NCBI GenBank assembly: GCA_021789895.1
Contig: JAJYIU010000019.1
Location: forward strand, 2,523 to 66,522
Origin: Acidobacteriota bacterium
GTDB lineage: Bacteria; Acidobacteriota; Terriglobia; Terriglobales; SCQP01
Direction of reading: 5' to 3'
DNA length: 64,000 nt
Numbering within the stretch: the first letter of the stretch is position 1; every line of letters starts with the position of its first letter. The notes below the pieces were generated by a model. It was not told where the DNA came from and searched no databases. It saw only the letters and a list, made by a program, of their open reading frames with translations. The translations under genes were made by a program, and so were the position numbers. This document shows, piece after piece, positions 1 through 64,000 of the stretch.

Positions 1-330
1 CAATCACCAGAAGTTCACATTACGGCCAAACTCGGTATGGTGATGCACAGTATCGAACGCCCATTGCTTGATCGAGCGCAGTCCGCGGCCTTAACGGCTG
101 CCGGGCACGCACATAAATACTTACGCTCCTTGCAGCGAATCATCAACCCGCAATCGCGAAACAGGCGGTGAATCCGCTTGTGGTTCACCGTCGCCCCATC
201 TCATTACACCAAAACTTGCAAGCGCCGATAGCCGAACCGCGGACGCCTCCCGGCCAGCTGCACCAATCGGCTCCGCAATAGCTCGTCATTGCGGCGAGGC
301 GAGCAGCATTACCCCGCAGGCATGCCGCTC
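1..330 (-). pseudogene. IS3-family transposase (OrfB N-terminal region) remnant, broken by stops/frameshift and cut by the window edge
   Basis: Reverse-strand translation reads ELLRSRLVQLAGRRPRFGYRRLQVLV**DGATVNHKRIHRLFRDCGLMIRCKERKYL. After a frame change it reads IKQWAFDTVHHHTEFGRNVNFW*. The PRFGYRR, VNHKRxxRL and QxWxxD motifs are typical of IS3-family OrfB. The six-frame track has no intact ORF here. Confidence 0.5.
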
Positions 331-478
331 GCAGAAGGCGTACTCCTCTGGTGCAACTATCTCATTTTTACTCCGCAGGCCCCTTATCTGATTCAATTTT
401 ATATGCTTATGTATATTTAACGATTGCATTGAACGTCTTTCATGTCTCATTTCACTCCGGGCGTTGCGTCAGCAGACG

Positions 479-2260
479 TCAGCGGCTGTACTGCACCGCA
501 TATTGTCCCAGGCGCCAGACCTGGCGGCCGCCGACATAGGTCGCCAGCACGCGCACGTTCCAAATCTGCCGGGGCGGAATGTGGAAGAGGTTGTGGTCGA
601 GAATGATGAAATCGGCGTCCTTGCCGGGAGTGAGCGAGCCCAGCCGTTTTTCCTCGAAGCCGGCGTAGGCCGAGCCCATGGTGTAGTCGTAAATAGCCTG
701 TGCCAGCGGAATTTTCTGGCGCGGGAACCAGCCGTTGGGGTGCTTGCCATCGAGCGTGGCGCGGGTGACGGCGGCATAGATGCCATAGAGCGGATTCAGC
801 GGCGCCACCGGCCAGTCGGTGCCGAATGCCAGCCGGGCGCCGTGCCGCATCAGGCTTCCGTACGCATAGCTGGTTTTAGCGCGCTCGTAGCCGATGCGCT
901 TTTCCACCCAGCGGCCGTCGTCAATCGCGTGGTATGGCTGGACCGAGGCGATGACGTGCAGTTGGGCAAAGCGCGGGATATCGGCAGCGATCAGATGCTG
1001 GGCGTGCTCGATGCGGAAGCGGCGGTCCTTAGACCCGTCCAGGCGCTCCACCTTCTGGAAAAAGTCGAGCACCATGTGGTTGGCCGCATCGCCGATGGCG
1101 TGGACGCAGACCTGCAATCCGGCGCGGTCGGCCCCCAAAATACGGCGGTAGAGCTTGGCCGGCGGCTGCGCGTCCGGGGCCAGCAGGCCGCGCCAGTTCG
1201 GATTGGAGGGCGGATTATCGCGATAGGGCTGGAACAGATACGCCGTGCGCGAGCCGATGGCGCCGTCGGCGAAGGCCTTCATCGAGCCCACGGTAATCCA
1301 GGGCCCGCCAAAGCCGCGGCGCACGCCCATGGCCGCCCAGTGCCGCCAGAGCGCGAGCGGCTGGCGCACGTAAAAGCGCGCGGTCAGCTCGCGGCGGGCG
1401 AGCAGCCGGGCATAGATACGGGGCGCCTGGGGATAGGACAGGTCCATGGATTGAATCGTGGTCACGCCCAGGGCGGCGGCATGGCGCAGGCCAATGCGCG
1501 CGATGCGCATGCGCTCGGCCAACGATGGCGAAGGAATGACGCGCGCCACCAGGTCCTGGGCGGCGTCCTTGACAATGCCGGTGGGCCGTCCTTGCGCGTC
1601 ATGGACGATGACGCCGCCTTTGGGGGTGGGCGTGGCGCGGCTGATATGCGCCAGCTTCAGCGCCAGCGAGTTGGCCAGTCCCATATGGCCGTCGTAACGG
1701 TTGACATACACCGGATGGCGCCGGGTGCAGCCGTCAATCATCCAGCGCGTCGGCCAGCGCGCCGGCTGCCAGCGTTGCTCGTCCCAGTTGCCGCCGGTGA
1801 TCCACTCGCCCGGTGGGAGGGTGCGGGCGTAGGCGCAGATCTTGCGGGCGAATTCGGCCGCGGAGCGGGTGATGCGGAGATCCACCGAGCTGAGATCGTA
1901 GGCGCCGGCGAAAAAATGCACATGGCCGTCAATAAAGCCGGGCAGCACCAGGCGCCCGTGGGCATTGACGATGCGCGTGCGCGGACCGATCCAGGGGCGG
2001 ATTTGGGCGTCGCTGCCCACCGCCAGGATGCGTCCATGCCAGATGGCCATTGCCTGCGCCCGCGGCCGCCGGGCATCCATGGTGCGCAGATGCCCGTGCA
2101 GCACGACTTCATCGGCCGCCGGCCGGCCGAGCGGCGAAAACAATCCGGCGCTGGGCCGCCGCGCGGGGCGCTGCGCCGCCGCGCCGGCCGCCGGCAGAAG
2201 GCTGGCTAACAGGAAACAGCAGAGCGAGTGCGGGCGAATGCGTAGCCGCTCGAAACCCAT
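479..2260 (-). CDS. Amidohydrolase-3 family metal-dependent hydrolase with signal peptide
   Basis: ORF 479..2332. Motifs PGFIDGHVHF, VHAIGDAAN, FGTDWPVAPLNP. Start moved to ATG 2260 (MGFERLRIRPHSLCCFLLASLLPAAGAAAQ), which gives a signal peptide. Confidence 0.85.
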   Translation of the reverse strand: MGFERLRIRPHSLCCFLLASLLPAAGAAAQRPARRPSAGLFSPLGRPAADEVVLHGHLRTMDARRPRAQAMAIWHGRILAVGSDAQIRPWIGPRTRIVNAHGRLVLPGFIDGHVHFFAGAYDLSSVDLRITRSAAEFARKICAYARTLPPGEWITGGNWDEQRWQPARWPTRWMIDGCTRRHPVYVNRYDGHMGLANSLALKLAHISRATPTPKGGVIVHDAQGRPTGIVKDAAQDLVARVIPSPSLAERMRIARIGLRHAAALGVTTIQSMDLSYPQAPRIYARLLARRELTARFYVRQPLALWRHWAAMGVRRGFGGPWITVGSMKAFADGAIGSRTAYLFQPYRDNPPSNPNWRGLLAPDAQPPAKLYRRILGADRAGLQVCVHAIGDAANHMVLDFFQKVERLDGSKDRRFRIEHAQHLIAADIPRFAQLHVIASVQPYHAIDDGRWVEKRIGYERAKTSYAYGSLMRHGARLAFGTDWPVAPLNPLYGIYAAVTRATLDGKHPNGWFPRQKIPLAQAIYDYTMGSAYAGFEEKRLGSLTPGKDADFIILDHNLFHIPPRQIWNVRVLATYVGGRQVWRLGQYAVQYSR

Positions 2261-2267
2261 GCCCGGC

Positions 2268-2276
2268 ACTATAGCA
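2268..2276 (-). promoter_or_regulatory. Extended -10 element TGCTATAGT, 7 nt upstream of ATG 2260 (possible leaderless transcript)
   Basis: Reverse complement of 2268..2276 is TGCTATAGT. Only 7 nt (gccgggc) separate it from the start codon. No convincing -35. Confidence 0.3.
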
Positions 2277-2442
2277 TTTTTAAATCGGCCGGCCGTGCTA
2301 TCTCGACGGAGGCAGCTAGCATGCGCCAACATAGCGCCGCCTGGCAGCGAACTGGCGCAAAGTCGCTCGTTCTAGCAGTGCAACCATTCGGTTCGCTATC
2401 GGAAGCCAATCTTGTGAGTTTAAACGGTTTAGCACGCGCCGC

Positions 2443-3699
2443 TTATTGCGGAGTATAGTATCTCACCTGTGGCTGAACAAAAAACGCCTGGTTAGCCGGC
2501 ACGATATTCACATGCGCCCCGATGTTGTTGATCAGCGGGTGAGCGCCATTGCCGTCCGGACGCACCGTGGCCACATGTCCATGCGGCTGGTGCGGTTGCA
2601 CGGCGATGACCAGCCGCCCCTGATTGGCCAGTTGCTGGGCTACCTGTGCATTCACTTCCCGGTAGCGATCGCTGGCGGCAAGCTGTACCGCAATATCGTC
2701 GGCCAGTGCGGGCGCTCCATGCTGCGTCAGCGGAGCCAGCGGCGCGCCCACGGCGCGGGCAATGCGATAGGTGGCTATATTACAAAAGGTTTCTCCGCCG
2801 TGAGGATGCAAAGCGGGGTCGTTGCGCGCCGCATCCTGGGCATTCATCAGATTGGCCACTGCCGGCGAAGGCGCCGGCGCGGATGCTGGTGCCGATGCCG
2901 GCGCGGACGCCGGCGCAGACGCCGGGGCAGAGGCGGGAGAGGAAGCTGGCGCGGAGGCGGGCGCGGCGGTCACGTCATATTGATATAAATCGCTTCCCTT
3001 CATGATGCGCTTGAGTTTGGCGCCGTAATTGGGATCGGTGGCATAGACTCCCGTCAACGCGTCGGCAAAGCCATCGGGGTTGTTTTCCAGGCTGCGGGCG
3101 CGCCCATAATAATGCGAAGTCGCCAGCAGCCGCCCATGCTGGTCGAACGCATCCGCCAGCGAGACAAATTTGCGGAAACGCGCCGTGATGGTAATCCATT
3201 GACCGTCTTTATATTCCCGGGTTTTGGTTTCGACGAACGGCTGCCCGCCCACGGCTTTGATTCCGAAAGGATTGTTGCTGCCCGCCGGCATGTGCCGCCC
3301 CCAGCCGCTCTCCAGCGCCCACTGGGCCAGGGTCACCGCCGCCGGAATCTGCCATTTCTTGTCCGCCGCCTGGGCGGCGCCAATGACATTCAACGGGACC
3401 GGTCCAACCCCGGCCGAGGGCATCGCGCCGGCCGATCTCGCCGGCGCTTCCCCGGCCAGATAGCGAAACGTGGGACCGGTCGGAACAATCCTTCCATCCG
3501 GATGGGGCATGCGCAAGCCGCGGCTTTGCACCGCGTCAATGGCGCCGATCGTCAATGGCCCGCAAAGCCCATCCAACACCAACGGCCGCAGCGGCACCGG
3601 CAGCTTGGCGTTGATCAACCGCTGCACCGTGAGTACGTCATCGTGCCGGTTGGCGCAATCGCGGCCGACAGAACCCGATATGCTGGCTGGATCCGGCAT
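2443..3699 (-). CDS. Multidomain peptidoglycan hydrolase: PG_binding_1-like domain, glucosaminidase (FlgJ-type) domain, (PAS)n linker, C-terminal putative Cys/His hydrolase domain; no signal peptide
   Basis: N-terminus VLTVQRLINAKL...LDGLCGPLTIGAIDAVQ (PG-binding-like). AQWALESGWGRHMPAGSNNPFGIKA (glucosaminidase motif). APASAPASSPASAPASAPASAPASAPASAPAPSP linker. C-terminus GETFCNIATYRIA ... HGHVATVRPDG (Cys...His pair). Confidence 0.8.
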   Translation of the reverse strand: MPDPASISGSVGRDCANRHDDVLTVQRLINAKLPVPLRPLVLDGLCGPLTIGAIDAVQSRGLRMPHPDGRIVPTGPTFRYLAGEAPARSAGAMPSAGVGPVPLNVIGAAQAADKKWQIPAAVTLAQWALESGWGRHMPAGSNNPFGIKAVGGQPFVETKTREYKDGQWITITARFRKFVSLADAFDQHGRLLATSHYYGRARSLENNPDGFADALTGVYATDPNYGAKLKRIMKGSDLYQYDVTAAPASAPASSPASAPASAPASAPASAPASAPAPSPAVANLMNAQDAARNDPALHPHGGETFCNIATYRIARAVGAPLAPLTQHGAPALADDIAVQLAASDRYREVNAQVAQQLANQGRLVIAVQPHQPHGHVATVRPDGNGAHPLINNIGAHVNIVPANQAFFVQPQVRYYTPQ

Positions 3700-3882
3700 A
3701 GATTTTCAATGCCCGGGCGGTTTAAAAAGCGCTATCCATGACTTGAGCTACGGCGGGCGGCAATCTGGCGCAGACACCACTTCCCGCACCCGGCGCCTTG
3801 CATCGCGGCTTGCAGATGCCCTGGATTGAGCGACGGCGCGTCGGCACCGCGGCGTCCGGGGTACTGCAACTTGGGCGACAGG

Positions 3883-4512
3883 TTAAGGCGTCGGCGTCGT
3901 GCTAAGTTGCTTTTGCGCTTTCTGCGTCAGCACCTTCACATCATCGTTGACGATCGTCTGGATGAGGGTCGCCTGCGATTGAATGATGTTCGTGAACAGG
4001 CTCAAGACCTGGCTCATCCCGCCCGGCATCTGGTCCTGCACCGCATGCACCGAAACCTGCATGCTGTAGGTGTCGTCAACAACGCTGCCAAACTGATAGG
4101 TGTTCTTATCCGTCACAGTCACCGATAAGCTGACGAACCAATTGGCCGAGGCCGAAGCGGTAATTGCAAAATCGTTGCTGAACGAATTAGAAGAGGTGCT
4201 ATGCAGTTGCACGTTAAAGTTGATGCTCATATCCTCGACCCGAATGTAAGGGATCGGGATGATGGTCAACAGCGGGACCTTGATCTCGGTATAATCCGAC
4301 AAGCCGCCTAAATTTTTATTCTGCAGCACCTGCGAAAAATCGAAGCTCACGGCCTGCAGCTTGGGCGGATTGTCCTTGGTAAACGCGAAACTCTGAATGA
4401 AGTTGGTGGTGGTGTTCGCCGCCATGGCTTGCGCGTTTACGACTGCAACCAGCGGACCTCCGATAATATCTTTAAAATCGAGTTGAGATAATTCTCTTCC
4501 CTGAGTTAGCAT
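3883..4512 (-). CDS. DUF2589-like protein (family name from memory; function unknown), Ser/Thr/Asn-rich, beta-rich
   Basis: 209 aa. N-terminal helix LSQLDFKDIIGGPLVAVVNAQAMAA, then VPLLTIIPIPYIRVEDMSINFNVQL. Strong SD (GGGAGGAAG) 6 nt upstream of the ATG. Many A/T-ending codons in a GC3-rich genome. Confidence 0.8.
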   Translation of the reverse strand: MLTQGRELSQLDFKDIIGGPLVAVVNAQAMAANTTTNFIQSFAFTKDNPPKLQAVSFDFSQVLQNKNLGGLSDYTEIKVPLLTIIPIPYIRVEDMSINFNVQLHSTSSNSFSNDFAITASASANWFVSLSVTVTDKNTYQFGSVVDDTYSMQVSVHAVQDQMPGGMSQVLSLFTNIIQSQATLIQTIVNDDVKVLTQKAQKQLSTTPTP

Positions 4513-4539
4513 GATCAGCTTCCTCCCTTCTCAGGCGCC

Positions 4540-4571
4540 TCTATAGCAACATACTTTCCCCTCACTGTCAA
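4540..4571 (-). promoter_or_regulatory. Putative sigma70-type promoter for the DUF2589-like gene: TTGACA ... TGcTATAGA
   Basis: Minus strand has TTGACA (4571..4566) and extended -10 TGCTATAGA (4548..4540). The spacer to TATAGA is 20 nt, which is long. Lies in the 100-bp gap after the TPR-GT stop. Confidence 0.3.
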
Positions 4572-4612
4572 GCAAGATAACACTCGAAATTCCAATGACT
4601 TAGATGCTGTAC

Positions 4613-6712
4613 TTACGAGGCGGAATTTTTTCGCCGCAGCCGTTCCTGCAACTCGCCGGCCATGGCGGCAAACACCGCCGGCCACTGGCGCGGGCCGGGC
4701 TGGCGAAACAGCCGCAGGGTGGGGTACCAGGGGGAATCCCGGCGATCGGCAAACCAACGCCAGTCTGGCGTGTAACTCACCGCCAGCCAGACCGGACGGC
4801 CCAACGCGCCGGCCAGGTGGGCGACGGCGGAATCACTGGTGACGATCAAGTCAAGATTCATCATCGCCGCCGCCTTTTCGGCAAACGGCAAGCCCAGGTC
4901 GACAAGGGGCCAATCCTGCGCCACCTCGGAGATTTGTTCGCGGCCATAGCCGGTTTGCAGGCTGAATAGCCGGACGCCAGCCAAGCGGGCCAAGGGCGCA
5001 AATTGGGCCAGCGGGATGGAGCGGATCCGGTCTCCTTTGAACTGCGGGTTGCCCTGCCAGGCCAGGCCGAGCTTGAAGCCGGGCTGCACGCCAAGCCGGG
5101 CTTTCCATTCCGCCACCCGGTCCGGATCGGGCCGCAGGTAAGGAACGGCGGCAGGGAGATTATCGAGGGTCGTTTCCAACAGCCCCGGCAGGTTCATCAG
5201 GGGGGCATGGTAATCGAACCAAGGCACGTTTTGCGTCTGGTCGAGCACCAGATCTACGCCCTGGCATCCGGCAAACAGTTTGCGCAAAGGGCCAGGACAC
5301 AGCAGCAGTACGCGCCCGGCGCGCAGTTTTAGCGGCGCTGCGAAGCGTACGAACTGGATGCTATCCCCGAAGCCCTGTTCCGCGTGGAGCAGGATGCAGC
5401 GGCCATGCAGGCTTTCGCCCTGCCAAAGCGGTTGGGGAAAACGGTCGGGTGAGACATCCTTGAAGCGCCAGCGCCATTCCCACTCTTTCCAGCCTTCGCT
5501 ATAGCGCCCCTGCAGCAGCAGATGCATGCCCAGATTGACGTGGATTTCGGCATTTCCGGGCTGAATTTCCAGGGCGCGGCGGAAACAATGCTCGGCGTCG
5601 GCGAGCGCCGGGCCGCGGCGCAGCAGCGCTTGAACATGCAAGACGCCGCCGAGATTGTTCCAGGCATCGAGAAAGTCGGGCTGGCGTTGCAGCGCGAAGC
5701 GGAGGTGCGATTCGGCCTCGTCGTAGCGCTCCTGCAGCAGCAAAGCGTGGCCCAGGTTGCAATGCGTCGCGGGACGCTCCGGAGCCAACTGCAGGGCGCG
5801 TTGCAGGCAGGCCAGCGATTCCTTCCAGCGGCGCCGATCGGAGAGGACGATGCCCAGCAGATCGAGCGCTTCCACGCAATCCGGCCGGCGGCGCAACACC
5901 GAGCGGAGACACGCTTCCGCCTCCGGCAAGCGCCGCAGTTCGCGAAGCGCCTTGGCGAGATTCAATTGCGCTGCGTTGAACTCCGGCGACAGCTCCAACG
6001 CCCGGCGGAAATAAGGCTCCGCCTGCGTGGTTTTACCCATCGCTTGCAACTGCGCGCCAAGATTGTTTTGGGCCTCGCAGGAATCCGGCTGCAACTCGGC
6101 CAGGCGCTGGAAATGGCGCAAGGCGGCTTCCGGACGGCCGAGCGTCCGCAGCAGATGGCTCATGCGGTCATGCGCTTCGGCGCAGTCGGGCTGCAATTCG
6201 AGCACCGACTGGTAGGCGGACAGCGCCGGCTCGGCGCGGCCCATCGAATCCAGGCATATCCCCAACCCCATCCAGGCCGGGACGAACCCGGGACGCAATT
6301 TTAGGGCGCGGCGATACACCGCCGCAGCGCGGCGCAGCATGCCGCGCTCGCGAAGCAGGTTGGCCAGGTTACAGTGCGCCTCTGCGAAATCGGCCTCGAG
6401 ACGAACCGCCTCGCGGTAGCAGGCGGCAGCGCGATCCACCTGTCCCAGCTTGCGATACACCACCCCCAAATCGTTGTGATAGCTGGCCACCCGGGACTGG
6501 AGTTGAATCGCGCGGCCAAGGAGCTGGACGGCGTTCTCGGGCGAGCCGAGTTGAGCGGCAATCAGCCCGAGTAGATGCAGCGCGGGGTGATTGCGCGGAT
6601 CCGCGGCTAAAATCTGCGCGCACAACTCGGCAGCCGGCTGCCAGCGCCCCGCCCGATGCAAGTGCACGGCCTGAGCCAAAAGCCCGTCTAAAGCTGTATC
6701 CATCGCCTCCAT
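4613..6712 (-). CDS. TPR-repeat protein fused to a GT9 (heptosyltransferase-type) glycosyltransferase domain
   Basis: ORF 4613..6964, start moved to MEAMDTALDG (ATG 6712) downstream of the Sel1 gene stop. About 400 aa of TPR repeats (AEAHCNLANLL, AEAHDRMSHLL, CEAQNNLGAQL ...). C-terminal GT9-like motifs EQGFGDSIQFVRF, LGLAWQGNPQFKGDRIRSIPL, VTSDSAVAHLAGALGRPVW. Confidence 0.8.
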   Translation of the reverse strand: MEAMDTALDGLLAQAVHLHRAGRWQPAAELCAQILAADPRNHPALHLLGLIAAQLGSPENAVQLLGRAIQLQSRVASYHNDLGVVYRKLGQVDRAAACYREAVRLEADFAEAHCNLANLLRERGMLRRAAAVYRRALKLRPGFVPAWMGLGICLDSMGRAEPALSAYQSVLELQPDCAEAHDRMSHLLRTLGRPEAALRHFQRLAELQPDSCEAQNNLGAQLQAMGKTTQAEPYFRRALELSPEFNAAQLNLAKALRELRRLPEAEACLRSVLRRRPDCVEALDLLGIVLSDRRRWKESLACLQRALQLAPERPATHCNLGHALLLQERYDEAESHLRFALQRQPDFLDAWNNLGGVLHVQALLRRGPALADAEHCFRRALEIQPGNAEIHVNLGMHLLLQGRYSEGWKEWEWRWRFKDVSPDRFPQPLWQGESLHGRCILLHAEQGFGDSIQFVRFAAPLKLRAGRVLLLCPGPLRKLFAGCQGVDLVLDQTQNVPWFDYHAPLMNLPGLLETTLDNLPAAVPYLRPDPDRVAEWKARLGVQPGFKLGLAWQGNPQFKGDRIRSIPLAQFAPLARLAGVRLFSLQTGYGREQISEVAQDWPLVDLGLPFAEKAAAMMNLDLIVTSDSAVAHLAGALGRPVWLAVSYTPDWRWFADRRDSPWYPTLRLFRQPGPRQWPAVFAAMAGELQERLRRKNSAS

Positions 6713-6795
6713 CCCGAAACGGCCGCTGATGGCTGCGGCGTTATCGCCAGCGCAGGAACCGCGGCGAGAAGGCGCCGGCCCGGCTGGCGTGCGTA

Positions 6796-8019
6796 TCAGG
6801 TCGCGTCCGCTCCCAAGCCGCTCTCTTGCAGCCGTTGGATGGCCAGGCTGGCATTCTGCGCCAGCGCGGCGCGCCGGGGATCGTTTTGGGTAAGCGCATA
6901 GCAGCGATGAAACCAAGCCAGGGCCTGCTGCCGGTCCGGCGCGGTGCCAAGGCCGTGGGCGCATTGGTAGCCCAGGTTATATTGCGCCTCGGCGCAATGC
7001 TGGCTCGCCGCCGCCTGATTCCAGCGCAAGGCGGCATCGTAGTCCTGCAACTCGTGAAGATAGATCTGGCCGAGCAGAAACTGCGCCTGCTGAGCTCCCT
7101 GCAACGCTGCTTTTTGCAGCCAGTACACCGCCTGCTGCAGATCGCGTTCCAGGCGCGACCCCTCGTATAGCACCGAGCCCAGCAGAATCTGCGCCTCAAG
7201 CAAACCTGCTTCCGCGGCGCGGCACATGCCATCCCGAAACTTCTCCGCATCCGGGGCGGCGCCCAGGCCCTGGGCATAGATCAAGCCAAGATAATAATCC
7301 GCTGGCGGATGGCCTTTCGCCGCGGCGCGTTCCAGCCACTCCCGGCTGCGGAGGGGGTCGGCGGCGACGCCCCGGCCCGACAGATAGCATTTGCCGAGCT
7401 CGAACTCAGCCAGCATGAAGCCTTCGCCGGCGGCTTGGGTCAGCCAATGAACCGCTTGCACCTCGTTGCGCTCGACGCCTTTACCCTGCAGATACAACAG
7501 CGCCAGCGAATATTGGGCTTCGCAGATACCCTTTTCCGCCGCCCGCCGATACCAGCGTTGGGCCTGGCCGAGATCCGCCTCCGTGCCGATTCCATCTTCG
7601 TAGAGCCGGCCCAGCGGGGCTGCCGCTTTCACGAAATCGTCTTCGGCGGCTGCGCGCAGCCATTGAAAAGCCTGCGCCTCGTCTTTTTCTACTCCCGTGC
7701 CGGAAAGCAGCAGCGAGGCCAGATTGATGCGCGCCTGCGGATGTCCGTGCTGCGCCGCGCGTTGATACCAAGCCGCAGCCTGAGTCAGATCCTGGGGCAG
7801 CGCCGCGCCGAATTGACTGCACTGGCCCAGCATAAACTCGGCCTCGCGCTCCCCGCCGGCCGCCGCCCGTTTCCACCAGCAGACGGCTTGGGCGCGATCC
7901 TCGGGTTCCGGCCCGCGGCTGAACAGCAGCAACCCCAGCGCGTATTGCGCCTTGGCATTGCCGGCTTCCGCGGCTTGCGCCAGTTGTTCCAGATCGTCGT
8001 GGTGCTCATTCGCGTTCAT
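6796..8019 (-). CDS. Sel1-like repeat (SLR) protein
   Basis: 407 aa with at least 8 SLR units (AQYALGLLLF, AEFMLGQC, AQYSLALLYLQGKGVERN, AEFELGKCYLSGRGV, ADYYLGLIYAQGLG, AQILLGSVLYEGSRLERD, AQFLLGQIY, AQYNLGYQCAHGLG). No signal peptide. Confidence 0.85.
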   Translation of the reverse strand: MNANEHHDDLEQLAQAAEAGNAKAQYALGLLLFSRGPEPEDRAQAVCWWKRAAAGGEREAEFMLGQCSQFGAALPQDLTQAAAWYQRAAQHGHPQARINLASLLLSGTGVEKDEAQAFQWLRAAAEDDFVKAAAPLGRLYEDGIGTEADLGQAQRWYRRAAEKGICEAQYSLALLYLQGKGVERNEVQAVHWLTQAAGEGFMLAEFELGKCYLSGRGVAADPLRSREWLERAAAKGHPPADYYLGLIYAQGLGAAPDAEKFRDGMCRAAEAGLLEAQILLGSVLYEGSRLERDLQQAVYWLQKAALQGAQQAQFLLGQIYLHELQDYDAALRWNQAAASQHCAEAQYNLGYQCAHGLGTAPDRQQALAWFHRCYALTQNDPRRAALAQNASLAIQRLQESGLGADAT

Positions 8020-8036
8020 GCGCTGCGATGGCCTTT

Positions 8037-8828
8037 TTAGCTTCCCAAGGTGTATATTTTCTGGCTATTTTTCTCACTCACGATCCACCGGAGATCGGAG
8101 GGATTGATGGTGATCTTGATCTTATTCAACAACGCGGTGTCCAGCTTTCCGAGATCCGCCGTACCCACAAGCACGTTCAGTGCCATCGGCGCCGGTGCGC
8201 CCGGCGCCTGCTGCGCTCCCTGCAGCGAGCGCAGCATTGCCGCGATCCTGGACTCGATCAGTTTTTGCAGGGGAACGGTCTCGGACTCCGGCTTCACCCC
8301 CTGCGCCAGCCAGAAGGGTGAGGGCTTTACCAGGAGGAGTAGCAGCGGGGCCACTGCCGGTTTCTGCTCCTCTGCGGCAGTTTCATAAAAGTAATTTTGT
8401 ACGCTCAAGGCAAGACTGTGCGCCAGGTCCACAGGATCGGATGCCGGCCGGGAAAGGATCTGCGCAAAACGCTGACTCATGCTTGCCAGGCCTGCCTTCC
8501 AGCGTGCCTGGAGCGGCGCATTCTGGCTGAAGTAATCTTTGAACTCCGGCTGGCTGGGAAAACTGCTCAGTAAATCCTGTAGTTGATAGGTAAGGTTTTT
8601 TTGCACTTCGTCATCTTCGAGGAATGAAGCCGATTCCAGCTTGGAAGCGACCCCGAAGTTCAACTCCATCTCGACGTCGCGCAACTGCATCCGCGGCACC
8701 GGAAAGCCTTTCAACAGCTCATTTTGCAAATAGCCTTCGGCAATGTGAACCGAGGCCCCGTCGCTCATCTGGCGCGCCATCGCCAGTTGTTGCATCAAGG
8801 CTCCGATAAAGGACTCGAGGGTGATCAT
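8037..8828 (-). CDS. DUF2589-like paralog (longer, 263 aa), function unknown
   Basis: N-terminus MITLESFIGALMQQLAMARQM ... GFPVPRMQLRDVEMELNFGV parallels the helix and PIPYIRVEDMSINFNV segment of 3883..4512. Lies 17 bp upstream of the Sel1 gene. Confidence 0.75.
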   Translation of the reverse strand: MITLESFIGALMQQLAMARQMSDGASVHIAEGYLQNELLKGFPVPRMQLRDVEMELNFGVASKLESASFLEDDEVQKNLTYQLQDLLSSFPSQPEFKDYFSQNAPLQARWKAGLASMSQRFAQILSRPASDPVDLAHSLALSVQNYFYETAAEEQKPAVAPLLLLLVKPSPFWLAQGVKPESETVPLQKLIESRIAAMLRSLQGAQQAPGAPAPMALNVLVGTADLGKLDTALLNKIKITINPSDLRWIVSEKNSQKIYTLGS

Positions 8829-8950
8829 TTAGAGTATCTCCCCTGGACCGCTTAATTTTTCCAACACTATACTAAACTTGGCCACAGAATGCATTTCCTG
8901 CTGCACCTGGATGCGGGAAGCAGCGCTTGCAGTAGTAGAGGCTATCTCAC
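8829..8950 (-). pseudogene. Relic of a CarB C-terminal coding end (second, decayed copy)
   Basis: Minus-strand frame reads EIASTTASAASRIQVQQEMHSVAKFSIVLEKLSGPGEIL*. The real carB end is [34 protein letters not shown]. The nucleotide block gcatttcctgc-gcacctg is shared (8891.. vs 9127..). The relic stop TAA (8831..8829) directly abuts ATG 8828. Confidence 0.55.
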
Positions 8951-9083
8951 GATTGAGGTTTTCAGGCGGATTTAGATGAATTTATAAAAGCCATTGACGC
9001 TTCTTTTAGATAGCTTTAAAAATGCTTCCCCTTCTAGTCTTGCAAATGCTTTACGTTTTTTCATCCCTTGCCCGCCATGCCCT

Positions 9084-12404
<3,321 letters not shown>

Positions 12405-12506
12405 AGAGCATCCTCGAGCCAGGCATCCGCGGGGCGAAAACGCCGGCGGGGGAAATAAAGAAAAATTTTAAACAGGAATGGGCGCCGGGAAAGCAGACAG
12501 GCCGGC

Positions 12507-13682
12507 TCACGCGTCCCCACCCGCGGCTTTCCAGTCGCGCATCATGCGGACGAAATCGGCAAACAGGTAATGCGAATCGTGGGGGCCGGGCGAGGCCTCG
12601 GGGTGGTACTGGACGCTATAGAGCGGAAGGGAGCGGTGGCGCAGGCCCTCGAGGGTGCCGTCGTTGAGGTCGAAGTGGGTCAACTCGACCTCGGCGGCGG
12701 GCAAGGAATCGGGATCCACGGCGAAATTATGATTGTGGGCGGTGATTTCGATGCGCCCGGTCGCGTTGTGGCGGACGGGGTGGTTGCCGCCGTGGTGCCC
12801 GAACTTCAGCTTGTAGGTACGGCCGCCGAGCGCCAGGCCAACGAGCTGATGACCAAGGCAGATGCCGAAGATGGGCGCGCGGCCCATCAGCTTGCGTATG
12901 GTTTGCCGGGCATAATCCACCGGCTCGGGATCGCCGGGGCCGTTGGAAAGAAAGATGCCGTCGGGCTTGAGCGCGAGCACGTCTTCGGCCGAGGTGGCGG
13001 CGGGAACGACGCGCACGCGGCAGCCGTGGGCGGCGAGCTGGCGGAGGATATTGCGCTTGATGCCGAAATCGTAGGCGACGACCCGCAGCGCGTCTTCTCC
13101 GGGCGCGACGGCGGGAGCGTGTTCGGGAATGTCATCGCCCAGCGCCTGGCTCCAGTCATAGCCGGCGTGGGTAGTAACTGCTTTGGCCAGGTCGAGCCCG
13201 ACCATGGGCGGCACGGCGCGGGCGCGATCCCGCCAGGATTCGAGGGCGGCGGAGTGGTGGGGATCGAAGCCGGCGGCCTCGGGGCCGTGCAGCAGATAGC
13301 CGCGCTTGACGCCCTGGGATCGAAGATGGCGGACGAGGGCGCGGGTATCTATGTCGGACAGGACGGGGACGCGGTGGCGCTCGAGGTAGGCCTGGCAGGC
13401 TTCCTGGCTGCGCCAGTTGCTGGCCAGGCGGGAAAACTCGCGCACGATCAGGGCTTCGATATAGGGGTGGTCGGCTTCGTCATCCCAGACATTGGCGCCA
13501 TAGTTGCCGATCTGGGGCTGGGTGAGGCAGACCATCTGGCCGGCGTAGGAAGGATCGGTGAAGATTTCCTGGTAGCCGGTCATGGAAGTATTGAACACCA
13601 CTTCCCCGCCCCGTCCGGTTTGGGCGCCAAAGCCCTGGCCGCGGAACCAGCGTCCATCTTCCAGTACCAGGAATGCTTCCAT
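12507..13682 (-). CDS. carA: Carbamoyl-phosphate synthase small (glutamine amidotransferase) subunit
   Basis: ORF 12507..13823, start moved to [19 protein letters not shown] (ATG 13682, SD GGAGG). Motifs [35 protein letters not shown]. Confidence 0.95.
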
Positions 13683-13714
13683 TTGCCTCCGCGCGGCGGC
13701 GCGCCGCCGGAAAT

Positions 13715-13720
13715 ATTTTA
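13715..13720 (-). promoter_or_regulatory. Candidate -10 box TAAAAT upstream of carA
   Basis: Minus strand gtctgcTAAAATatttcc, about 33 nt upstream of ATG 13682. Followed by the 16-nt palindrome cggcggcgcgccgccg and then the SD. The -35 is weak. Confidence 0.25.
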
Positions 13721-14075
13721 GCAGACGGCAGGCAAGGCCAAACCGAAAGATGAAAGCGAACGAGCGCAGTCGCCAGGATGAAATGGAACCGGCGGCGGCA
13801 TTGTCCGAAGCGCGATATTGCATCCACGCCGGAATTGTTGTTTACTGTTCCTACACTAGGAAAGGAGGTGGTCCAGTGGACGAAACAGGCAGTCGAATTT
13901 GGACTAGTGAGGTGGCTGAGGCTTAGGCGCTCGCATGCGCCTCGACGCCTTGGTAATCCGGCGCGCCCCGCAAGGGCGCGGCGGAGGCCGCGATCGGTAC
14001 ATGTGACCGCCTCGGCCAATCCCAACAGTACACCGCCCCGCAGCGATTCGCCACGGCGCATCCTTCGGGCTATCC

Positions 14076-14107
14076 GTCAACCCCCGCGGGCAACCGCGGG
14101 GGTTGAC
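14076..14107. repeat. Perfect 14-bp inverted repeat with GCAA loop (REP-like hairpin)
   Basis: gtcaacccccgcgg-gcaa-ccgcgggggttgac. Sits directly after 8 codons of a PIN/VapC-like start (MPFVLDAS). Confidence 0.7.
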
Positions 14108-14143
14108 GCTTGAGGCATCCAGCACAAACGGCATCAGCGTTTT

Positions 14144-14365
14144 CTACCCTGATCGCGAGCCGACAGGATTTTCCCTGCGCGTGATGCGGCTGCTGCGAGG
14201 GCCAAACGCCCGGATTTCGGCAATCGCCTTATGAATATCGTCCTGGCGGTTTTCGCTTTCCGGCATGAGCCGGGCGATAGGCTTGCCATGTCGGGTAATC
14301 AGCCAGGATTCCCCGCGCTCGCTCGTGTCGAGAAGCTGCAAAAAACGCATTTCCCGAGCGGTCAC
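14144..14365 (-). CDS. Phd/YefM-type antitoxin-like ORF, probably 5'-truncated and orphaned
   Basis: RFLQLLDTSERGESWLITRHGKPIARLMPESE matches the antitoxin core (ItRhGKPvArL.P). The N-terminal strand is missing. A GTG start overlaps the stop of the upstream dehydrogenase (GTGA). Ten bp downstream begins MPFVLDAS (PIN-like), then decays. Confidence 0.5.
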   Translation of the reverse strand: MTAREMRFLQLLDTSERGESWLITRHGKPIARLMPESENRQDDIHKAIAEIRAFGPRSSRITRRENPVGSRSG

Positions 14366-15795
14366 ATCAGCAGCAGGCGGGGTTCGGTCATGTGCTCGAT
14401 GGCGTAGCGGATGCCTTCGCGGCCGAGGCCGGAATCCTTGACCCCGCCATAGGGCATGGGGTCGAGGCGGAAAGAGGAGGCCTCGTTGATCATCAAGCCG
14501 CCGACCTCGATTTCGCGGAAGGCGCGCTGTACAAATTCCAGGTCGCGGGTGAAGAGCCCGGCCTGGAGACCATAGCGGCCGGCATTAGCCTCGGCAATGG
14601 CCTCGGCGGGTTCGGCATAGGGCTTGAGCGCCAGCACCGGAGCGAAGGCTTCTTCACGCCAGACGCGCGCCTGAGGCGGGACGTTTTCCAGGATGGTGGG
14701 ATCGAAAAACCCGCCGTCGCGGCGTCCGCCGAGCGCGATGCGGGCGCCGAGCGCCACGGCTTCGCCGACCCATTCCTCGATGCGGCAGGCTGCGGCCTCG
14801 GTGATCATCGGGCCCACGTCGGTGGTGGCATCGAGCGGATCGCCCAGACGCAATCCTTTCGCGCCTGCAATCAGGCGTTCGCGCAGTTCTTCGTAAATGT
14901 CCCGGTGGGCGAACACACGCTGGACGGAAATGCAGGATTGGCCGGCGAAGCGGAAGGCGCCGGCAACGAGTTTGCCGGCTGCGGCGGCGAGATCGGCGTC
15001 GCGATGCACGATATTGGCGGCATTGCCGCCGAGTTCGAGCACGACGCGGGCGCGAACCGGGCGGGTCTTGAGCAGCCAGCCGACGGCGGCGCTGCCGGTA
15101 AAGGAAAACAGCGCCAGGCGGGAGTCGGTGAGGATCTGCTCGACCGGTTCGGCGCCGCCAGCGAGCACATTGACCGCGCCCGGCGGCAGGTCGCATTCGA
15201 GCGTTAGCGCGCCGAGCAACAATCCGGTGAGCGGGGCGCGGGGCGAAAGCTTGAGCACGATGCTGTTGCCGGCGGCGATGGCGGGCGCAAGCTTGTGCAG
15301 CACCAGGTTGAGGGGGAAATTGAACGGGGTGACGCCGGCGACCAGGCCGAGAGGAAAGCGGCGGAGCAAGGCCAGGCGTCCGGCGCCGCCGGGCGCGGCA
15401 TCGAGGCGCGGCAGTTCGTCGGCCAGGCCGGCGGCGGCTTCGGCGGCGGCGCGCAAGGTCACCAGCGCGCGCTGCACTTCTCCCTGGGCGTCACGCATCG
15501 GCTTGCCGGCTTCGCCGGCCATGAGCGCGGCAAAATCATCCTGTCGGGCGCGCACGCGGGCTTCGAGCTCGAGCAATGCCTGGCGGCGGGCAGCGAGGTC
15601 AAGCGCAGCCATGGCCGGACGGGCGGCGGCGGCGGCATCGAGCGCGCGCTGTACCTCGAGCGCCATGGCTTCGCCGCAACGCCCGACGGCGTCGCCGCTG
15701 AATGGGGACGTGACCGTGACCATCTGCGCCGGATCGAGGCGCGCTCCGCCCACGATGAAAGGAAACAAAGGGCTGCTTTCGCCCGCCGCCGCCAT
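14362..15795 (-). CDS. NAD(P)-dependent aldehyde dehydrogenase family protein
   Basis: ORF 14362..15930, start moved to MAAAGESSPLFPFIVGG (ATG 15795). Motifs LELGGNAANIV and FRFAGQSCISVQR (catalytic Cys), plus PYGGVKDSGLGREG. Confidence 0.9.
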   Translation of the reverse strand: MAAAGESSPLFPFIVGGARLDPAQMVTVTSPFSGDAVGRCGEAMALEVQRALDAAAAARPAMAALDLAARRQALLELEARVRARQDDFAALMAGEAGKPMRDAQGEVQRALVTLRAAAEAAAGLADELPRLDAAPGGAGRLALLRRFPLGLVAGVTPFNFPLNLVLHKLAPAIAAGNSIVLKLSPRAPLTGLLLGALTLECDLPPGAVNVLAGGAEPVEQILTDSRLALFSFTGSAAVGWLLKTRPVRARVVLELGGNAANIVHRDADLAAAAGKLVAGAFRFAGQSCISVQRVFAHRDIYEELRERLIAGAKGLRLGDPLDATTDVGPMITEAAACRIEEWVGEAVALGARIALGGRRDGGFFDPTILENVPPQARVWREEAFAPVLALKPYAEPAEAIAEANAGRYGLQAGLFTRDLEFVQRAFREIEVGGLMINEASSFRLDPMPYGGVKDSGLGREGIRYAIEHMTEPRLLLM

Positions 15796-15893
15796 ACATC
15801 CCCCTGACGCCTTCAGAATAACGCTGGCGCCGGCGAGGATGCCCCGCGCAACTGCCGCCGGCGGGCCGGGGCGGAGTCTGCTAGACTCCGCTG

Positions 15894-16400
15894 GTGCGAG
15901 TGCTGGGCATCGATTGCGGCAGCCAGGCAACCGGCTATGGGCTGATCGAAAGCGACGGGTATCGCCATCGCGCGGTGCTTTACGGTGTCATACGCCCGCC
16001 GGCGAAGCAGGAATTTGCCCAACGGCTGGACCACATCCATAAAAAAATTTGCGAGTTACTGATCGGCGAGCGGCCCGATTGGGTCGCGGTAGAAGACGTC
16101 TTTTTCGCTGAAAACGCGCGCTCGGCGATCAAGCTGGGCCACGTGCGCGGCGTAGTGCTGCAGGCGGCGGCGGGGGCGGGGATCGCGGTTGCCGAATATA
16201 CGCCGCTGGCGATCAAAAGCGCGCTTACCGGCTACGGGCGGGCGGAGAAGCCACAGGTGCGGCACATGGTCACCGTGCTGCTGAAGCTGAACGAGCCGCC
16301 CTCGTCGCTCGACGCCTCCGACGCGCTGGCGGTGGCGATCTGCCATATACAGACGGCGGGGGCTGCCGCGGCGGCAGCGGCGGGAACGCAGCGGCGATAG
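15894..16400 (+). CDS. ruvC: Crossover junction endodeoxyribonuclease RuvC
   Basis: GTG start. RVLGIDCGSQATGYGLIE ... AKQEFAQRL ... DASDALAVAICH. Confidence 0.93.
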   Translation: MRVLGIDCGSQATGYGLIESDGYRHRAVLYGVIRPPAKQEFAQRLDHIHKKICELLIGERPDWVAVEDVFFAENARSAIKLGHVRGVVLQAAAGAGIAVAEYTPLAIKSALTGYGRAEKPQVRHMVTVLLKLNEPPSSLDASDALAVAICHIQTAGAAAAAAAGTQRR

Positions 16401-16533
16401 AGCGGACGGCCTCAAGGACAAGCGCCGCCGGAGGTGCATCCGCCTCCACAATGAAGCGGCCGCTAAAAGCCACGCTGCTTTGCAGGCACATCCTCCTGCT
16501 GCTGGCAGAATGACCGCTTGTCAACGCCGCAGG

Positions 16534-17157
16534 CTATACCCGGCCGCTCTGAATGAGCGAGAGGAACTCGTTGCGGGTTTCGAGTTCGGAGCGGAAGGCG
16601 CCGAGCATGGCGGAAGTGACGGCGGCGGAGTGCTGTTTTTCGACCCCGCGCATCATCATGCACAGGTGCCGGGCCTCCATCACCACCCCGACGCCGAGCG
16701 GGTGGATCAGCTCCTGGATGCTTTCGGCAATTTGCGTGGTCAGCCGCTCCTGCACCTGCAGGCGGCGGGCGTACATATCCACCAGGCGGGGCAGCTTGCT
16801 CAGGCCGATCACCTTGCCGTGGGGCAGATAGGCGATATGGCAGCGCCCGAAAAACGGCAGCAGATGGTGCTCGCAGAGGCTGAACACCTCTATGTCCTTG
16901 ACGATCACCATCTCGTCGTAGTTGACCGAGAACAAGGCGCCGTGCAGCAGCCGATCGCGATCCTGACGATAACCGCTGGTGAGGTAGTCGAAGGCCTGGG
17001 CGACGCGCTGGGGAGTGCGCTCCAGGCCCTCGCGCGCGGGGTCATCGCCCAGGCGCGCGAGAAACTCGTGCACCAGCTCCTCGGTCGAGACGCGGCCCAG
17101 GTCGGCAGGCCGGCGTCCGGCGGCAAGAGAGTCGGGTTTAGGCAGGCGCGTAGCCAT
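16534..17157 (-). CDS. folE: GTP cyclohydrolase I
   Basis: [29 protein letters not shown] ... [23 protein letters not shown]. Confidence 0.95.
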
Positions 17158-17213
17158 TCGCGTGGCGGCCAGAGTGGCGGCTTTTCACCGACTTCTTTAA
17201 CATAGCATCAGAT

Positions 17214-17741
17214 ATGGGAACAAAAATCATTGGCTCCCTGGGCCGCGCCTTGAAACCGCTGCCGCTGCTGCTGTTCTTGCTTCTGCTGGCCGGCTGCCAC
17301 CCGGCCGCGCACCTGGGAAAACGCGCGCCTGGCTTTCGCGTGCGCACGCTCGCGGGTCAGACCCGCACGCTCGCAAGCTATCGCGGCCGGGTGCTGATTC
17401 TAAATTTCTGGGCCACCTGGTGCCCGCCTTGTGTCGAGGAAGTGCCGTCGCTGAACCGCCTGCACCAGCAATTGCACGGGCTGCCGGTCAGCATCCTGGC
17501 GATTTCCATTGACCAGGACGCGAACGCCTATCGCAAGTTCCTCAAGTCCTGGGATATCCAATTCAATACCGCGCGCGACCCCTCGGCAGCGATCATGCAC
17601 CGCTACGGCACGCAGAAAATTCCCGAGACCTACATCATCGACCAGAACGGGCGGCTGCGGCGGAAGATTGTCAGCGCCAGCAACTGGACCGACCCGGTGA
17701 TGGTGCGCTACCTCACCGATCTGGCGCGCGGCGAGAATTAA
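17214..17741 (+). CDS. TlpA/ResA-like thiol:disulfide oxidoreductase lipoprotein
   Basis: Lipobox LLLLAGC. Thioredoxin motif FWATWCPPC. YGTQKIPETYIIDQNG. Confidence 0.9.
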   Translation: MGTKIIGSLGRALKPLPLLLFLLLLAGCHPAAHLGKRAPGFRVRTLAGQTRTLASYRGRVLILNFWATWCPPCVEEVPSLNRLHQQLHGLPVSILAISIDQDANAYRKFLKSWDIQFNTARDPSAAIMHRYGTQKIPETYIIDQNGRLRRKIVSASNWTDPVMVRYLTDLARGEN

Positions 17742-17808
17742 GCCCCGCACGCAAACCATGGCGCCGCGCGCGGGCAGTGTGGAATCGCGCGATATCGTGC
17801 GGCGGGCG

Positions 17809-18009
17809 TCAGCCGCCGCCGACAAACTGCACGATTTCCAGCCGGTCGTTTTCAGCCAGCCGGCGCGCGCTCCACTCCGCGCGCGGCGCCAGCTCGCGAT
17901 TCAATTCCACTGCCACGCGCGCGGGCGGCAGGCCCAGTTGGGCGAGCAATTCGGCGATGGTGGGCTCGCCGGCGATTTCCTTTTCGGCGCCATTGACGAA
18001 GATGCGCAT
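17809..18009 (-). CDS. thiS: ThiS/MoaD-type sulfur-carrier protein
   Basis: ORF 17809..18048, start moved to MRIFVNG (ATG 18009). 66 aa ending ...[12 protein letters not shown]. Confidence 0.8.
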
Positions 18010-18065
18010 ACCAGCGTGTCGGCAGGGGAACAGGCCCGCCTTTTTCAATTATTGCAGGACGGCTG

Positions 18066-18341
18066 TCACAGACGTTCGAGCAGACAGATGGTGACCGAAT
18101 CGCCGGCCCGCTTACCGAGCTGGCGGCGCAGGCTCGCCTTAATGGGCAGCTTATGGGTGCCGTCGCCGAGAGCCATGAACGAACTTTGGAAGGGAAGGCC
18201 GTCCACGGTGCCGCGAACTTTGACCAGGCCGCGGGTTTGAAAAACCTTGGTTGATTTCGGCCAGACGACATAAGTCCATCCGCCCTTGGCGGGACTGGTT
18301 TGCAATCGGGCCCGGAAGCGCAGGTTGAGCATGGAGCGCAT
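18066..18341 (-). CDS. DUF1905 domain protein
   Basis: [11 protein letters not shown]...[48 protein letters not shown] matches the DUF1905 pattern. Confidence 0.75.
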
Positions 18342-18364
18342 TCTCCTCTTTTATACTGAATTTT

Positions 18365-19705
18365 ATGACTTCGCGCCTCGAGCTGCTGGCAACCGCGATT
18401 GCCGCCCATCCCACGCTGCCGCGCGAGGCGGTGGTGAAGGAAGACCTGCTGCGCACCGGCATCGCCTTCAGCCCGGCGGCGCTCAAGCTGGCAGCCCAGT
18501 TCAAGAAGAAAGCCTACTTCATTTTTTCCTTCGATCTGGTGCCGCTGGCCGAGATGGAAAAGGGCGAGCACTGGCACGCTCCGGAAGAGCTGTGGCTGGA
18601 GGGCGGCGGCTGGGGGTTCCGGCCGACGGTGGTTTCGGTGCGGCTGAACCCGGCCTCGCCGTACCGGGTGGAGGCGGAGGAGGGCGCGGCGGTGCTGCGG
18701 GTGGAGGGCGAGGAACTGGCGCGGGTTAAATTTCCTCCGGTGCCGGAGTACTACAACCGCGCGCTCGCCAGCGGCAAGCGGGTGATCGAAATTGCGCCGA
18801 CGATCGAGTGGGGCTACCTGATATACCTGACCGTCTTTCGCATTTGCCAATACTGGGGCGACAAGGAAGAGTGCCAGTTCTGCGATATCAATGAGAACTA
18901 CCGCCAACAGACCAGGGCCGGGCGGCCCTACACCGGGGTGAAATCGGTGGAAGAGATTCTGGAGGCGCTCGAGATCATCGCCTCGACCGACGCCGCCAGC
19001 CGCGCCTATACCATCACTGGCGGCAGCATCACCTCGGAACTGAAGGGGCAGACGGAGGTGGAGTTTTATTCCGCCTACGCGGCGGCGATCGAAGCCCGCT
19101 TCCCCAACCGTTGGATCGGCAAGATGGTGGCGCAGGCGCTGCCGAAAGCGCTGGCGCGGCGCTATCAAGACGCCGGAATCAAGATCTACCATCCCAATTA
19201 CGAGGTGTGGGACGCGCGGCTGTTCCGCCAGTTCTGCCCGGGCAAGGAGCGCAGCATCGGGCGGGAGGAATGGATGCGGCGCATTCTGGACGCCGGCGAG
19301 ATCTTCGGCCCGGCGTGCGTGATCCCAAACTTCGTCGCCGGCATCGAGATGGCGCGTCCCGACGGCTACGAGCGGGTGGAAGACGCGATCCGCTCGACGG
19401 CGGAGGGCCTGGAATACTTCATGTCGCGCGGCATCTCGCCGCGCTTCACCACCTGGTGCCCGGAGCCGTTAACGACGCTGGGGCGGGCGAATCCGGAAGG
19501 CGCGCCGTTGGAATACCATTGCCGGCTGCTGGAAACCTGGCGCGACACCCACGCCCGGCATCATCTGGCGGTGCCGCCCGGCTATGGCGATCCGGGGTTG
19601 GGGCGGGCGGTGTTTTCGGTCAGCTCGTTCATGGATGTGATCTCGCCCGCAGCCCCGCCGCCGCCGGCGCTGTTGCCGGCCAGCGGCGTTCCCGCCAGCG
19701 TCTGA
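18365..19705 (+). CDS. Radical-SAM-like enzyme with non-canonical CX8CX2C cluster loop
   Basis: 446 aa. IYLTVFRICQYWGDKEECQFCDINENYR follows a beta-strand as in radical-SAM cores. Downstream are VEEILEALE and YTITGGS (GGE-like). No canonical CX3CX2C. Confidence 0.65.
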   Translation: MTSRLELLATAIAAHPTLPREAVVKEDLLRTGIAFSPAALKLAAQFKKKAYFIFSFDLVPLAEMEKGEHWHAPEELWLEGGGWGFRPTVVSVRLNPASPYRVEAEEGAAVLRVEGEELARVKFPPVPEYYNRALASGKRVIEIAPTIEWGYLIYLTVFRICQYWGDKEECQFCDINENYRQQTRAGRPYTGVKSVEEILEALEIIASTDAASRAYTITGGSITSELKGQTEVEFYSAYAAAIEARFPNRWIGKMVAQALPKALARRYQDAGIKIYHPNYEVWDARLFRQFCPGKERSIGREEWMRRILDAGEIFGPACVIPNFVAGIEMARPDGYERVEDAIRSTAEGLEYFMSRGISPRFTTWCPEPLTTLGRANPEGAPLEYHCRLLETWRDTHARHHLAVPPGYGDPGLGRAVFSVSSFMDVISPAAPPPPALLPASGVPASV

Positions 19706-19721
19706 ATTTCAAGCGGAGCTT

Positions 19722-20729
19722 TTACCGGGCGCCGGCTGCCGCGGCGATTTTTTGCAAGCGGGCCCAGGCCGGCCAGAGCTGCCAGGAGCGGGCGGCGAAA
19801 AATTTCCGCGGAAAAAATTCGCGCGCCTGGCGCGGAGTGAGCGCATGCGCCCAGGCGGAGCGGCGGGCGGACCGGGCGCCGGGCCCGGTGGATCCATATT
19901 CGCCGTACCAGGCGGTGCGCTGAATGGCGGGGTTGCGCCAATCATCCCAACCCACGCGGCGCAAGCCGCGGCCCAGGTAACAATCGAGGTAAACCACGCG
20001 CGAGCAGCGCCGCCAGGGACGGCCCAGGAAAGCGCCGGGGCCAACGCGCGGGCCGGCGATGCGGCAGCGGTAAAACACAAATCCGGTCGAGGCGGCGGGA
20101 GAACGGCGGCTCTGGGCAGTAATATAGCCGCGGCCGATGGCGGCAATGCGGCAGTGATCGAACACCGCGGCGGCATTGCCGAAGATGAAATCCACCGCGC
20201 CCTGAATGTAGCAATCGCGGTAATATTGCGCGCCGCTGGCGGCATAGAGCGTGTCTTGGTAGCCGAGCAGGCGGCAGCGGTCGAGCACAACGCGGCCGGC
20301 ATGCAGTGAGAGCGCGACCGCTTGCGAACCGGGCCCGAAGGAGTTGGCGATGGTCAGGTTGACAGCTTCGAAACCGCGGCCTTCGACGTCCACGGTGCTG
20401 CTGAAGAAGGTGCCGCCGGCGCGCCGGGCGGACATGTTGTACGTCAAGACGGTATCTTGCGGGCGGGCGCCGAGGCCGAGAAGGGTCACGCGCGGGCGGT
20501 CGCGGGGAATCGAGACGCGTCCGAAATAAACGCCCGGCTTGATGGCGACGATCAGCCGGCGCTCGCCCTGGGCATTGTCGGGAGCGTGATCCATCGCCTG
20601 CTGCACGGTGCGGTAATCTCCGCTGCCATCGGCCGCCACCACGACTCGGATCGGCTTCGGCGCAAGCCGCGCGGCGCCCGCGCAGCGCGCCAGCGAGCAC
20701 AACGTCAACAGCCAAAAGATCCGCCGCAT
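19722..20729 (-). CDS. Pectinesterase (CE8), secreted
   Basis: ORF 19722..20804, start moved to MRRIFWLLTLCSLARCAGA. Motifs DGSGDYRTVQQAMD, QAVALS, GYQDTLY, DFIFG. Confidence 0.9.
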   Translation of the reverse strand: MRRIFWLLTLCSLARCAGAARLAPKPIRVVVAADGSGDYRTVQQAMDHAPDNAQGERRLIVAIKPGVYFGRVSIPRDRPRVTLLGLGARPQDTVLTYNMSARRAGGTFFSSTVDVEGRGFEAVNLTIANSFGPGSQAVALSLHAGRVVLDRCRLLGYQDTLYAASGAQYYRDCYIQGAVDFIFGNAAAVFDHCRIAAIGRGYITAQSRRSPAASTGFVFYRCRIAGPRVGPGAFLGRPWRRCSRVVYLDCYLGRGLRRVGWDDWRNPAIQRTAWYGEYGSTGPGARSARRSAWAHALTPRQAREFFPRKFFAARSWQLWPAWARLQKIAAAAGAR

Positions 20730-20739
20730 GCGGGTAAGC

Positions 20740-21273
20740 TTACCAGCCCTGGCGGCGGCGCAAGGTGGTGATATGGGCGGAGTGATGGCGCCCATGCCAG
20801 GCATAAAGACCTAGCATGCGGTCGAGCGGCATCCGCCCGTTGACGGGATGTTCGAGCTGGCGCTCGAAATCGGCGGGCGCGAGCGAGGCAAGCAGCAGCG
20901 ACAGGCGGCGGTGCAGGGCGTCGAGCAGATCGAGCGAGAGCTCGACCGGAGCGGAGGCGGCGTCGGCGAGTCCGGCCCACAGCTTTTCGTCATAAACGAA
21001 GATGCGCGGCGTGGTTTCGGTCAGGGCCAGGCGAAAGCGGCAATAGGCATTCATGTGGCTGTCGGCGACATGATGCACGACCTGGCGAACCGTCCAGCCG
21101 CCCTCGCGATAAGCAGTATCGAGCTGCGCGGGCGTAAGCCCGCGGACGGCGGCCCGCAGCTCGCCGGGGGCGGCGGCGATCTGGGTGATCCATTCGCGAC
21201 GCAGTTCCGGGGTCGAGCCGGCATACGTATATTTCCCGATGGGATATCGCGGATCGGAGGGTTCAGGGCGCAT
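20740..21273 (-). CDS. DinB/YfiT-family metal-dependent hydrolase (bacillithiol-transferase-like fold)
   Basis: YPIGKYTY...WTVRQVVHHVADSHMNAYCRF...AWHGRHHSAHI (His triad). Confidence 0.85.
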   Translation of the reverse strand: MRPEPSDPRYPIGKYTYAGSTPELRREWITQIAAAPGELRAAVRGLTPAQLDTAYREGGWTVRQVVHHVADSHMNAYCRFRLALTETTPRIFVYDEKLWAGLADAASAPVELSLDLLDALHRRLSLLLASLAPADFERQLEHPVNGRMPLDRMLGLYAWHGRHHSAHITTLRRRQGW

Positions 21274-21311
21274 CGTTCATAGCCATCCAGGATGAATTTT
21301 CAACCGCCGGC

Positions 21312-22391
21312 TCAGCGGTCCGAGTCGCCGGCGCTGGCGATCTGGACCAGCTCGCCCTCGAGCGCTTCCGGCTCGAGGTGCGGCCGCCCGGCGCCGGCCG
21401 GCTTGCCTGCGAGCGCGGGCCGCTGGCGCCCGCGCCACTGATCGAGCAGCGAGGTGTAATGGGCGCAGGCGACGGTGCAAAAGGGCGAACAGGACTTTTC
21501 GGTGAAAAACTCGCGGCGGATATCCTCGCGCGTGTAGCCGGCAAGCGGCACACCGGGGTAGCCGCGCTGCTGCGAGCAGTAATGCACCAGCCCGTTTTCG
21601 CAGATGTAGAGGTAGCGGCTGCCGGAGCGGCAGCGCCAGCGGTTGGGCAGCCCGCGGGCGATGTTGTCTTGAAAACGGTTGTAGCGGGCGAAGCTGCGCT
21701 TGCCCAGCGATTTGACCTGGCGATAGATGGCGCCGGCGCGGGCATCTAGGGGGCGAAGCTGGCCATGCCCGTCGTGGATGATGCCGACAGTGGAGATAAA
21801 CCCAAGCTCGACCGCGCGGCGGGCGATCACGAGCGCGTCTTCCGGAAGGGCCACGCCGGCGCCCAGGACCGAGTTGATATTGACGTCGAAGCGGGCGTAG
21901 GCGGCAAGCAACTCGAGCTTTTTATCGAGCACTTTGAGGCTTTTTTTCGAAACCTCGTCGGGCTGCACGTTGTCAATCGAGATTTGCAGGTAATCGAGGC
22001 CGGCCTGGTTCAGGCGCTCGATGCGCTCGCGCACGAGCAGGTAGCCGTTGGTGATGAGGCCGGCCAACATGCCGGCGCGGCGGACGGCGGCAATAATATC
22101 TTCCAGTTGCGGATGCAACAGCGGCTCGCCGCCGCTGATGGTGACCAGGCTGACGCCCAGCCCGGCCAGCTTGCGCACGCGCCGCAGCATTTCTTCGAGC
22201 GGCACCGGCTGGGATACGTCGTCGAACTCGTTGCAATAACCGCAGGCAAGGTTGCAGCGCCGCATCGGCACCATGTGAACCTGGATAGGATGCGTAGTGT
22301 CCATCAGGGCATGCGCCACGGCGCGCCACTCCCGCCAGCGGCGGGAAAGCGGTTTTTTGCGGCGGGCCCGAACGGCATCTTGAGCAGACAT
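21312..22391 (-). CDS. Radical SAM protein with C-terminal Cys-rich (SPASM/twitch-like) region
   Basis: [14 protein letters not shown] (CX3CX2C). ISGGEPLL. C-terminal [20 protein letters not shown]...CSPFCTVAC. Confidence 0.85.
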
Positions 22392-22520
22392 AGGACAGCG
22401 TAGTTTCGCCGATCCTGCCCGCGCTTGTCATCCCACCTGCAGGGAAAAGGCAATTCCCCGCAGTCAACGGCTGCTACCGCGGGTGAAGATGCGATTCAGG
22501 CTGCTTTAGACTGAAAGGGC

Positions 22521-25292
22521 GTGGCGTGGCGATTCTCTTTCCGGCAACCGGGTACCTGGCGGCAGCAACTACGGCGGTGGCTGACCCTAGCCTTGCTGGC
22601 CGGGGCGGGCGTGGTGCTGGCGTTCTATCTGCGCGGCCGGATGCGCCATTCAGCGCCGCCGGTCCCGCGGGTGCAACTGACGATCCGGGAAAGCGCGCAT
22701 GGGTTCGAGCTGAACCGCAGCCTGGGCGGGCGCACCCTGTTCCGCCTGCAGGCGGCCACGGCGGTGCAGCTTCGCCGTCACCAACGCGCAATCCTGCGGC
22801 AGGTCAAAATCGACATTTACCAGGCCGACGGCCAGCATGTGGATCAGCTTTACGGGCAGAAATTCGAATACCGGCCGGAAAGCGGCATGGTCACCGCGCC
22901 GGGTTTGGTCCACATTGATCTGGGAGGACGGCTGGGACCGGAGACGGGGTTTCAACAGCCGCCGAGCGAGGAGCGGGGCAATCCGATCCATATCGAAGCC
23001 CACAACCTCAATTTCAACCTGCATACCGGGCTGGGAGTTTCGAGCGGTGGAATCCAGTTTCGCTACCTCGAAGCCAGCGGCCAGGCCGACAGCGTATTTT
23101 TAAGCTCGCATCCGAACCAGGCCCGGCTGGAAGGCGGGGTGCAACTGGTCTGGCGCCGTCCAGGGCAACCGGAATTTCGTCTCCGCGCGCAGCAGGCGTT
23201 GCTGGATCGCGCGACCGAAACGATTATGCTGCGCGGGCAGCCGGGCCAGCCGGTTGAAATCGTGCAACTGGGGTTCACGGGCGGGGCGGCGCGCGCGCAA
23301 CCGGCGGGATTGCGCCAAACGGCGGCGGAGCCTCCCACGGCGCGCTTCGAAGCGCCGGTCATGACGCTGTACCTGCGCCCGGACTATTCCGTCGCCCGGA
23401 TGCATTTTACCGGCGGCCTGCGCGGCCAATGGCTGGCAGCCAATCAACGCATGAACCTGCGCTCCGCCTCGGGCTGGCTGTGGATGCGCCCCACGGCGTC
23501 TGCGGCAAACCCGCAGGCGCGATCCGCCGCCCTCCGGGCAGCGGCAGGGCTTGCGCGCAAGGCCGCCGCGGCGCAGCCAAAACGCAAAGCGAATCCGCGC
23601 CCCGCCTCCGGACGGCTGGCCAATAATCTGCTGCCGCGCCAAAGCGCGCAGATTGCGAGCCTGCGGCTGCGCGGAGACGTCGTCATTCACCGCCTGCTGC
23701 CGGGCCAGACTGAAACCCTGCAGGCGCAACTGATCGAAGCCGGATTCGCTCCCGGCAATCACCTGCGCCACGTGACCATGCGCGGCTCGGCGCAACTCGA
23801 AATACGCCATGCGGCCGGCGCCGCGAAGGCGGCCGGAAAAGCAACGTCCCGGGTGGCGGCCGCGTCCGCCCAACCGCCTGCCGGCGGCCTACGGCTTCCC
23901 AGCCTGCCGTTTCCGGGGGCAGCGTCGGGGCAGGGCGACTGGACGATTGCAGCGCCGCGCCTGGATTTTGCCTTTCAGCCGGGCGGCGCAGCGCCGGGCA
24001 CGCTGGCGCGGATTACCCGCCTGCCCTCCAGCCGGCTCAAGCAGGTTATCGCCGCGCAGGCGGGATCGGCGACGCCTCCGCGGCTGATTTTTCAGGCGCC
24101 CGGCCGGACCCCGGCCAGCGCGCAAAGCCCGCATATGCAGTTCGAATTCGGCGGCAACAACCGCATCCAATCCGCAGGAATGTCGGGTGGTGTGCGGCTG
24201 CAATCGGCGCGCCGCTCGCCGCACGGCCTCGAAGCGCGGGTCAATACCGCCGAGCGGCTGCAGATGCAATTCGATGCGGCCGGCAGACTGGAGTTCGCCC
24301 GCGAAGACGGGCGGGTCGAGCTTCGCCAGGGAACGGCCACGGCGCGCGCCGACCAGTTACGCTATGCCGCGGCCAGCGAACAGGTGCGGCTGCTGGCATT
24401 GAATGGCAGCGATTACAGCGGCGGCCAGGTCCAGGTGCGGACGCCGCAGTTCCGGCTGATGTCGCGCGAGGTGATTGCGGTGCGTTCGACCGGGCTGGTG
24501 CGCACGCCGGGCGCGGTGCGCATCGCCATGCTGCCGCAAGCCGGCATGGGACTGAATTTTCTGCCTGCCTCCGGGCCGGCCGGCGCCGCCACTGGACGAA
24601 ACGATGGCGAAACGGTCAATCTCGCCGCGGGCGCCATGGAAGCCTACCAGAACACCGGCTGGGCGCTGTTCACTCATTCGGCGCGGCTCTGGCAGGGGCC
24701 AAACCTGATCTCCGCCGACCGCCTGCTTTTTGAACGCAGCCGGCAAACGTTGGCGGCCGGCGGCGGAGTCTCCAGCGTATTCATGCTGCCGGCCGCCAAG
24801 CCGGGCGCGAAGAACCGGCCGGGGCTGAAAATTCCCGGCCGTCAGGGAACGTCTGGCGCCCAACCGGCGCGCAGCCTGGCGATCCGGTCGCAAAGCCTGC
24901 AATTTTCCCAATTGCGGCATGAAGCCACTTATTCCGGCGCGGTAACTATGACCAGCGGCGCAACCGAAATGCACGCCCACCTGCTCCACATCTTTTTCAG
25001 CGCCGGAGCCCAAGCCCACGGTGCCGGCCAACTGCGGCGGGTCGAGGCTCTGGGCGCGGTGAAGCTGCGTTCCAAAACCCGCCGCGGACAAGCTGAACGG
25101 GTGGATTATGACTTAGCGCGCAACCTTATCACTATGCAGGGAGGAACGCCAAGCATTTATGATGCCGAACTCGGATTTTTAACCGGCCGTTCGTTGACTT
25201 TCAATCCTGCCGAGGATAGCATTAAGGTCGAAAGCTGGTCGAATGCAAGGATTTACACTACTTATTACCCGAAGAAACAAAATCCGCAATGA
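22521..25292 (+). CDS. Giant LptC/LptA (OstA)-like periplasmic LPS-transport bridge protein
   Basis: GTG start. N-terminal TM helix [18 protein letters not shown]. Repetitive beta-rich segments. C-terminus [36 protein letters not shown] is LptA-like. Overlaps lptB by 4 nt, in the canonical lptC-lptA-lptB-rpoN position. Confidence 0.65.
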
Positions 25293-26047
25293 GGTTGGAA
25301 ACTAACTTGCAGCCGGCATCCGCCCATCTACTTGCGGCAGACCAGATCGGCAAGGACTTTCGAGGTCGAAAGGTAGTGCATGGGGTCAGCCTGAATATCG
25401 AGCGGGGCGAGGTGGTTGGGCTATTGGGGCCGAACGGCGCCGGCAAGACCACCACCTTTCACATGATCGTGGGGCTGCTCACCCCGGATACCGGCCGCAT
25501 ACGCTTGGATGATCAGGACATCACCGCCATGCCGATGTACGAGCGGGCGCGGAAGGGCATCAGCTACCTTCCCCAGGAAGCTTCGATTTTCCGCAAGCTG
25601 ACGGTGGAACAGAACCTGCTGGCCATCCTCGAAACGCTGCCGCTCGATACCGCCGGACGGCAGGAGCGGTTGGAAGCGCTGCTGGAGCAGTTCGGGCTGA
25701 ATAAAGTGCGGCGCACGCCCGGCTATGCGCTTTCCGGAGGCGAGCGGCGCCGCACCGAGATTGCCCGCGGACTGGTGCTGAACCCGATCTTTATCCTGCT
25801 GGACGAGCCCTTTTCCGGAATCGATCCGATTGCGGTGCTGGACATTCAACGCATCATCTTCGATCTGCGGCGGCGCGGCATCGGGGTCTTGATTACCGAT
25901 CATAATGTGCGCGAAACGCTGTCGGTCACCGACCGGGCGTATATCATTAACAACGGGGTTATTTTCCGCGCCGGCGCACCGCGCGATCTCGGCAGCGACG
26001 AGGAAGTCCGCCGGGTTTACCTGGGAGAAAGTTTTACTCTGGCCTGA
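25289..26047 (+). CDS. lptB: LPS export ABC transporter ATP-binding protein LptB
   Basis: [39 protein letters not shown]. Context immediately upstream of rpoN. Confidence 0.93.
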
Positions 26048-26050
26048 AGT

Positions 26051-27790
26051 ATGCATATTGGTCCCAAATTAGTTCCCAAGCCGGCCCTGAAGCAGACGCT
26101 GACGCCGGGGCTGGTACAGATGGTCAACCTGCTGACCCTGAACAAGCTGGATTTGCAGGAAGCGATCACGCAGGAACTGCTGGAAAACCCGCTGCTCGAT
26201 GAGGTTCAGGAGCCGGACGAATCCACCGAGCCGATCACGATCGATCAGCTAATCGAAGCCGAAAGCCGGTTACGCCAGGCCGCGGACCAGGAAGTGCTGG
26301 ATGCGGCACGGGAGCCGGCGGCGGCCGAGGCCCCGGCGCCGGCGGAGGCGGCGGGCGAGGAATCCAGCGCTCCGGCGGCGTATGAAGGGGCGGGAACGTC
26401 CGGCCTGGAAGCCCGCATCGCCGGCGAGCGCCGCGGCGAAGCGGAGGGAGCGGAGACGGGCGCGGAACCCGGAGCGGAAGCGGGAATCGAGGCGGGCGCG
26501 GAGCCGGCGGCGGAAGCCGCCGCCGAGCCCGGGGCGATGGATCCGTTTGAAGAAATCGATTTCGGCGACTTCTTCGAAAAGTACCTCGATCCGGGCAGCT
26601 TTATCGGCGAGAGCGAAGAGATCGAGCGGCCGACCTATGAGAATTTTCTCAGCGCGCCCACCACGCTGACCGACCACCTGCGCTGGCAGCTCAGCGTGTC
26701 GCCCGCGGATGAGGCGGTGCGCGAGGCGGCGGAAGCGATCATCGGCAACCTGGACGAAAACGGCTATCTGACCGCGGATGAAGAGCGCGGCCAGCGCCCG
26801 CTGCAATTGGAGGAAATCGCGGAGGCGGAACAACTGCCGCTGGCGGCGATCCAAGCGGGGCTGGAGCTGGTGCAAAGCTTCGATCCGCCGGGCGTGGCCT
26901 GCCGCGATCTGCGCGAGTGCCTGCTACTGCAGCTCCGACAATGCCCGCTGCTGCAGCCGCTGGCGCTGACGCTGGTGGAAGAGTATCTGCCGGCGCTGCA
27001 AAACCGGGATTACAAGGGGATCGCGCGCGCCCTGGGGGTGCCGGTGGAAAGCGTGCAGGCGGCATTGGCGACCATCCGCAGGCTCGATCCGCATCCCGGC
27101 CGGCGCTACAACAAAGCCCAGGCGCGGCTGATCGAACCCGACCTGTTTTTCGTCAAGGGCCGCGCCCATCCCTGCCCCATCTGCGGGCGCGAAGACTGCG
27201 AAAACGAATACCGCATCCTGCTCAACGACGACGGCCTGCCGCAGCTCACCATCAACCGCGGCTATCGCTCGATGAAGTGGGACAAGAGCGAACGCGAGGT
27301 TTCGCGCTACATCCGCGAGCGCTACAGCAGCGCTATCCAGTTCCTGAAGAACCTGGAGCAGCGCAAGCAGACCATCGCCCGCGTCTGCCACTCGATCATC
27401 GCCCGGCAGGCGGAGTTCCTGGACACCGGCATGGACGCGCTCAAGCCGATGATGATCAAGGAAGTGGCGGAAGAGATCGGCGTCCATCCCTCCACCGTCA
27501 GCCGCGCGGTGGCCAACAAATACGCGCATACCCCGCAAGGCGTGCTGGAGCTGCGCTTCTTTTTCACCGAATCGGTGCAGGGCGAGCGCGGCGGCGAAAC
27601 TTCGCTGGTGAATTTAAAACGCCGGGTCAAGAAACTGATTGAGGAAGAAGACGCGGCGCATCCGCTGACCGACGAGCGGATCACGCTGCTGCTGCGAGGC
27701 GAAGGCATCAACGTCACCCGCCGCACCGTGGCCAAGTACCGCGAAGACATGCACATTCCCTCGACCCACCAACGGCGGCGGAAACCCTGA
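26051..27790 (+). CDS. rpoN: RNA polymerase sigma-54 factor
   Basis: N-terminus LKQTLTPGLVQMVNLLTLNKLDL. Long acidic region II. RpoN box TRRTVAKYRE. Confidence 0.97.
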   Translation: MHIGPKLVPKPALKQTLTPGLVQMVNLLTLNKLDLQEAITQELLENPLLDEVQEPDESTEPITIDQLIEAESRLRQAADQEVLDAAREPAAAEAPAPAEAAGEESSAPAAYEGAGTSGLEARIAGERRGEAEGAETGAEPGAEAGIEAGAEPAAEAAAEPGAMDPFEEIDFGDFFEKYLDPGSFIGESEEIERPTYENFLSAPTTLTDHLRWQLSVSPADEAVREAAEAIIGNLDENGYLTADEERGQRPLQLEEIAEAEQLPLAAIQAGLELVQSFDPPGVACRDLRECLLLQLRQCPLLQPLALTLVEEYLPALQNRDYKGIARALGVPVESVQAALATIRRLDPHPGRRYNKAQARLIEPDLFFVKGRAHPCPICGREDCENEYRILLNDDGLPQLTINRGYRSMKWDKSEREVSRYIRERYSSAIQFLKNLEQRKQTIARVCHSIIARQAEFLDTGMDALKPMMIKEVAEEIGVHPSTVSRAVANKYAHTPQGVLELRFFFTESVQGERGGETSLVNLKRRVKKLIEEEDAAHPLTDERITLLLRGEGINVTRRTVAKYREDMHIPSTHQRRRKP

Positions 27791-27793
27791 GCC

Positions 27794-28705
27794 ATGCCCC
27801 GCAAAGCGTCCGCACCCCGCCGCGGCCGTAGCCCTGAGCGTCACCTGGTCATCCTGACCGGATTGAGCGGATCGGGCAAGGGCTCCGTGCTGCGCGTCTT
27901 CGAAGACAGCGGCTATTATTGCGTCGATAATCTGCCGCTCGAGCTGCTCCCCACCTTCACCGAACTGGTGCGCCAATCGGCCGAAATCGAACGCGCCGCG
28001 CTGGTGGTGGACGTGCGCGAGACCGGCCGGCTGGAATCGCTGCCCGAACTCATCGCCAAGCTGCGCTCAACCTCGCTGCTGCGCCTGACGCTGGTGTTTC
28101 TGGAGGCTTCGGAAGAAGCGCTGGTCCGGCGCTTCAGCGAAACCCGGCGCCCGCACCCGCTCGGCCGGCGCGACCTGCGCGAGGGCATTCGCGCCGAACG
28201 CCGGCGCCTGGCGCAACTGCGTAAAGTGGCCGACCTGGTGCTCGACACTTCGCGCTTCAACGTGCGTGAGCTGCGCGATTACGTCGAGCTGAAAATCATC
28301 CATCCCGAACGCGAACGGGCCATGCAAATCGGCATCGTCAGCTTCGGCTATCGCAACGGGCTGCCGCCCGATGCCGACCTGGTGCTGGACGTGCGCTTTT
28401 TGCCCAACCCCAACTATGTCGCCCGGCTGCGCCACCGCAACGGCCGCGATCCCGAGGTGGCGGCCTTCATCCGCCGCTTTGCCCAGGCCCGGGACTTCCT
28501 CAACCGCATCGCCGCGCTGCTGATCTCGCTGATTCCGCACTACATGGACGAGGGCAAAAGCTATTTGACGATTGCGCTGGGCTGCACCGGCGGGCAGCAT
28601 CGCTCGGTGATGATGGCGGAAGAAATCGGGCGCCGGCTGCGCCGCGCCGGCTATAAGCCGAAAATCCACCATCGCGACCTGCCGCTGGCGGCACGGGAGG
28701 CCTGA
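27794..28705 (+). CDS. rapZ: RNase adapter protein RapZ (YhbJ)
   Basis: LVILTGLSGSGKGSVLRVFEDSGYYCVDNLP ... GCTGGQHRSV. Confidence 0.93.
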   Translation: MPRKASAPRRGRSPERHLVILTGLSGSGKGSVLRVFEDSGYYCVDNLPLELLPTFTELVRQSAEIERAALVVDVRETGRLESLPELIAKLRSTSLLRLTLVFLEASEEALVRRFSETRRPHPLGRRDLREGIRAERRRLAQLRKVADLVLDTSRFNVRELRDYVELKIIHPERERAMQIGIVSFGYRNGLPPDADLVLDVRFLPNPNYVARLRHRNGRDPEVAAFIRRFAQARDFLNRIAALLISLIPHYMDEGKSYLTIALGCTGGQHRSVMMAEEIGRRLRRAGYKPKIHHRDLPLAAREA

Positions 28706-28759
28706 ACCCGCTTCCGGACGCGGCGGTAGCAGCCGGGCCATTTCCGGCTAAAATTGCAC

Positions 28760-30631
28760 ATGCGCGAATGGATGCGACTGGCCCGGCTGGCGGGCCGCTA
28801 TTGGCTGCATCTGGCGCTGGCCATCCTGCTGATGGCCGCCGTTGGCGCCAGCATGGGCGTCCTGGTGCTGCTGTTCGGGGCCGTCATCCAGACCGTCCTC
28901 GCTCCGCATGCCAACGGGCACCATAAAGTGATGCTGCTGCCGCATCTGCCCTTTTTCGGCCGCCCGCTCTACTTGAATACGCTGCTGCCTGGCTGGATTT
29001 CGCATAATCCCGCTTCCATGGTCGCCATCGCGATGATCGTGACCATCGCCTTCAAGGGCCTTTGCCAATATCTCGGCACCTATCTGGTCAACTATGGCGG
29101 CTATGGCTTAGTGACCGATCTGCGCAATCACTTCTACGAGAAACTTATCTATAAATCCGCCTCTTTTTTTCATAAGCATTCCACTCCCAAGCTGATCTCC
29201 ACCGCAATCAACGACATCAACCGCATTCAGACCGGGCTGTCGAACAATCTCGCCGACGCGCTGCGCCAGGGCTTCACCTTGCTCTTCCTGGTGGCCACCA
29301 TCCTGGCGATCAACTGGCAGATGTCGCTGGTGTTGCTGCTGGCCGCGCCGGTGGTGGTGATTCCCAGCGCCCGCATTGGCCGCCTGGTGCGGCGCACCAC
29401 GCGGCGCGGGCTCGACGAGCTGGCCGACGTGCAGCACATCCTGCATGAAACCCTGACCGGCAACCGCGTGGTCAAGGCGTTCAATATGGAATGGCGCGAG
29501 ATTCAGCGCTTTCGCGACGCCGCGATGCGGCTGCTGCGCCAGAACCTGCGCTATATCCAGCAGCAGAATCTCAGCTCGCCGCTGATGGAATTTTTCGCGG
29601 TCGGCTTGATGGCCTTGTATGTGCTGTATGTCCGCAGCTTGATCAACCATGGCTACATGACCAACGGCACCGCGGTCGCGTTTTTCATCGCGCTCACCCA
29701 GCTCTATCAGCCGCTGCGGCGCCTGCCCGGCATCTATAACCATTTTCAGCAGGCGCTGGGCTCGGCGCAGCGGGTCTTCGAGTTCATGGATGCGCGCCAG
29801 GACGTGGTTGAGCGCGAAGGCGCGCGGCGGCTGCGCGGGTTGCGCCAGAGCATCCGCTTCGACCAGGTGGAGTTCGCCTACGAAGGCGAGGAGCCGCTGC
29901 TGCGCGATATCAACCTGGAAATCGCGCGTGGGCAGGTGCTGGCGCTGGTAGGCGCCAGCGGCGCCGGCAAATCCACTCTCGCCAACCTGCTGCCGCGCTT
30001 CTTCGACGTCAGCGGCGGGCGGGTGCTGGTGGATGGCGTGGATGTGCGCGACCTGACGCTGCGCTCGCTGCGCGACCAGATTGCCTACGTCGCTCAGGAT
30101 ACGATTCTGTTCAACGACACCGTCGCCGCCAACATCGCCTATGGCGCCGCCGCCGCCGGCGAAGCCCGCATCCAGGCCGCCGCCAGCGCCGCGCTGGCGC
30201 ACGATTTCATCCTGGCGCTGCCTCAGGGCTATGCCACCCGGCTGGGCGAGCGCGGGCTGCGGCTTTCCGGCGGCGAACGCCAGCGCATCGCGATTGCGCG
30301 GGCGTTGCTGAAAAATGCGCCCATTCTGATTCTGGACGAGGCCACCTCGGCCTTGGATACGGAAAGCGAGATGCTGGTCCAGCGCGCCCTCGGCAACCTG
30401 ATGCTCAACCGCACCGTGCTGGTGATCGCGCATCGCCTCGCCACCATCCGCCGCGCCGATTGCATCGTGGTGCTGGAAAAAGGCCGCATCGTCGAGCAGG
30501 GCACGCATGACGAGCTGCTGGCTTCAAGCGGACGCTACCGCCAGCTCTACGATCTGCAATTCGCCGATAGCGAGGATACGGCGCTGCCGGTTTCCACCCT
30601 GGCGCCCGAGCCCGCGCCCCCGATCGCCTGA
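28760..30631 (+). CDS. msbA: Lipid A export-type ABC transporter permease/ATPase (MsbA-like)
   Basis: ORF from 28754 (TTG); first ATG at 28760. Six-TM N-terminal half. GASGAGKST, LSGGERQRIAIARALL, LILDEATSALD. Confidence 0.88.
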   Translation: MREWMRLARLAGRYWLHLALAILLMAAVGASMGVLVLLFGAVIQTVLAPHANGHHKVMLLPHLPFFGRPLYLNTLLPGWISHNPASMVAIAMIVTIAFKGLCQYLGTYLVNYGGYGLVTDLRNHFYEKLIYKSASFFHKHSTPKLISTAINDINRIQTGLSNNLADALRQGFTLLFLVATILAINWQMSLVLLLAAPVVVIPSARIGRLVRRTTRRGLDELADVQHILHETLTGNRVVKAFNMEWREIQRFRDAAMRLLRQNLRYIQQQNLSSPLMEFFAVGLMALYVLYVRSLINHGYMTNGTAVAFFIALTQLYQPLRRLPGIYNHFQQALGSAQRVFEFMDARQDVVEREGARRLRGLRQSIRFDQVEFAYEGEEPLLRDINLEIARGQVLALVGASGAGKSTLANLLPRFFDVSGGRVLVDGVDVRDLTLRSLRDQIAYVAQDTILFNDTVAANIAYGAAAAGEARIQAAASAALAHDFILALPQGYATRLGERGLRLSGGERQRIAIARALLKNAPILILDEATSALDTESEMLVQRALGNLMLNRTVLVIAHRLATIRRADCIVVLEKGRIVEQGTHDELLASSGRYRQLYDLQFADSEDTALPVSTLAPEPAPPIA

Positions 30632-30632
30632 T

Positions 30633-31568
30633 ATGCCTGCCTCCCCCATCCCCTGCCGCTCGATGACCGGCTTTGCCCAGGCCCAGGCCCAACTGGCGAC
30701 CGTGGCGGGCGCCATCGGCTGCGTGCTGACGCTGAAAAGCGTGAATCACCGCTTCCTCGATTTGAGCCTGCGCCTGCCGCCCGGCTTGGAGTCGCTGGCC
30801 CCGGGCATCGAACGGCGCATCAAGGCGGTGCTGCGCCGCGGCCACGTGGATTGCGCCCTCCAGCTCGAACAGCCGCTGCCGGCGCAATACCGCCTCGATC
30901 CCGCGCTGGCGGAAGCCTACCGCCGCGCCTGGCAGGAATTATCGGGCAAGCCCCCGGCCGCCGCCCGGCGCCCCGACCCGGAGGCAATGCTGGCCGTGCC
31001 CGGCATGCTGGCCGCCGGCCCGCCTTCCGGGCTGCGCGAAGGCGAGGCCGCGAATGGGGCTTTGCCCCGAGGAGTCGAGGAACCGTTGCAGGCCGCGCTG
31101 GCCGGGCTGCTTCGCATGCGGGAATTCGAGGGCGCGGAGCTGCGCCGCGAGCTTGAATCGCGGCTGGGCCAATTGGGCGCCGAGGTGGAGCGGATCGCGG
31201 CGCGCCAGCCCGATTTGAACGCCGCCCTGCGCGATCGCCTGCGCCGCCGGCTGTTGGAATTGGCCAACGCCAGCGTGAGCGAGGAACGCCTGGCCCAGGA
31301 GGCCGCCCTGCTCGCCGACCGGGCGGACATCAGCGAGGAAATCGCGCGCCTGCGCGCGCACGCGCAGCAATTCGCCGCGACCCTGGCCGCCGGCGGCGAA
31401 ATCGGGAAAAAATTGGAATTCCTGCTGCAGGAAATGCAGCGCGAGGCGGGAACGCTGCTGGCCAAAATCAGCAGCGCTTCCGAACCCGGCCTGGAAATCA
31501 CCGAGGCCGGGCTGCGCATCCGGCTGGAACTCGAAAAGTTGCGCGAACAGGTGCAAAATCTGGAATGA
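30633..31568 (+). CDS. yicC: YicC-family stress-induced protein
   Basis: ATG 30633, one nt after the msbA stop. SMTGFAQAQ...LKSVNHRFLDLSLRLP. C-terminal LEFLLQEMQREAGTLLAKI...LREQVQNLE. Confidence 0.88.
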   Translation: MPASPIPCRSMTGFAQAQAQLATVAGAIGCVLTLKSVNHRFLDLSLRLPPGLESLAPGIERRIKAVLRRGHVDCALQLEQPLPAQYRLDPALAEAYRRAWQELSGKPPAAARRPDPEAMLAVPGMLAAGPPSGLREGEAANGALPRGVEEPLQAALAGLLRMREFEGAELRRELESRLGQLGAEVERIAARQPDLNAALRDRLRRRLLELANASVSEERLAQEAALLADRADISEEIARLRAHAQQFAATLAAGGEIGKKLEFLLQEMQREAGTLLAKISSASEPGLEITEAGLRIRLELEKLREQVQNLE

Positions 31569-32320
31569 CGCCGCCCCCTTCCGCCTCGGATCGCATGCCC
31601 GCCGCCGCTCCCCTCCAGTCCACTCCGGACGCCCCGCTGCTGTTCATCCTCTCCGCTCCCTCCGGTTCGGGCAAAAGCACGCTGGTGCGCGAGCTGTTGC
31701 GACTGGTGCCGGGCTTGGAGTTCTCGATTTCCTACACCACCCGCCCGCCCCGCGGCAGCGAAGTCCACGGACGGGAGTATTTCTTCATCGGCCGGAACGA
31801 GTTCGAGGCGATGCGGCGCGCCGGCGACTTTCTGGAAACCGCTGAAGTTTTCGGTTACCACTACGGCACCGCCTGGCATTATCTGGAAGACGCCCGCCGG
31901 CAGGGGCGCGACCTGTTGCTCGACATTGACGTGCAGGGCGCGGCCCTGGTGCGGGCGCGGCGCCCGGACGCCATCGGGATTTTCATTGCCCCGCCCGACC
32001 GTAAAACCCTGGAATGGCGCCTGCGCAACCGCGGCCAGGATAGCGAAGCTGCCATGGAAACCCGTTTGCGCGACGCTTCGCGCGAGATTGCCGCGTATAA
32101 TAAATATGACTATCTGCTGCTCAATGACCGGCTGGAGGAATCCGTCGAGCGCTTGAGCGCCATTGTTGAAAGCGAGCGCGCCCGGGCCCGCGGCCCGCGG
32201 CCGGAAGAAAGCGAATCCGACCGGCGGCATCGCGAAGCCTTGGCCGCCAGTTGCCGGCGCGAAGCAGCGGCTCAGCGGCTCGTACCTGTCCTGCGGTCCT
32301 TTGGCATCGCGGACCCATAA
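31565..32320 (+). CDS. gmk: Guanylate kinase (with about 50-aa C-terminal extension)
   Basis: LFILSAPSGSGKSTLVREL, SISYTTRPPRGSEVHGREYFF. Confidence 0.93.
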   Translation: MTPPPSASDRMPAAAPLQSTPDAPLLFILSAPSGSGKSTLVRELLRLVPGLEFSISYTTRPPRGSEVHGREYFFIGRNEFEAMRRAGDFLETAEVFGYHYGTAWHYLEDARRQGRDLLLDIDVQGAALVRARRPDAIGIFIAPPDRKTLEWRLRNRGQDSEAAMETRLRDASREIAAYNKYDYLLLNDRLEESVERLSAIVESERARARGPRPEESESDRRHREALAASCRREAAAQRLVPVLRSFGIADP

Positions 32321-32364
32321 TCGACCCCGGCAGCGCGGCCCGGCGCGCTCCAAGGAGAAGCTGC

Positions 32365-32592
32365 ATGCAGGCCTATAAAAGCATCGAAGAAATTCCCAGC
32401 CGCTATGAGTTCGTCCACGTCGTCGCCCGGCGGGCGCGCAAAATCCAAAATGGCGCCCGACCGATGTTGAATACCCCGGTGAAGAAACCCACGCGCATCG
32501 CGGAACTGGAAACCATGTCCGGCATGGTGGAGTATTACCATCTGCCGGCCGCGTCCGAAACCGAGCCGGAAGCGGAAAAATCGGAAAAATAA
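32365..32592 (+). CDS. rpoZ: DNA-directed RNA polymerase subunit omega
   Basis: ORF 32251..32592, start moved to ATG 32365 (SD AAGGAG). RYEFVHVVARRARKIQNG. Confidence 0.85.
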   Translation: MQAYKSIEEIPSRYEFVHVVARRARKIQNGARPMLNTPVKKPTRIAELETMSGMVEYYHLPAASETEPEAEKSEK

Positions 32593-32610
32593 GCCTCGGC
32601 GCCGCCGGTT

Positions 32611-33918
32611 ATGAGTTCGTCATCGGCCAGAATCCTGCTCGGCGTCAGCGGCGGCATCGCCGCTTACAAGGCGGCGGAACTGGCGCGGCTGCTGCAGCAG
32701 CGCGGTGCATGCGTGCGCGTCATCCTGACCCGCAACGCTTGCCGCTTCATCACGCCGCTGACGTTCGAAGCGCTGACCGGCAGCCCGGCCCTGACCCGCC
32801 TGTTTACGGCTTCGGCTTCCTCGCCGCAAAATGACGATTTCGACAGCGCCATTGAACACATTCGGCTGGCCCAATCGGCCGACCTGCTGCTGATCGCTCC
32901 CGCCACCGCCAACCTGATCGCCCGCCTGGCGAACGGCCTGGCCGATGATTTGCTCACCACGGTTTACCTCGCCACCCCCGCGCCGGTGCTGCTGGCGCCG
33001 GCAATGAATACGCAAATGTGGCAGCATCCGGTAACGCAGGAAAATCTCGAGCGGCTGCGGCGGCATGGGGTGGAGTGGCTGGAACCGGAATCCGGACCGC
33101 TGGCTTGCGGCCTGGTCGGCCCGGGACGCCTGCCGGAGCTGGAAACGATTGTCGAGCGCGCCTGCGCGCTGGCTCACCCCCGGCCGGCCGACCTGACCGG
33201 CGAAACGGTGCTGGTGACCGCCGGGCCGACGCGCGAGCCGCTCGACGCCGCGCGCTACATTTCCAACCGTTCCAGCGGGCGCATGGGATACCGCCTGGCC
33301 CAGGCCGCGGCGGAACGCGGTGCGCAAGTGGTTCTGGTCAGCGGGCCGGTGTCGCTCGCGCCCCCGGCCGGCCGGCGCGGCGCGATCCAACTGGTGCCGG
33401 TCACGACCGCGGCCGAGATGGCAGCGGCGGCCTTGGCCGCTTTCGAACGCTGCAGCCTGGCCCTGCTGGCCGCCGCGGTGGCGGATTATCGCCCCGCCTC
33501 GGCCAGCACCGAAAAACTGCCGAAACAGCCTGGCGACTGGGCGCTGCAGCTGGAGCCGACCCCAGATATCCTGGCCGAATTAGGCCGGCGCAAGCGCGCC
33601 CAGTTCCTGGTCGGCTTTGCCGCCGAAACCGCCGCCGGCGACGAATCCGCCGCCCGCGCCCGCGCCCGCGCCAAGCTGCGCGCCAAACAAGCCGACCTGA
33701 TCGTTTTCAACGACATCAGCCGCGCCGATATCGGCTTCGATCGGGAAACCAACGCAGTGGTGCTGATTGACGAAGCGGGCGATACGGAAATCCCCCGCGC
33801 GGGCAAGCTGGAAATCGCGCATGCCATCCTCGATGCGGCGCTCGCCCGCCGCAAGCTGCGCCCTGCCCAGCCCTCCCCATCCGCGCATCCCCAGCCGGCA
33901 GGGGCGCTGCGGGCATGA
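32611..33918 (+). CDS. coaBC: Bifunctional phosphopantothenoylcysteine decarboxylase / phosphopantothenate-cysteine ligase
   Basis: ILLGVSGGIAAYKAAELARLL, PAMNTQMW, ISNRSSGRMG, AAAVADYRP. Confidence 0.95.
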   Translation: MSSSSARILLGVSGGIAAYKAAELARLLQQRGACVRVILTRNACRFITPLTFEALTGSPALTRLFTASASSPQNDDFDSAIEHIRLAQSADLLLIAPATANLIARLANGLADDLLTTVYLATPAPVLLAPAMNTQMWQHPVTQENLERLRRHGVEWLEPESGPLACGLVGPGRLPELETIVERACALAHPRPADLTGETVLVTAGPTREPLDAARYISNRSSGRMGYRLAQAAAERGAQVVLVSGPVSLAPPAGRRGAIQLVPVTTAAEMAAAALAAFERCSLALLAAAVADYRPASASTEKLPKQPGDWALQLEPTPDILAELGRRKRAQFLVGFAAETAAGDESAARARARAKLRAKQADLIVFNDISRADIGFDRETNAVVLIDEAGDTEIPRAGKLEIAHAILDAALARRKLRPAQPSPSAHPQPAGALRA

Positions 33919-34805
33919 GCGCGGATCCCCGTCAATTAGCCGAATACCTGCGATTCCTGCGCGAGTTGGGCGTGGAAGATACCGCCATCAGCTCCGATAT
34001 CGCCGCCCGCCTGGTAGCCGCCAATAATTCGCCTGCCGCCACGCCGCCGGCGCCTGAACCCGCCTCGCCGTCTGCCAAGGCCGCCGCAGCCGCGCGGCGA
34101 GCCCCCGCGCAACCCGCCCCCGCGCCCCGTCCCGCGCAGATTTCAATGCCGGGCAACGATAGCTTTCCCATCGCCCTGGCTGACGCCTCCGGGCCGGGCC
34201 GTGCCGACGGCGCCGATCCGGCGGAGCAACTGCGTCAGATCCGCGCCGATCTGGGCGACTGCACCCGCTGCAAGCTGCACGCGCAAGGCCGCCGGCAGAT
34301 TGTCTTCGGAGTGGGCAATCCCCGCGCCCGGCTGGTCTTTGTCGGCGAAGGCCCGGGAGCGGATGAAGACGCGCAGGGCATTCCTTTCGTTGGCCGCGCC
34401 GGCAGGCTGCTGACGGACATGATCGAGAAGGGCATGGGGCTGCGCCGCGACGATGTTTACATTTGCAATGTAGTCAAGTGCCGCCCACCCAACAACCGCA
34501 CCCCGGAAAACGACGAAACCGCCGCCTGCTCGCCCTTCCTCCGGCGGCAACTTGCCGCTATACGCCCGGAAATGGTCTGCGCCCTGGGCGCGGTGGCCGC
34601 CCAGAATCTGCTTGGCCGGCGCGGACCGATCGGCGGATTTCGCGGCACCGTCCACCGCCTCGAGCTCGAAGGCTTTACCACCCGGCTGGTGGTGACTTAC
34701 CATCCGGCCTACCTGCTGCGCGATCCTTCGCAGAAAAAAGAAACCTGGAAGGATTTACAGATCGTCATGCGCGAGCTGGGCCTGCCGCTGCCCGCACGCT
34801 CCTGA
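33915..34805 (+). CDS. Family-4 uracil-DNA glycosylase with about 110-aa N-terminal extension
   Basis: CTRCKLH...[27 protein letters not shown]...[11 protein letters not shown]. Confidence 0.9.
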
Positions 34806-34854
34806 TTGCCGGGCGCGTTGCTGCCTAGCTCCCCAGCCAAGATACTTTTTGAAA

Positions 34855-36489
34855 TTAATTCGTCGCCGCCAAATAGCTTTCCAGGCGCCGTTGATAACGC
34901 CGCCGCCGGTCGGCAAACCAGCCGGCGTCGGGCGGCGTGGTTTTTTGCGCGGCAAAGGCGCAAAAGGCCGCGCGAAAGGCTGCGTACGCGGGACGATGCC
35001 AGCGCAGGCGGTCGAGCACGGCTTCGTCGCCGCTGCGCCGGCAATAGGCGCGGCGCACGGCCTCGGCCAGCGGCTCGCCTAATTCCAGCTCGATGCCGGC
35101 CAGATCCCAGGCCGGATCGGCGGGGCCGGGGAAGAAATGGTCGTCGCCGTGGTCGAGGGCGTCGAATTTCAGGAACCGTCCGCCGGCGTCGCCCCACTCT
35201 TCCGCCAGCATGCGGCCGTCCAGGCGGCAGCAGGGGCCGGGGCTGGGCTCGGGCATGCCGGGCGCGCGGACTTGCAGCAGCCGGCAGTTCGTCGGCAGCA
35301 TTTCCAGCAGTTCCTGCGAGGGCAGCTCGCGCGGCTGCAGGCGATACTCCACCGCGCACCAGGCAATGTAATTGCCGGCCCACTCCGCCCATTGCGCCAG
35401 CCGCAGTTGCGAGCAGGTTTCGAAAAACAGCATGCGCGCGGGTAAGACCGGCAGGCTGATCCAGCCATCGCCTTCCTCGCGGGCGGCCAGACTGACGCCG
35501 GCCCGGGCCAGGCGGCGCGAGCGCTCCGCCGCTTCCCGCGACGCATCGCACAGCCCGGCGAACTTGAAAAGCTTTGTCCCCGCGGCATCGAGATATTTCA
35601 TGCGATCCTGCAGCGGCCAGACGGGAATGCGCCGGCCCGGGGCAAAAATTTCCCGCCATCGGCCGGCGCTCAGGTTGCGCGCCGCGCCGGGCGGGGGTTG
35701 CGGCGGCGGCGCCGGATAGCGCCGCCAGCGTTCCCAGCGGCGCGCCGCCAGTGGATGGCTGAGTTGCTCGGCCTGCGGGTTCCAGCTCGGCAGCAGCGCC
35801 AGGCGTCCTTCGGCAATTCCCAAATGCCGCAGCCCCTGCACCAGACCGGCGAAAGACGAGCCGCTCAGCCCCGGCCCTTCGTCCACCAGCAGGAAATTCC
35901 CCTGCCATTGCCGCAACTGGGTTTCTAACTCGCGCGTCCAGCGGTATCGGCGGTCGTCGGGCAAGCCGCGAGGACGCAGCGTGGTCAGGCGGACTTCCAA
36001 TCCGGTGCGCGCCAGTTCTGCCGCCACCACCGCGCCCAGCGCGCTGCCGATGGTGCGAATGCCGAGCACCCAGGCGCGCCCCTCGGCCGGATGCTCGCGC
36101 CGCCATTGCCGCGCCGCGGCCGCATAGGCAGAAGGATGCAGCGCATAGTAGCGAAATCCTTCGGCCGCCGACAGGCTGAAACTGCGGTGGCGCATCCAGC
36201 TCTGCAACCGGGCCAACGCCGGCTGACGGCGGCGGGAGGCGTGTTGGCCATCGCCGCCGACAAATTGCGCCGCCGATTCCAGCAGAAGCTCGCGCGCGCA
36301 GTTCAGGATCGGCGGTTCATGCTCATTGGCGGCGCAAACGCAATCGGCGATAGCGCACTCCAGGTCCCCGGCCGCCAGCAGGCAGCGCAGGCGGTTCTCC
36401 GGCGTGGGCGCCGATTCCCAGCTCCGCCGCAGGCGGCCCAACAGTTCCCTGCCCGAATACCGGTTGCTTGCACCGCGAAAAATATACAT
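34855..36489 (-). CDS. Hypothetical protein with PRTase-like and kinase(APH)-like signatures
   Basis: 544 aa with balanced composition, unlike the overlapping Arg-rich alternate frame 34709..36106. NFLLVDEGPGLSGSSF resembles the PRPP-binding loop. FDALDHGDDHFFPGPADPAWDLAG resembles an APH/kinase catalytic segment. Confidence 0.6.
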   Translation of the reverse strand: MYIFRGASNRYSGRELLGRLRRSWESAPTPENRLRCLLAAGDLECAIADCVCAANEHEPPILNCARELLLESAAQFVGGDGQHASRRRQPALARLQSWMRHRSFSLSAAEGFRYYALHPSAYAAAARQWRREHPAEGRAWVLGIRTIGSALGAVVAAELARTGLEVRLTTLRPRGLPDDRRYRWTRELETQLRQWQGNFLLVDEGPGLSGSSFAGLVQGLRHLGIAEGRLALLPSWNPQAEQLSHPLAARRWERWRRYPAPPPQPPPGAARNLSAGRWREIFAPGRRIPVWPLQDRMKYLDAAGTKLFKFAGLCDASREAAERSRRLARAGVSLAAREEGDGWISLPVLPARMLFFETCSQLRLAQWAEWAGNYIAWCAVEYRLQPRELPSQELLEMLPTNCRLLQVRAPGMPEPSPGPCCRLDGRMLAEEWGDAGGRFLKFDALDHGDDHFFPGPADPAWDLAGIELELGEPLAEAVRRAYCRRSGDEAVLDRLRWHRPAYAAFRAAFCAFAAQKTTPPDAGWFADRRRRYQRRLESYLAATN

Positions 36490-36661
36490 GGAACTCCGGT
36501 TAGTATTCTTAGAATCTCCGCGAGGCGCGGCGGCGGCTCCGCCGCGAATTTAAGTTCTTTGATACCTTTTCCCGCCCGCCAAGGCCGAAAAAGTACACTG
36601 GGGCCGCGAGCGGCCGCCGGGCTGCTCCCGGTTTCGTTTTCGGATACAATGAAGCTGTTTT

Positions 36662-37255
36662 ATGCCGCTCTGGAAACGACAGGAAGAACCTTCGCCCGAC
36701 CCGATTCCTGCGTCCGTGCCAGCTCAGCCTGCGCCGCCGCACCCAAAGGAGAGTCACGTGCCACCGACCTATGAAGCTGGCCGCGATAGCGCCTATGTGG
36801 GCGTTTCCGTTCGCATCCGGGGAGAGATTCGAGGCGAGGAAGATCTCTACCTGGACGGCGAGATCGAAGGCAACATCCTGCTCCCCAGCCAGCGCCTGGT
36901 GGTCGGGCCGAATGCGCGCATTCATGGCCAGATCATCGCCCAGGAAGTGCTCGTCAACGGCAAGGTGCTGGGCAACATCCAGGCGAAAGAACGCTTGGAA
37001 ATTTTCAAGACCGGATGGGTGGAAGGGGAATTGAACGTCCGCCGGATCGCAATTCAAGAGGGAGCGTATTTCAAAGGCTCGGTCGCGATTGTAACCGAGC
37101 AGCCGCGGGCCGGAGCCGCGGCCGCCGCGCAATCCACCGCCAATATTTCATCCCCCGCTCCCGCTTCGACGCCTTCCAGCCCGGTCGCAGCCGGCTACAA
37201 AGAATCCTCCGGAACACCCCCCATCCAAAGTTCCTGGCTGGAGCGCAAGCCCTGA
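36662..37255 (+). CDS. Bactofilin (polymer-forming cytoskeletal protein)
   Basis: IRGEIRGEEDLYLDGEIEGNILLPSQRLVVGPNARIHGQIIAQEVLVNGKVLGNIQAKERLEI...AYFKGSVAI. Confidence 0.9.
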   Translation: MPLWKRQEEPSPDPIPASVPAQPAPPHPKESHVPPTYEAGRDSAYVGVSVRIRGEIRGEEDLYLDGEIEGNILLPSQRLVVGPNARIHGQIIAQEVLVNGKVLGNIQAKERLEIFKTGWVEGELNVRRIAIQEGAYFKGSVAIVTEQPRAGAAAAAQSTANISSPAPASTPSSPVAAGYKESSGTPPIQSSWLERKP

Positions 37256-37297
37256 TATGGATGGGGCGCTGCAGCCTGCATGGCCGTATCCTAGGAA

Positions 37298-37972
37298 ATG
37301 AATCTGGAGTTGTTCAATAAGGTGCGCTCTGCCTGGGGCGCATCGGCCAAAGATTCCAAACGCGCCGAATCCCTCGTTTCCGGCACTCCCCGCCATAGCA
37401 ACGGCCTGAAAGAACTGGCGCAGGCGTGGGAAAAGGCAGGCGAGCAGGAACAGCGGCTGCGAATCATGGATCTGGGGCCCACCTCGCGCTCCAATATCGG
37501 CTATATCACCGGCCTGGGCCATAGCCTGTTCAACGAGAACTTGTTGCAGTCCATCCCCAGCGCCTACCTGCAGGCCACCGATCCGGAGCAGCAGGCCGGG
37601 CTCGACGCGGAAGCGTTTCTTAACGAAAACCTGCAACTGGAGCCGGCTTCCTTCGACGCCGCATTATTATGGGATTTGCCCGATTACCTGCCCGAACCCC
37701 TGGTTCGCCCGCTGGTCGCGCGGCTGGAAATGCTGCTAAAGCCCGGGGGCGCTATTTTGACCTATTTGCATACCCGCGACGCCGGCCCGCACGCCCCCTT
37801 TTTGCACTACCACATACAAAACCGCGACACCCTGGAAATGCGCGTTGGACCCCGCCTGCCGTTAAAGCGTATCTATAACAATCGCCACGTCGAACAGCTC
37901 TTTCGCAATTTCCATTCTTTTAAATTCTTCCTGGCTCGCGACGGTTTGCGGGAAGTTCTGGTCATCCGCTAA
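37298..37972 (+). CDS. Putative class-I SAM-dependent methyltransferase
   Basis: RIMDLGPTSRSNIGY (motif-I-like). FDAALLWDLPDYL...LLKPGGAILTY. Confidence 0.5.
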   Translation: MNLELFNKVRSAWGASAKDSKRAESLVSGTPRHSNGLKELAQAWEKAGEQEQRLRIMDLGPTSRSNIGYITGLGHSLFNENLLQSIPSAYLQATDPEQQAGLDAEAFLNENLQLEPASFDAALLWDLPDYLPEPLVRPLVARLEMLLKPGGAILTYLHTRDAGPHAPFLHYHIQNRDTLEMRVGPRLPLKRIYNNRHVEQLFRNFHSFKFFLARDGLREVLVIR

Positions 37973-38112
37973 ATCGGGATAAGGAAATCGGCATTCCCAT
38001 TCTGGGAATTATTTTCTACCCCGAAGCGCAAGCTGGGGCTAGCTGCCGATGCCGGAACACGCATCCATTTAGATGTCCCCACTGCGGGGATCCTTTCTCA
38101 ACTCTCCTGCCT

Positions 38113-38161
38113 GGGTAGCCGACAGCGCGCTTGCCGGCTACCCTTTCCTCTTTATATTTTT
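38113..38161 (+). terminator. Rho-independent terminator candidate
   Basis: 9-bp stem gggtagccg / cggctaccc with a 13-nt loop, followed by tttcctctttatattttt. Confidence 0.45.
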
Positions 38162-38217
38162 CCGTTCCTCGTAGCAGTGCAGGACCAGCCGTTAGCATCG
38201 GCCTGGCGTTTGCGCAC

Positions 38218-38247
38218 TTGACAAAACACGGCTACGGATTGCAGACT
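38218..38247 (+). promoter_or_regulatory. Promoter-like TTGACA-N17-GCAGACT just upstream of ATG 38256
   Basis: TTGACA at 38218..38223. The downstream CAGACTGCGC block is shared with the site at 39776. Confidence 0.25.
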
Positions 38248-38255
38248 GCGCCCTT

Positions 38256-39722
38256 ATGCGATTCCGTGCCCCTGCTTCCCTCTCCGGCCGGCTCCGGCTC
38301 CATTTATCCAACCTGCTGTCTTTCAGCTTCCTGGCCATTTTCTTCGGCCTGGCCGGCGTTGCCCGTCTCGCCGCGGCGCCGCCCAGCCAAGGCTTTTATT
38401 TGCACCCCGGCGACCGGGTATGCTTTTACGGCGACAGCATCACCGAGCAGCGCTTTTATCCGGCCGAGGTCGAAACCTACGTTCTGACGCGCTTTCCGCA
38501 TCTTAGAGTGCGCTTCATAGACGCCGGCGTGGGCGGAGACCGCGTCACCGGCGGCTGGGCGGGGCCGATTGACCTGCGGCTGAAGCGCGACGTCTTTCCT
38601 TTCCGGCCCACCGTGGTCACCATCATGCTCGGCATGAACGATGCCGGCTATCGTCCCTTCGACGCCAAATTATTTGCCACCTATAAAAACGGATATCGCC
38701 ACATCATTGCATCCTTGCGGCGGCATCTTCCCGGCGTCCGCATCGTGCTGCTGGCCACCTCACCCTACGACGACGTAACCCAGCCGCCGACGTTTCCCGG
38801 CGGCTACAATGCCGTCCTCGACCGGTATGACGCCTTCGTGCGCCGGTTGGCAAAACAAGATCACCTGCTGTTCGTGGATTTCAACGCGCCGATGGTGCGC
38901 GTGTTGCGCGCCGCCTGGAAAAGCCATCCGCAACTGGCCAAACAAATTCTGCCCGGGCGCGTGCATCCCAGCGCGGCGGGCGAGATGATGATGGCGCAGG
39001 CGCTGCTCAAAGCCTGGGGCGCGCCGGCGCTGGTTTCAAGCGTGGCGCTCGATGCCCGTTCCGGCGCGGCCGCGCGCGCCGTCAAAGCCACCGTCGCCGG
39101 CTTGCGCCGGCTGCCATCGGGCGGCCTGAGCTGGAACGAGACCGAGCGGGCCTTGCCGCTGCCGATGCTGGCGCTGCATGAAAACTGGCCCCAGTTTCCA
39201 GCCTGGAACCTGTTTCTGCCGCCGCAGCCGCAGCCGAACTACACCAGCCCCTCCGCCGCTTTGATTGATCGCTTGAGCGGCTTCACCCGCCAACTCGACC
39301 AGGAACGCCTGCAGGTCTCGGGCCTCGCCGACGGCCAATACCGGCTGGCGATTGACGGACATCCGATCGCGAACTTTTCCGCCGCGCAACTTCGCCGCGG
39401 GGTCAATCTGGCGCGCTATTTCACCCCCATGCTGCTCCAGGCCTACCGCGTCAACGACCTGGTATGGGAAGAAATCGAAGCCCATTTCGTCGCCTGGCAC
39501 GGCATTCAAACCGCTCTGCAGGGTTTTCCCAAGCCCACCTGGAAGCGGCATGGGGTGGTCACGCCCCGCAATCTGCCGCTGCTGTCCACCAACGATGCCG
39601 CCGCCGCCCGGGCGGTTAGCCAGGCGATGGCGGCGATGGCGCGGCTGCAGACGGCGATTGCAGCGCGCGAGCGGCAGGCGAGCCGCCCGCGACGGCATCA
39701 ATTCACGCTCATCCCGCAATAA
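38256..39722 (+). CDS. SGNH/GDSL-family hydrolase, secreted
   Basis: VCFYGDSITEQ (block I Ser). MLGMNDAG (block III). N-terminal hydrophobic signal. Confidence 0.85.
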   Translation: MRFRAPASLSGRLRLHLSNLLSFSFLAIFFGLAGVARLAAAPPSQGFYLHPGDRVCFYGDSITEQRFYPAEVETYVLTRFPHLRVRFIDAGVGGDRVTGGWAGPIDLRLKRDVFPFRPTVVTIMLGMNDAGYRPFDAKLFATYKNGYRHIIASLRRHLPGVRIVLLATSPYDDVTQPPTFPGGYNAVLDRYDAFVRRLAKQDHLLFVDFNAPMVRVLRAAWKSHPQLAKQILPGRVHPSAAGEMMMAQALLKAWGAPALVSSVALDARSGAAARAVKATVAGLRRLPSGGLSWNETERALPLPMLALHENWPQFPAWNLFLPPQPQPNYTSPSAALIDRLSGFTRQLDQERLQVSGLADGQYRLAIDGHPIANFSAAQLRRGVNLARYFTPMLLQAYRVNDLVWEEIEAHFVAWHGIQTALQGFPKPTWKRHGVVTPRNLPLLSTNDAAAARAVSQAMAAMARLQTAIAARERQASRPRRHQFTLIPQ

Positions 39723-39775
39723 TTTCGCTAAAAAATCCCGTTATTTTACTTCGCGGCAATCATGCGCTCGCCCGC

Positions 39776-39804
39776 TTGACAATTCCGCCCGCGCACGCCA
39801 GACT
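39776..39804 (+). promoter_or_regulatory. Promoter-like TTGACA-N17-CAGACT upstream of ATG 39840
   Basis: TTGACA at 39776..39781, CAGACTGCGC at 39799.., then ttgTATACAAT. Confidence 0.25.
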
Positions 39805-39839
39805 GCGCGATTGTATACAATTTCGGAGTACAAAAGCTC

Positions 39840-42800
39840 ATGCCCATCTTCCGCCTGCACCCGCAAGTGGCTGGTCATTTGTCCCTTCTAGCTCAATCAG
39901 GCTCCCGCCGCCCGTCCCGGACCGCGCTGGCGCTGGCGCCATTTGCGCTTTGGGCACTGCTGGCGGCCAAGCCCACGGCCAAGCCCGCCGCGGCTAAATC
40001 GGCCAAGCCGGCCCTGCCCTGGTACCATGCCTTGCAGTTCCGCTACATCGGCCCCCCGGGCAACCGCGTCAGCGCCGTCACCGGCGTTCCCGGAAATTGG
40101 AACGTTTATTTCGCCGGCGCGGCTTCGGGCGGAGTCTGGAAATCCACGGACGGCGGCATCCATTGGCGCCCGGTCTTCGATCAAGAGCCGGCGCAGTCCA
40201 TTGGCTCGATCGCCATTGCCCCCGAAGACCACAACCTGGTCTGGGTGGGCACCGGCGAGCCTTTCATCCGCAGCAATGTCTCCATCGGCAACGGCATTTA
40301 CAAATCCACCGACGGCGGCGAGACCTGGAAACACATGGGGCTGGAAAAAAGCGGGCGCATCAGCCGCATCGTGATTGATCCGCGCCACCCTCAGCGCGTT
40401 TTCGCCTGCGCCATGGGCACGCTCTACGGCCCGCAGCAGACCCGCGGCGTCTTCCGCACGCTCGATGGCGGCGCGCACTGGCAGCGGGTGCTGTTTGCCG
40501 GCCCCGACGCCGGCTGCTCCGATCTGGCAATGGATAGCCAGAATCCCCGCGTGCTGCTCGCCGGCACCTGGCAGATGGTGATCCACACCTGGGGCAAGTA
40601 CAGCGGCGGCCCGCAAAGCGGCCTTTTTATTTCACATGACGCCGGCGCCACCTGGCAGCGGCTGCAGGGCCGCGGCTTACCGCCGGCGCCCTGGGGCAAG
40701 ATCGCCGTCGGCATCGCTCCCAGCGACGGACGGGTGATGTACGCGCTGATAGAAAACTCCGATCCCGGCAAGTACGGCATGCTGTTCCGCTCCGGCGACG
40801 GCGGCAAATCCTGGCGGGCGGCCAGCTACCAACGCGTGCTCGACGAGCGCCCCGATTACACCACCCGCTTTGCCATCGCACCCGATAATCCCAATGAGGT
40901 CGTAGTCGCGTCCAACTACGTCAGCCTATCCTACGACGGCGGCGTGACCTCGAGGATCGTTTATTGGGGCGGCGACACGCACGACGTCTGGTTCGATGCC
41001 ACCGACGCCCGGCGCATCATGATCGGCGACGACGGCGGGGTCAATATTTCCACCAACCGCGGCCGCGGCTGGCATCGCGTCTCGCTGCCCAATGCGCAGA
41101 TCTATCACGTCGCCACCGACGACCGCATTCCCTACTACGTTTACGGCAACGAACAGGACAATGAATCCGTGCGCGGCCCCAGCGACAGCCGCGGCTATTT
41201 CATCCCCTCCGGGCTGTGGCAAACCACCGCCGGCTGCGAATCCGGCTTCTCCTATCCCGAGCCTTCCAATCCGAATATCGTCTGGGGAAGCTGCTATGGC
41301 GGTTATTTCGCCCGCTACGACCTGCGCACCCAACAGACCCGCGCCGTCAGCCCGTGGCCGAGCGAAATTCTCGATTCGCCCGCCAACGCGGTGCGCTACC
41401 GCTGGAACTGGACGCCGCCGCTGCTGATCTCGCCCTGGCAGCCGCACACCGTCTATGTCGGCAGCCAGTATGTGCACGTCACCACCGACGGCGGCCAGAG
41501 CTGGAAAGTCATCAGCCCCGACCTAACCCGCGACCAGAAAAAGCGCATGGGCCCTTCCGGCGGATTATGGCCCGACAACCTCGGGGTCGAATACTGGGGC
41601 ACCTTGTTCGCCCTCGCCGGCTCCCCTCGCCAGCCCGGATTGCTCTGGGCCGGCAGCAACGACGGGCTGGTGCACATCTCGCGCGACGATGGACGGCATT
41701 GGCAGGACGTGACCGCCCATATCCCCGGCATTCCCAAATACGGCACCATCAGCAGCATCTTTCCATCCCCCTACAGCGCCGGCGCGGCCTACATCGCCGT
41801 CAATGCCCACCAGGTCAACAACCGCAATCCCTACATCTTCAAAACCGCCGACTTCGGCCAAAGCTGGAAAAAGATCACCCGTGGCATTCCTCCCGGCGTC
41901 TTCAGCTACGTGCACATCGTGATCGAGGACCCAGTGCGCCGCGGACTGCTCTACGCCGGCACCGAAAACGGCCTCTACGTCTCTTTCAACGATGGCGGCG
42001 ATTGGCAGCCTTTGCAGGATAATCTCCCCCATGCTCCAGTTTCCTGGCTGACGGTGCAGCCGCGCTTCGACGACCTGGTGGTCGCCACCAAGGGGCGCGG
42101 CATCTGGATTCTCGACGACCTGGCCCCGCTGCAGCAGGCGACTACGGCGGTGCTGGCCGGGCCGCTGCAACTGTTTCATTCGCGCCCGGCGTATCGTTTC
42201 CGCAAAATCGGCACGATTCGCGATACCGGCGACGACATCGCCGCGGGCCGCGATCCCCGCTACGGCGCCGACATCAACTTTTTCCTCCACGCCGCCCCGC
42301 CCGCCAAAGCCAAGAGCTCGGTCGAGATTCTCGACCGCCGCGGCCGGCTTGTGCGCCGATTGAAGCTGCGCGGCCTGCATCCCGGCCTGAACCGCGTCTG
42401 GTGGGACCTGCGCTACGCCAAACCGCTGGCGGTTGCGCTGCGCACTACGCCTCGGGCGATGCCCCGGCTGTGGTACGAACAGCGCTTCTGGTACAAGCAT
42501 ACCCGCACCATCTATCACTGGGGCATGCGCGAGGCCGAACGCGGCCCGCTCGCCGAGCCCGGCGTCTATACCGTCAAGCTGAACATCGCCGGTCAGAACC
42601 AAACCGGAACCGTGACCGTGCTGAAAGACCCGCATTCGGCGGGCACGCTGAGCGACATCCATCAGGATGTGCAATTCCTGCTGGCGCTGCGCCGCGATCT
42701 CAATAGCACCGCCCGCACCATCAATCAGATCGAGCAGCTTCGGGTGCAACTGCAGCAGCAGGCAGTGTTGCTCAAATCCAATGCCTCGATGGCCTGGATG

Positions 42801-43229
42801 CTCGCGCGCGGGCGGAAATTGAACGCCCAGCTACTACAGGTCGAAGATCAACTGCTCCAGCCCGAGTTGGCTTGGGACGATCTCAAATCCTACATGGCGC
42901 CGATGAAGCTCTATTCCAAGCTGATCTGGCTTTACGGCGAAGCCGGCAGCGGCGTCGGCGATGTCGCCGGCAATCCCGATTTCCCGCCCACCACCCAGGA
43001 AATCGCGGTCGCCGCCCGGCTGCATCGCCAGTTGGAAACGGCCCTGGCCGGCTATCATACCGTGCTGGCGCGCGACATCCCGGCTTATAACCAGGCGCTG
43101 GCGGCGCGGCAGGTGCTCAATCTGGTCGTGCTCAACGCGCGGCGCCTGCGCCCGCAAATCGCGCAGTCGGCGGCGAAGCATCCGCCGGCCGCCAAGCCCA
43201 AGCCGCGCAAATCCGCCCGCCGGAAGTAG
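39840..43229 (+). CDS. BNR/Asp-box repeat (sortilin/VPS10-like) glycosidase-family protein, secreted
   Basis: 1129 aa. Repeated SxDxGxTW boxes: STDGGIHW, STDGGETW, TLDGGAHW, SHDAGATW, SGDGGKSW, TTDGGQSW, SRDDGRHW, TADFGQSW. Confidence 0.85.
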   Translation: MPIFRLHPQVAGHLSLLAQSGSRRPSRTALALAPFALWALLAAKPTAKPAAAKSAKPALPWYHALQFRYIGPPGNRVSAVTGVPGNWNVYFAGAASGGVWKSTDGGIHWRPVFDQEPAQSIGSIAIAPEDHNLVWVGTGEPFIRSNVSIGNGIYKSTDGGETWKHMGLEKSGRISRIVIDPRHPQRVFACAMGTLYGPQQTRGVFRTLDGGAHWQRVLFAGPDAGCSDLAMDSQNPRVLLAGTWQMVIHTWGKYSGGPQSGLFISHDAGATWQRLQGRGLPPAPWGKIAVGIAPSDGRVMYALIENSDPGKYGMLFRSGDGGKSWRAASYQRVLDERPDYTTRFAIAPDNPNEVVVASNYVSLSYDGGVTSRIVYWGGDTHDVWFDATDARRIMIGDDGGVNISTNRGRGWHRVSLPNAQIYHVATDDRIPYYVYGNEQDNESVRGPSDSRGYFIPSGLWQTTAGCESGFSYPEPSNPNIVWGSCYGGYFARYDLRTQQTRAVSPWPSEILDSPANAVRYRWNWTPPLLISPWQPHTVYVGSQYVHVTTDGGQSWKVISPDLTRDQKKRMGPSGGLWPDNLGVEYWGTLFALAGSPRQPGLLWAGSNDGLVHISRDDGRHWQDVTAHIPGIPKYGTISSIFPSPYSAGAAYIAVNAHQVNNRNPYIFKTADFGQSWKKITRGIPPGVFSYVHIVIEDPVRRGLLYAGTENGLYVSFNDGGDWQPLQDNLPHAPVSWLTVQPRFDDLVVATKGRGIWILDDLAPLQQATTAVLAGPLQLFHSRPAYRFRKIGTIRDTGDDIAAGRDPRYGADINFFLHAAPPAKAKSSVEILDRRGRLVRRLKLRGLHPGLNRVWWDLRYAKPLAVALRTTPRAMPRLWYEQRFWYKHTRTIYHWGMREAERGPLAEPGVYTVKLNIAGQNQTGTVTVLKDPHSAGTLSDIHQDVQFLLALRRDLNSTARTINQIEQLRVQLQQQAVLLKSNASMAWMLARGRKLNAQLLQVEDQLLQPELAWDDLKSYMAPMKLYSKLIWLYGEAGSGVGDVAGNPDFPPTTQEIAVAARLHRQLETALAGYHTVLARDIPAYNQALAARQVLNLVVLNARRLRPQIAQSAAKHPPAAKPKPRKSARRK

Positions 43230-43509
43230 ATCAGCCGGCGATCGGCGGCATGACCTGGCGTAAAGCGGGCATCGCTCGGCTAAACGCCATCATTGCTAAA
43301 AGCACCCATCCGGCCTTGCCGGTTAGGCATTGCCGTGGAATGTTGCAGTCAGCACTGTTAAATGACTGGCAAGTAATCAGTTAAGACCAATTCTTGGGTA
43401 TTAGCTGTAGTAATTTTTCAGCCGCTGGCAGCATTTGGCGTTAATTTTTCCCGCGGAATGGCGCGAACTCCAGCCGCCGCCGGTGCGTATTAGTCTTCAG
43501 GAGGGCAAC

Positions 43510-44292
43510 ATGCATTTTCGCCGCATTGCGATCTGGCTGGCGCTCTTTTCCCTGCCCCTGGCGGCAAAAACCTGGTCGCGAACATTCGCCGTGCACGGCC
43601 AGCCGGCGCTGCATGTCAGCACCGACAATGCCGCGATCACGGTGCAGGCCTGGAGCCGCGCCGAAGTGCAGGTCCAGGTGGTGAGCCGCGCCTGGGGCTC
43701 GTCCTCCGATCAATTCAACGCCGAGGCAAGCCAGAGCGGAAACCTGATTTCGGTGCTGGTGCGGACCCCGCATCATTTCTTCTCCTTCGGCGGAGAATCC
43801 ATACACATTACGGTCGAAACCCCCTCGCCGGCGCGCCTGGCGCTGCACTCCAGCAATGGGGCCATCCATGTCATGGATGTCGCCGGCGAACTCGAACTCT
43901 CCACCTCCAATGGCAGCATCCATGCCCGCCATGCCGGCGGTGAAGTGCGCGCGACCAGCAGCAACGGCAGCGTGCATCTGGATGGCCGCATTCAAACTTT
44001 GCTGGCGCGCACCAGCAACGGTTCGATCCACATCGTCGCCCAGCCGGGTTCGAGCGTCTCCAGCCGCTGGACGCTGACCAGCGGCAACGGCTCCATTCAT
44101 CTGCAGCTCCCGTCCGATCTGTCGGCCCAGGTGGAAGCGCATACGGGGTTAGGCAGCATCCATTGCGGCCTGCCGCTGCATGGCTCGCAGGCCGTAGGCC
44201 ATATCGGCCGGCACGAGCTGCATGGCACCTTGAATCGGGGCGGGCCGGTGATTGCCCTGAGATCCGGCAACGGCTCTATTAGTATCAATTGA
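43510..44292 (+). CDS. DUF4097-type putative adhesin (beta-helical repeats), secreted
   Basis: ORF 43435.., start moved to ATG 43510 (SD GGAGGG, signal MHFRRIAIWLALFSLPLAA). Repeats SNGAIHV, SNGSIHA, SNGSVHL, SNGSIHI, GNGSIHL, GNGSISI. Confidence 0.8.
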   Translation: MHFRRIAIWLALFSLPLAAKTWSRTFAVHGQPALHVSTDNAAITVQAWSRAEVQVQVVSRAWGSSSDQFNAEASQSGNLISVLVRTPHHFFSFGGESIHITVETPSPARLALHSSNGAIHVMDVAGELELSTSNGSIHARHAGGEVRATSSNGSVHLDGRIQTLLARTSNGSIHIVAQPGSSVSSRWTLTSGNGSIHLQLPSDLSAQVEAHTGLGSIHCGLPLHGSQAVGHIGRHELHGTLNRGGPVIALRSGNGSISIN

Positions 44293-47209
44293 AGCCGTTC
44301 GGTGATTGGAATCGCCACTCGATGCGGCGCCGGCAGGTGGCCGCGCCGGGGATGGGCCGCACCTCCGCCGCCGCAATGCCGGCGAGCGAACGGCGATAGG
44401 GCAGCAGCAGCCACAATTCATTCTCCCCGCCAAAATGCAGCCACGGCTCGGGCATATAAAAGTCATGCTGCGGGCCGATGGCGGCGTAGCGGCCGATGAA
44501 TTTGCGGTTGACGTAGATCAGGGCGTCGCTGCCGGCTTCCAGATGCAGCTCCCAAGGCAGAAACCAGTCCGGCGTCGCCGGCAGGCGGAAACTTCGCCGC
44601 GCCCATAGCATTGCGGCTTCCAACCGTGTCAACGGTTCCGGCGCGGCCGCCGGCGCCGGCCAGCGCGAATAATCGAACGCCTCGCGCAGATCGCGCCCGC
44701 GCGATGCGTCATCCAGATTGGCGGGAAAGCGCTGCAGCCGCCAGGAGGATATCCGCTTGGATTCGCCAGAGCGCATGAGCGCGCCCGATTTCAATCCCTT
44801 CAAGTCGGCGATGTGCCGGCCGAAATTGTGCGCGCCAAACATTTCGTAGCAGACTACGATGCGATTGGAGCCAGCCACCAGATGCGGCGCCGCATTGTAG
44901 TTGGCGCCGGCTCCGGAACGCGATGTCTCGCGCGCATGCCGGCCGTTGATGAACACCCGCCAGGCGCTCTGCGCGGAATGCATTTCCAGTTGCAGCAATG
45001 CCAGCGTCCGCGGCGCGGCCGGTTGCGCCTGCAGGCGGGTTTCGTAAACGACATAGCCATACGGCAGCCGCCCGAAATGCTGCAACGGCGGCAGCTCCGG
45101 ACCTTGCAATTCCGGGCTGTCGGCCGGAGATGCCGCCAGCGGCTGCAGATGCAGTTGCCAGCCGGCCGGGCTTTCCGCCGGGTTCGCATCCGCCGGCGTT
45201 AAGCGTATGGCTGCAGCCGGCGCGGCGGGAATCGAGAGCTCCAAACGCGCCAGCTTGCGGCGGGCGCCGAATCGGAACGGCTGCGGCCGGCCCTGCACGC
45301 GGCATGCGGTGGGGGTTTGCGGCAAGGCGACCTGCAATCGCCGCCGGCCGGGGCTCAACTGCACCTCCGCCCAGGCGGACTGGCCATCGCCGCCGGAGGC
45401 CTCGAGCAGCGCCACCTCGCCCAGCCAAAGCAGTTTATCCGCCCCGGCCCCAGCCTTTTTTGCATTCGCCGGGCTGATCCACAAACGCCCCGCTTGCGGC
45501 CGCGGCAGGAGAAATACCTGAAGCTCCGCTTCAGGCTTCGGCCAGCTCAGCAGGAGCGACCGCGCGCGATTGCCGAAGCGAGATTCCAGGCGCACGGCTT
45601 TGCCGCTTTGATTCCAAACTGCGCCGGCGGTTGGACGCGGCGGCTGAGAAGCGGCAAACATCGCCTCGACCGCTTCGCCCGGCTCGCCCGCCAGCACCAC
45701 TATTTCCCTGCCCCCGCTGCGCTCGGCGGCGATGACTTCGGCCGTCGCGTTGAACAAATGACGGCCATTCAAGTTCCAGTCGAACGGCAGCAGGCGCGCG
45801 GCACGCGCCGGCACAAAAATCTCCCCCCGGGCGGGAAAGCGCCGGGGCGCGAAATCGCCGTATTGCAGCGCGAGGCGCTGCGGCCGGCCGCGCAGTTCCT
45901 GCAGAAACAAAAAGCCCGCGCCCGATGGCTCATGCACACGCTGGGTGACGGCGACTCCGGAATGAAGATGGTCGGGGGCAAACGCGCCGATTCCATTGAA
46001 AATTTCCGACCGCGCCAGCTTTTCACCCGCCAGCGCCAGGATCATGCCCACTTCGCGCAGGGCGTAGTACTTTTCCCAAAGCCAGCCGCCTTCGCGCACC
46101 GGGGCGGCGTAGTCGTAGGTCGAAGTCAGGTCCTGGGCGGCCCAGTTGAAGTTGGAGCCGCCGTGGCCCATGTAGTAGTTGAGATAGGTCACGCCCTGGG
46201 CGAGCACCAGCCGCGTGAGCGAGGCCAACTGCTCCGGCCCGATCCCCGGCTGCTCGATCGAAAGCCGGCCGCCGACCTGGGCAAACCAGCCGCCCTGCAG
46301 TTCGGCCACGGCCAGCGGCGCATTGGGCACCTGGCGGCGCAACTGCTGCAGCGGCGCCAGCACGCTTTTCAGGTCCCAGCGCGGATAAAAGTCGCAGCTA
46401 TCGAACAGCCGCGCCATGACCGGATTCTTGCGCTCCCGCACCTGCTTGCCCCAGTTGGTGAACAGCGGCACCTGAATGCCCGCATCCCAGGCCATGCCGG
46501 CCAGCGCGGTGAGATAGGCGAGTTTTTCCGCGTCCGGCAGCGGCCAGAAATCGTATTCGTTTTCGATCTGCATCAACACGATCGGACCGCCGGCGGAAAT
46601 CTGGCGGCGGCGGATGACGGGCAGCACGTGGTTGAACCACTCTTGCGAAGTGGCCACGCTGCGCGGATCGGGGCTGCGCAGAGGAAACCGCTGGGCGACG
46701 ATCCAGGCGGGAAAACCGCCGGTGGCCCATTCGGCGCAGATATACGGACCCGGGCGGGCGATCATGTACATCCCCATTTCGCCCACCAATCGGCAATAGG
46801 CGTCGAACTCTTCCAGATCGAACTGGCCGGGGACGAGCTCGTGGTAATTCCAGAAAACCACCGTCTCGATGGTGTTCACGCCGGCGGCGCGCAGTTTGAG
46901 CAGCCGGTCGCGCCACAACTCGCGCGGAACGCGGGGGTAATGCATGGAAGCGCCGAACAGCAGCCGGTCGCGCCCGGCAATGGTGAAGCAATGCGCGTCG
47001 TAGCGCACCGGGCCGGACGGCGGCGGCAGGAGGTGGCAACCGCAGGGTTTGGCCGGTTTCTGCCGCGCCGGCGGCAGCCACAGCCAGCCGCCGCCGGGCA
47101 GCGCCAGCGGCGCCAGCGCCGCCTGCCGCAGAAAACGGCGCCGCGTCGGCGGCAGGTTACTTGGGGAAAGATCGAACGCAATCGTTGGCGACGGTTTTTC
47201 AGGCGGCAT
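44285..47209 (-). CDS. GH35 beta-galactosidase with Tat signal
   Basis: TRRRFLRQAALAPLAL (Tat). HYPRVPRELWRDRLLKLRAAGVNTIETVVFWNYHE, GPYICAEWATGGFPAW, QIENEY. Confidence 0.92.
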   Translation of the reverse strand: MPPEKPSPTIAFDLSPSNLPPTRRRFLRQAALAPLALPGGGWLWLPPARQKPAKPCGCHLLPPPSGPVRYDAHCFTIAGRDRLLFGASMHYPRVPRELWRDRLLKLRAAGVNTIETVVFWNYHELVPGQFDLEEFDAYCRLVGEMGMYMIARPGPYICAEWATGGFPAWIVAQRFPLRSPDPRSVATSQEWFNHVLPVIRRRQISAGGPIVLMQIENEYDFWPLPDAEKLAYLTALAGMAWDAGIQVPLFTNWGKQVRERKNPVMARLFDSCDFYPRWDLKSVLAPLQQLRRQVPNAPLAVAELQGGWFAQVGGRLSIEQPGIGPEQLASLTRLVLAQGVTYLNYYMGHGGSNFNWAAQDLTSTYDYAAPVREGGWLWEKYYALREVGMILALAGEKLARSEIFNGIGAFAPDHLHSGVAVTQRVHEPSGAGFLFLQELRGRPQRLALQYGDFAPRRFPARGEIFVPARAARLLPFDWNLNGRHLFNATAEVIAAERSGGREIVVLAGEPGEAVEAMFAASQPPRPTAGAVWNQSGKAVRLESRFGNRARSLLLSWPKPEAELQVFLLPRPQAGRLWISPANAKKAGAGADKLLWLGEVALLEASGGDGQSAWAEVQLSPGRRRLQVALPQTPTACRVQGRPQPFRFGARRKLARLELSIPAAPAAAIRLTPADANPAESPAGWQLHLQPLAASPADSPELQGPELPPLQHFGRLPYGYVVYETRLQAQPAAPRTLALLQLEMHSAQSAWRVFINGRHARETSRSGAGANYNAAPHLVAGSNRIVVCYEMFGAHNFGRHIADLKGLKSGALMRSGESKRISSWRLQRFPANLDDASRGRDLREAFDYSRWPAPAAAPEPLTRLEAAMLWARRSFRLPATPDWFLPWELHLEAGSDALIYVNRKFIGRYAAIGPQHDFYMPEPWLHFGGENELWLLLPYRRSLAGIAAAEVRPIPGAATCRRRIEWRFQSPNGFN

Positions 47210-47358
47210 GGTGGGAGCGCGCGCGGGCGCTCCCCAGCATTGTACGCGAGCCGGCTGCGGGGGCTGCGGCAGCCGGGCTTCCCAGATCTGGAGCAGAGTG
47301 GGCCGTCGGGGCGCCGATTCTGGGTATAATTAAATCTCTTTTATAGGAATTCCCGCGC

Positions 47359-48549
47359 ATGAAAACCTTGCCAGACCTACACCTGGCGGAGGCTATGAGC
47401 CGCCTGGGCACGGAAGGCGCCTTCGAAGTGCTGGCGCGCGCCCGCCAGCTCGAAGCCGCCGGTAAGTCCATCATTCATTTGGAGATCGGAGAACCGGACT
47501 TTCCGACCCCGGCCCCCATACAAGCGGCTGCGGCCCAGGCCCTCGCCGACGGCTACACCCATTACACTCCGGCGCAGGGGCTGCCGGCGCTGCGGGAAGC
47601 GGTGGCCGAATACGTGAGCCGCACCCGCCGGATTGCGGTCGAGCCGGAGGAAGTCGTCATCGCTCCCGGGCTGAAACCGATTCTCTATATCGTCATGACG
47701 GCGCTGCTCGAGCCCGGCGACGAAGTCATCTATCCCGATCCCGGCTTCCCGATTTACGAATCGCTAACCCATTTTCTGGGAGCGAAAGCGGTTCCGGTGC
47801 AACTGCGCGAAGAGGCCAGCTTTGCCATGACCGCCGAAGACGTCGCCGCCGCGCTGACCCCGCGCACGCGCATGCTGATTCTGAACTCACCGCACAACCC
47901 CACCGGCGGCGTGCTGCCGCGCGACGAAGTGCAGCGGCTGGCGCGCCTGCTGGCCGAGCGCGACGTGGTGGTATTTTCCGACGAAGCTTACAGCCGGATC
48001 GTTTTCGAGGGCGAGCACCATTCGCTGATTTCCGAGCCGGGCATGCGGGAATGCACGGTGCTGCTGGACGGCTTTTCCAAGACCTATGCCATGACCGGCT
48101 GGCGGCTGGGCTACGGGGTGATGCCGAAAGCGCTGGCGCAGGCCGCGACCCGGCTGATGATCAACATAAATTCCTGCACCGCCGCGTTTACGCAAATGGC
48201 GGGGGTGGAGGCGCTGCGCGGCGATCAATCGGCGGTGGAAGCGATGGTGGGCGAGTTCCGGCGCCGGCGCGACGCCTGCCTGGCCGGGATACAAACCATT
48301 CCCGGCTTCCGCTGCCGCCCGCCGCACGGCGCGTTTTACCTGTTCCCGAACATCGAAGGCACCGGCTACGGCGCGCGCGAGCTGCAGCAGGCGCTGCTGC
48401 AGGAGGCCGGGGTCGCGGTGCTGGCGGGCACGGCGTTCGGGGCCAACGGCGAAGGCTTCCTGCGCATTTCGGTGGCCAACTCGCTGGAGAATATCGAACA
48501 GGCCATCGAGCGCATACGCAATTGGATCGCCGCCCATCCGCGAAAGTAA
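47359..48549 (+). CDS. Class I/II PLP-dependent (aspartate-type) aminotransferase
   Basis: IIHLEIGEPDFPTP, NSPHNPTGG, SKTYAMTGWRLGY (PLP Lys), LRISVANS. Confidence 0.92.
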   Translation: MKTLPDLHLAEAMSRLGTEGAFEVLARARQLEAAGKSIIHLEIGEPDFPTPAPIQAAAAQALADGYTHYTPAQGLPALREAVAEYVSRTRRIAVEPEEVVIAPGLKPILYIVMTALLEPGDEVIYPDPGFPIYESLTHFLGAKAVPVQLREEASFAMTAEDVAAALTPRTRMLILNSPHNPTGGVLPRDEVQRLARLLAERDVVVFSDEAYSRIVFEGEHHSLISEPGMRECTVLLDGFSKTYAMTGWRLGYGVMPKALAQAATRLMININSCTAAFTQMAGVEALRGDQSAVEAMVGEFRRRRDACLAGIQTIPGFRCRPPHGAFYLFPNIEGTGYGARELQQALLQEAGVAVLAGTAFGANGEGFLRISVANSLENIEQAIERIRNWIAAHPRK

Positions 48550-48563
48550 GCGGCGCCGCATGA

Positions 48564-48902
48564 GATGCTGGGCGAAGCGATAAGCATCGCTGGGCTTCGT
48601 TGTTTTTTCATGCTTTAAGCAAAACCTGCGGTTTTGCTATTGGCTCGGCAATCCTCATGTACGTCCATGTACACCAGGTCGCCTCGCGGCATTGCTAAAA
48701 GCAATTTCTGCGAAATTGCTATTGCGCCTCGCTCTGCTCGCGACTTCTCCTTTCGCAAAACCTTCGGTTTTGCTTGGCTTCGCCTTGACGTTACTGAATC
48801 GCGGAGGGTCGGGACCTGACAGGAAACCCCGACCTTCCCACTCGACCTCGGCATATCTAACTCCCATCGGTGGACTTGTGGACCGCCGCTATTTGCTGCC
48901 GG
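48564..48902 (+). repeat. Dispersed structured repeat, long copy (A)
   Basis: Blocks gatgctgggcgaagcgataagcatcgc, gctcggcaatcctcatgtac-tccatgtacac, cctcgctctgctcgc and ttactgaatcgcggagggtcgggacctgacaggaaaccccgaccttcccactcgacctcggcatatctaactcccatcggtggact are shared with 63305..63550. Copy A has three extra hairpin modules. Confidence 0.85.
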
Positions 48903-48965
48903 CGCCAACCGCGCCGGAAAACCGGTTTCGCTGAAACCGCAGGCGCCGGGGTTTACCCTGGAAAC

Positions 48966-51900
48966 ATGAGCGATCAGCGGCGCACGGCGGCCGGCCCAAC
49001 GCCGTTGGAGGAACTGGCCGGGCAGTTGCGCAGCCAGATAGCCGGCGAGGTGCGGACCGGGCTTGGCGACCGGGCGCTGTATTCCACCGACGCCTCGAAT
49101 TACCAGCGTTATCCGGTGGCGATCGTCACGCCGCGAACGGCGAGCGACGTGGAAGCCACGCTGGCGTGGGCGCGGCGCTACGGCTATCCCATCCTGCCAC
49201 GCGGCTGCGGCACCAGCCTCGCCGGGCAGGGATGCAACGCCGCGGTGGTGCTGGATTTCTCGCGGCACATGCGGCGCATTCTCGATCTGAATGCGGGACG
49301 CCGCCGGGCGCGGGTCGAGCCGGGGGTGATCTGCGATCAATTGCGCGATGCGGCGGCGGCGCACGGGCTGACCTTCGCGCCCGATCCGGCGACGCATTCG
49401 CACTGCACGCTGGGCGGCATGATCGGCAACAACGCCTGCGGCGCGCATTCGGTGATGGGCGGCAAGACGGTGGATAACGTCGAGGCGCTGGAGATTCTGA
49501 CCGCGGATGGGCTGCGGATGCGGGTCGGGCCCATGAGCGAAGACCTGCTGGACGCCGCCATCGCCGCCGGCGGAAGGACCGGAGCCATCTATGCCCGGCT
49601 GCGGAATTTGCGCGACCGCTATGCGGCGCTGATCCGGGCGCGATTTCCACGCATTCCGCGGCGGGTTTCCGGCTTCAACCTGGACGAATTGCTGCCGGAA
49701 AACGGCTTTCACCTGGCCCGCGCGCTGGTGGGCAGCGAAGGCGCCTGCGTGACCGTGCTGGACGCGGTGGTGCGGCTGCTGCCCTTCCCGGCGGCGCGCT
49801 CGCTCGCGGTAATCGGCTTCGAAAACGTCTATGCGGCCGCGGCCGCCGTGCCGGCCTTGCTCGAGCACCAGCCGCTGGCGCTGGAAGGCTTCGACGACGA
49901 GCTGGCGCAGAACGTGCGCAAGCGGGGCCAGGGGGCGAAATTGGGCGTGCTGCCGGCGGGCGCGGGCTGGCTGCTGGTGGAGTTGGGCGGCGAGACCTTG
50001 GCGGAAGCCGAAGAGCGGGCGCAGCGGCTGGCGAACACGATGGAGGGCCGCGCCGTGCGGGGGATACGCGTGTACAGCGATGCACCGCGGCAGCAGCGGG
50101 TGTGGGAAATTCGCGAATCCGGGCTGGGCGCGTCGGCCCGCGTGCCGGGCGAGCCGGATACCTGGCCGGGCTGGGAAGATTCGGCGGTAGCGCCGGAAAA
50201 GCTTCCCGAATACCTGCGCGAGCTGGCGGCGCTAAAGCAAGAATTCGGCTATAAAGGCGCGCTTTATGGGCACTTCGGCCAGGGATGCGTACACAGCCGC
50301 ATGAGCTTCCGCTTCCATACGCAGGCGGAAGTGGCGCAATTTCGCCGGTTCATGGAAAGCGCCGCCGACCTGGCGGTGCGCTATGGCGGCTCGCTTTCGG
50401 GCGAGCATGGCGACGGGCAGGCGCGCGGCGAGCTGCTGGAACGCATGTACGGGCGCGAGTTGGTGGAAGCGTTTGCTGAATTCAAGGCGATTTGGGACCC
50501 GGAAGGCGCCATGAACCCGGGGATGGTGGCGCATCCCTACCGCCTGGACGAGGATTTGCGTTTTGGGCCGGGTTTCCAGCCGATGCAAGCGGCCACGCGG
50601 ATGCATTTTCCGGAAGATCAGGACCAGTTCGCGCGCGCGGTGGCGCGCTGCGTCGGGGTGGGCAAATGCCGGCGGCCGGATACGGGCGCCATGTGCCCCA
50701 GCTACCAGGCGACGCAGGAGGAGCGGCACTCAACCCGGGGGCGGGCGCGGCTGCTGCTGGAAATGCTGCAGCCGGGACGGCTGGAAGGCGCCGGCTGGCG
50801 CAGCGAGGAAGTACGCGATGCCTTGGATTTGTGCCTGGCCTGCAAAGCCTGCAAGAGCGAATGCCCGACGCAAGTGGACATGGCCGCGTATAAGGCGGAG
50901 TTTCTGTCGCGCTATTATGCCGGACGCCGGCGGCCGCTGCCAGCGTATTTATTCGGCTGGGTGGATCAATGGGCGCGGCTGGGCAGTCTGGCCCCGGGCA
51001 TGGTCAACCGCCTGCTGCGGTCGCCGACGCTCGGCCCGGCGCTAAAGCATCTGGCCGGGGTGGCGGCCGAACGCAGGCCGCCGCAATTGGCCCGGCAGAG
51101 CCTGCAGGCTGGATTGCAAGCGGAAAAATCTAGGCGGCGGGCGGCGCAAGGCGAGATCGAACGGCAGGCGGAAGGCTCGCCGGGCGGCGAAGAAACACAT
51201 GCGCGCGAAGTGATCCTTTGGCCGGACACGTTCACCAACTATTTCGAGCCGGGGATTGGAATGGCAGCCAAACAAGCGCTGGAATCGCTGGGCTGGCGGG
51301 TGCGGGTGCCCAAGGGCCACCTTTGCTGCGGGCGCCCGCTGTACGACTATGGCTGGCTGGCGCCGGCGCGGCTGCGATTGCAGAAAATTCTGGAGCGGCT
51401 GCGCCCGGCAATCGAACGGGAACTGCCGCTGATCGTGCTCGAGCCCAGTTGTCTATCGGTTTTCAAAGACGAGCTGCTGCGATTTTTCCCCGACCATGAG
51501 CCGGCGCGGCGGCTCAGCCGGCAGGCGATGAGCCTGGGCGAATTCTGCCTGCGGCAGCGCTTGGATCTGGATTTCGAGCGTTACCGACGCAACCCGGGCG
51601 GCGCGGCCGCGCCGCGCCGGCGGGCGCTGGTGCACACGCACTGCCACGCCAAGGCCGGCGGCGCCGCCGCGGAGCAGCGCTGCCTGGCGGCGCTGGGCTT
51701 GGAAGTGGCGGAAATGCAAACCGGCTGCTGCGGCATGGCGGGCGGCTTCGGCTTCGAACGCAGCCATTTTGCAGTTTCGCAGACCGTGGCAGCACAGCGG
51801 CTGCTGCCCGCGGTCGAAGCCGCGGAAGCCGGCACACTGCTGGTGAGCGACGGCTTCAGTTGCCGGCAACAGGTGGCGCAGAATCTGCCGCGCCGGATGC

Positions 51901-52118
51901 TGCACACCGCCGAGGCCATTGATTTACGGCTGCGGGAACTGCGCGGCGAGCGCCTGGCCGAGCCCTACCCGGAAACTTCGGCGGACACGGCGCGGAATCA
52001 GGATGGAGGCCGCCGGCCGAAGCGGCGGGCGTGGCTGCCGCTGGCGCTGGCCGGCATCGGCTTGGGGGCGGCCATCGCACTCTGCCTGTTGAACGGAAAC
52101 GACGATTCTAAAAAATAA
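48966..52118 (+). CDS. FAD-linked oxidase fused to Fe-S/CCG (GlcD-GlcF-like) domains, C-terminal TM anchor
   Basis: ORF 48870.., start moved to ATG 48966 (MSDQRR), outside the repeat. FAD-binding PCMH region. CLACKACKSECP (4Fe-4S). CCGMAGGFG (CCG). C-terminus WLPLALAGIGLGAAIALCLL. Confidence 0.88.
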   Translation: MSDQRRTAAGPTPLEELAGQLRSQIAGEVRTGLGDRALYSTDASNYQRYPVAIVTPRTASDVEATLAWARRYGYPILPRGCGTSLAGQGCNAAVVLDFSRHMRRILDLNAGRRRARVEPGVICDQLRDAAAAHGLTFAPDPATHSHCTLGGMIGNNACGAHSVMGGKTVDNVEALEILTADGLRMRVGPMSEDLLDAAIAAGGRTGAIYARLRNLRDRYAALIRARFPRIPRRVSGFNLDELLPENGFHLARALVGSEGACVTVLDAVVRLLPFPAARSLAVIGFENVYAAAAAVPALLEHQPLALEGFDDELAQNVRKRGQGAKLGVLPAGAGWLLVELGGETLAEAEERAQRLANTMEGRAVRGIRVYSDAPRQQRVWEIRESGLGASARVPGEPDTWPGWEDSAVAPEKLPEYLRELAALKQEFGYKGALYGHFGQGCVHSRMSFRFHTQAEVAQFRRFMESAADLAVRYGGSLSGEHGDGQARGELLERMYGRELVEAFAEFKAIWDPEGAMNPGMVAHPYRLDEDLRFGPGFQPMQAATRMHFPEDQDQFARAVARCVGVGKCRRPDTGAMCPSYQATQEERHSTRGRARLLLEMLQPGRLEGAGWRSEEVRDALDLCLACKACKSECPTQVDMAAYKAEFLSRYYAGRRRPLPAYLFGWVDQWARLGSLAPGMVNRLLRSPTLGPALKHLAGVAAERRPPQLARQSLQAGLQAEKSRRRAAQGEIERQAEGSPGGEETHAREVILWPDTFTNYFEPGIGMAAKQALESLGWRVRVPKGHLCCGRPLYDYGWLAPARLRLQKILERLRPAIERELPLIVLEPSCLSVFKDELLRFFPDHEPARRLSRQAMSLGEFCLRQRLDLDFERYRRNPGGAAAPRRRALVHTHCHAKAGGAAAEQRCLAALGLEVAEMQTGCCGMAGGFGFERSHFAVSQTVAAQRLLPAVEAAEAGTLLVSDGFSCRQQVAQNLPRRMLHTAEAIDLRLRELRGERLAEPYPETSADTARNQDGGRRPKRRAWLPLALAGIGLGAAIALCLLNGNDDSKK

Positions 52119-52138
52119 ACGCGGCTCCCGAGAGCCGC
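52110..52138 (-). terminator. Rho-independent terminator of tRNA-fMet (hairpin possibly bidirectional)
   Basis: Minus strand gcggctc-tcgg-gagccgc followed by GTTTATTTTTT, 13 nt after the tRNA 3' end. The T-run overlaps the stop codon of the convergent oxidase gene. Confidence 0.65.
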
Positions 52139-52151
52139 AAGGCAGGAAATT

Positions 52152-52228
<77 letters not shown>

Positions 52229-52233
52229 TTAAG

Positions 52234-52262
52234 ATATTCGCATGCGTCCTCAGAACTGTCAA
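52234..52262 (-). promoter_or_regulatory. Putative tRNA-fMet promoter TTGACA-N17-GAATAT
   Basis: Minus strand has TTGACA (52262..52257) and GAATAT (52239..52234). The predicted +1 coincides with the mature tRNA 5' end. Confidence 0.4.
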
Positions 52263-52283
52263 ACCCAGCAGGAACTGCGATTC

Positions 52284-53846
52284 ATGGCGGCACGGGTGGC
52301 GGCGCGGATGGCAGCATGCGTCGCGCTCGGCGCGCTGGCACTCGCCGCGCAAGCGCCGGCGGCAGCCGCGCCCGCCGCCATCGTGCAGGTGAATGCGCGA
52401 CATCCTGGCGCGCGCATTCCCCGGGATTACGCCGGCTTCAGCAATGAAGTTTCCACCGCCGGGATGGGATTGCCGCAACCTTCGGCCCAGGCTGAAGGCA
52501 CAGTGCAGCTTCCGGCGGGCGTGCCGGCCGGGGCGCAACTGGTTTACGCGCTGGGCCGGCCGGGAGCGCCGAATCGCGGTTTTTTCCGCTTCATGCGCAA
52601 CCTCGGCCCGGGCGTACTCCGCCTCGGCGGCAACAGCCAGGACAACACCTGCTGGAAGCCCGCGACCGCACCGCACCCGGATTGGTGCAAAGGAGCGATC
52701 ACCCCCGGCCTGCTGCGGCTCTATGCCCGGGCCGCGCAGGCCTCCGGCTGGCGCCTGATCATCGGATTGAATCTGAAGCAAAACTCGCCGCGCTGGGCGC
52801 GCAGCGAAGTTGCCGGGGGGATTGCGAAAACGATTCCCGCCGCCAGCATCATTGGGCTCGAATTGGGCAACGAACCCAGCCTGTTCGTGCGCACGCCGGC
52901 GCGGCCGAAGAATTATTCACCCGCCGACTACGCCCGCGACGCGCTGGGCTACATCCGCGCGCTGCGGGCCGATCCGCAGACCCGCGGTTATAGCTTCGCC
53001 GGCCCCGCCAACTGCTGCCAATGGAACAATCCGGCCAGCCTGAACCAGATTCTCAGCCGGATCGGGCCGGATTTGAAGCTGGTGACGGTGCACAACTATC
53101 CCACCACGACCTGCGGGCGGCGCAACGTGACGGCGCAGGAGCTGTTGTCGCCGCGCCGCATGGCGAGCTTCGACCGCCTCTCGCGCGCGCTGGCGGCCAC
53201 CGCCCGGCGCCATCACCTGCCGTTGGCGCTGGCGGAAACCAATTCGGCTTCCTGCGGCGGCATGGCCGGCGTCAGCGATGCCTTCGCCTCCGCCGCCTGG
53301 GGGCTCGACTATATGTTCCACACCGCCCGCGACGGCTACACGCTGATCAATTTTCATTTCAGCTACCGCGCCGGCGGCAGCGCGTACAACCCGATCGTGA
53401 CTTTTGGCTGGAAGCAGGGCGGGCGGGAGCGGTACCGCAACCTCGCCCAGCCGCTTTACTACGCCATGTATATGTTCAGCCGCTACGCGGAGGGCGAGCA
53501 TTTTCTGCCGGCGAGAATCACCACCCCGCATCACATCGCCGCCTACGCCACCTCCGCCTGCGGCGCCTGCGCGATCCACGTCTTCGTGATCAACGAAGAC
53601 GCCGCCGCATCCGGCCGCGTCGTTGTACACGTCAACGGACGGCATGGCGGCGCCGCCAGGCTGTTGGCGCTCGGCGCTCCCAGCCTCGACTCGCCGGCCG
53701 GCAGCGTTCGTTTTGGCGGGCGGCAATTCGATTCCGCAGGGCGCATCGCCGCGCCCCGCACCCGCCCGATCGCGCCCGCGCGGCAGGGCGATTATGCCTT
53801 TACTCTGCCCCGGGCCGCCGCGGTGGTGCTGACGATCCGGCGTTGA
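52284..53846 (+). CDS. Secreted glycoside hydrolase, GH79 (beta-glucuronidase/heparanase)-like
   Basis: ORF 52242.., start moved to ATG 52284 (MAARVAARMAACVALGALALAAQA signal) so that it clears the tRNA promoter. LRLGGNSQDN, IGLELGNEPSLF (NEP acid/base motif), LAETNSASCGG. Confidence 0.75.
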   Translation: MAARVAARMAACVALGALALAAQAPAAAAPAAIVQVNARHPGARIPRDYAGFSNEVSTAGMGLPQPSAQAEGTVQLPAGVPAGAQLVYALGRPGAPNRGFFRFMRNLGPGVLRLGGNSQDNTCWKPATAPHPDWCKGAITPGLLRLYARAAQASGWRLIIGLNLKQNSPRWARSEVAGGIAKTIPAASIIGLELGNEPSLFVRTPARPKNYSPADYARDALGYIRALRADPQTRGYSFAGPANCCQWNNPASLNQILSRIGPDLKLVTVHNYPTTTCGRRNVTAQELLSPRRMASFDRLSRALAATARRHHLPLALAETNSASCGGMAGVSDAFASAAWGLDYMFHTARDGYTLINFHFSYRAGGSAYNPIVTFGWKQGGRERYRNLAQPLYYAMYMFSRYAEGEHFLPARITTPHHIAAYATSACGACAIHVFVINEDAAASGRVVVHVNGRHGGAARLLALGAPSLDSPAGSVRFGGRQFDSAGRIAAPRTRPIAPARQGDYAFTLPRAAAVVLTIRR

Positions 53847-55812
53847 GCAGCGCCGGCGCCGGGCGCAAGCGCAGGCGAAGCACGGTAATCGAATCCGCCG
53901 GCAGCGTATAGGCAAACGCCGGCTGGATGCCATTCAATACCGCGCGCCGGGGCACCACATTGCGGCGCCGGGTAATGGAGTTGGTGGCATCGGGAGGGGC
54001 CGAGAGGGTGATGGCGAGCGCGGCGGGCTGCAGCCGGCGCACGCCCTCGAGCCGTATGCGCAGCGGCTGCGCCGCCGGCTGCGGGTTGACCAGCTTGATG
54101 AAGATCTCGCCGGTCCGGCTGTTTTCGGTCACCGAGACGGGGAGCGCCGGATCCGTAAGCGTAGAAGCCAGAATCCAATTGCCATAGTTGCGGCTGAACA
54201 TGCGGATGGCATAGTAGCTGGGCGAGCCGAAGACGTGCAGCGCGTCATAGCCGATCAAATCCGGCCGCCACTGCCGCAGGCCGCGGCCGACGTTGACCAG
54301 CATCGGGGCGTAGGCCTGCATTTTGACGATATCGGAGTTGCGCTCCAGGCCGGTCATCCAAGCAGCGTCCGCCAGCGCGCTCAACATGTCGGGGGTTGGG
54401 GGCAGCGGCTTCGAACGGGGATTCCAGGGCGGGAAGGAAGTTTCGTACGAGGCCCATTCGCCGACGAAAATCTCGGGGCCGCGCCGGGGGTAACCATCGA
54501 AGTGCGCCGTATCGGCGAGAAACTTATGCGCGGGCTCGTAGTAATGCTCGTCCAGCATCCGGGGATGGTCTTGGCGCATGGCGGCCCAGCCGCTCGGGTG
54601 CTCGGTGCCGATGGTGGAGATGCAAATCAGTTGGGGGTAGCGGGCATGGATGGCGCGCTGAAACTGGGCGAAGCGCGCGGGATAGGAATGGGAGCGGTCG
54701 AAGAAATCCTCGTTGCCGATTTCCACATAATGCAGCGGGAAGGGTTTCGGATGCCCGTCGCGCGCGCGCGCCGCGCCCCAACGGCTGGTGACCGGGCCAA
54801 TGACGTACTGAATTTCGTCGAGCGCGTCCTGGACAAAAGGAGCGAGCGCCGGCCCCGGCGCGACATGCTGTTGCCGCAGCGAATAGCCGGCATAGACGGC
54901 CAGCACCGGCTGCGCATGCAGGTCTTCCGCCCAGCGCAGGAATTCGAGCAGGCCCATGCCGTCGGTGGAGCGATAGCCCCAGGGACCCCAATGGCCCGGG
55001 CGGTTGCGCAGCGGGCCGATGGTCTTTTTCCAATCAAAGCGCTGCGCGATGGTGTTCCCTTCCAGAAAATTGCCGCCGGGAAAGCGCAGAAACCGCGGCT
55101 TCAAATCCACCAGCATCTGCATCAGGTCGGGGCGAAAGCCATTGGGCTGGTTGCGCCAGGTGGGCGGAAAAAGCGAGACCAGGCTGAGCCAGATCGTCGC
55201 CGGCTGGCGCAGGGCCAGCACGAAACGCGCCTGCGCGGCCGGCGCGGCATCGCCGGTTTGGAGAAAGAGCCGGTAATGACGCCAATGGGTCGTGAGGCCG
55301 GAGACTTCGCCGCGGGCATACACCTGGCGGCCGTGGCCGTTCTCGATTGAAACCGCAACCGGCCCGGTAAAGCCCGGAGCGGCCTTGGCATAGAAGGCCA
55401 CGCGATAGCGCGTATGAGGGCGCACCGGGATGCCGTCGTAGCCGTCATTGGCGACGCCGGCCGGATGCGCACCGGAAGCCTGCGTGACTTCGAGGCGAAG
55501 GCTGGTGGGCAAAGCGCGGTCGAGCGGCCGGCTGGGATCGAGCGCGATCCGCGCCGCGGATGCGGCGTCGTGCACGACGGCCCAATGCGCGGGCGCGCGC
55601 CGGTCGTCCATAAACGCGCGATTCCGGATCAGTTCGGCATAGAGTCCGCCATCGTAGCTGTGGTTGATCTCTTCCGTCATCAGTCCATAGAGGATAGGGC
55701 TGGCCTGGGCGGCGGGCCTGGCGGCCTGTATGGTCAAGGTGGGCGTCTGGGCGAAGGCGGCCAACAGCAGGCCGAAAGCGGCGGATAAGGCAAACAACCA
55801 GCGAGTTCGCAT
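53800..55812 (-). CDS. GH51 alpha-L-arabinofuranosidase, secreted
   Basis: ORF 53800..55890, start moved to MRTRWLFALSAAFGLLLAAFAQ (ATG 55812, SD GGAG). LRFPGGNFLEGN, YVEIGNEDFF. Confidence 0.92.
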   Translation of the reverse strand: MRTRWLFALSAAFGLLLAAFAQTPTLTIQAARPAAQASPILYGLMTEEINHSYDGGLYAELIRNRAFMDDRRAPAHWAVVHDAASAARIALDPSRPLDRALPTSLRLEVTQASGAHPAGVANDGYDGIPVRPHTRYRVAFYAKAAPGFTGPVAVSIENGHGRQVYARGEVSGLTTHWRHYRLFLQTGDAAPAAQARFVLALRQPATIWLSLVSLFPPTWRNQPNGFRPDLMQMLVDLKPRFLRFPGGNFLEGNTIAQRFDWKKTIGPLRNRPGHWGPWGYRSTDGMGLLEFLRWAEDLHAQPVLAVYAGYSLRQQHVAPGPALAPFVQDALDEIQYVIGPVTSRWGAARARDGHPKPFPLHYVEIGNEDFFDRSHSYPARFAQFQRAIHARYPQLICISTIGTEHPSGWAAMRQDHPRMLDEHYYEPAHKFLADTAHFDGYPRRGPEIFVGEWASYETSFPPWNPRSKPLPPTPDMLSALADAAWMTGLERNSDIVKMQAYAPMLVNVGRGLRQWRPDLIGYDALHVFGSPSYYAIRMFSRNYGNWILASTLTDPALPVSVTENSRTGEIFIKLVNPQPAAQPLRIRLEGVRRLQPAALAITLSAPPDATNSITRRRNVVPRRAVLNGIQPAFAYTLPADSITVLRLRLRPAPALLNAGSSAPPRRPGAE

Positions 55813-55861
55813 TGAGGGCTCCGTCTTGCGATTATAGTGAGCGAAGAAGAAGCGCGGCATA

Positions 55862-56434
55862 GCAAAATGAGACACGTGGGGACGCCGCATGCGCCTAGAT
55901 TAACGAGATAAGTCTTGATTGCAGTGACATATGCGACATAGAAGCCAGAAAAAAGAGACAAACTGGCGTTTTAGAAAAACACTGCTTCAAATTTTTTTAG
56001 CAAAACGGCACCCGAGGCCTGAAATCGGGGTTAAACGCTCTAGTTTCAATGATTTGATCGGGTGCCGTTTGCAATTTAAAACGGCACCCGAAACGGCACC
56101 CGATGAGCAGAGTTGCTGCCACGGGGAGACGTTGATGCCGATATACACAATGGCAGCGATAAACGCGACATTGCAAAATGAGACACCCGCAAACCCGAAT
56201 GCATCAAGATAGGCAAGATAAGCCCTTATAGCAGTGACAGATGCGACGTAGAAACCAGAAAAAAGAGACAAATTGGCGTTTTAGAAAAACACTGCTTCAA
56301 ATTTTTTTAGCAAAACGGCACCCGAGGCCCGAAATCTGGGTTAAACGCTGTATTTTCAATGATTTAATCGGGTGCAGTTTGCAATTTAAAACGGCACCCG
56401 AAACGGCACCCGATGAGCAGAGTTATTGCCGCCG
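55862..56434. repeat. Two-copy tandem duplication (period about 310 bp) in AT-rich divergent intergenic region, with a 12-nt motif array
   Basis: Copy 1 is 55862..56124 and copy 2 is 56173..56434, roughly 90% identical by eye from agataag onward. AACGGCACCCGA occurs at 56004, 56080, 56092, 56314, 56390 and 56402. It is inverted at 56058 and at 56368 (one mismatch). Confidence 0.9.
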
Positions 56435-56468
56435 GGAGGACGGCACCGGCTTGGATTACCATCGAGGC

Positions 56469-57614
56469 ATGAAAGATAGGACACGGCGTGAATTTCTAGC
56501 CGCGGGCGGGGCCGCGCTCGCCGCCGCTCCCCTGGCCGGCAGGGTGTTGGCTTCCGCGCCTTACGCGCCGCCGCCCGCGCCGGCGGCAGGCACGGTTGGC
56601 TATTGCATTGTGGGCTTGGGACGCGTCTCGATCGGACAATTCCTGCCCGGGCTGCGGTATGCGCCGCATGCCCGCCCGACCGCGCTGGTGAGCCGCGATC
56701 CGGGCATCGCCGCGATCATCGCCCGCCGCTATGGCATAGAGCCGCGGCATATCTACAACTACGCCAACTTCGACCGGATCGCCGACGACCCCGCCATACA
56801 GGCGGTCTATATCGCCCTGCCCAACGCGCTGCACGCCGAATACAGCATTCGCGCCGCGCGCGCCGGCAAGCACGTGTTGTGCGAAAAGCCGATGGCCGCC
56901 AACTCCGGGCAGGCCGAGCGGATGGTCGAGGCCTGCCGCCGCGCCGGACGCAAGCTGATGATCGCCTACCGCTGCCAATACGAGCCGGCGACGCTGCGCG
57001 CCCGCCAGGTGGCGCGCTCGGGAGAACTGGGACCGCTGCAAATGATCACCGCCCGATACGGGTTCAATATCTCGCCCACATTTCGCCTGATGGGCGAGAC
57101 GCGGCCCGAATGGCGGCTGAAGAGGGCGCTGGCCGGCGGCGGTCCGCTGATGGACGTAGGCATCTATTGCCTTAACGCCGCCCGCTTCATCAGCGGCCAG
57201 GAGCCCGCCGCGCTGCAGGCGGAAATCGGCAACACGCCCGGCGACGCGCGCTTTCGCGAAGTGGAAGAGAACCTGAGTTGGAGCATGCGCTTCGCTTCCG
57301 GCCTGACGGCCGCGTGCGCCACCAGTTATGGCGCCAGCCTGGGCGAAAGCTTCGAGCTGTACGGCGCGCGCAACGCTTCGCTGCGGCTCGACCCCGCCTA
57401 TGGATATTCCAGCCACCGGCTGGTGGCCGGCGGCGCGGCGCCGAGGCTCGATTTCACGCCCGATTTTTCCGGCCACCGGCAGTTCGGCGCCGAAGCCGAG
57501 CACTTCGCGCGCTGCATTCTGGAAAACCGCGAGCCGCGCACGCCGGGGGAGGAAGGGCTGCGGGACATGCGGCTGATGGCACGCATTTATGCCGCCGCGG
57601 GAGTAAAGGGATAA
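56469..57614 (+). CDS. Gfo/Idh/MocA-family oxidoreductase with Tat signal
   Basis: ORF 56241.., start moved to ATG 56469 (MKDRTRREFLAAGGAALAAAPLAG). GYCIVGLGRVSIGQFLP (Rossmann). HVLCEKPMA. Confidence 0.9.
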   Translation: MKDRTRREFLAAGGAALAAAPLAGRVLASAPYAPPPAPAAGTVGYCIVGLGRVSIGQFLPGLRYAPHARPTALVSRDPGIAAIIARRYGIEPRHIYNYANFDRIADDPAIQAVYIALPNALHAEYSIRAARAGKHVLCEKPMAANSGQAERMVEACRRAGRKLMIAYRCQYEPATLRARQVARSGELGPLQMITARYGFNISPTFRLMGETRPEWRLKRALAGGGPLMDVGIYCLNAARFISGQEPAALQAEIGNTPGDARFREVEENLSWSMRFASGLTAACATSYGASLGESFELYGARNASLRLDPAYGYSSHRLVAGGAAPRLDFTPDFSGHRQFGAEAEHFARCILENREPRTPGEEGLRDMRLMARIYAAAGVKG

Positions 57615-57755
57615 AGAGGGTACACCGCTTGCAGCTATCAGCCATCAGCGAAAAAGCTTGCAGCTAATTGCTTTCAGCGGCTGCTGCGCAACTCGCATTC
57701 AGAGATGGCCGTAAACCGTCAGGCATCCATCAACCCACTAATCCTGATTGCCAGC

Positions 57756-59786
57756 TCAACCGGGCGGGGGTTCATACACTTCCAAGCCGACCGATTGCAT
57801 CAGCTTTAAAGCATTGCTGGAGCGGGCCACGCCGGGCAGAAGGCGGTAATCGAAGCAGAGCTGTCCGGCCTCGAAGCGGTCGTCGAAATGGAAGTTGCGC
57901 GCCGCCGCGACGGTTTCCGGAATTTGCGCCAGCGCCAGGTCGTGGGTGGTAACCAGGCCGAGGGCGCCGCGGGCAAGCAGGGCGCGGGTGATGAGGCGGG
58001 CGCCGGCATAGCGGTCGTGGGAGTTAGTGCCGGAGAGCAACTCGTCCAAGAGAAAAAGCAGCGGGCGGGGGCCGGCGGCGAGATCGGCGAGCAGCTTCAG
58101 GCGGCGGATTTCGGCATAAAAGCGGGAGACGCCGCCCTGCAGGGAATCGAGCACGCAGATAGAAGCGCCGACGGCGAGGGGCGAGAGGCGCAGGCGGCGG
58201 GCGCGCGCCGGGGCTCCGCACTGAGCCAGCACGGCATTGATGCCGACGCCGCGGAGAAAAGTGCTTTTGCCGGCCATGTTGGGACCGCTGATCACCAGCA
58301 GGCGGGTTCCGGCATCGAGCCGCAGATCGTTGCCCACGGCGCGCGATTCCGGCAGCAGCGGGTGCGCCAGCGCTACGGCCTCGAACAGCGGGCCGCCGGC
58401 GGCAAATTCGGGCCAGACATCGCCGGGATGCTCCCAGGCATAGCCGCCGAGCGAGGCGAGCGCTTCCAACTCGCCGACGGCGGCCAGCCAGGCGCGCACC
58501 GCGGGGCCGAAATGCCGCCGCCAGTTTTCCACTCCCAGCGCCAACAGGGCGGCGTAGAAGACGAGCGGCGACAAGGGCTGCAGAATCAGATTGCGCCGCG
58601 ACTCGAGGCTTTCGACCAGGCGCCGCAGGCGCGCGACCGCTTGCGCCGGCGCGGCGCCGGCGGCGATCAGATCGTGGCGCAGGCGGCACAGAGCGGGCGC
58701 CTCGAATGCTTCCTGCTCGATCAGCGCCAGCACGCGCGCCAGCGGCCGCAAGTCCGCGGCAACGCTCTCGACGGCGGCGATGGAGGCTTCGACGCGCGGC
58801 TTGAGCAGGCGGCTGAGGCCGAGATTGAGCAGCGAGACGAGCAACAGCGGCAGCCAATTCCAGGTTGCGAGCGCAAAGACGGCGGCAGCCAGCCAGAGCG
58901 CGGCCAAGGGCGCCAGCAAAGCGGCTAAAGCCGGAATGCGGCGAAAGAGCGGAGGCGAGGCGCCCCAATCGGCAAACGCTTCGGGCAACGAGGCGGGAGG
59001 CACGCGCGGGGCGTTGTTTGGCGCAATTCCTGCGGAATTGCTTGAATTGGGCGCAATTCCTGCGGAATCGTTTGAGCCTGGCGCAATGCCTGCGGAATTG
59101 CTTGAGCCTGGCGCAATGCCTGCGGAATCGCTTGAGCCTGGCGCAATTCCTGCGGAATTGCTTGAGTTGGGCGCTATTCCGGTGGAATTGCTTAGCTTGG
59201 GCGCGATTCCGGCGGCAGGGGTTTTGCCGGGCGCCATGCCGGCGCTGACGGCGAAGAGGCGCTCGCGGAAATCCAGGCGGGCGCCAAGCTCGCGCGCGGC
59301 CGCCTGGCGGCTCAAGACGATTTCCGGCAGAGCGGGCGCGAGCAGCCAGGCGGCCAGGGTGGCTTCGCCGGCGCGGGTGCGGGCGGCACAGAGCAACTCG
59401 AACAGCGAGCCGGGGCCGAACAGATCGAGATCGCGCGCATAAGGATGAGCCGGGTCAAGGAAGTTTTCGCCGCCGGCGCCGGCGCCTGCCCAGCGGTCTT
59501 CCAGCCGGGCAAGGCCGCGCGCGTAGAACTCCAGGCGGGATTGGCTGCGGCGCAGGCCGCGGAGCAGGCGCTCGTGCGCGGCGATCATGGCCACCAAGCC
59601 GGCGGCGGCAGGAACCAGCAGCGGCGCCAGCCAAGCGGAATGGCGCAGAGCGACGGCGGCGAGCATGGCGGCGGGCACATAGGCGAGCTTGGCGTAGCCC
59701 AGGCGGTCGCTCCAGCACCGGCGGCGGGCTACCAGCACGCCGAGAGCATCCAGTTGACGGCGGTAAATGGCGGCGGGGGATTCCAT
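57756..59786 (-). CDS. Membrane-anchored MutS-related protein (MutS domain V ATPase, no mismatch-binding or Smr domain)
   Basis: LLVISGPNMAGKSTFLRGVGINAVLAQ (Walker A). LFLLDELLSGTNSHDR. TTHDLAL. N-terminal and central hydrophobic helices. DLDLFGPGSLFELL core motif. Confidence 0.85.
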   Translation of the reverse strand: MESPAAIYRRQLDALGVLVARRRCWSDRLGYAKLAYVPAAMLAAVALRHSAWLAPLLVPAAAGLVAMIAAHERLLRGLRRSQSRLEFYARGLARLEDRWAGAGAGGENFLDPAHPYARDLDLFGPGSLFELLCAARTRAGEATLAAWLLAPALPEIVLSRQAAARELGARLDFRERLFAVSAGMAPGKTPAAGIAPKLSNSTGIAPNSSNSAGIAPGSSDSAGIAPGSSNSAGIAPGSNDSAGIAPNSSNSAGIAPNNAPRVPPASLPEAFADWGASPPLFRRIPALAALLAPLAALWLAAAVFALATWNWLPLLLVSLLNLGLSRLLKPRVEASIAAVESVAADLRPLARVLALIEQEAFEAPALCRLRHDLIAAGAAPAQAVARLRRLVESLESRRNLILQPLSPLVFYAALLALGVENWRRHFGPAVRAWLAAVGELEALASLGGYAWEHPGDVWPEFAAGGPLFEAVALAHPLLPESRAVGNDLRLDAGTRLLVISGPNMAGKSTFLRGVGINAVLAQCGAPARARRLRLSPLAVGASICVLDSLQGGVSRFYAEIRRLKLLADLAAGPRPLLFLLDELLSGTNSHDRYAGARLITRALLARGALGLVTTHDLALAQIPETVAAARNFHFDDRFEAGQLCFDYRLLPGVARSSNALKLMQSVGLEVYEPPPG
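59020..59215 (-). repeat. In-frame 30-bp tandem repeat (about 6.5 units) inside the MutS-related gene
   Basis: Units start at 59020, 59050, 59080, 59110, 59140, 59170 and 59200 (ggcgcaattcctgcggaattgcttgaRYYg). They encode the (S/N)SNSAGIAPG decapeptide array. Confidence 0.9.
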
Positions 59787-59978
59787 CGGATCGTGGCAAC
59801 GGCCTTTTTTTATGTTCAGACGCTGAAGCTCAGCCGGCAGCCATCAGATATCAGCTTTGAGCCGCCAGCAGATATTAGCAAACTGCTTTCAGGCGGCACG
59901 GCCGCCACCCACGCACCGTGCGGGTACACGTTTCCGGGCAGAAAAGCTTTCCGACCCGACCGCTAAAGCTTCCGGCAG

Positions 59979-60863
59979 CTAGCAACCGCCAGCCTGGGGC
60001 CGGCCGCTAGCAGCGCTTTCCGAGGCGGCCAGGCGATAGATGCGCTGCGCATTGGCGGAAAACAGCTTGCGCCGGTTTTCCTCGCCCGCGCCGCGAGTCA
60101 ATTCGGAGAGCGCCTCCACCCACTGCCGCAGCGAGGCGGAAAGCGTACACACCGGCCAATCGCTGCCAAACATGACGCGATCCCAGCCGAAGCATTCGAT
60201 CACATGCTCGACATAGGGCGCGAGGTCGGCGGGCGTCCAGCGATGGGGATCGGCGTAGGCGACGATGCCGGAGACTTTGCAGGCGACGTTGGGCAAGCGG
60301 GCCAGTTCGCGAATCGAAGCGCGCCAGGGATCCAATTCACGTTCCTTGACGCGCGGCACGCCGCAATGATCGAGAATGAAGCTGACCTGGGGGCAGGCGC
60401 GCGCCAAGCGCAACCCGACCGGCAACTGGCGGGCGAGCAGGCATAGATCGAAGCTCAGGCCGAGCGGGGCGAGCCGGCGCAAATTTTCGGCAAACAACGG
60501 CGGCTCGGACAGCTCGTCCGGCTGGGTATGCAGGATGCGGCGGAGTCCCTTGACGCGCGGCAGCGCGGCGACGCGCTCGAGATCGCGTGGAAAATCAGGC
60601 GATTCCGGGCGCCCGCCGACGACCGCGGCGCAGAGCGTCTGGCCGGCTGCGGCCAGGCCCAGAATCCAGTCCGTCTCATCCTGCATGAAAGCCGGATCCA
60701 CGTCGGCTTCCATGTGTAGGCTCTGCACGATGCCCAGGCCTTCGGCGGCGCGGAGGTAATCTTCCAGCAGATAGCTGCGGCGCAACTGCGGCACGCCGTC
60801 CAGCCAGGCATAGGTGAAGCGGTGGAGATTCCAGAGATGCTGATGGGTATCAATGATTTTCAT
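59979..60863 (-). CDS. Amidohydrolase-2 family protein (sugar-lactonase-like)
   Basis: ORF 59979..60947, start moved to MKIIDTHQHLW (ATG 60863). ILDHCG, MFGSDWPV. Confidence 0.88.
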   Translation of the reverse strand: MKIIDTHQHLWNLHRFTYAWLDGVPQLRRSYLLEDYLRAAEGLGIVQSLHMEADVDPAFMQDETDWILGLAAAGQTLCAAVVGGRPESPDFPRDLERVAALPRVKGLRRILHTQPDELSEPPLFAENLRRLAPLGLSFDLCLLARQLPVGLRLARACPQVSFILDHCGVPRVKERELDPWRASIRELARLPNVACKVSGIVAYADPHRWTPADLAPYVEHVIECFGWDRVMFGSDWPVCTLSASLRQWVEALSELTRGAGEENRRKLFSANAQRIYRLAASESAASGRPQAGGC

Positions 60864-61177
60864 TTGCGTTTCATTGTAGATGAATGCATGATGCTTCCAT
60901 TTTTTCGCTTTTACCGGAACCGAATTATGCCGCCGCGGACCCGCCAAGCCAAAAGTGCATCAGTACAGATACACGCCTTTCGTCTAAATACGCCAGCGGC
61001 ACGCCTCGCCGCCAGCGGAGGAGCGGCCGGGCCGGATTATGCGTCATTTTGAGGCAGGACGATCATTTCGTCACGCCGCGCCCAAAGTTGATTTTTGGAT
61101 GTAAACGATTCGAAAAACAGCTACTTCGAATCCAAATTGATCTGCTCTGGAAAGCAGGCCAGGCAATGTGTTTAAAT

Positions 61178-62125
61178 ATGCCCACTGCAAGTCCGGCATC
61201 CGATTTGGCCACTATGGACACGAGGTTACTGCAAAGTGTCGTCATCGCGGGCGAGGAGTTGCACTACGAAGCCGCCGCGGAACGGCTGGGCATATCCATA
61301 CGCCGGCTGAAATCCAACCTGGACATAATTGAGCGCCAGTACGGCGAGCGGCTTTTCATAGCCGACGACCACGGCCTGCAGCCGACCGCGACGGGGATTT
61401 ATTTTATAGAGATTGCGCGCAAACGCCTGCTGCAAGCGCACCTAGCCATGCATGATGGCATGACGAAGGAGCCGAAGCCGGGGTATTGCCTGGCGTATGC
61501 GCCGCACACCAACCCGGTGCTGCTGGCAAGCGTCCGCAAATTGAGCGAGCGTTTTGGAGTGCGGCCGGCGCTCTTCAGCGTGGCTTCGGGAGAACAGCTC
61601 GAGCTGCTGCAGCGCGGGGTATTCCAAGCCGGCCTGACCGTCGAAATCGCAGCGGCGGTCGGCATCCAACTGTCGCCGATGTTTATGGAACGGCTGTCGG
61701 TGGTGCTGCCGGCGGAGCACGAATTGGCGCGCCGCGGCCAGCCGGTACAGCTTGCGGAATTGCGCGAAACGCCGCTGATCGGCTTGAGCCGCCCGTACGC
61801 GCACTTGAACAAGCGGCTGCAGCAGGCCTGCCAAAACGCCGGCCTGAAACCCCGCCCGGGGCCGATGGCAGGGTGCCTGGCGGAGGCGGTGCTGCTGGCC
61901 GGCGGCGGCGAAGGTTTTTGCCTCGCGCGCGATTGCGAGCGCCGCTATGCCCGCGCGGGCGCGGTTTTCCTGCCGCTGACCGAATCCCTGTGGATCGCCA
62001 CGATGCTGGCTTTCCGCAGCGGTTGCCGCGACGAATTCACCGCCGCATTGAGCAGCGCGCCGCTGCCGATAGCCGCGCGCGGGGTCGGCGTACGCGGCCC
62101 GCTCAGCAATGCCAGCAACGCATAA
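61178..62125 (+). CDS. LysR-family transcriptional regulator
   Basis: ORF 60884.., start moved to ATG 61178 (alternative MDTRLL at 61214). HTH LLQSVVIAGEELHYEAAAERLGISIRRLKSNLDIIERQYGERLF. Confidence 0.85.
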   Translation: MPTASPASDLATMDTRLLQSVVIAGEELHYEAAAERLGISIRRLKSNLDIIERQYGERLFIADDHGLQPTATGIYFIEIARKRLLQAHLAMHDGMTKEPKPGYCLAYAPHTNPVLLASVRKLSERFGVRPALFSVASGEQLELLQRGVFQAGLTVEIAAAVGIQLSPMFMERLSVVLPAEHELARRGQPVQLAELRETPLIGLSRPYAHLNKRLQQACQNAGLKPRPGPMAGCLAEAVLLAGGGEGFCLARDCERRYARAGAVFLPLTESLWIATMLAFRSGCRDEFTAALSSAPLPIAARGVGVRGPLSNASNA

Positions 62126-62465
62126 AGCCAGCCAACCGCCGAACCGCCAAATCGCGATGCGCCATCAGCCGCCGGCGATCCGCTTTCAGCCGGCGGCACC
62201 GCGGAATTTTTACCGGATTTCCACCCTGGCGAAAGCAAGGCCGAAGGCCTCCATGCGGCTTCAATTGCAGTAAATTCAGGGATTTAAATTTTTTCATCGC
62301 GGCTGGCATGGCAGTTGCTAATTGCGTAAATAGCCATGCATCGCCGCCCGCGGCGCGGAAGTCACCATGATTTCCGCGGCCACCGGCGGCGGCGGGCGTT
62401 GCGGAATTGCGATTGCGCACGAGAAGCTCGCGTTTCCATGGGCCACCACCGTTTGAATTCGCACC

Positions 62466-63335
62466 ATGAGCGCTACAGCGCAACAACTTTATCAGCAGCA
62501 GTTGGAGTCCATCATCCTCGCGGGCGAGGAGCTGAATTTTCGGCGCGCGGCGGCGCGGCAAGGGATTTCGGAAGCCACGCTGCGGCGGGTGATTGCGGCG
62601 CAGGAGGCGAAATTAGGCTACGCGCTATTCCAGCGCGCCGGCCGCGGGCTGCGGCTGACCCCCGGCGGAATCGAGTTTCTGCAGCACGCGCGGCGGCAAT
62701 TGTTGCGCGAGCTGAGCGGCGCCGCGAAGCAGGCGGAGCAGCGCCCGCTGCTGGTGGGCTACTCGCCGCATGTCAACCCCGCGCTGCTGGTTTGGCTGCG
62801 CCGCCAGTACGCAATCCAGCGGCAAAGCTGCCGGACGCTGAGCCTGGGGTCGCTCGAGCAGGCCGGGCTGGTGCGCGACGGGTGGCTGGATGCCGGGCTG
62901 GTGCTCTGCCCGCTGGCGGCGGTGGGAGTGAAAATTGCGCCCAGCTTTTGCGAAGCGCTGCAGGTGGCGCTGCCCGCCCGGCATGCGCTGGCGCGGGCGG
63001 AGAGGCCGCTCGAAATCGCCGAATTGCGCGGGCTGCCGATGATCGGCCTGGCGCAACACCTGCACCGGCCGCTGGCCGCACGCTTTCAGCAAATCTGCCG
63101 GCGGCACGGGCTGGAGCCGGAAATCGCCGGCGAGGCGCTTCATATAAGCGAAGCCATCGCGCAAGTGGCGGCGGGCAAGGGATTCTGTTTTGCGCGCGGC
63201 TGCGACCAGCGTTTTGCCGGGCCGGGGGCGGCGTTTCGCCCGCTGGCGGGCACTCCGGCGGTGATCCTTACCGGGATTCTCTTTCGCCACGGCGCGGAAT
63301 TGCCGATGCTGGGCGAAGCGATAAGCATCGCATAG
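62466..63335 (+). CDS. LysR-family transcriptional regulator (paralog of 61178..62125)
   Basis: LESIILAGEELNFRRAAARQGISEATLRRVIAAQEAKLGYALFQRAGRGLRLTPGG. The last 10 codons lie inside repeat copy B. Confidence 0.85.
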   Translation: MSATAQQLYQQQLESIILAGEELNFRRAAARQGISEATLRRVIAAQEAKLGYALFQRAGRGLRLTPGGIEFLQHARRQLLRELSGAAKQAEQRPLLVGYSPHVNPALLVWLRRQYAIQRQSCRTLSLGSLEQAGLVRDGWLDAGLVLCPLAAVGVKIAPSFCEALQVALPARHALARAERPLEIAELRGLPMIGLAQHLHRPLAARFQQICRRHGLEPEIAGEALHISEAIAQVAAGKGFCFARGCDQRFAGPGAAFRPLAGTPAVILTGILFRHGAELPMLGEAISIA

Positions 63336-63550
63336 CTTCGTTGGTTCGTCGCTCGGCAATCCTCATGTACATCCATGTACACTGCGGTTGCCTCGCGCCT
63401 CCCGCCTCGCTCTGCTCGCTTCTCCCTTCGCCTTGGCGTTACTGAATCGCGGAGGGTCGGGACCTGACAGGAAACCCCGACCTTCCCACTCGACCTCGGC
63501 ATATCTAACTCCCATCGGTGGACTCGTGAGCCGCCGCTAGATGCTGCCGG
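63305..63550 (+). repeat. Dispersed structured repeat, short copy (B)
   Basis: Collinear with 48564..48902 but lacks its three hairpin inserts. About 95 nt around the 11-bp hairpin ggagggtcggg/cccgaccttcc are identical. Confidence 0.85.
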
Positions 63551-63650
63551 AGGAGAACGGCGCGTTTCCGGCGAGCGTATTGTAAAGCGACGGGCTGGTA
63601 TACTGAACCGCCGCATAGATATCAGCCGCGGCCGCCGCTCATGCCTTTCA

Positions 63651-64000
63651 CGAACCCGCTCCTTCGCCTGCAACATTTTTACCGCGCTTGCCTGACGCCG
63701 GCTACGCTCGTGCTGACGGCGCTTGCCCTGGCGCCGCCGGCACCGGCGCAGGCGTTTATCCGCCGGCAAGGCGGCCATTACCTGCTCGGCAACCGCTACC
63801 TGGTGCGCGTCATCGGCCTGCACGCCGGGCGGGTGCAAACCCTGGCGCTGCGCAATCGCATGGACGGGCGCAGCTATGCGGTTTCCGGCGGCGAGTTTCA
63901 ACTGCGGCTGATTCGCGAGCGGGTGGGCTACAGCTACGGCGGGCAGAATCCGTGGACGCTCGACGCGCGCGATTTTCTGGCCTCCGCGCCGGCAATTCGC
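63651..64000 (+). CDS. Partial CDS (5' end) of a secreted hypothetical protein, runs off the window
   Basis: ATG 63651. The frame has no stop to 64000, so it is absent from the ORF track. MPFTNPLLRLQHFYRACLTPATLVLTALALAPPAPAQA is signal-like. Codon bias is GC3-rich. Confidence 0.5.

Follow-up and report, generated by a model that had tools for sequence, protein, structure and literature searches.

How does a nearly identical tandem repeat come to lie, in frame, inside the gene of a MutS-family ATPase? Such an array is found in the window, by which we mean the whole 64,000-nucleotide stretch of DNA analysed here. We consider it probable, at roughly 0.7, that the array goes back to a REP-like hairpin module inserted in frame, in one lineage, into a loop-coding part of this gene. 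The gene and its main parts are as follows.

57756..59786, minus strand: gene for a membrane-anchored MutS-family ATPase with core and ATPase domains only (676 aa, 2031-nt ORF)
59574..59705, minus strand: first predicted transmembrane (TM) hairpin (aa 28-71; Kyte-Doolittle 2.01 for residues 50-71; K/R-rich flanks)
58797..58940, minus strand: second predicted TM hairpin (aa 283-330; Kyte-Doolittle peaks 2.29 and 1.86; uncharged TWNW turn)
57786..58295, minus strand: MutS domain V ATPase (aa 498-667; Pfam MutS_V, PF00488, E=1e-21)
58260-58286, minus strand: Walker A motif GPNMAGKST, in invariant alignment columns

The host protein resembles MutS and MutS2, its best Foldseek matches (PDB MutS match, 1e-22), and both Walker motifs (GPNMAGKST and DELLSGT) are invariant in the homolog alignment. 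A Pfam search returned a weak MutS_III match and neither MutS_I, MutS_II nor Smr, in agreement with the original prediction that mismatch-binding and Smr domains are missing. NCBIfam matches to MutS1, MutS2 and KamC all fall far under their cut-offs: the protein is not a MutS1 (99.7 bits against a cut-off of 480) and, having also no Smr domain, not a MutS2 (TIGR01069, 85.9 bits against 400). Its 3519 homologs belong mostly to Acidobacteriaceae, and its own sequence cluster has one member. The two TM hairpins coincide with helices 4-47 and 51-95, and 284-308 and 312-358, of the structural model. A defence-system identity was rejected, as PADLOC gave only a P-loop-level match (mad3, E=0.0085). 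We found nothing specific in the literature on TM-anchored MutS proteins; MutS3 and MutS4 are uncharacterised subfamilies (Lin, Nei & Ma 2007, PMC2190696). The host protein shares with MutS2, MutS3 and MutS4 a MutS core with ATPase, the lack of a mismatch-binding domain and a bacterial distribution, and like MutS3 and MutS4 it is uncharacterised (PMC2190696). Unlike MutS2 it has no Smr/KOW tail, and it differs from all three subfamilies in its two TM hairpins, the second of which stands at the place of the clamp domain. The MutS3 architecture (MutSac near the C-terminus, MutSd optional) is compatible with the host protein in domain layout, the one property compared. On the role of this protein family the array sheds no light.

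In the protein, the array follows the MutS core-like region and is itself followed, just downstream, by the second TM hairpin; domain and hydropathy analysis thus bear out the placement given in the original prediction.

59013..59222, minus strand: seven 30-nt units, in frame (aa 189-258), reading (S/N)(N/D)S(A/T)GIAP(G/N/K)(S/N/L)
aa 189-198: unit 1, TPAAGIAPKL
aa 199-208: unit 2, SNSTGIAPNS
aa 209-218: unit 3, SNSAGIAPGS
aa 219-228: unit 4, SDSAGIAPGS
aa 229-238: unit 5, SNSAGIAPGS
aa 239-248: unit 6, NDSAGIAPNS
aa 249-258: unit 7, SNSAGIAPNN
59223..59252, minus strand: decayed eighth unit, AVSAGMAPGK (aa 179-188, before unit 1; 15/30 nt match the consensus)

That the seven units are real and in frame is supported by Tandem Repeats Finder (TRF; 59020-59215, period 30, 6.5 copies, 86% matches, score 243, with a second reading at a 60-nt period and score 280), by a repeat search of the window (seven copies at a spacing of exactly 30 nt) and by the ORF translation. 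AGIAP is kept in all seven. Measured against the consensus, each unit has 2-4 nt changed, and the outermost 10, slightly more than the 0-5 substitutions per unit first reported; the three central units are only 1-2 nt apart from one another, which is consistent with the proposed recent expansion by slippage. Codon differences among the units comprise 13 non-synonymous and 9 synonymous changes. In composition the array looks foreign, with a GC3 of 0.51 against 0.82 in the remainder of the gene, and GC3 falls from 0.9 to 0.4 over the 5' units. The decayed eighth unit is GC-rich and may in part be native sequence. The only other tandem repeat in the 64 kb with a TRF score of at least 80 is GC-rich and lies at 2860-2964.

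Comparison with homologs identifies the array as an insertion. The segment from E175 to W274 has 98 residues here and exactly 20 in 119 of the 119 homologs retrieved, which makes the array a 78-codon insertion peculiar to this protein. Its extent was set by homolog alignment and by matching the codons with those of the syntenic ortholog (P0002):

59010..59237, minus strand: approximate span of the insert by comparison with all homologs (76-78 codons; either edge +/- ~6 nt)

The insert is absent from P0002, which has 66% identity and a neighbourhood in common with the window (LysR, Amidohydro_2, MutS_V, GFO_IDH, ASD1). The neighbours of two more distant homologs differ from those in the window, and no operon partner therefore emerges; one homolog is adjoined by a LexA gene on the opposite strand. 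The insertion is thus confined to one lineage, with orthologs that lack it and a reading frame that is kept, and its absence from all 119 homologs means that the array is no conserved structural motif. In the ortholog codon comparison, no target-site duplication or other transposition scar was recognised at the insertion.

What the insertion has done to the protein can be judged from the gene and the model. AlphaFold assigns residues 186-265 a pLDDT of ~27 between confident helices, and the encoded (SNSAGIAPGS)n is accordingly predicted to be disordered, in a loop predicted to be compatible with the fold. As to whether the repeat is periplasmic or cytoplasmic, a question the original prediction had posed, the positive-inside pattern and the even number of TM segments predict the cytoplasm. 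It is quite unlikely that we are looking at a young pseudogene, inactivated by the insertion and yet to accumulate stops. The invariant length of the loop across the family would fit such a history, and in high-GC DNA stops are rare, which makes an open frame weak evidence of function. However, the 2031-nt ORF is full length and every family-invariant residue is retained, Walker A and B included; there has been time for the 5' units to shift towards host codon usage with the remaining gene staying intact; and the model places the insert in an external disordered loop. To judge from its sequence, the array-bearing gene is still intact.

The origin of the inserted DNA is indicated by a property of the units that the original prediction overlooked, together with their membership in a dispersed hairpin family. 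The core of the unit is a 19-nt palindrome, GCAATTCC-TGC-GGAATTGC (8+3+8), which is perfect at two places:

59023..59041, no strand assigned: perfect palindrome GCAATTCC-TGC-GGAATTGC, unit core
59143..59161, no strand assigned: second perfect palindrome, identical in sequence to the first

The cores at 59053, 59083, 59113 and 59173 keep 6-7 of 8 pairs and show no compensatory changes. As DNA, the 8-bp stem and 3-nt loop fold at -6.9 to -8.6 kcal/mol (z -2.5 to -3.7), so that the unit is a short (20-40 nt) palindrome capable of forming a stem-loop, as in REP-type repeats in the broad sense. The pattern GCAANNNCNNNGNNNTTGC has 6 matches in the window against 0.28 expected. The palindrome is no chance feature, given the 8+3+8 structure in two units, the excess of the pattern and a cluster of intergenic matches described below. 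A GTAG or CGTC tag adjoining the stem is absent, the flanks being GGC...CGGCTTGCCT or TTGAGCCT.

The same core is dispersed in other Acidobacteria. The metagenome-assembled genome Acidobacteria bacterium YP1.bin64 carries the 19-mer on more than 20 contigs, with at least 62 exact copies in at least 43 blocks of 8 kb, and ZJ1.bin67 has it too. The identity is not confined to the 19-mer used as query but takes in GGCGCAATTCCTGCGGAATTGC and, within the spacer, TTG..CCT; an identical 22-nt unit core is found on more than 20 YP1.bin64 contigs. Among the matches listed, the YP1.bin64 arrays are head-to-tail and comprise 1-4 units, spaced by 32 nt in 29 of 30 cases; the period here being 30 nt, the units are homologous and not identical. 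In blastn, intergenic arrays of YP1.bin64 align with the array in the window over 90-125 nt, with 79-84% identity and E values as low as 6e-22. These alignments argue that the array unit is homologous to a dispersed and mostly intergenic hairpin family of Acidobacteria, of which we found no prior description. As the six-frame open-frame test does not discriminate in high-GC DNA, the location of the dispersed copies was assessed by a codon-position GC mask. None of the 118 hairpins in the YP1 loci listed falls in coding-like DNA by this mask, which is crude, flags 61% of bases and also scores the array in the window as coding-like, perhaps in another frame; the hairpins in the window's intergenic element and at one further locus (L103) lie between called genes. 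By mask and called genes together, the family is many-copied and predominantly extragenic, again as in REP-type repeats broadly defined. One 19-mer match (L054) seemingly falls in a PAS-like coding segment, judged from the peptide motif only. Single matches in non-Acidobacteria genomes were taken as chance or near-chance, ~10 being expected by chance in 596 Gb, as were those inside long ORFs of DX2.bin61, palsa_123 and Thermoanaerobaculia. A crude motif filter applied to 52 loci (as 8-kb blocks) and the window gave three candidates for an HUH/Y1 (RAYT) transposase, none of them transposase-like.

These observations bear on whether the array could have arisen de novo, as native loop codons duplicated by slippage and unrelated to dispersed repeats, which is the model implicit in the original prediction. 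Such an origin would account for an array that is tandem, in frame and nearly identical at its centre, and whose decayed first unit overlaps what looks like native sequence (...SAG... here, ...AAG... in the ortholog). It is nevertheless very unlikely: the 22-nt core is identical to a repeat on many contigs of other Acidobacteria and whole arrays match as well (E=6e-22), an intergenic element in the window has hairpins of matching shape, the GC3 of the array is not what duplicated native codons would show, and the native loop of the 119 homologs has no similar sequence. Derivation of the dispersed copies from this gene is implausible because genomes with an array-less ortholog still carry hairpins. 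The palindrome in the units and their membership in the dispersed family thus point to inserted repeat DNA and not to duplicated native coding sequence.

Within the window, hairpins of the same shape belong to a larger composite repeat:

48560..48891, plus strand: composite dispersed repeat carrying three hairpins (alignments, blastn)
48619-48637, 48701-48719 and 48755-48773, plus strand: three perfect intergenic hairpins, GCAA-NNN-C/loop/G-NNN-TTGC
63317..63550, plus strand: another copy of the composite element, lacking hairpin modules (alignments, blastn)

The hairpins at 48619..48773 lie between an ORF (47359..48549) and a gene starting near 48870-48966; they account for three of the six GCAANNNCNNNGNNNTTGC matches, grouped in this one element, and their stem differences are compensatory. 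The same slot in homologous composite elements holds GCAATTCCTGCGGAATTGC in ZJ1.bin67, GCAAAACCTTCGGTTTTGC at window position 48755 and nothing at window position 63290. By these alignments, the hairpin module is a facultative part of a ~260-nt composite element. In the ~70 kb of the source genome covered, hairpins comprise these three intergenic ones and the array; the exact ATTCC stem occurs inside the gene only, the intergenic stems being AAACC and ATTTC. Neither the array, the composite element of the window nor the YP1 element matched Rfam. The two available assemblies break or diverge exactly at dispersed repeats, at 48564 and 63539, and this modular Acidobacteria family coincides with contig breakpoints in metagenome assemblies.

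That the array is itself an assembly artefact, with a dispersed repeat mis-threaded into the gene or a wrong number of units, is extremely unlikely. Its ingredients are present: a short-read metagenome assembly, a unit that is a dispersed repeat, breakpoints exactly at other dispersed repeats and three central units with minimal differences. Against this, both junctions are in frame, and the decayed, GC-enriched edge units are found nowhere else and would not be yielded by a mis-join of canonical repeats. The ENA contig, the sole second record, carries the gene and array in a form identical to the window, although it possibly comes from the same source. The number of central units, taken separately, could reflect short-read mis-assembly.

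Whether the number of units varies, as the original prediction considered likely, matters for a further possibility: the array may serve as a tunable, adaptive linker, or as a contingency locus, in which unit number alters the spacing between MutS core and membrane anchor under selection. Near-identical central units make slippage plausible, module copy number differs between loci elsewhere (1-4 among the matches listed), and AGIAP is invariant across the array. We regard this possibility as unlikely. Metagenome contig scans for the array unit GGCGCAATKCCTGCGGAATYGYTTGA and for any 30-nt-period hairpin array each gave 0 matches, and the second assembly record is identical; on/off switching is impossible with a 3n period; the array is by prediction cytoplasmic and not surface-exposed; a loop held rigidly at 20 aa in 119 homologs suggests a length that is normally constrained, not tuned; and the ratio of non-synonymous to synonymous differences indicates that the peptide is not strongly constrained. 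If unit number does vary among strains, the locus would offer a natural linker-length series in an uncharacterised membrane-anchored MutS paralog.

We therefore return to the insertion of a REP-like hairpin module, most likely as tolerated 'selfish' DNA, and propose the following course. The module would be ~30-32 nt long, built on the palindrome described above, and able to form head-to-tail arrays alone. (i) One or a few modules would have entered the gene via transposition, recombination or template switching. (ii) The array would have expanded by slipped-strand or hairpin-promoted replication slippage. (iii) In a gene still under selection, no version would have lasted unless it was free of stops and had a 3n period (30 nt, not 32). 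(iv) The 5' units, in the sense of the gene, would have decayed towards the GC-rich codon usage of the host, with central units still undergoing homogenisation. The resulting (SNSAGIAPGS)n would form a disordered, low-complexity cytoplasmic linker from the MutS core helices to the second TM hairpin, probably tolerated rather than selected, its neutrality being our inference. Much less likely is an extended version in which the GCAA...TTGC module is an undescribed self-amplifying palindromic repeat, tagless, head-to-tail, a facultative cassette and able to colonise coding sequence, whose landing in a MutS gene may be mechanistic. Were this true, an insertion into a MutS paralog would agree with reports that intragenic REPs are overrepresented among replication and repair genes, and hairpin repeats might be linked by mechanism, and not by chance, to proteins that sense DNA structure.

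The insertion has counterparts in known systems. Rickettsia palindromic elements (RPEs) were reportedly found inserted in frame in protein-coding genes by Ogata et al. in 2000. BIMEs alternate REP orientations, and MIRUs are 40-100 bp long, intergenic and not palindromic. With BIME/REP arrays and MIRU-type minisatellites, the module shares small dispersed units and a tandem number that varies between loci (1-4 in the YP1.bin64 matches listed). In-frame RPEs in protein-coding genes have been reviewed (PMC10969869), and the array resembles them as a dispersed palindromic repeat lying in frame in a conserved gene, absent from orthologs, whose extra peptide falls in a loop or at the surface and does not disrupt the gene. 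An RPE is a single element of ~100-150 bp in Rickettsia, with a CGTC tag in some families, whereas the array here consists of tandem 30-nt hairpin modules in Acidobacteria and is unrelated to RPEs in sequence. Intragenic REPs and REP clusters, the clusters encoding 43-82 aa and many lying in replication and repair genes, have also been described (Di Nocera et al. 2013, PMC3733652), so the original view that such an insert is unexpected in this kind of enzyme was overstated; they are suggested to be neutral and to lie in flexible linkers (PMC3733652). Like REPs, the modules are short palindromes in which an 8-bp stem closes a short loop; they are dispersed, mostly extragenic and sometimes within ORFs (PMC3733652). 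REPs of that study carry a GTAG or CGTC tag and are mostly head-to-head dimers, rarely head-to-tail, and GTAG REPs are associated with RAYT transposases (PMC3733652); the module here, by contrast, is tagless and head-to-tail, and the crude motif filter revealed no transposase in the sampled loci. In-frame insertion of palindromic repeats is thus already known from Rickettsia RPEs and intragenic REP clusters, and the locus adds no new principle. What it documents is an intergenic hairpin repeat turning into protein sequence, as 78 residues in a loop of otherwise fixed length, with the trail of its insertion still legible in the palindrome of every unit, the foreign codon usage and the decayed edges of the array.

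Judged from its sequence, the array most probably arose when a REP-like hairpin module inserted in frame into a MutS-like gene. Tandem Repeats Finder delimits the array at 59020-59215 (period 30, 6.5 copies, 86% matches, score 243, with a 60-nt period as an alternative), and a repeat search of the window finds seven copies at a spacing of exactly 30 nt within a single ORF, confirming that the array is real and in frame.

57756..59786, minus strand: MutS-like ATPase ORF, 676 aa
aa 179-188: half-decayed unit AVSAGMAPGK, directly before the seven array units
aa 189-198: unit 1, TPAAGIAPKL
aa 199-208: unit 2, SNSTGIAPNS
aa 209-218: unit 3, SNSAGIAPGS
aa 219-228: unit 4, SDSAGIAPGS
aa 229-238: unit 5, SNSAGIAPGS
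aa 239-248: unit 6, NDSAGIAPNS
aa 249-258: unit 7, SNSAGIAPNN

A second in-frame tandem repeat (2860-2964, period 24/36; ORF 2443..3699, minus strand) codes for a Pro-Ala-Ser linker, (APAS)n, within a protein of 418 aa resembling a cell-wall hydrolase; GC-rich and non-palindromic, it is an ordinary low-complexity linker, in contrast to the array.

Pfam places MutS_V at aa 498-667 (E=1e-21), adds a weak match to MutS_III at 126-177, and finds no domain I, domain II or Smr in the 676-aa protein, in line with the original prediction that mismatch-binding and Smr domains are missing. The NCBIfam MutS1, MutS2 and KamC models match the ATPase region only and stay far under their cut-offs; the nearest solved sequences (Taq MutS, E. 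coli MutS and Thermus MutS2) likewise align over the ATPase, and the AlphaFold model (22 sequences, mean pLDDT 72) resembles a MutS/MutS2 core plus ATPase in Foldseek. Hydrophobic hairpins at approximately aa 28-71 and 283-330 have K/R-rich flanks and short uncharged turns. Since the number of TM segments is even and the ATPase has to lie on the cytoplasmic side, the N-terminus would be cytoplasmic, as would residues 71-282 and 330-676, and the array is therefore predicted to be cytoplasmic. It follows the core helices (H171-182) and precedes the second TM hairpin, and so does lie between the MutS core-like region and TM helices, as first proposed; by analogy with the domain layouts in PMC12292046, this would be roughly the lever and clamp region of canonical MutS. 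The second TM hairpin (58797-58940) would occupy the site of the MutS1/MutS2 lever and clamp (domain IV) core insertion, and the model and published domain boundaries suggest that a membrane anchor replaced the DNA clamp in the host family. This family is large (3519 matches, the best from Acidobacteriaceae and Terracidiphilus MAGs). A PADLOC defence-system search of the host protein returned nothing meaningful, and our literature search found no paper on this membrane-anchored MutS-like family; MutS3 and MutS4 are uncharacterised bacterial subfamilies with host-like architecture (Lin et al. 2007, PMC2190696).

Among the 120 best proteins of the 3519 matches, 119 homologs have exactly 20 residues between the invariant E175 and W274; the window protein alone has 98. 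The closest relative, P0002 (66% identity, 603 aa), comes from a syntenic locus (LysR, Amidohydro_2, MutS_V, GFO_IDH_MocA, arabinofuranosidase) and reads FRERLGAAGERLRAEVSPDALTAWGE where the window protein has FRERLFAVSAG, 76-78 aa and PRVPPASLPEAFADWGA. Absent from 119/119 homologs, the array does not represent a conserved structural motif. The idea that the gene is a young pseudogene is very improbable, as all family-invariant residues, Walker A and B motifs included, are kept in the window protein. In a complete Acidobacteria genome, a convergent LexA gene follows the MutS-like homolog P0011 (L104:7811-8413); three further loci were examined and lack this arrangement, which is probably a coincidence.

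Every array unit holds a 19-nt palindrome (plus strand GCAATTCC-TGC-GGAATTGC), perfect at 59023 and 59143, with 6-7 of 8 pairs and zero compensatory changes in the others. The window has 13 perfect 8+3+8 hairpins, and five of them take the form GCAA-NNN-C / loop / G-NNN-TTGC, a pattern with 6 matches against 0.28 expected. Three of the five lie outside the array, grouped in one intergenic stretch, and their stem differences are compensatory:

48619: intergenic hairpin GCAAAACC TGC GGTTTTGC
48701: intergenic hairpin GCAATTTC TGC GAAATTGC
48755: intergenic hairpin GCAAAACC TTC GGTTTTGC

The hairpin stem is not flanked by a GTAG or CGTC tag, Rfam has no family matching the hairpin array or composite elements, and a crude motif screen of the sampled blocks revealed no HUH transposase.

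Scanning 185,579 species-representative genomes located GCAATTYCTGCGRAATTGC in at least 101 stretches. Among the matches listed, 43/101 belong to one Acidobacteria bacterium MAG, YP1.bin64, on >20 contigs, and other Acidobacteria MAGs are ZJ1.bin67, DX2.bin61, gp2 AA84 and palsa_123; the single matches in the last three were set aside as chance because they fall within long ORFs. In YP1.bin64 the hairpin belongs to a strongly conserved ~260-nt composite element and forms head-to-tail arrays of 1-4 units, spaced 32 nt in 29/30 cases. Its unit is GGCGCAATTCCTGCGGAATTGC-CGGCTTGCCT and that of the window GGCGCAATTCCTGCGGAATTGC-TTGAGCCT; the two agree over a 22-nt core and in parts of their spacers, and blastn aligns the window array to YP1-type arrays at 79-84% identity over 90-125 nt (E down to 6e-22). 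None of 118 hairpins in YP1 loci lies in coding-like DNA, as defined by a crude codon-position GC mask that flags 61% of bases. The ~260-nt element occurs at L004:2930-3250, L036:5995-6260, L057:6890-7260 and about 40 other YP1.bin64 (JAKASR01) loci. Its start is CGGCTCGGCCGCTTTTAC and its end CGACTCGGCCGTTAACGC, terminal similarity being direct, not inverted; it contains the 32-nt hairpin unit in 1-4 copies, a GGGACCTAATAGGAACCCC hairpin and, ~90 nt downstream, a second hairpin, GCAATTTC-TYY-GAAATTGC; it may be a candidate MITE, REP cluster or sRNA gene. A hairpin of the same repeat family (GCAATTTC-AAA-GAAATTGC, L103:3798-3816) lies between AAA_25 and LysR genes in the genome that carries the insert-free P0002, so the family is older than the insertion into the MutS-like gene.

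The window itself has a composite dispersed repeat in two diverged copies:

48560-48891: first copy
63317-63550: second copy

Both contain the hairpin GGGTCGGGACCTGACAGGAAACCCCGACC and have homologous elements in YP1.bin64 and ZJ1.bin67, the one of ZJ1.bin67 being ~80% identical to them. One slot holds an exact ATTCC hairpin in ZJ1.bin67, an AAACC hairpin in one window copy and none in the other, making the hairpin module a facultative cassette; by these alignments, it is one that comes and goes in a larger repeat and amplifies in tandem.

A wrong unit count through assembly is improbable. The gene and array are identical in ENA contig k141_1383293, although the two assemblies may share an origin; they differ only in other dispersed-repeat zones, and two metagenome scans yielded no other array copies or length variants. 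Collinearity ends exactly at the composite copies (48564 and 63539), hence metagenome assemblies probably break or are mis-joined at the composite element. Of the 17 mismatches between the two assemblies, eight fall in an AT-rich tandem duplication (55850-56442; two ~282-nt copies, 311 nt apart, 87% identical) that fills the divergent intergenic region between an arabinofuranosidase-like gene and a GFO/IDH/MocA oxidoreductase gene, where the P0002 locus has 145 bp only. A tRNA-Met (CAT) gene (52152-52228, minus strand) directly follows a 1082-aa FAD/Fe-S oxidase-like ORF.

GC3 is 0.51 in the array and 0.82 in both the rest of the gene and P0002, a composition more in keeping with non-coding DNA that was imported than with native codons that were duplicated. 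Counted over third positions, GC3 drops from 0.9 (first, decayed unit) to 0.4-0.5 (central and 3' units), so the 5' units are presumably older and have drifted towards host codon usage. The three central units are 1-2 nt apart from one another and the outer ones 4-10 nt off consensus, suggesting a centre that is young or under homogenisation, as slippage predicts. The original prediction of a VNTR, with putative length polymorphism at its core, is partly supported: the in-frame array is confirmed and a recent expansion would fit the central units, but the probable origin as an inserted hairpin module had not been noticed. We propose that a REP-like hairpin module inserted in frame in the MutS-like gene, and that selection for an open frame would account for both the 78-codon total and a period of 30 nt, where intergenic arrays have 32 nt. 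Hairpin loss without compensation argues against a selected DNA or RNA structure in the gene copy; the array mRNA would still be unusually structured (computed z=-5.5).

Ser, Asn, Gly, Ala and Pro abound in the array peptide, which is predicted to be disordered (pLDDT ~27 over residues 186-265). Codon differences among units are 13 non-synonymous and 9 synonymous, indicating weak constraint on the peptide, which makes an adaptive, length-tunable linker unlikely; the best reading, in light of the model, is selfish DNA within a protein-coding gene, tolerated as a linker.

Rickettsia palindromic elements are the classic in-frame palindromic insertions (PMC10969869), and REPs inside ORFs have been catalogued in many species, with clusters coding 43-82 aa, numerous examples among replication and repair genes, and inserts proposed to sit in flexible linkers (Di Nocera et al. 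2013, PMC3733652). The array matches such intragenic insertions in every tested respect, whereas its repeat family differs from GTAG/CGTC REPs, falling outside their definition and being arranged head-to-tail. A kind of event already known from other bacteria is thus encountered here in an uncharacterised host protein.
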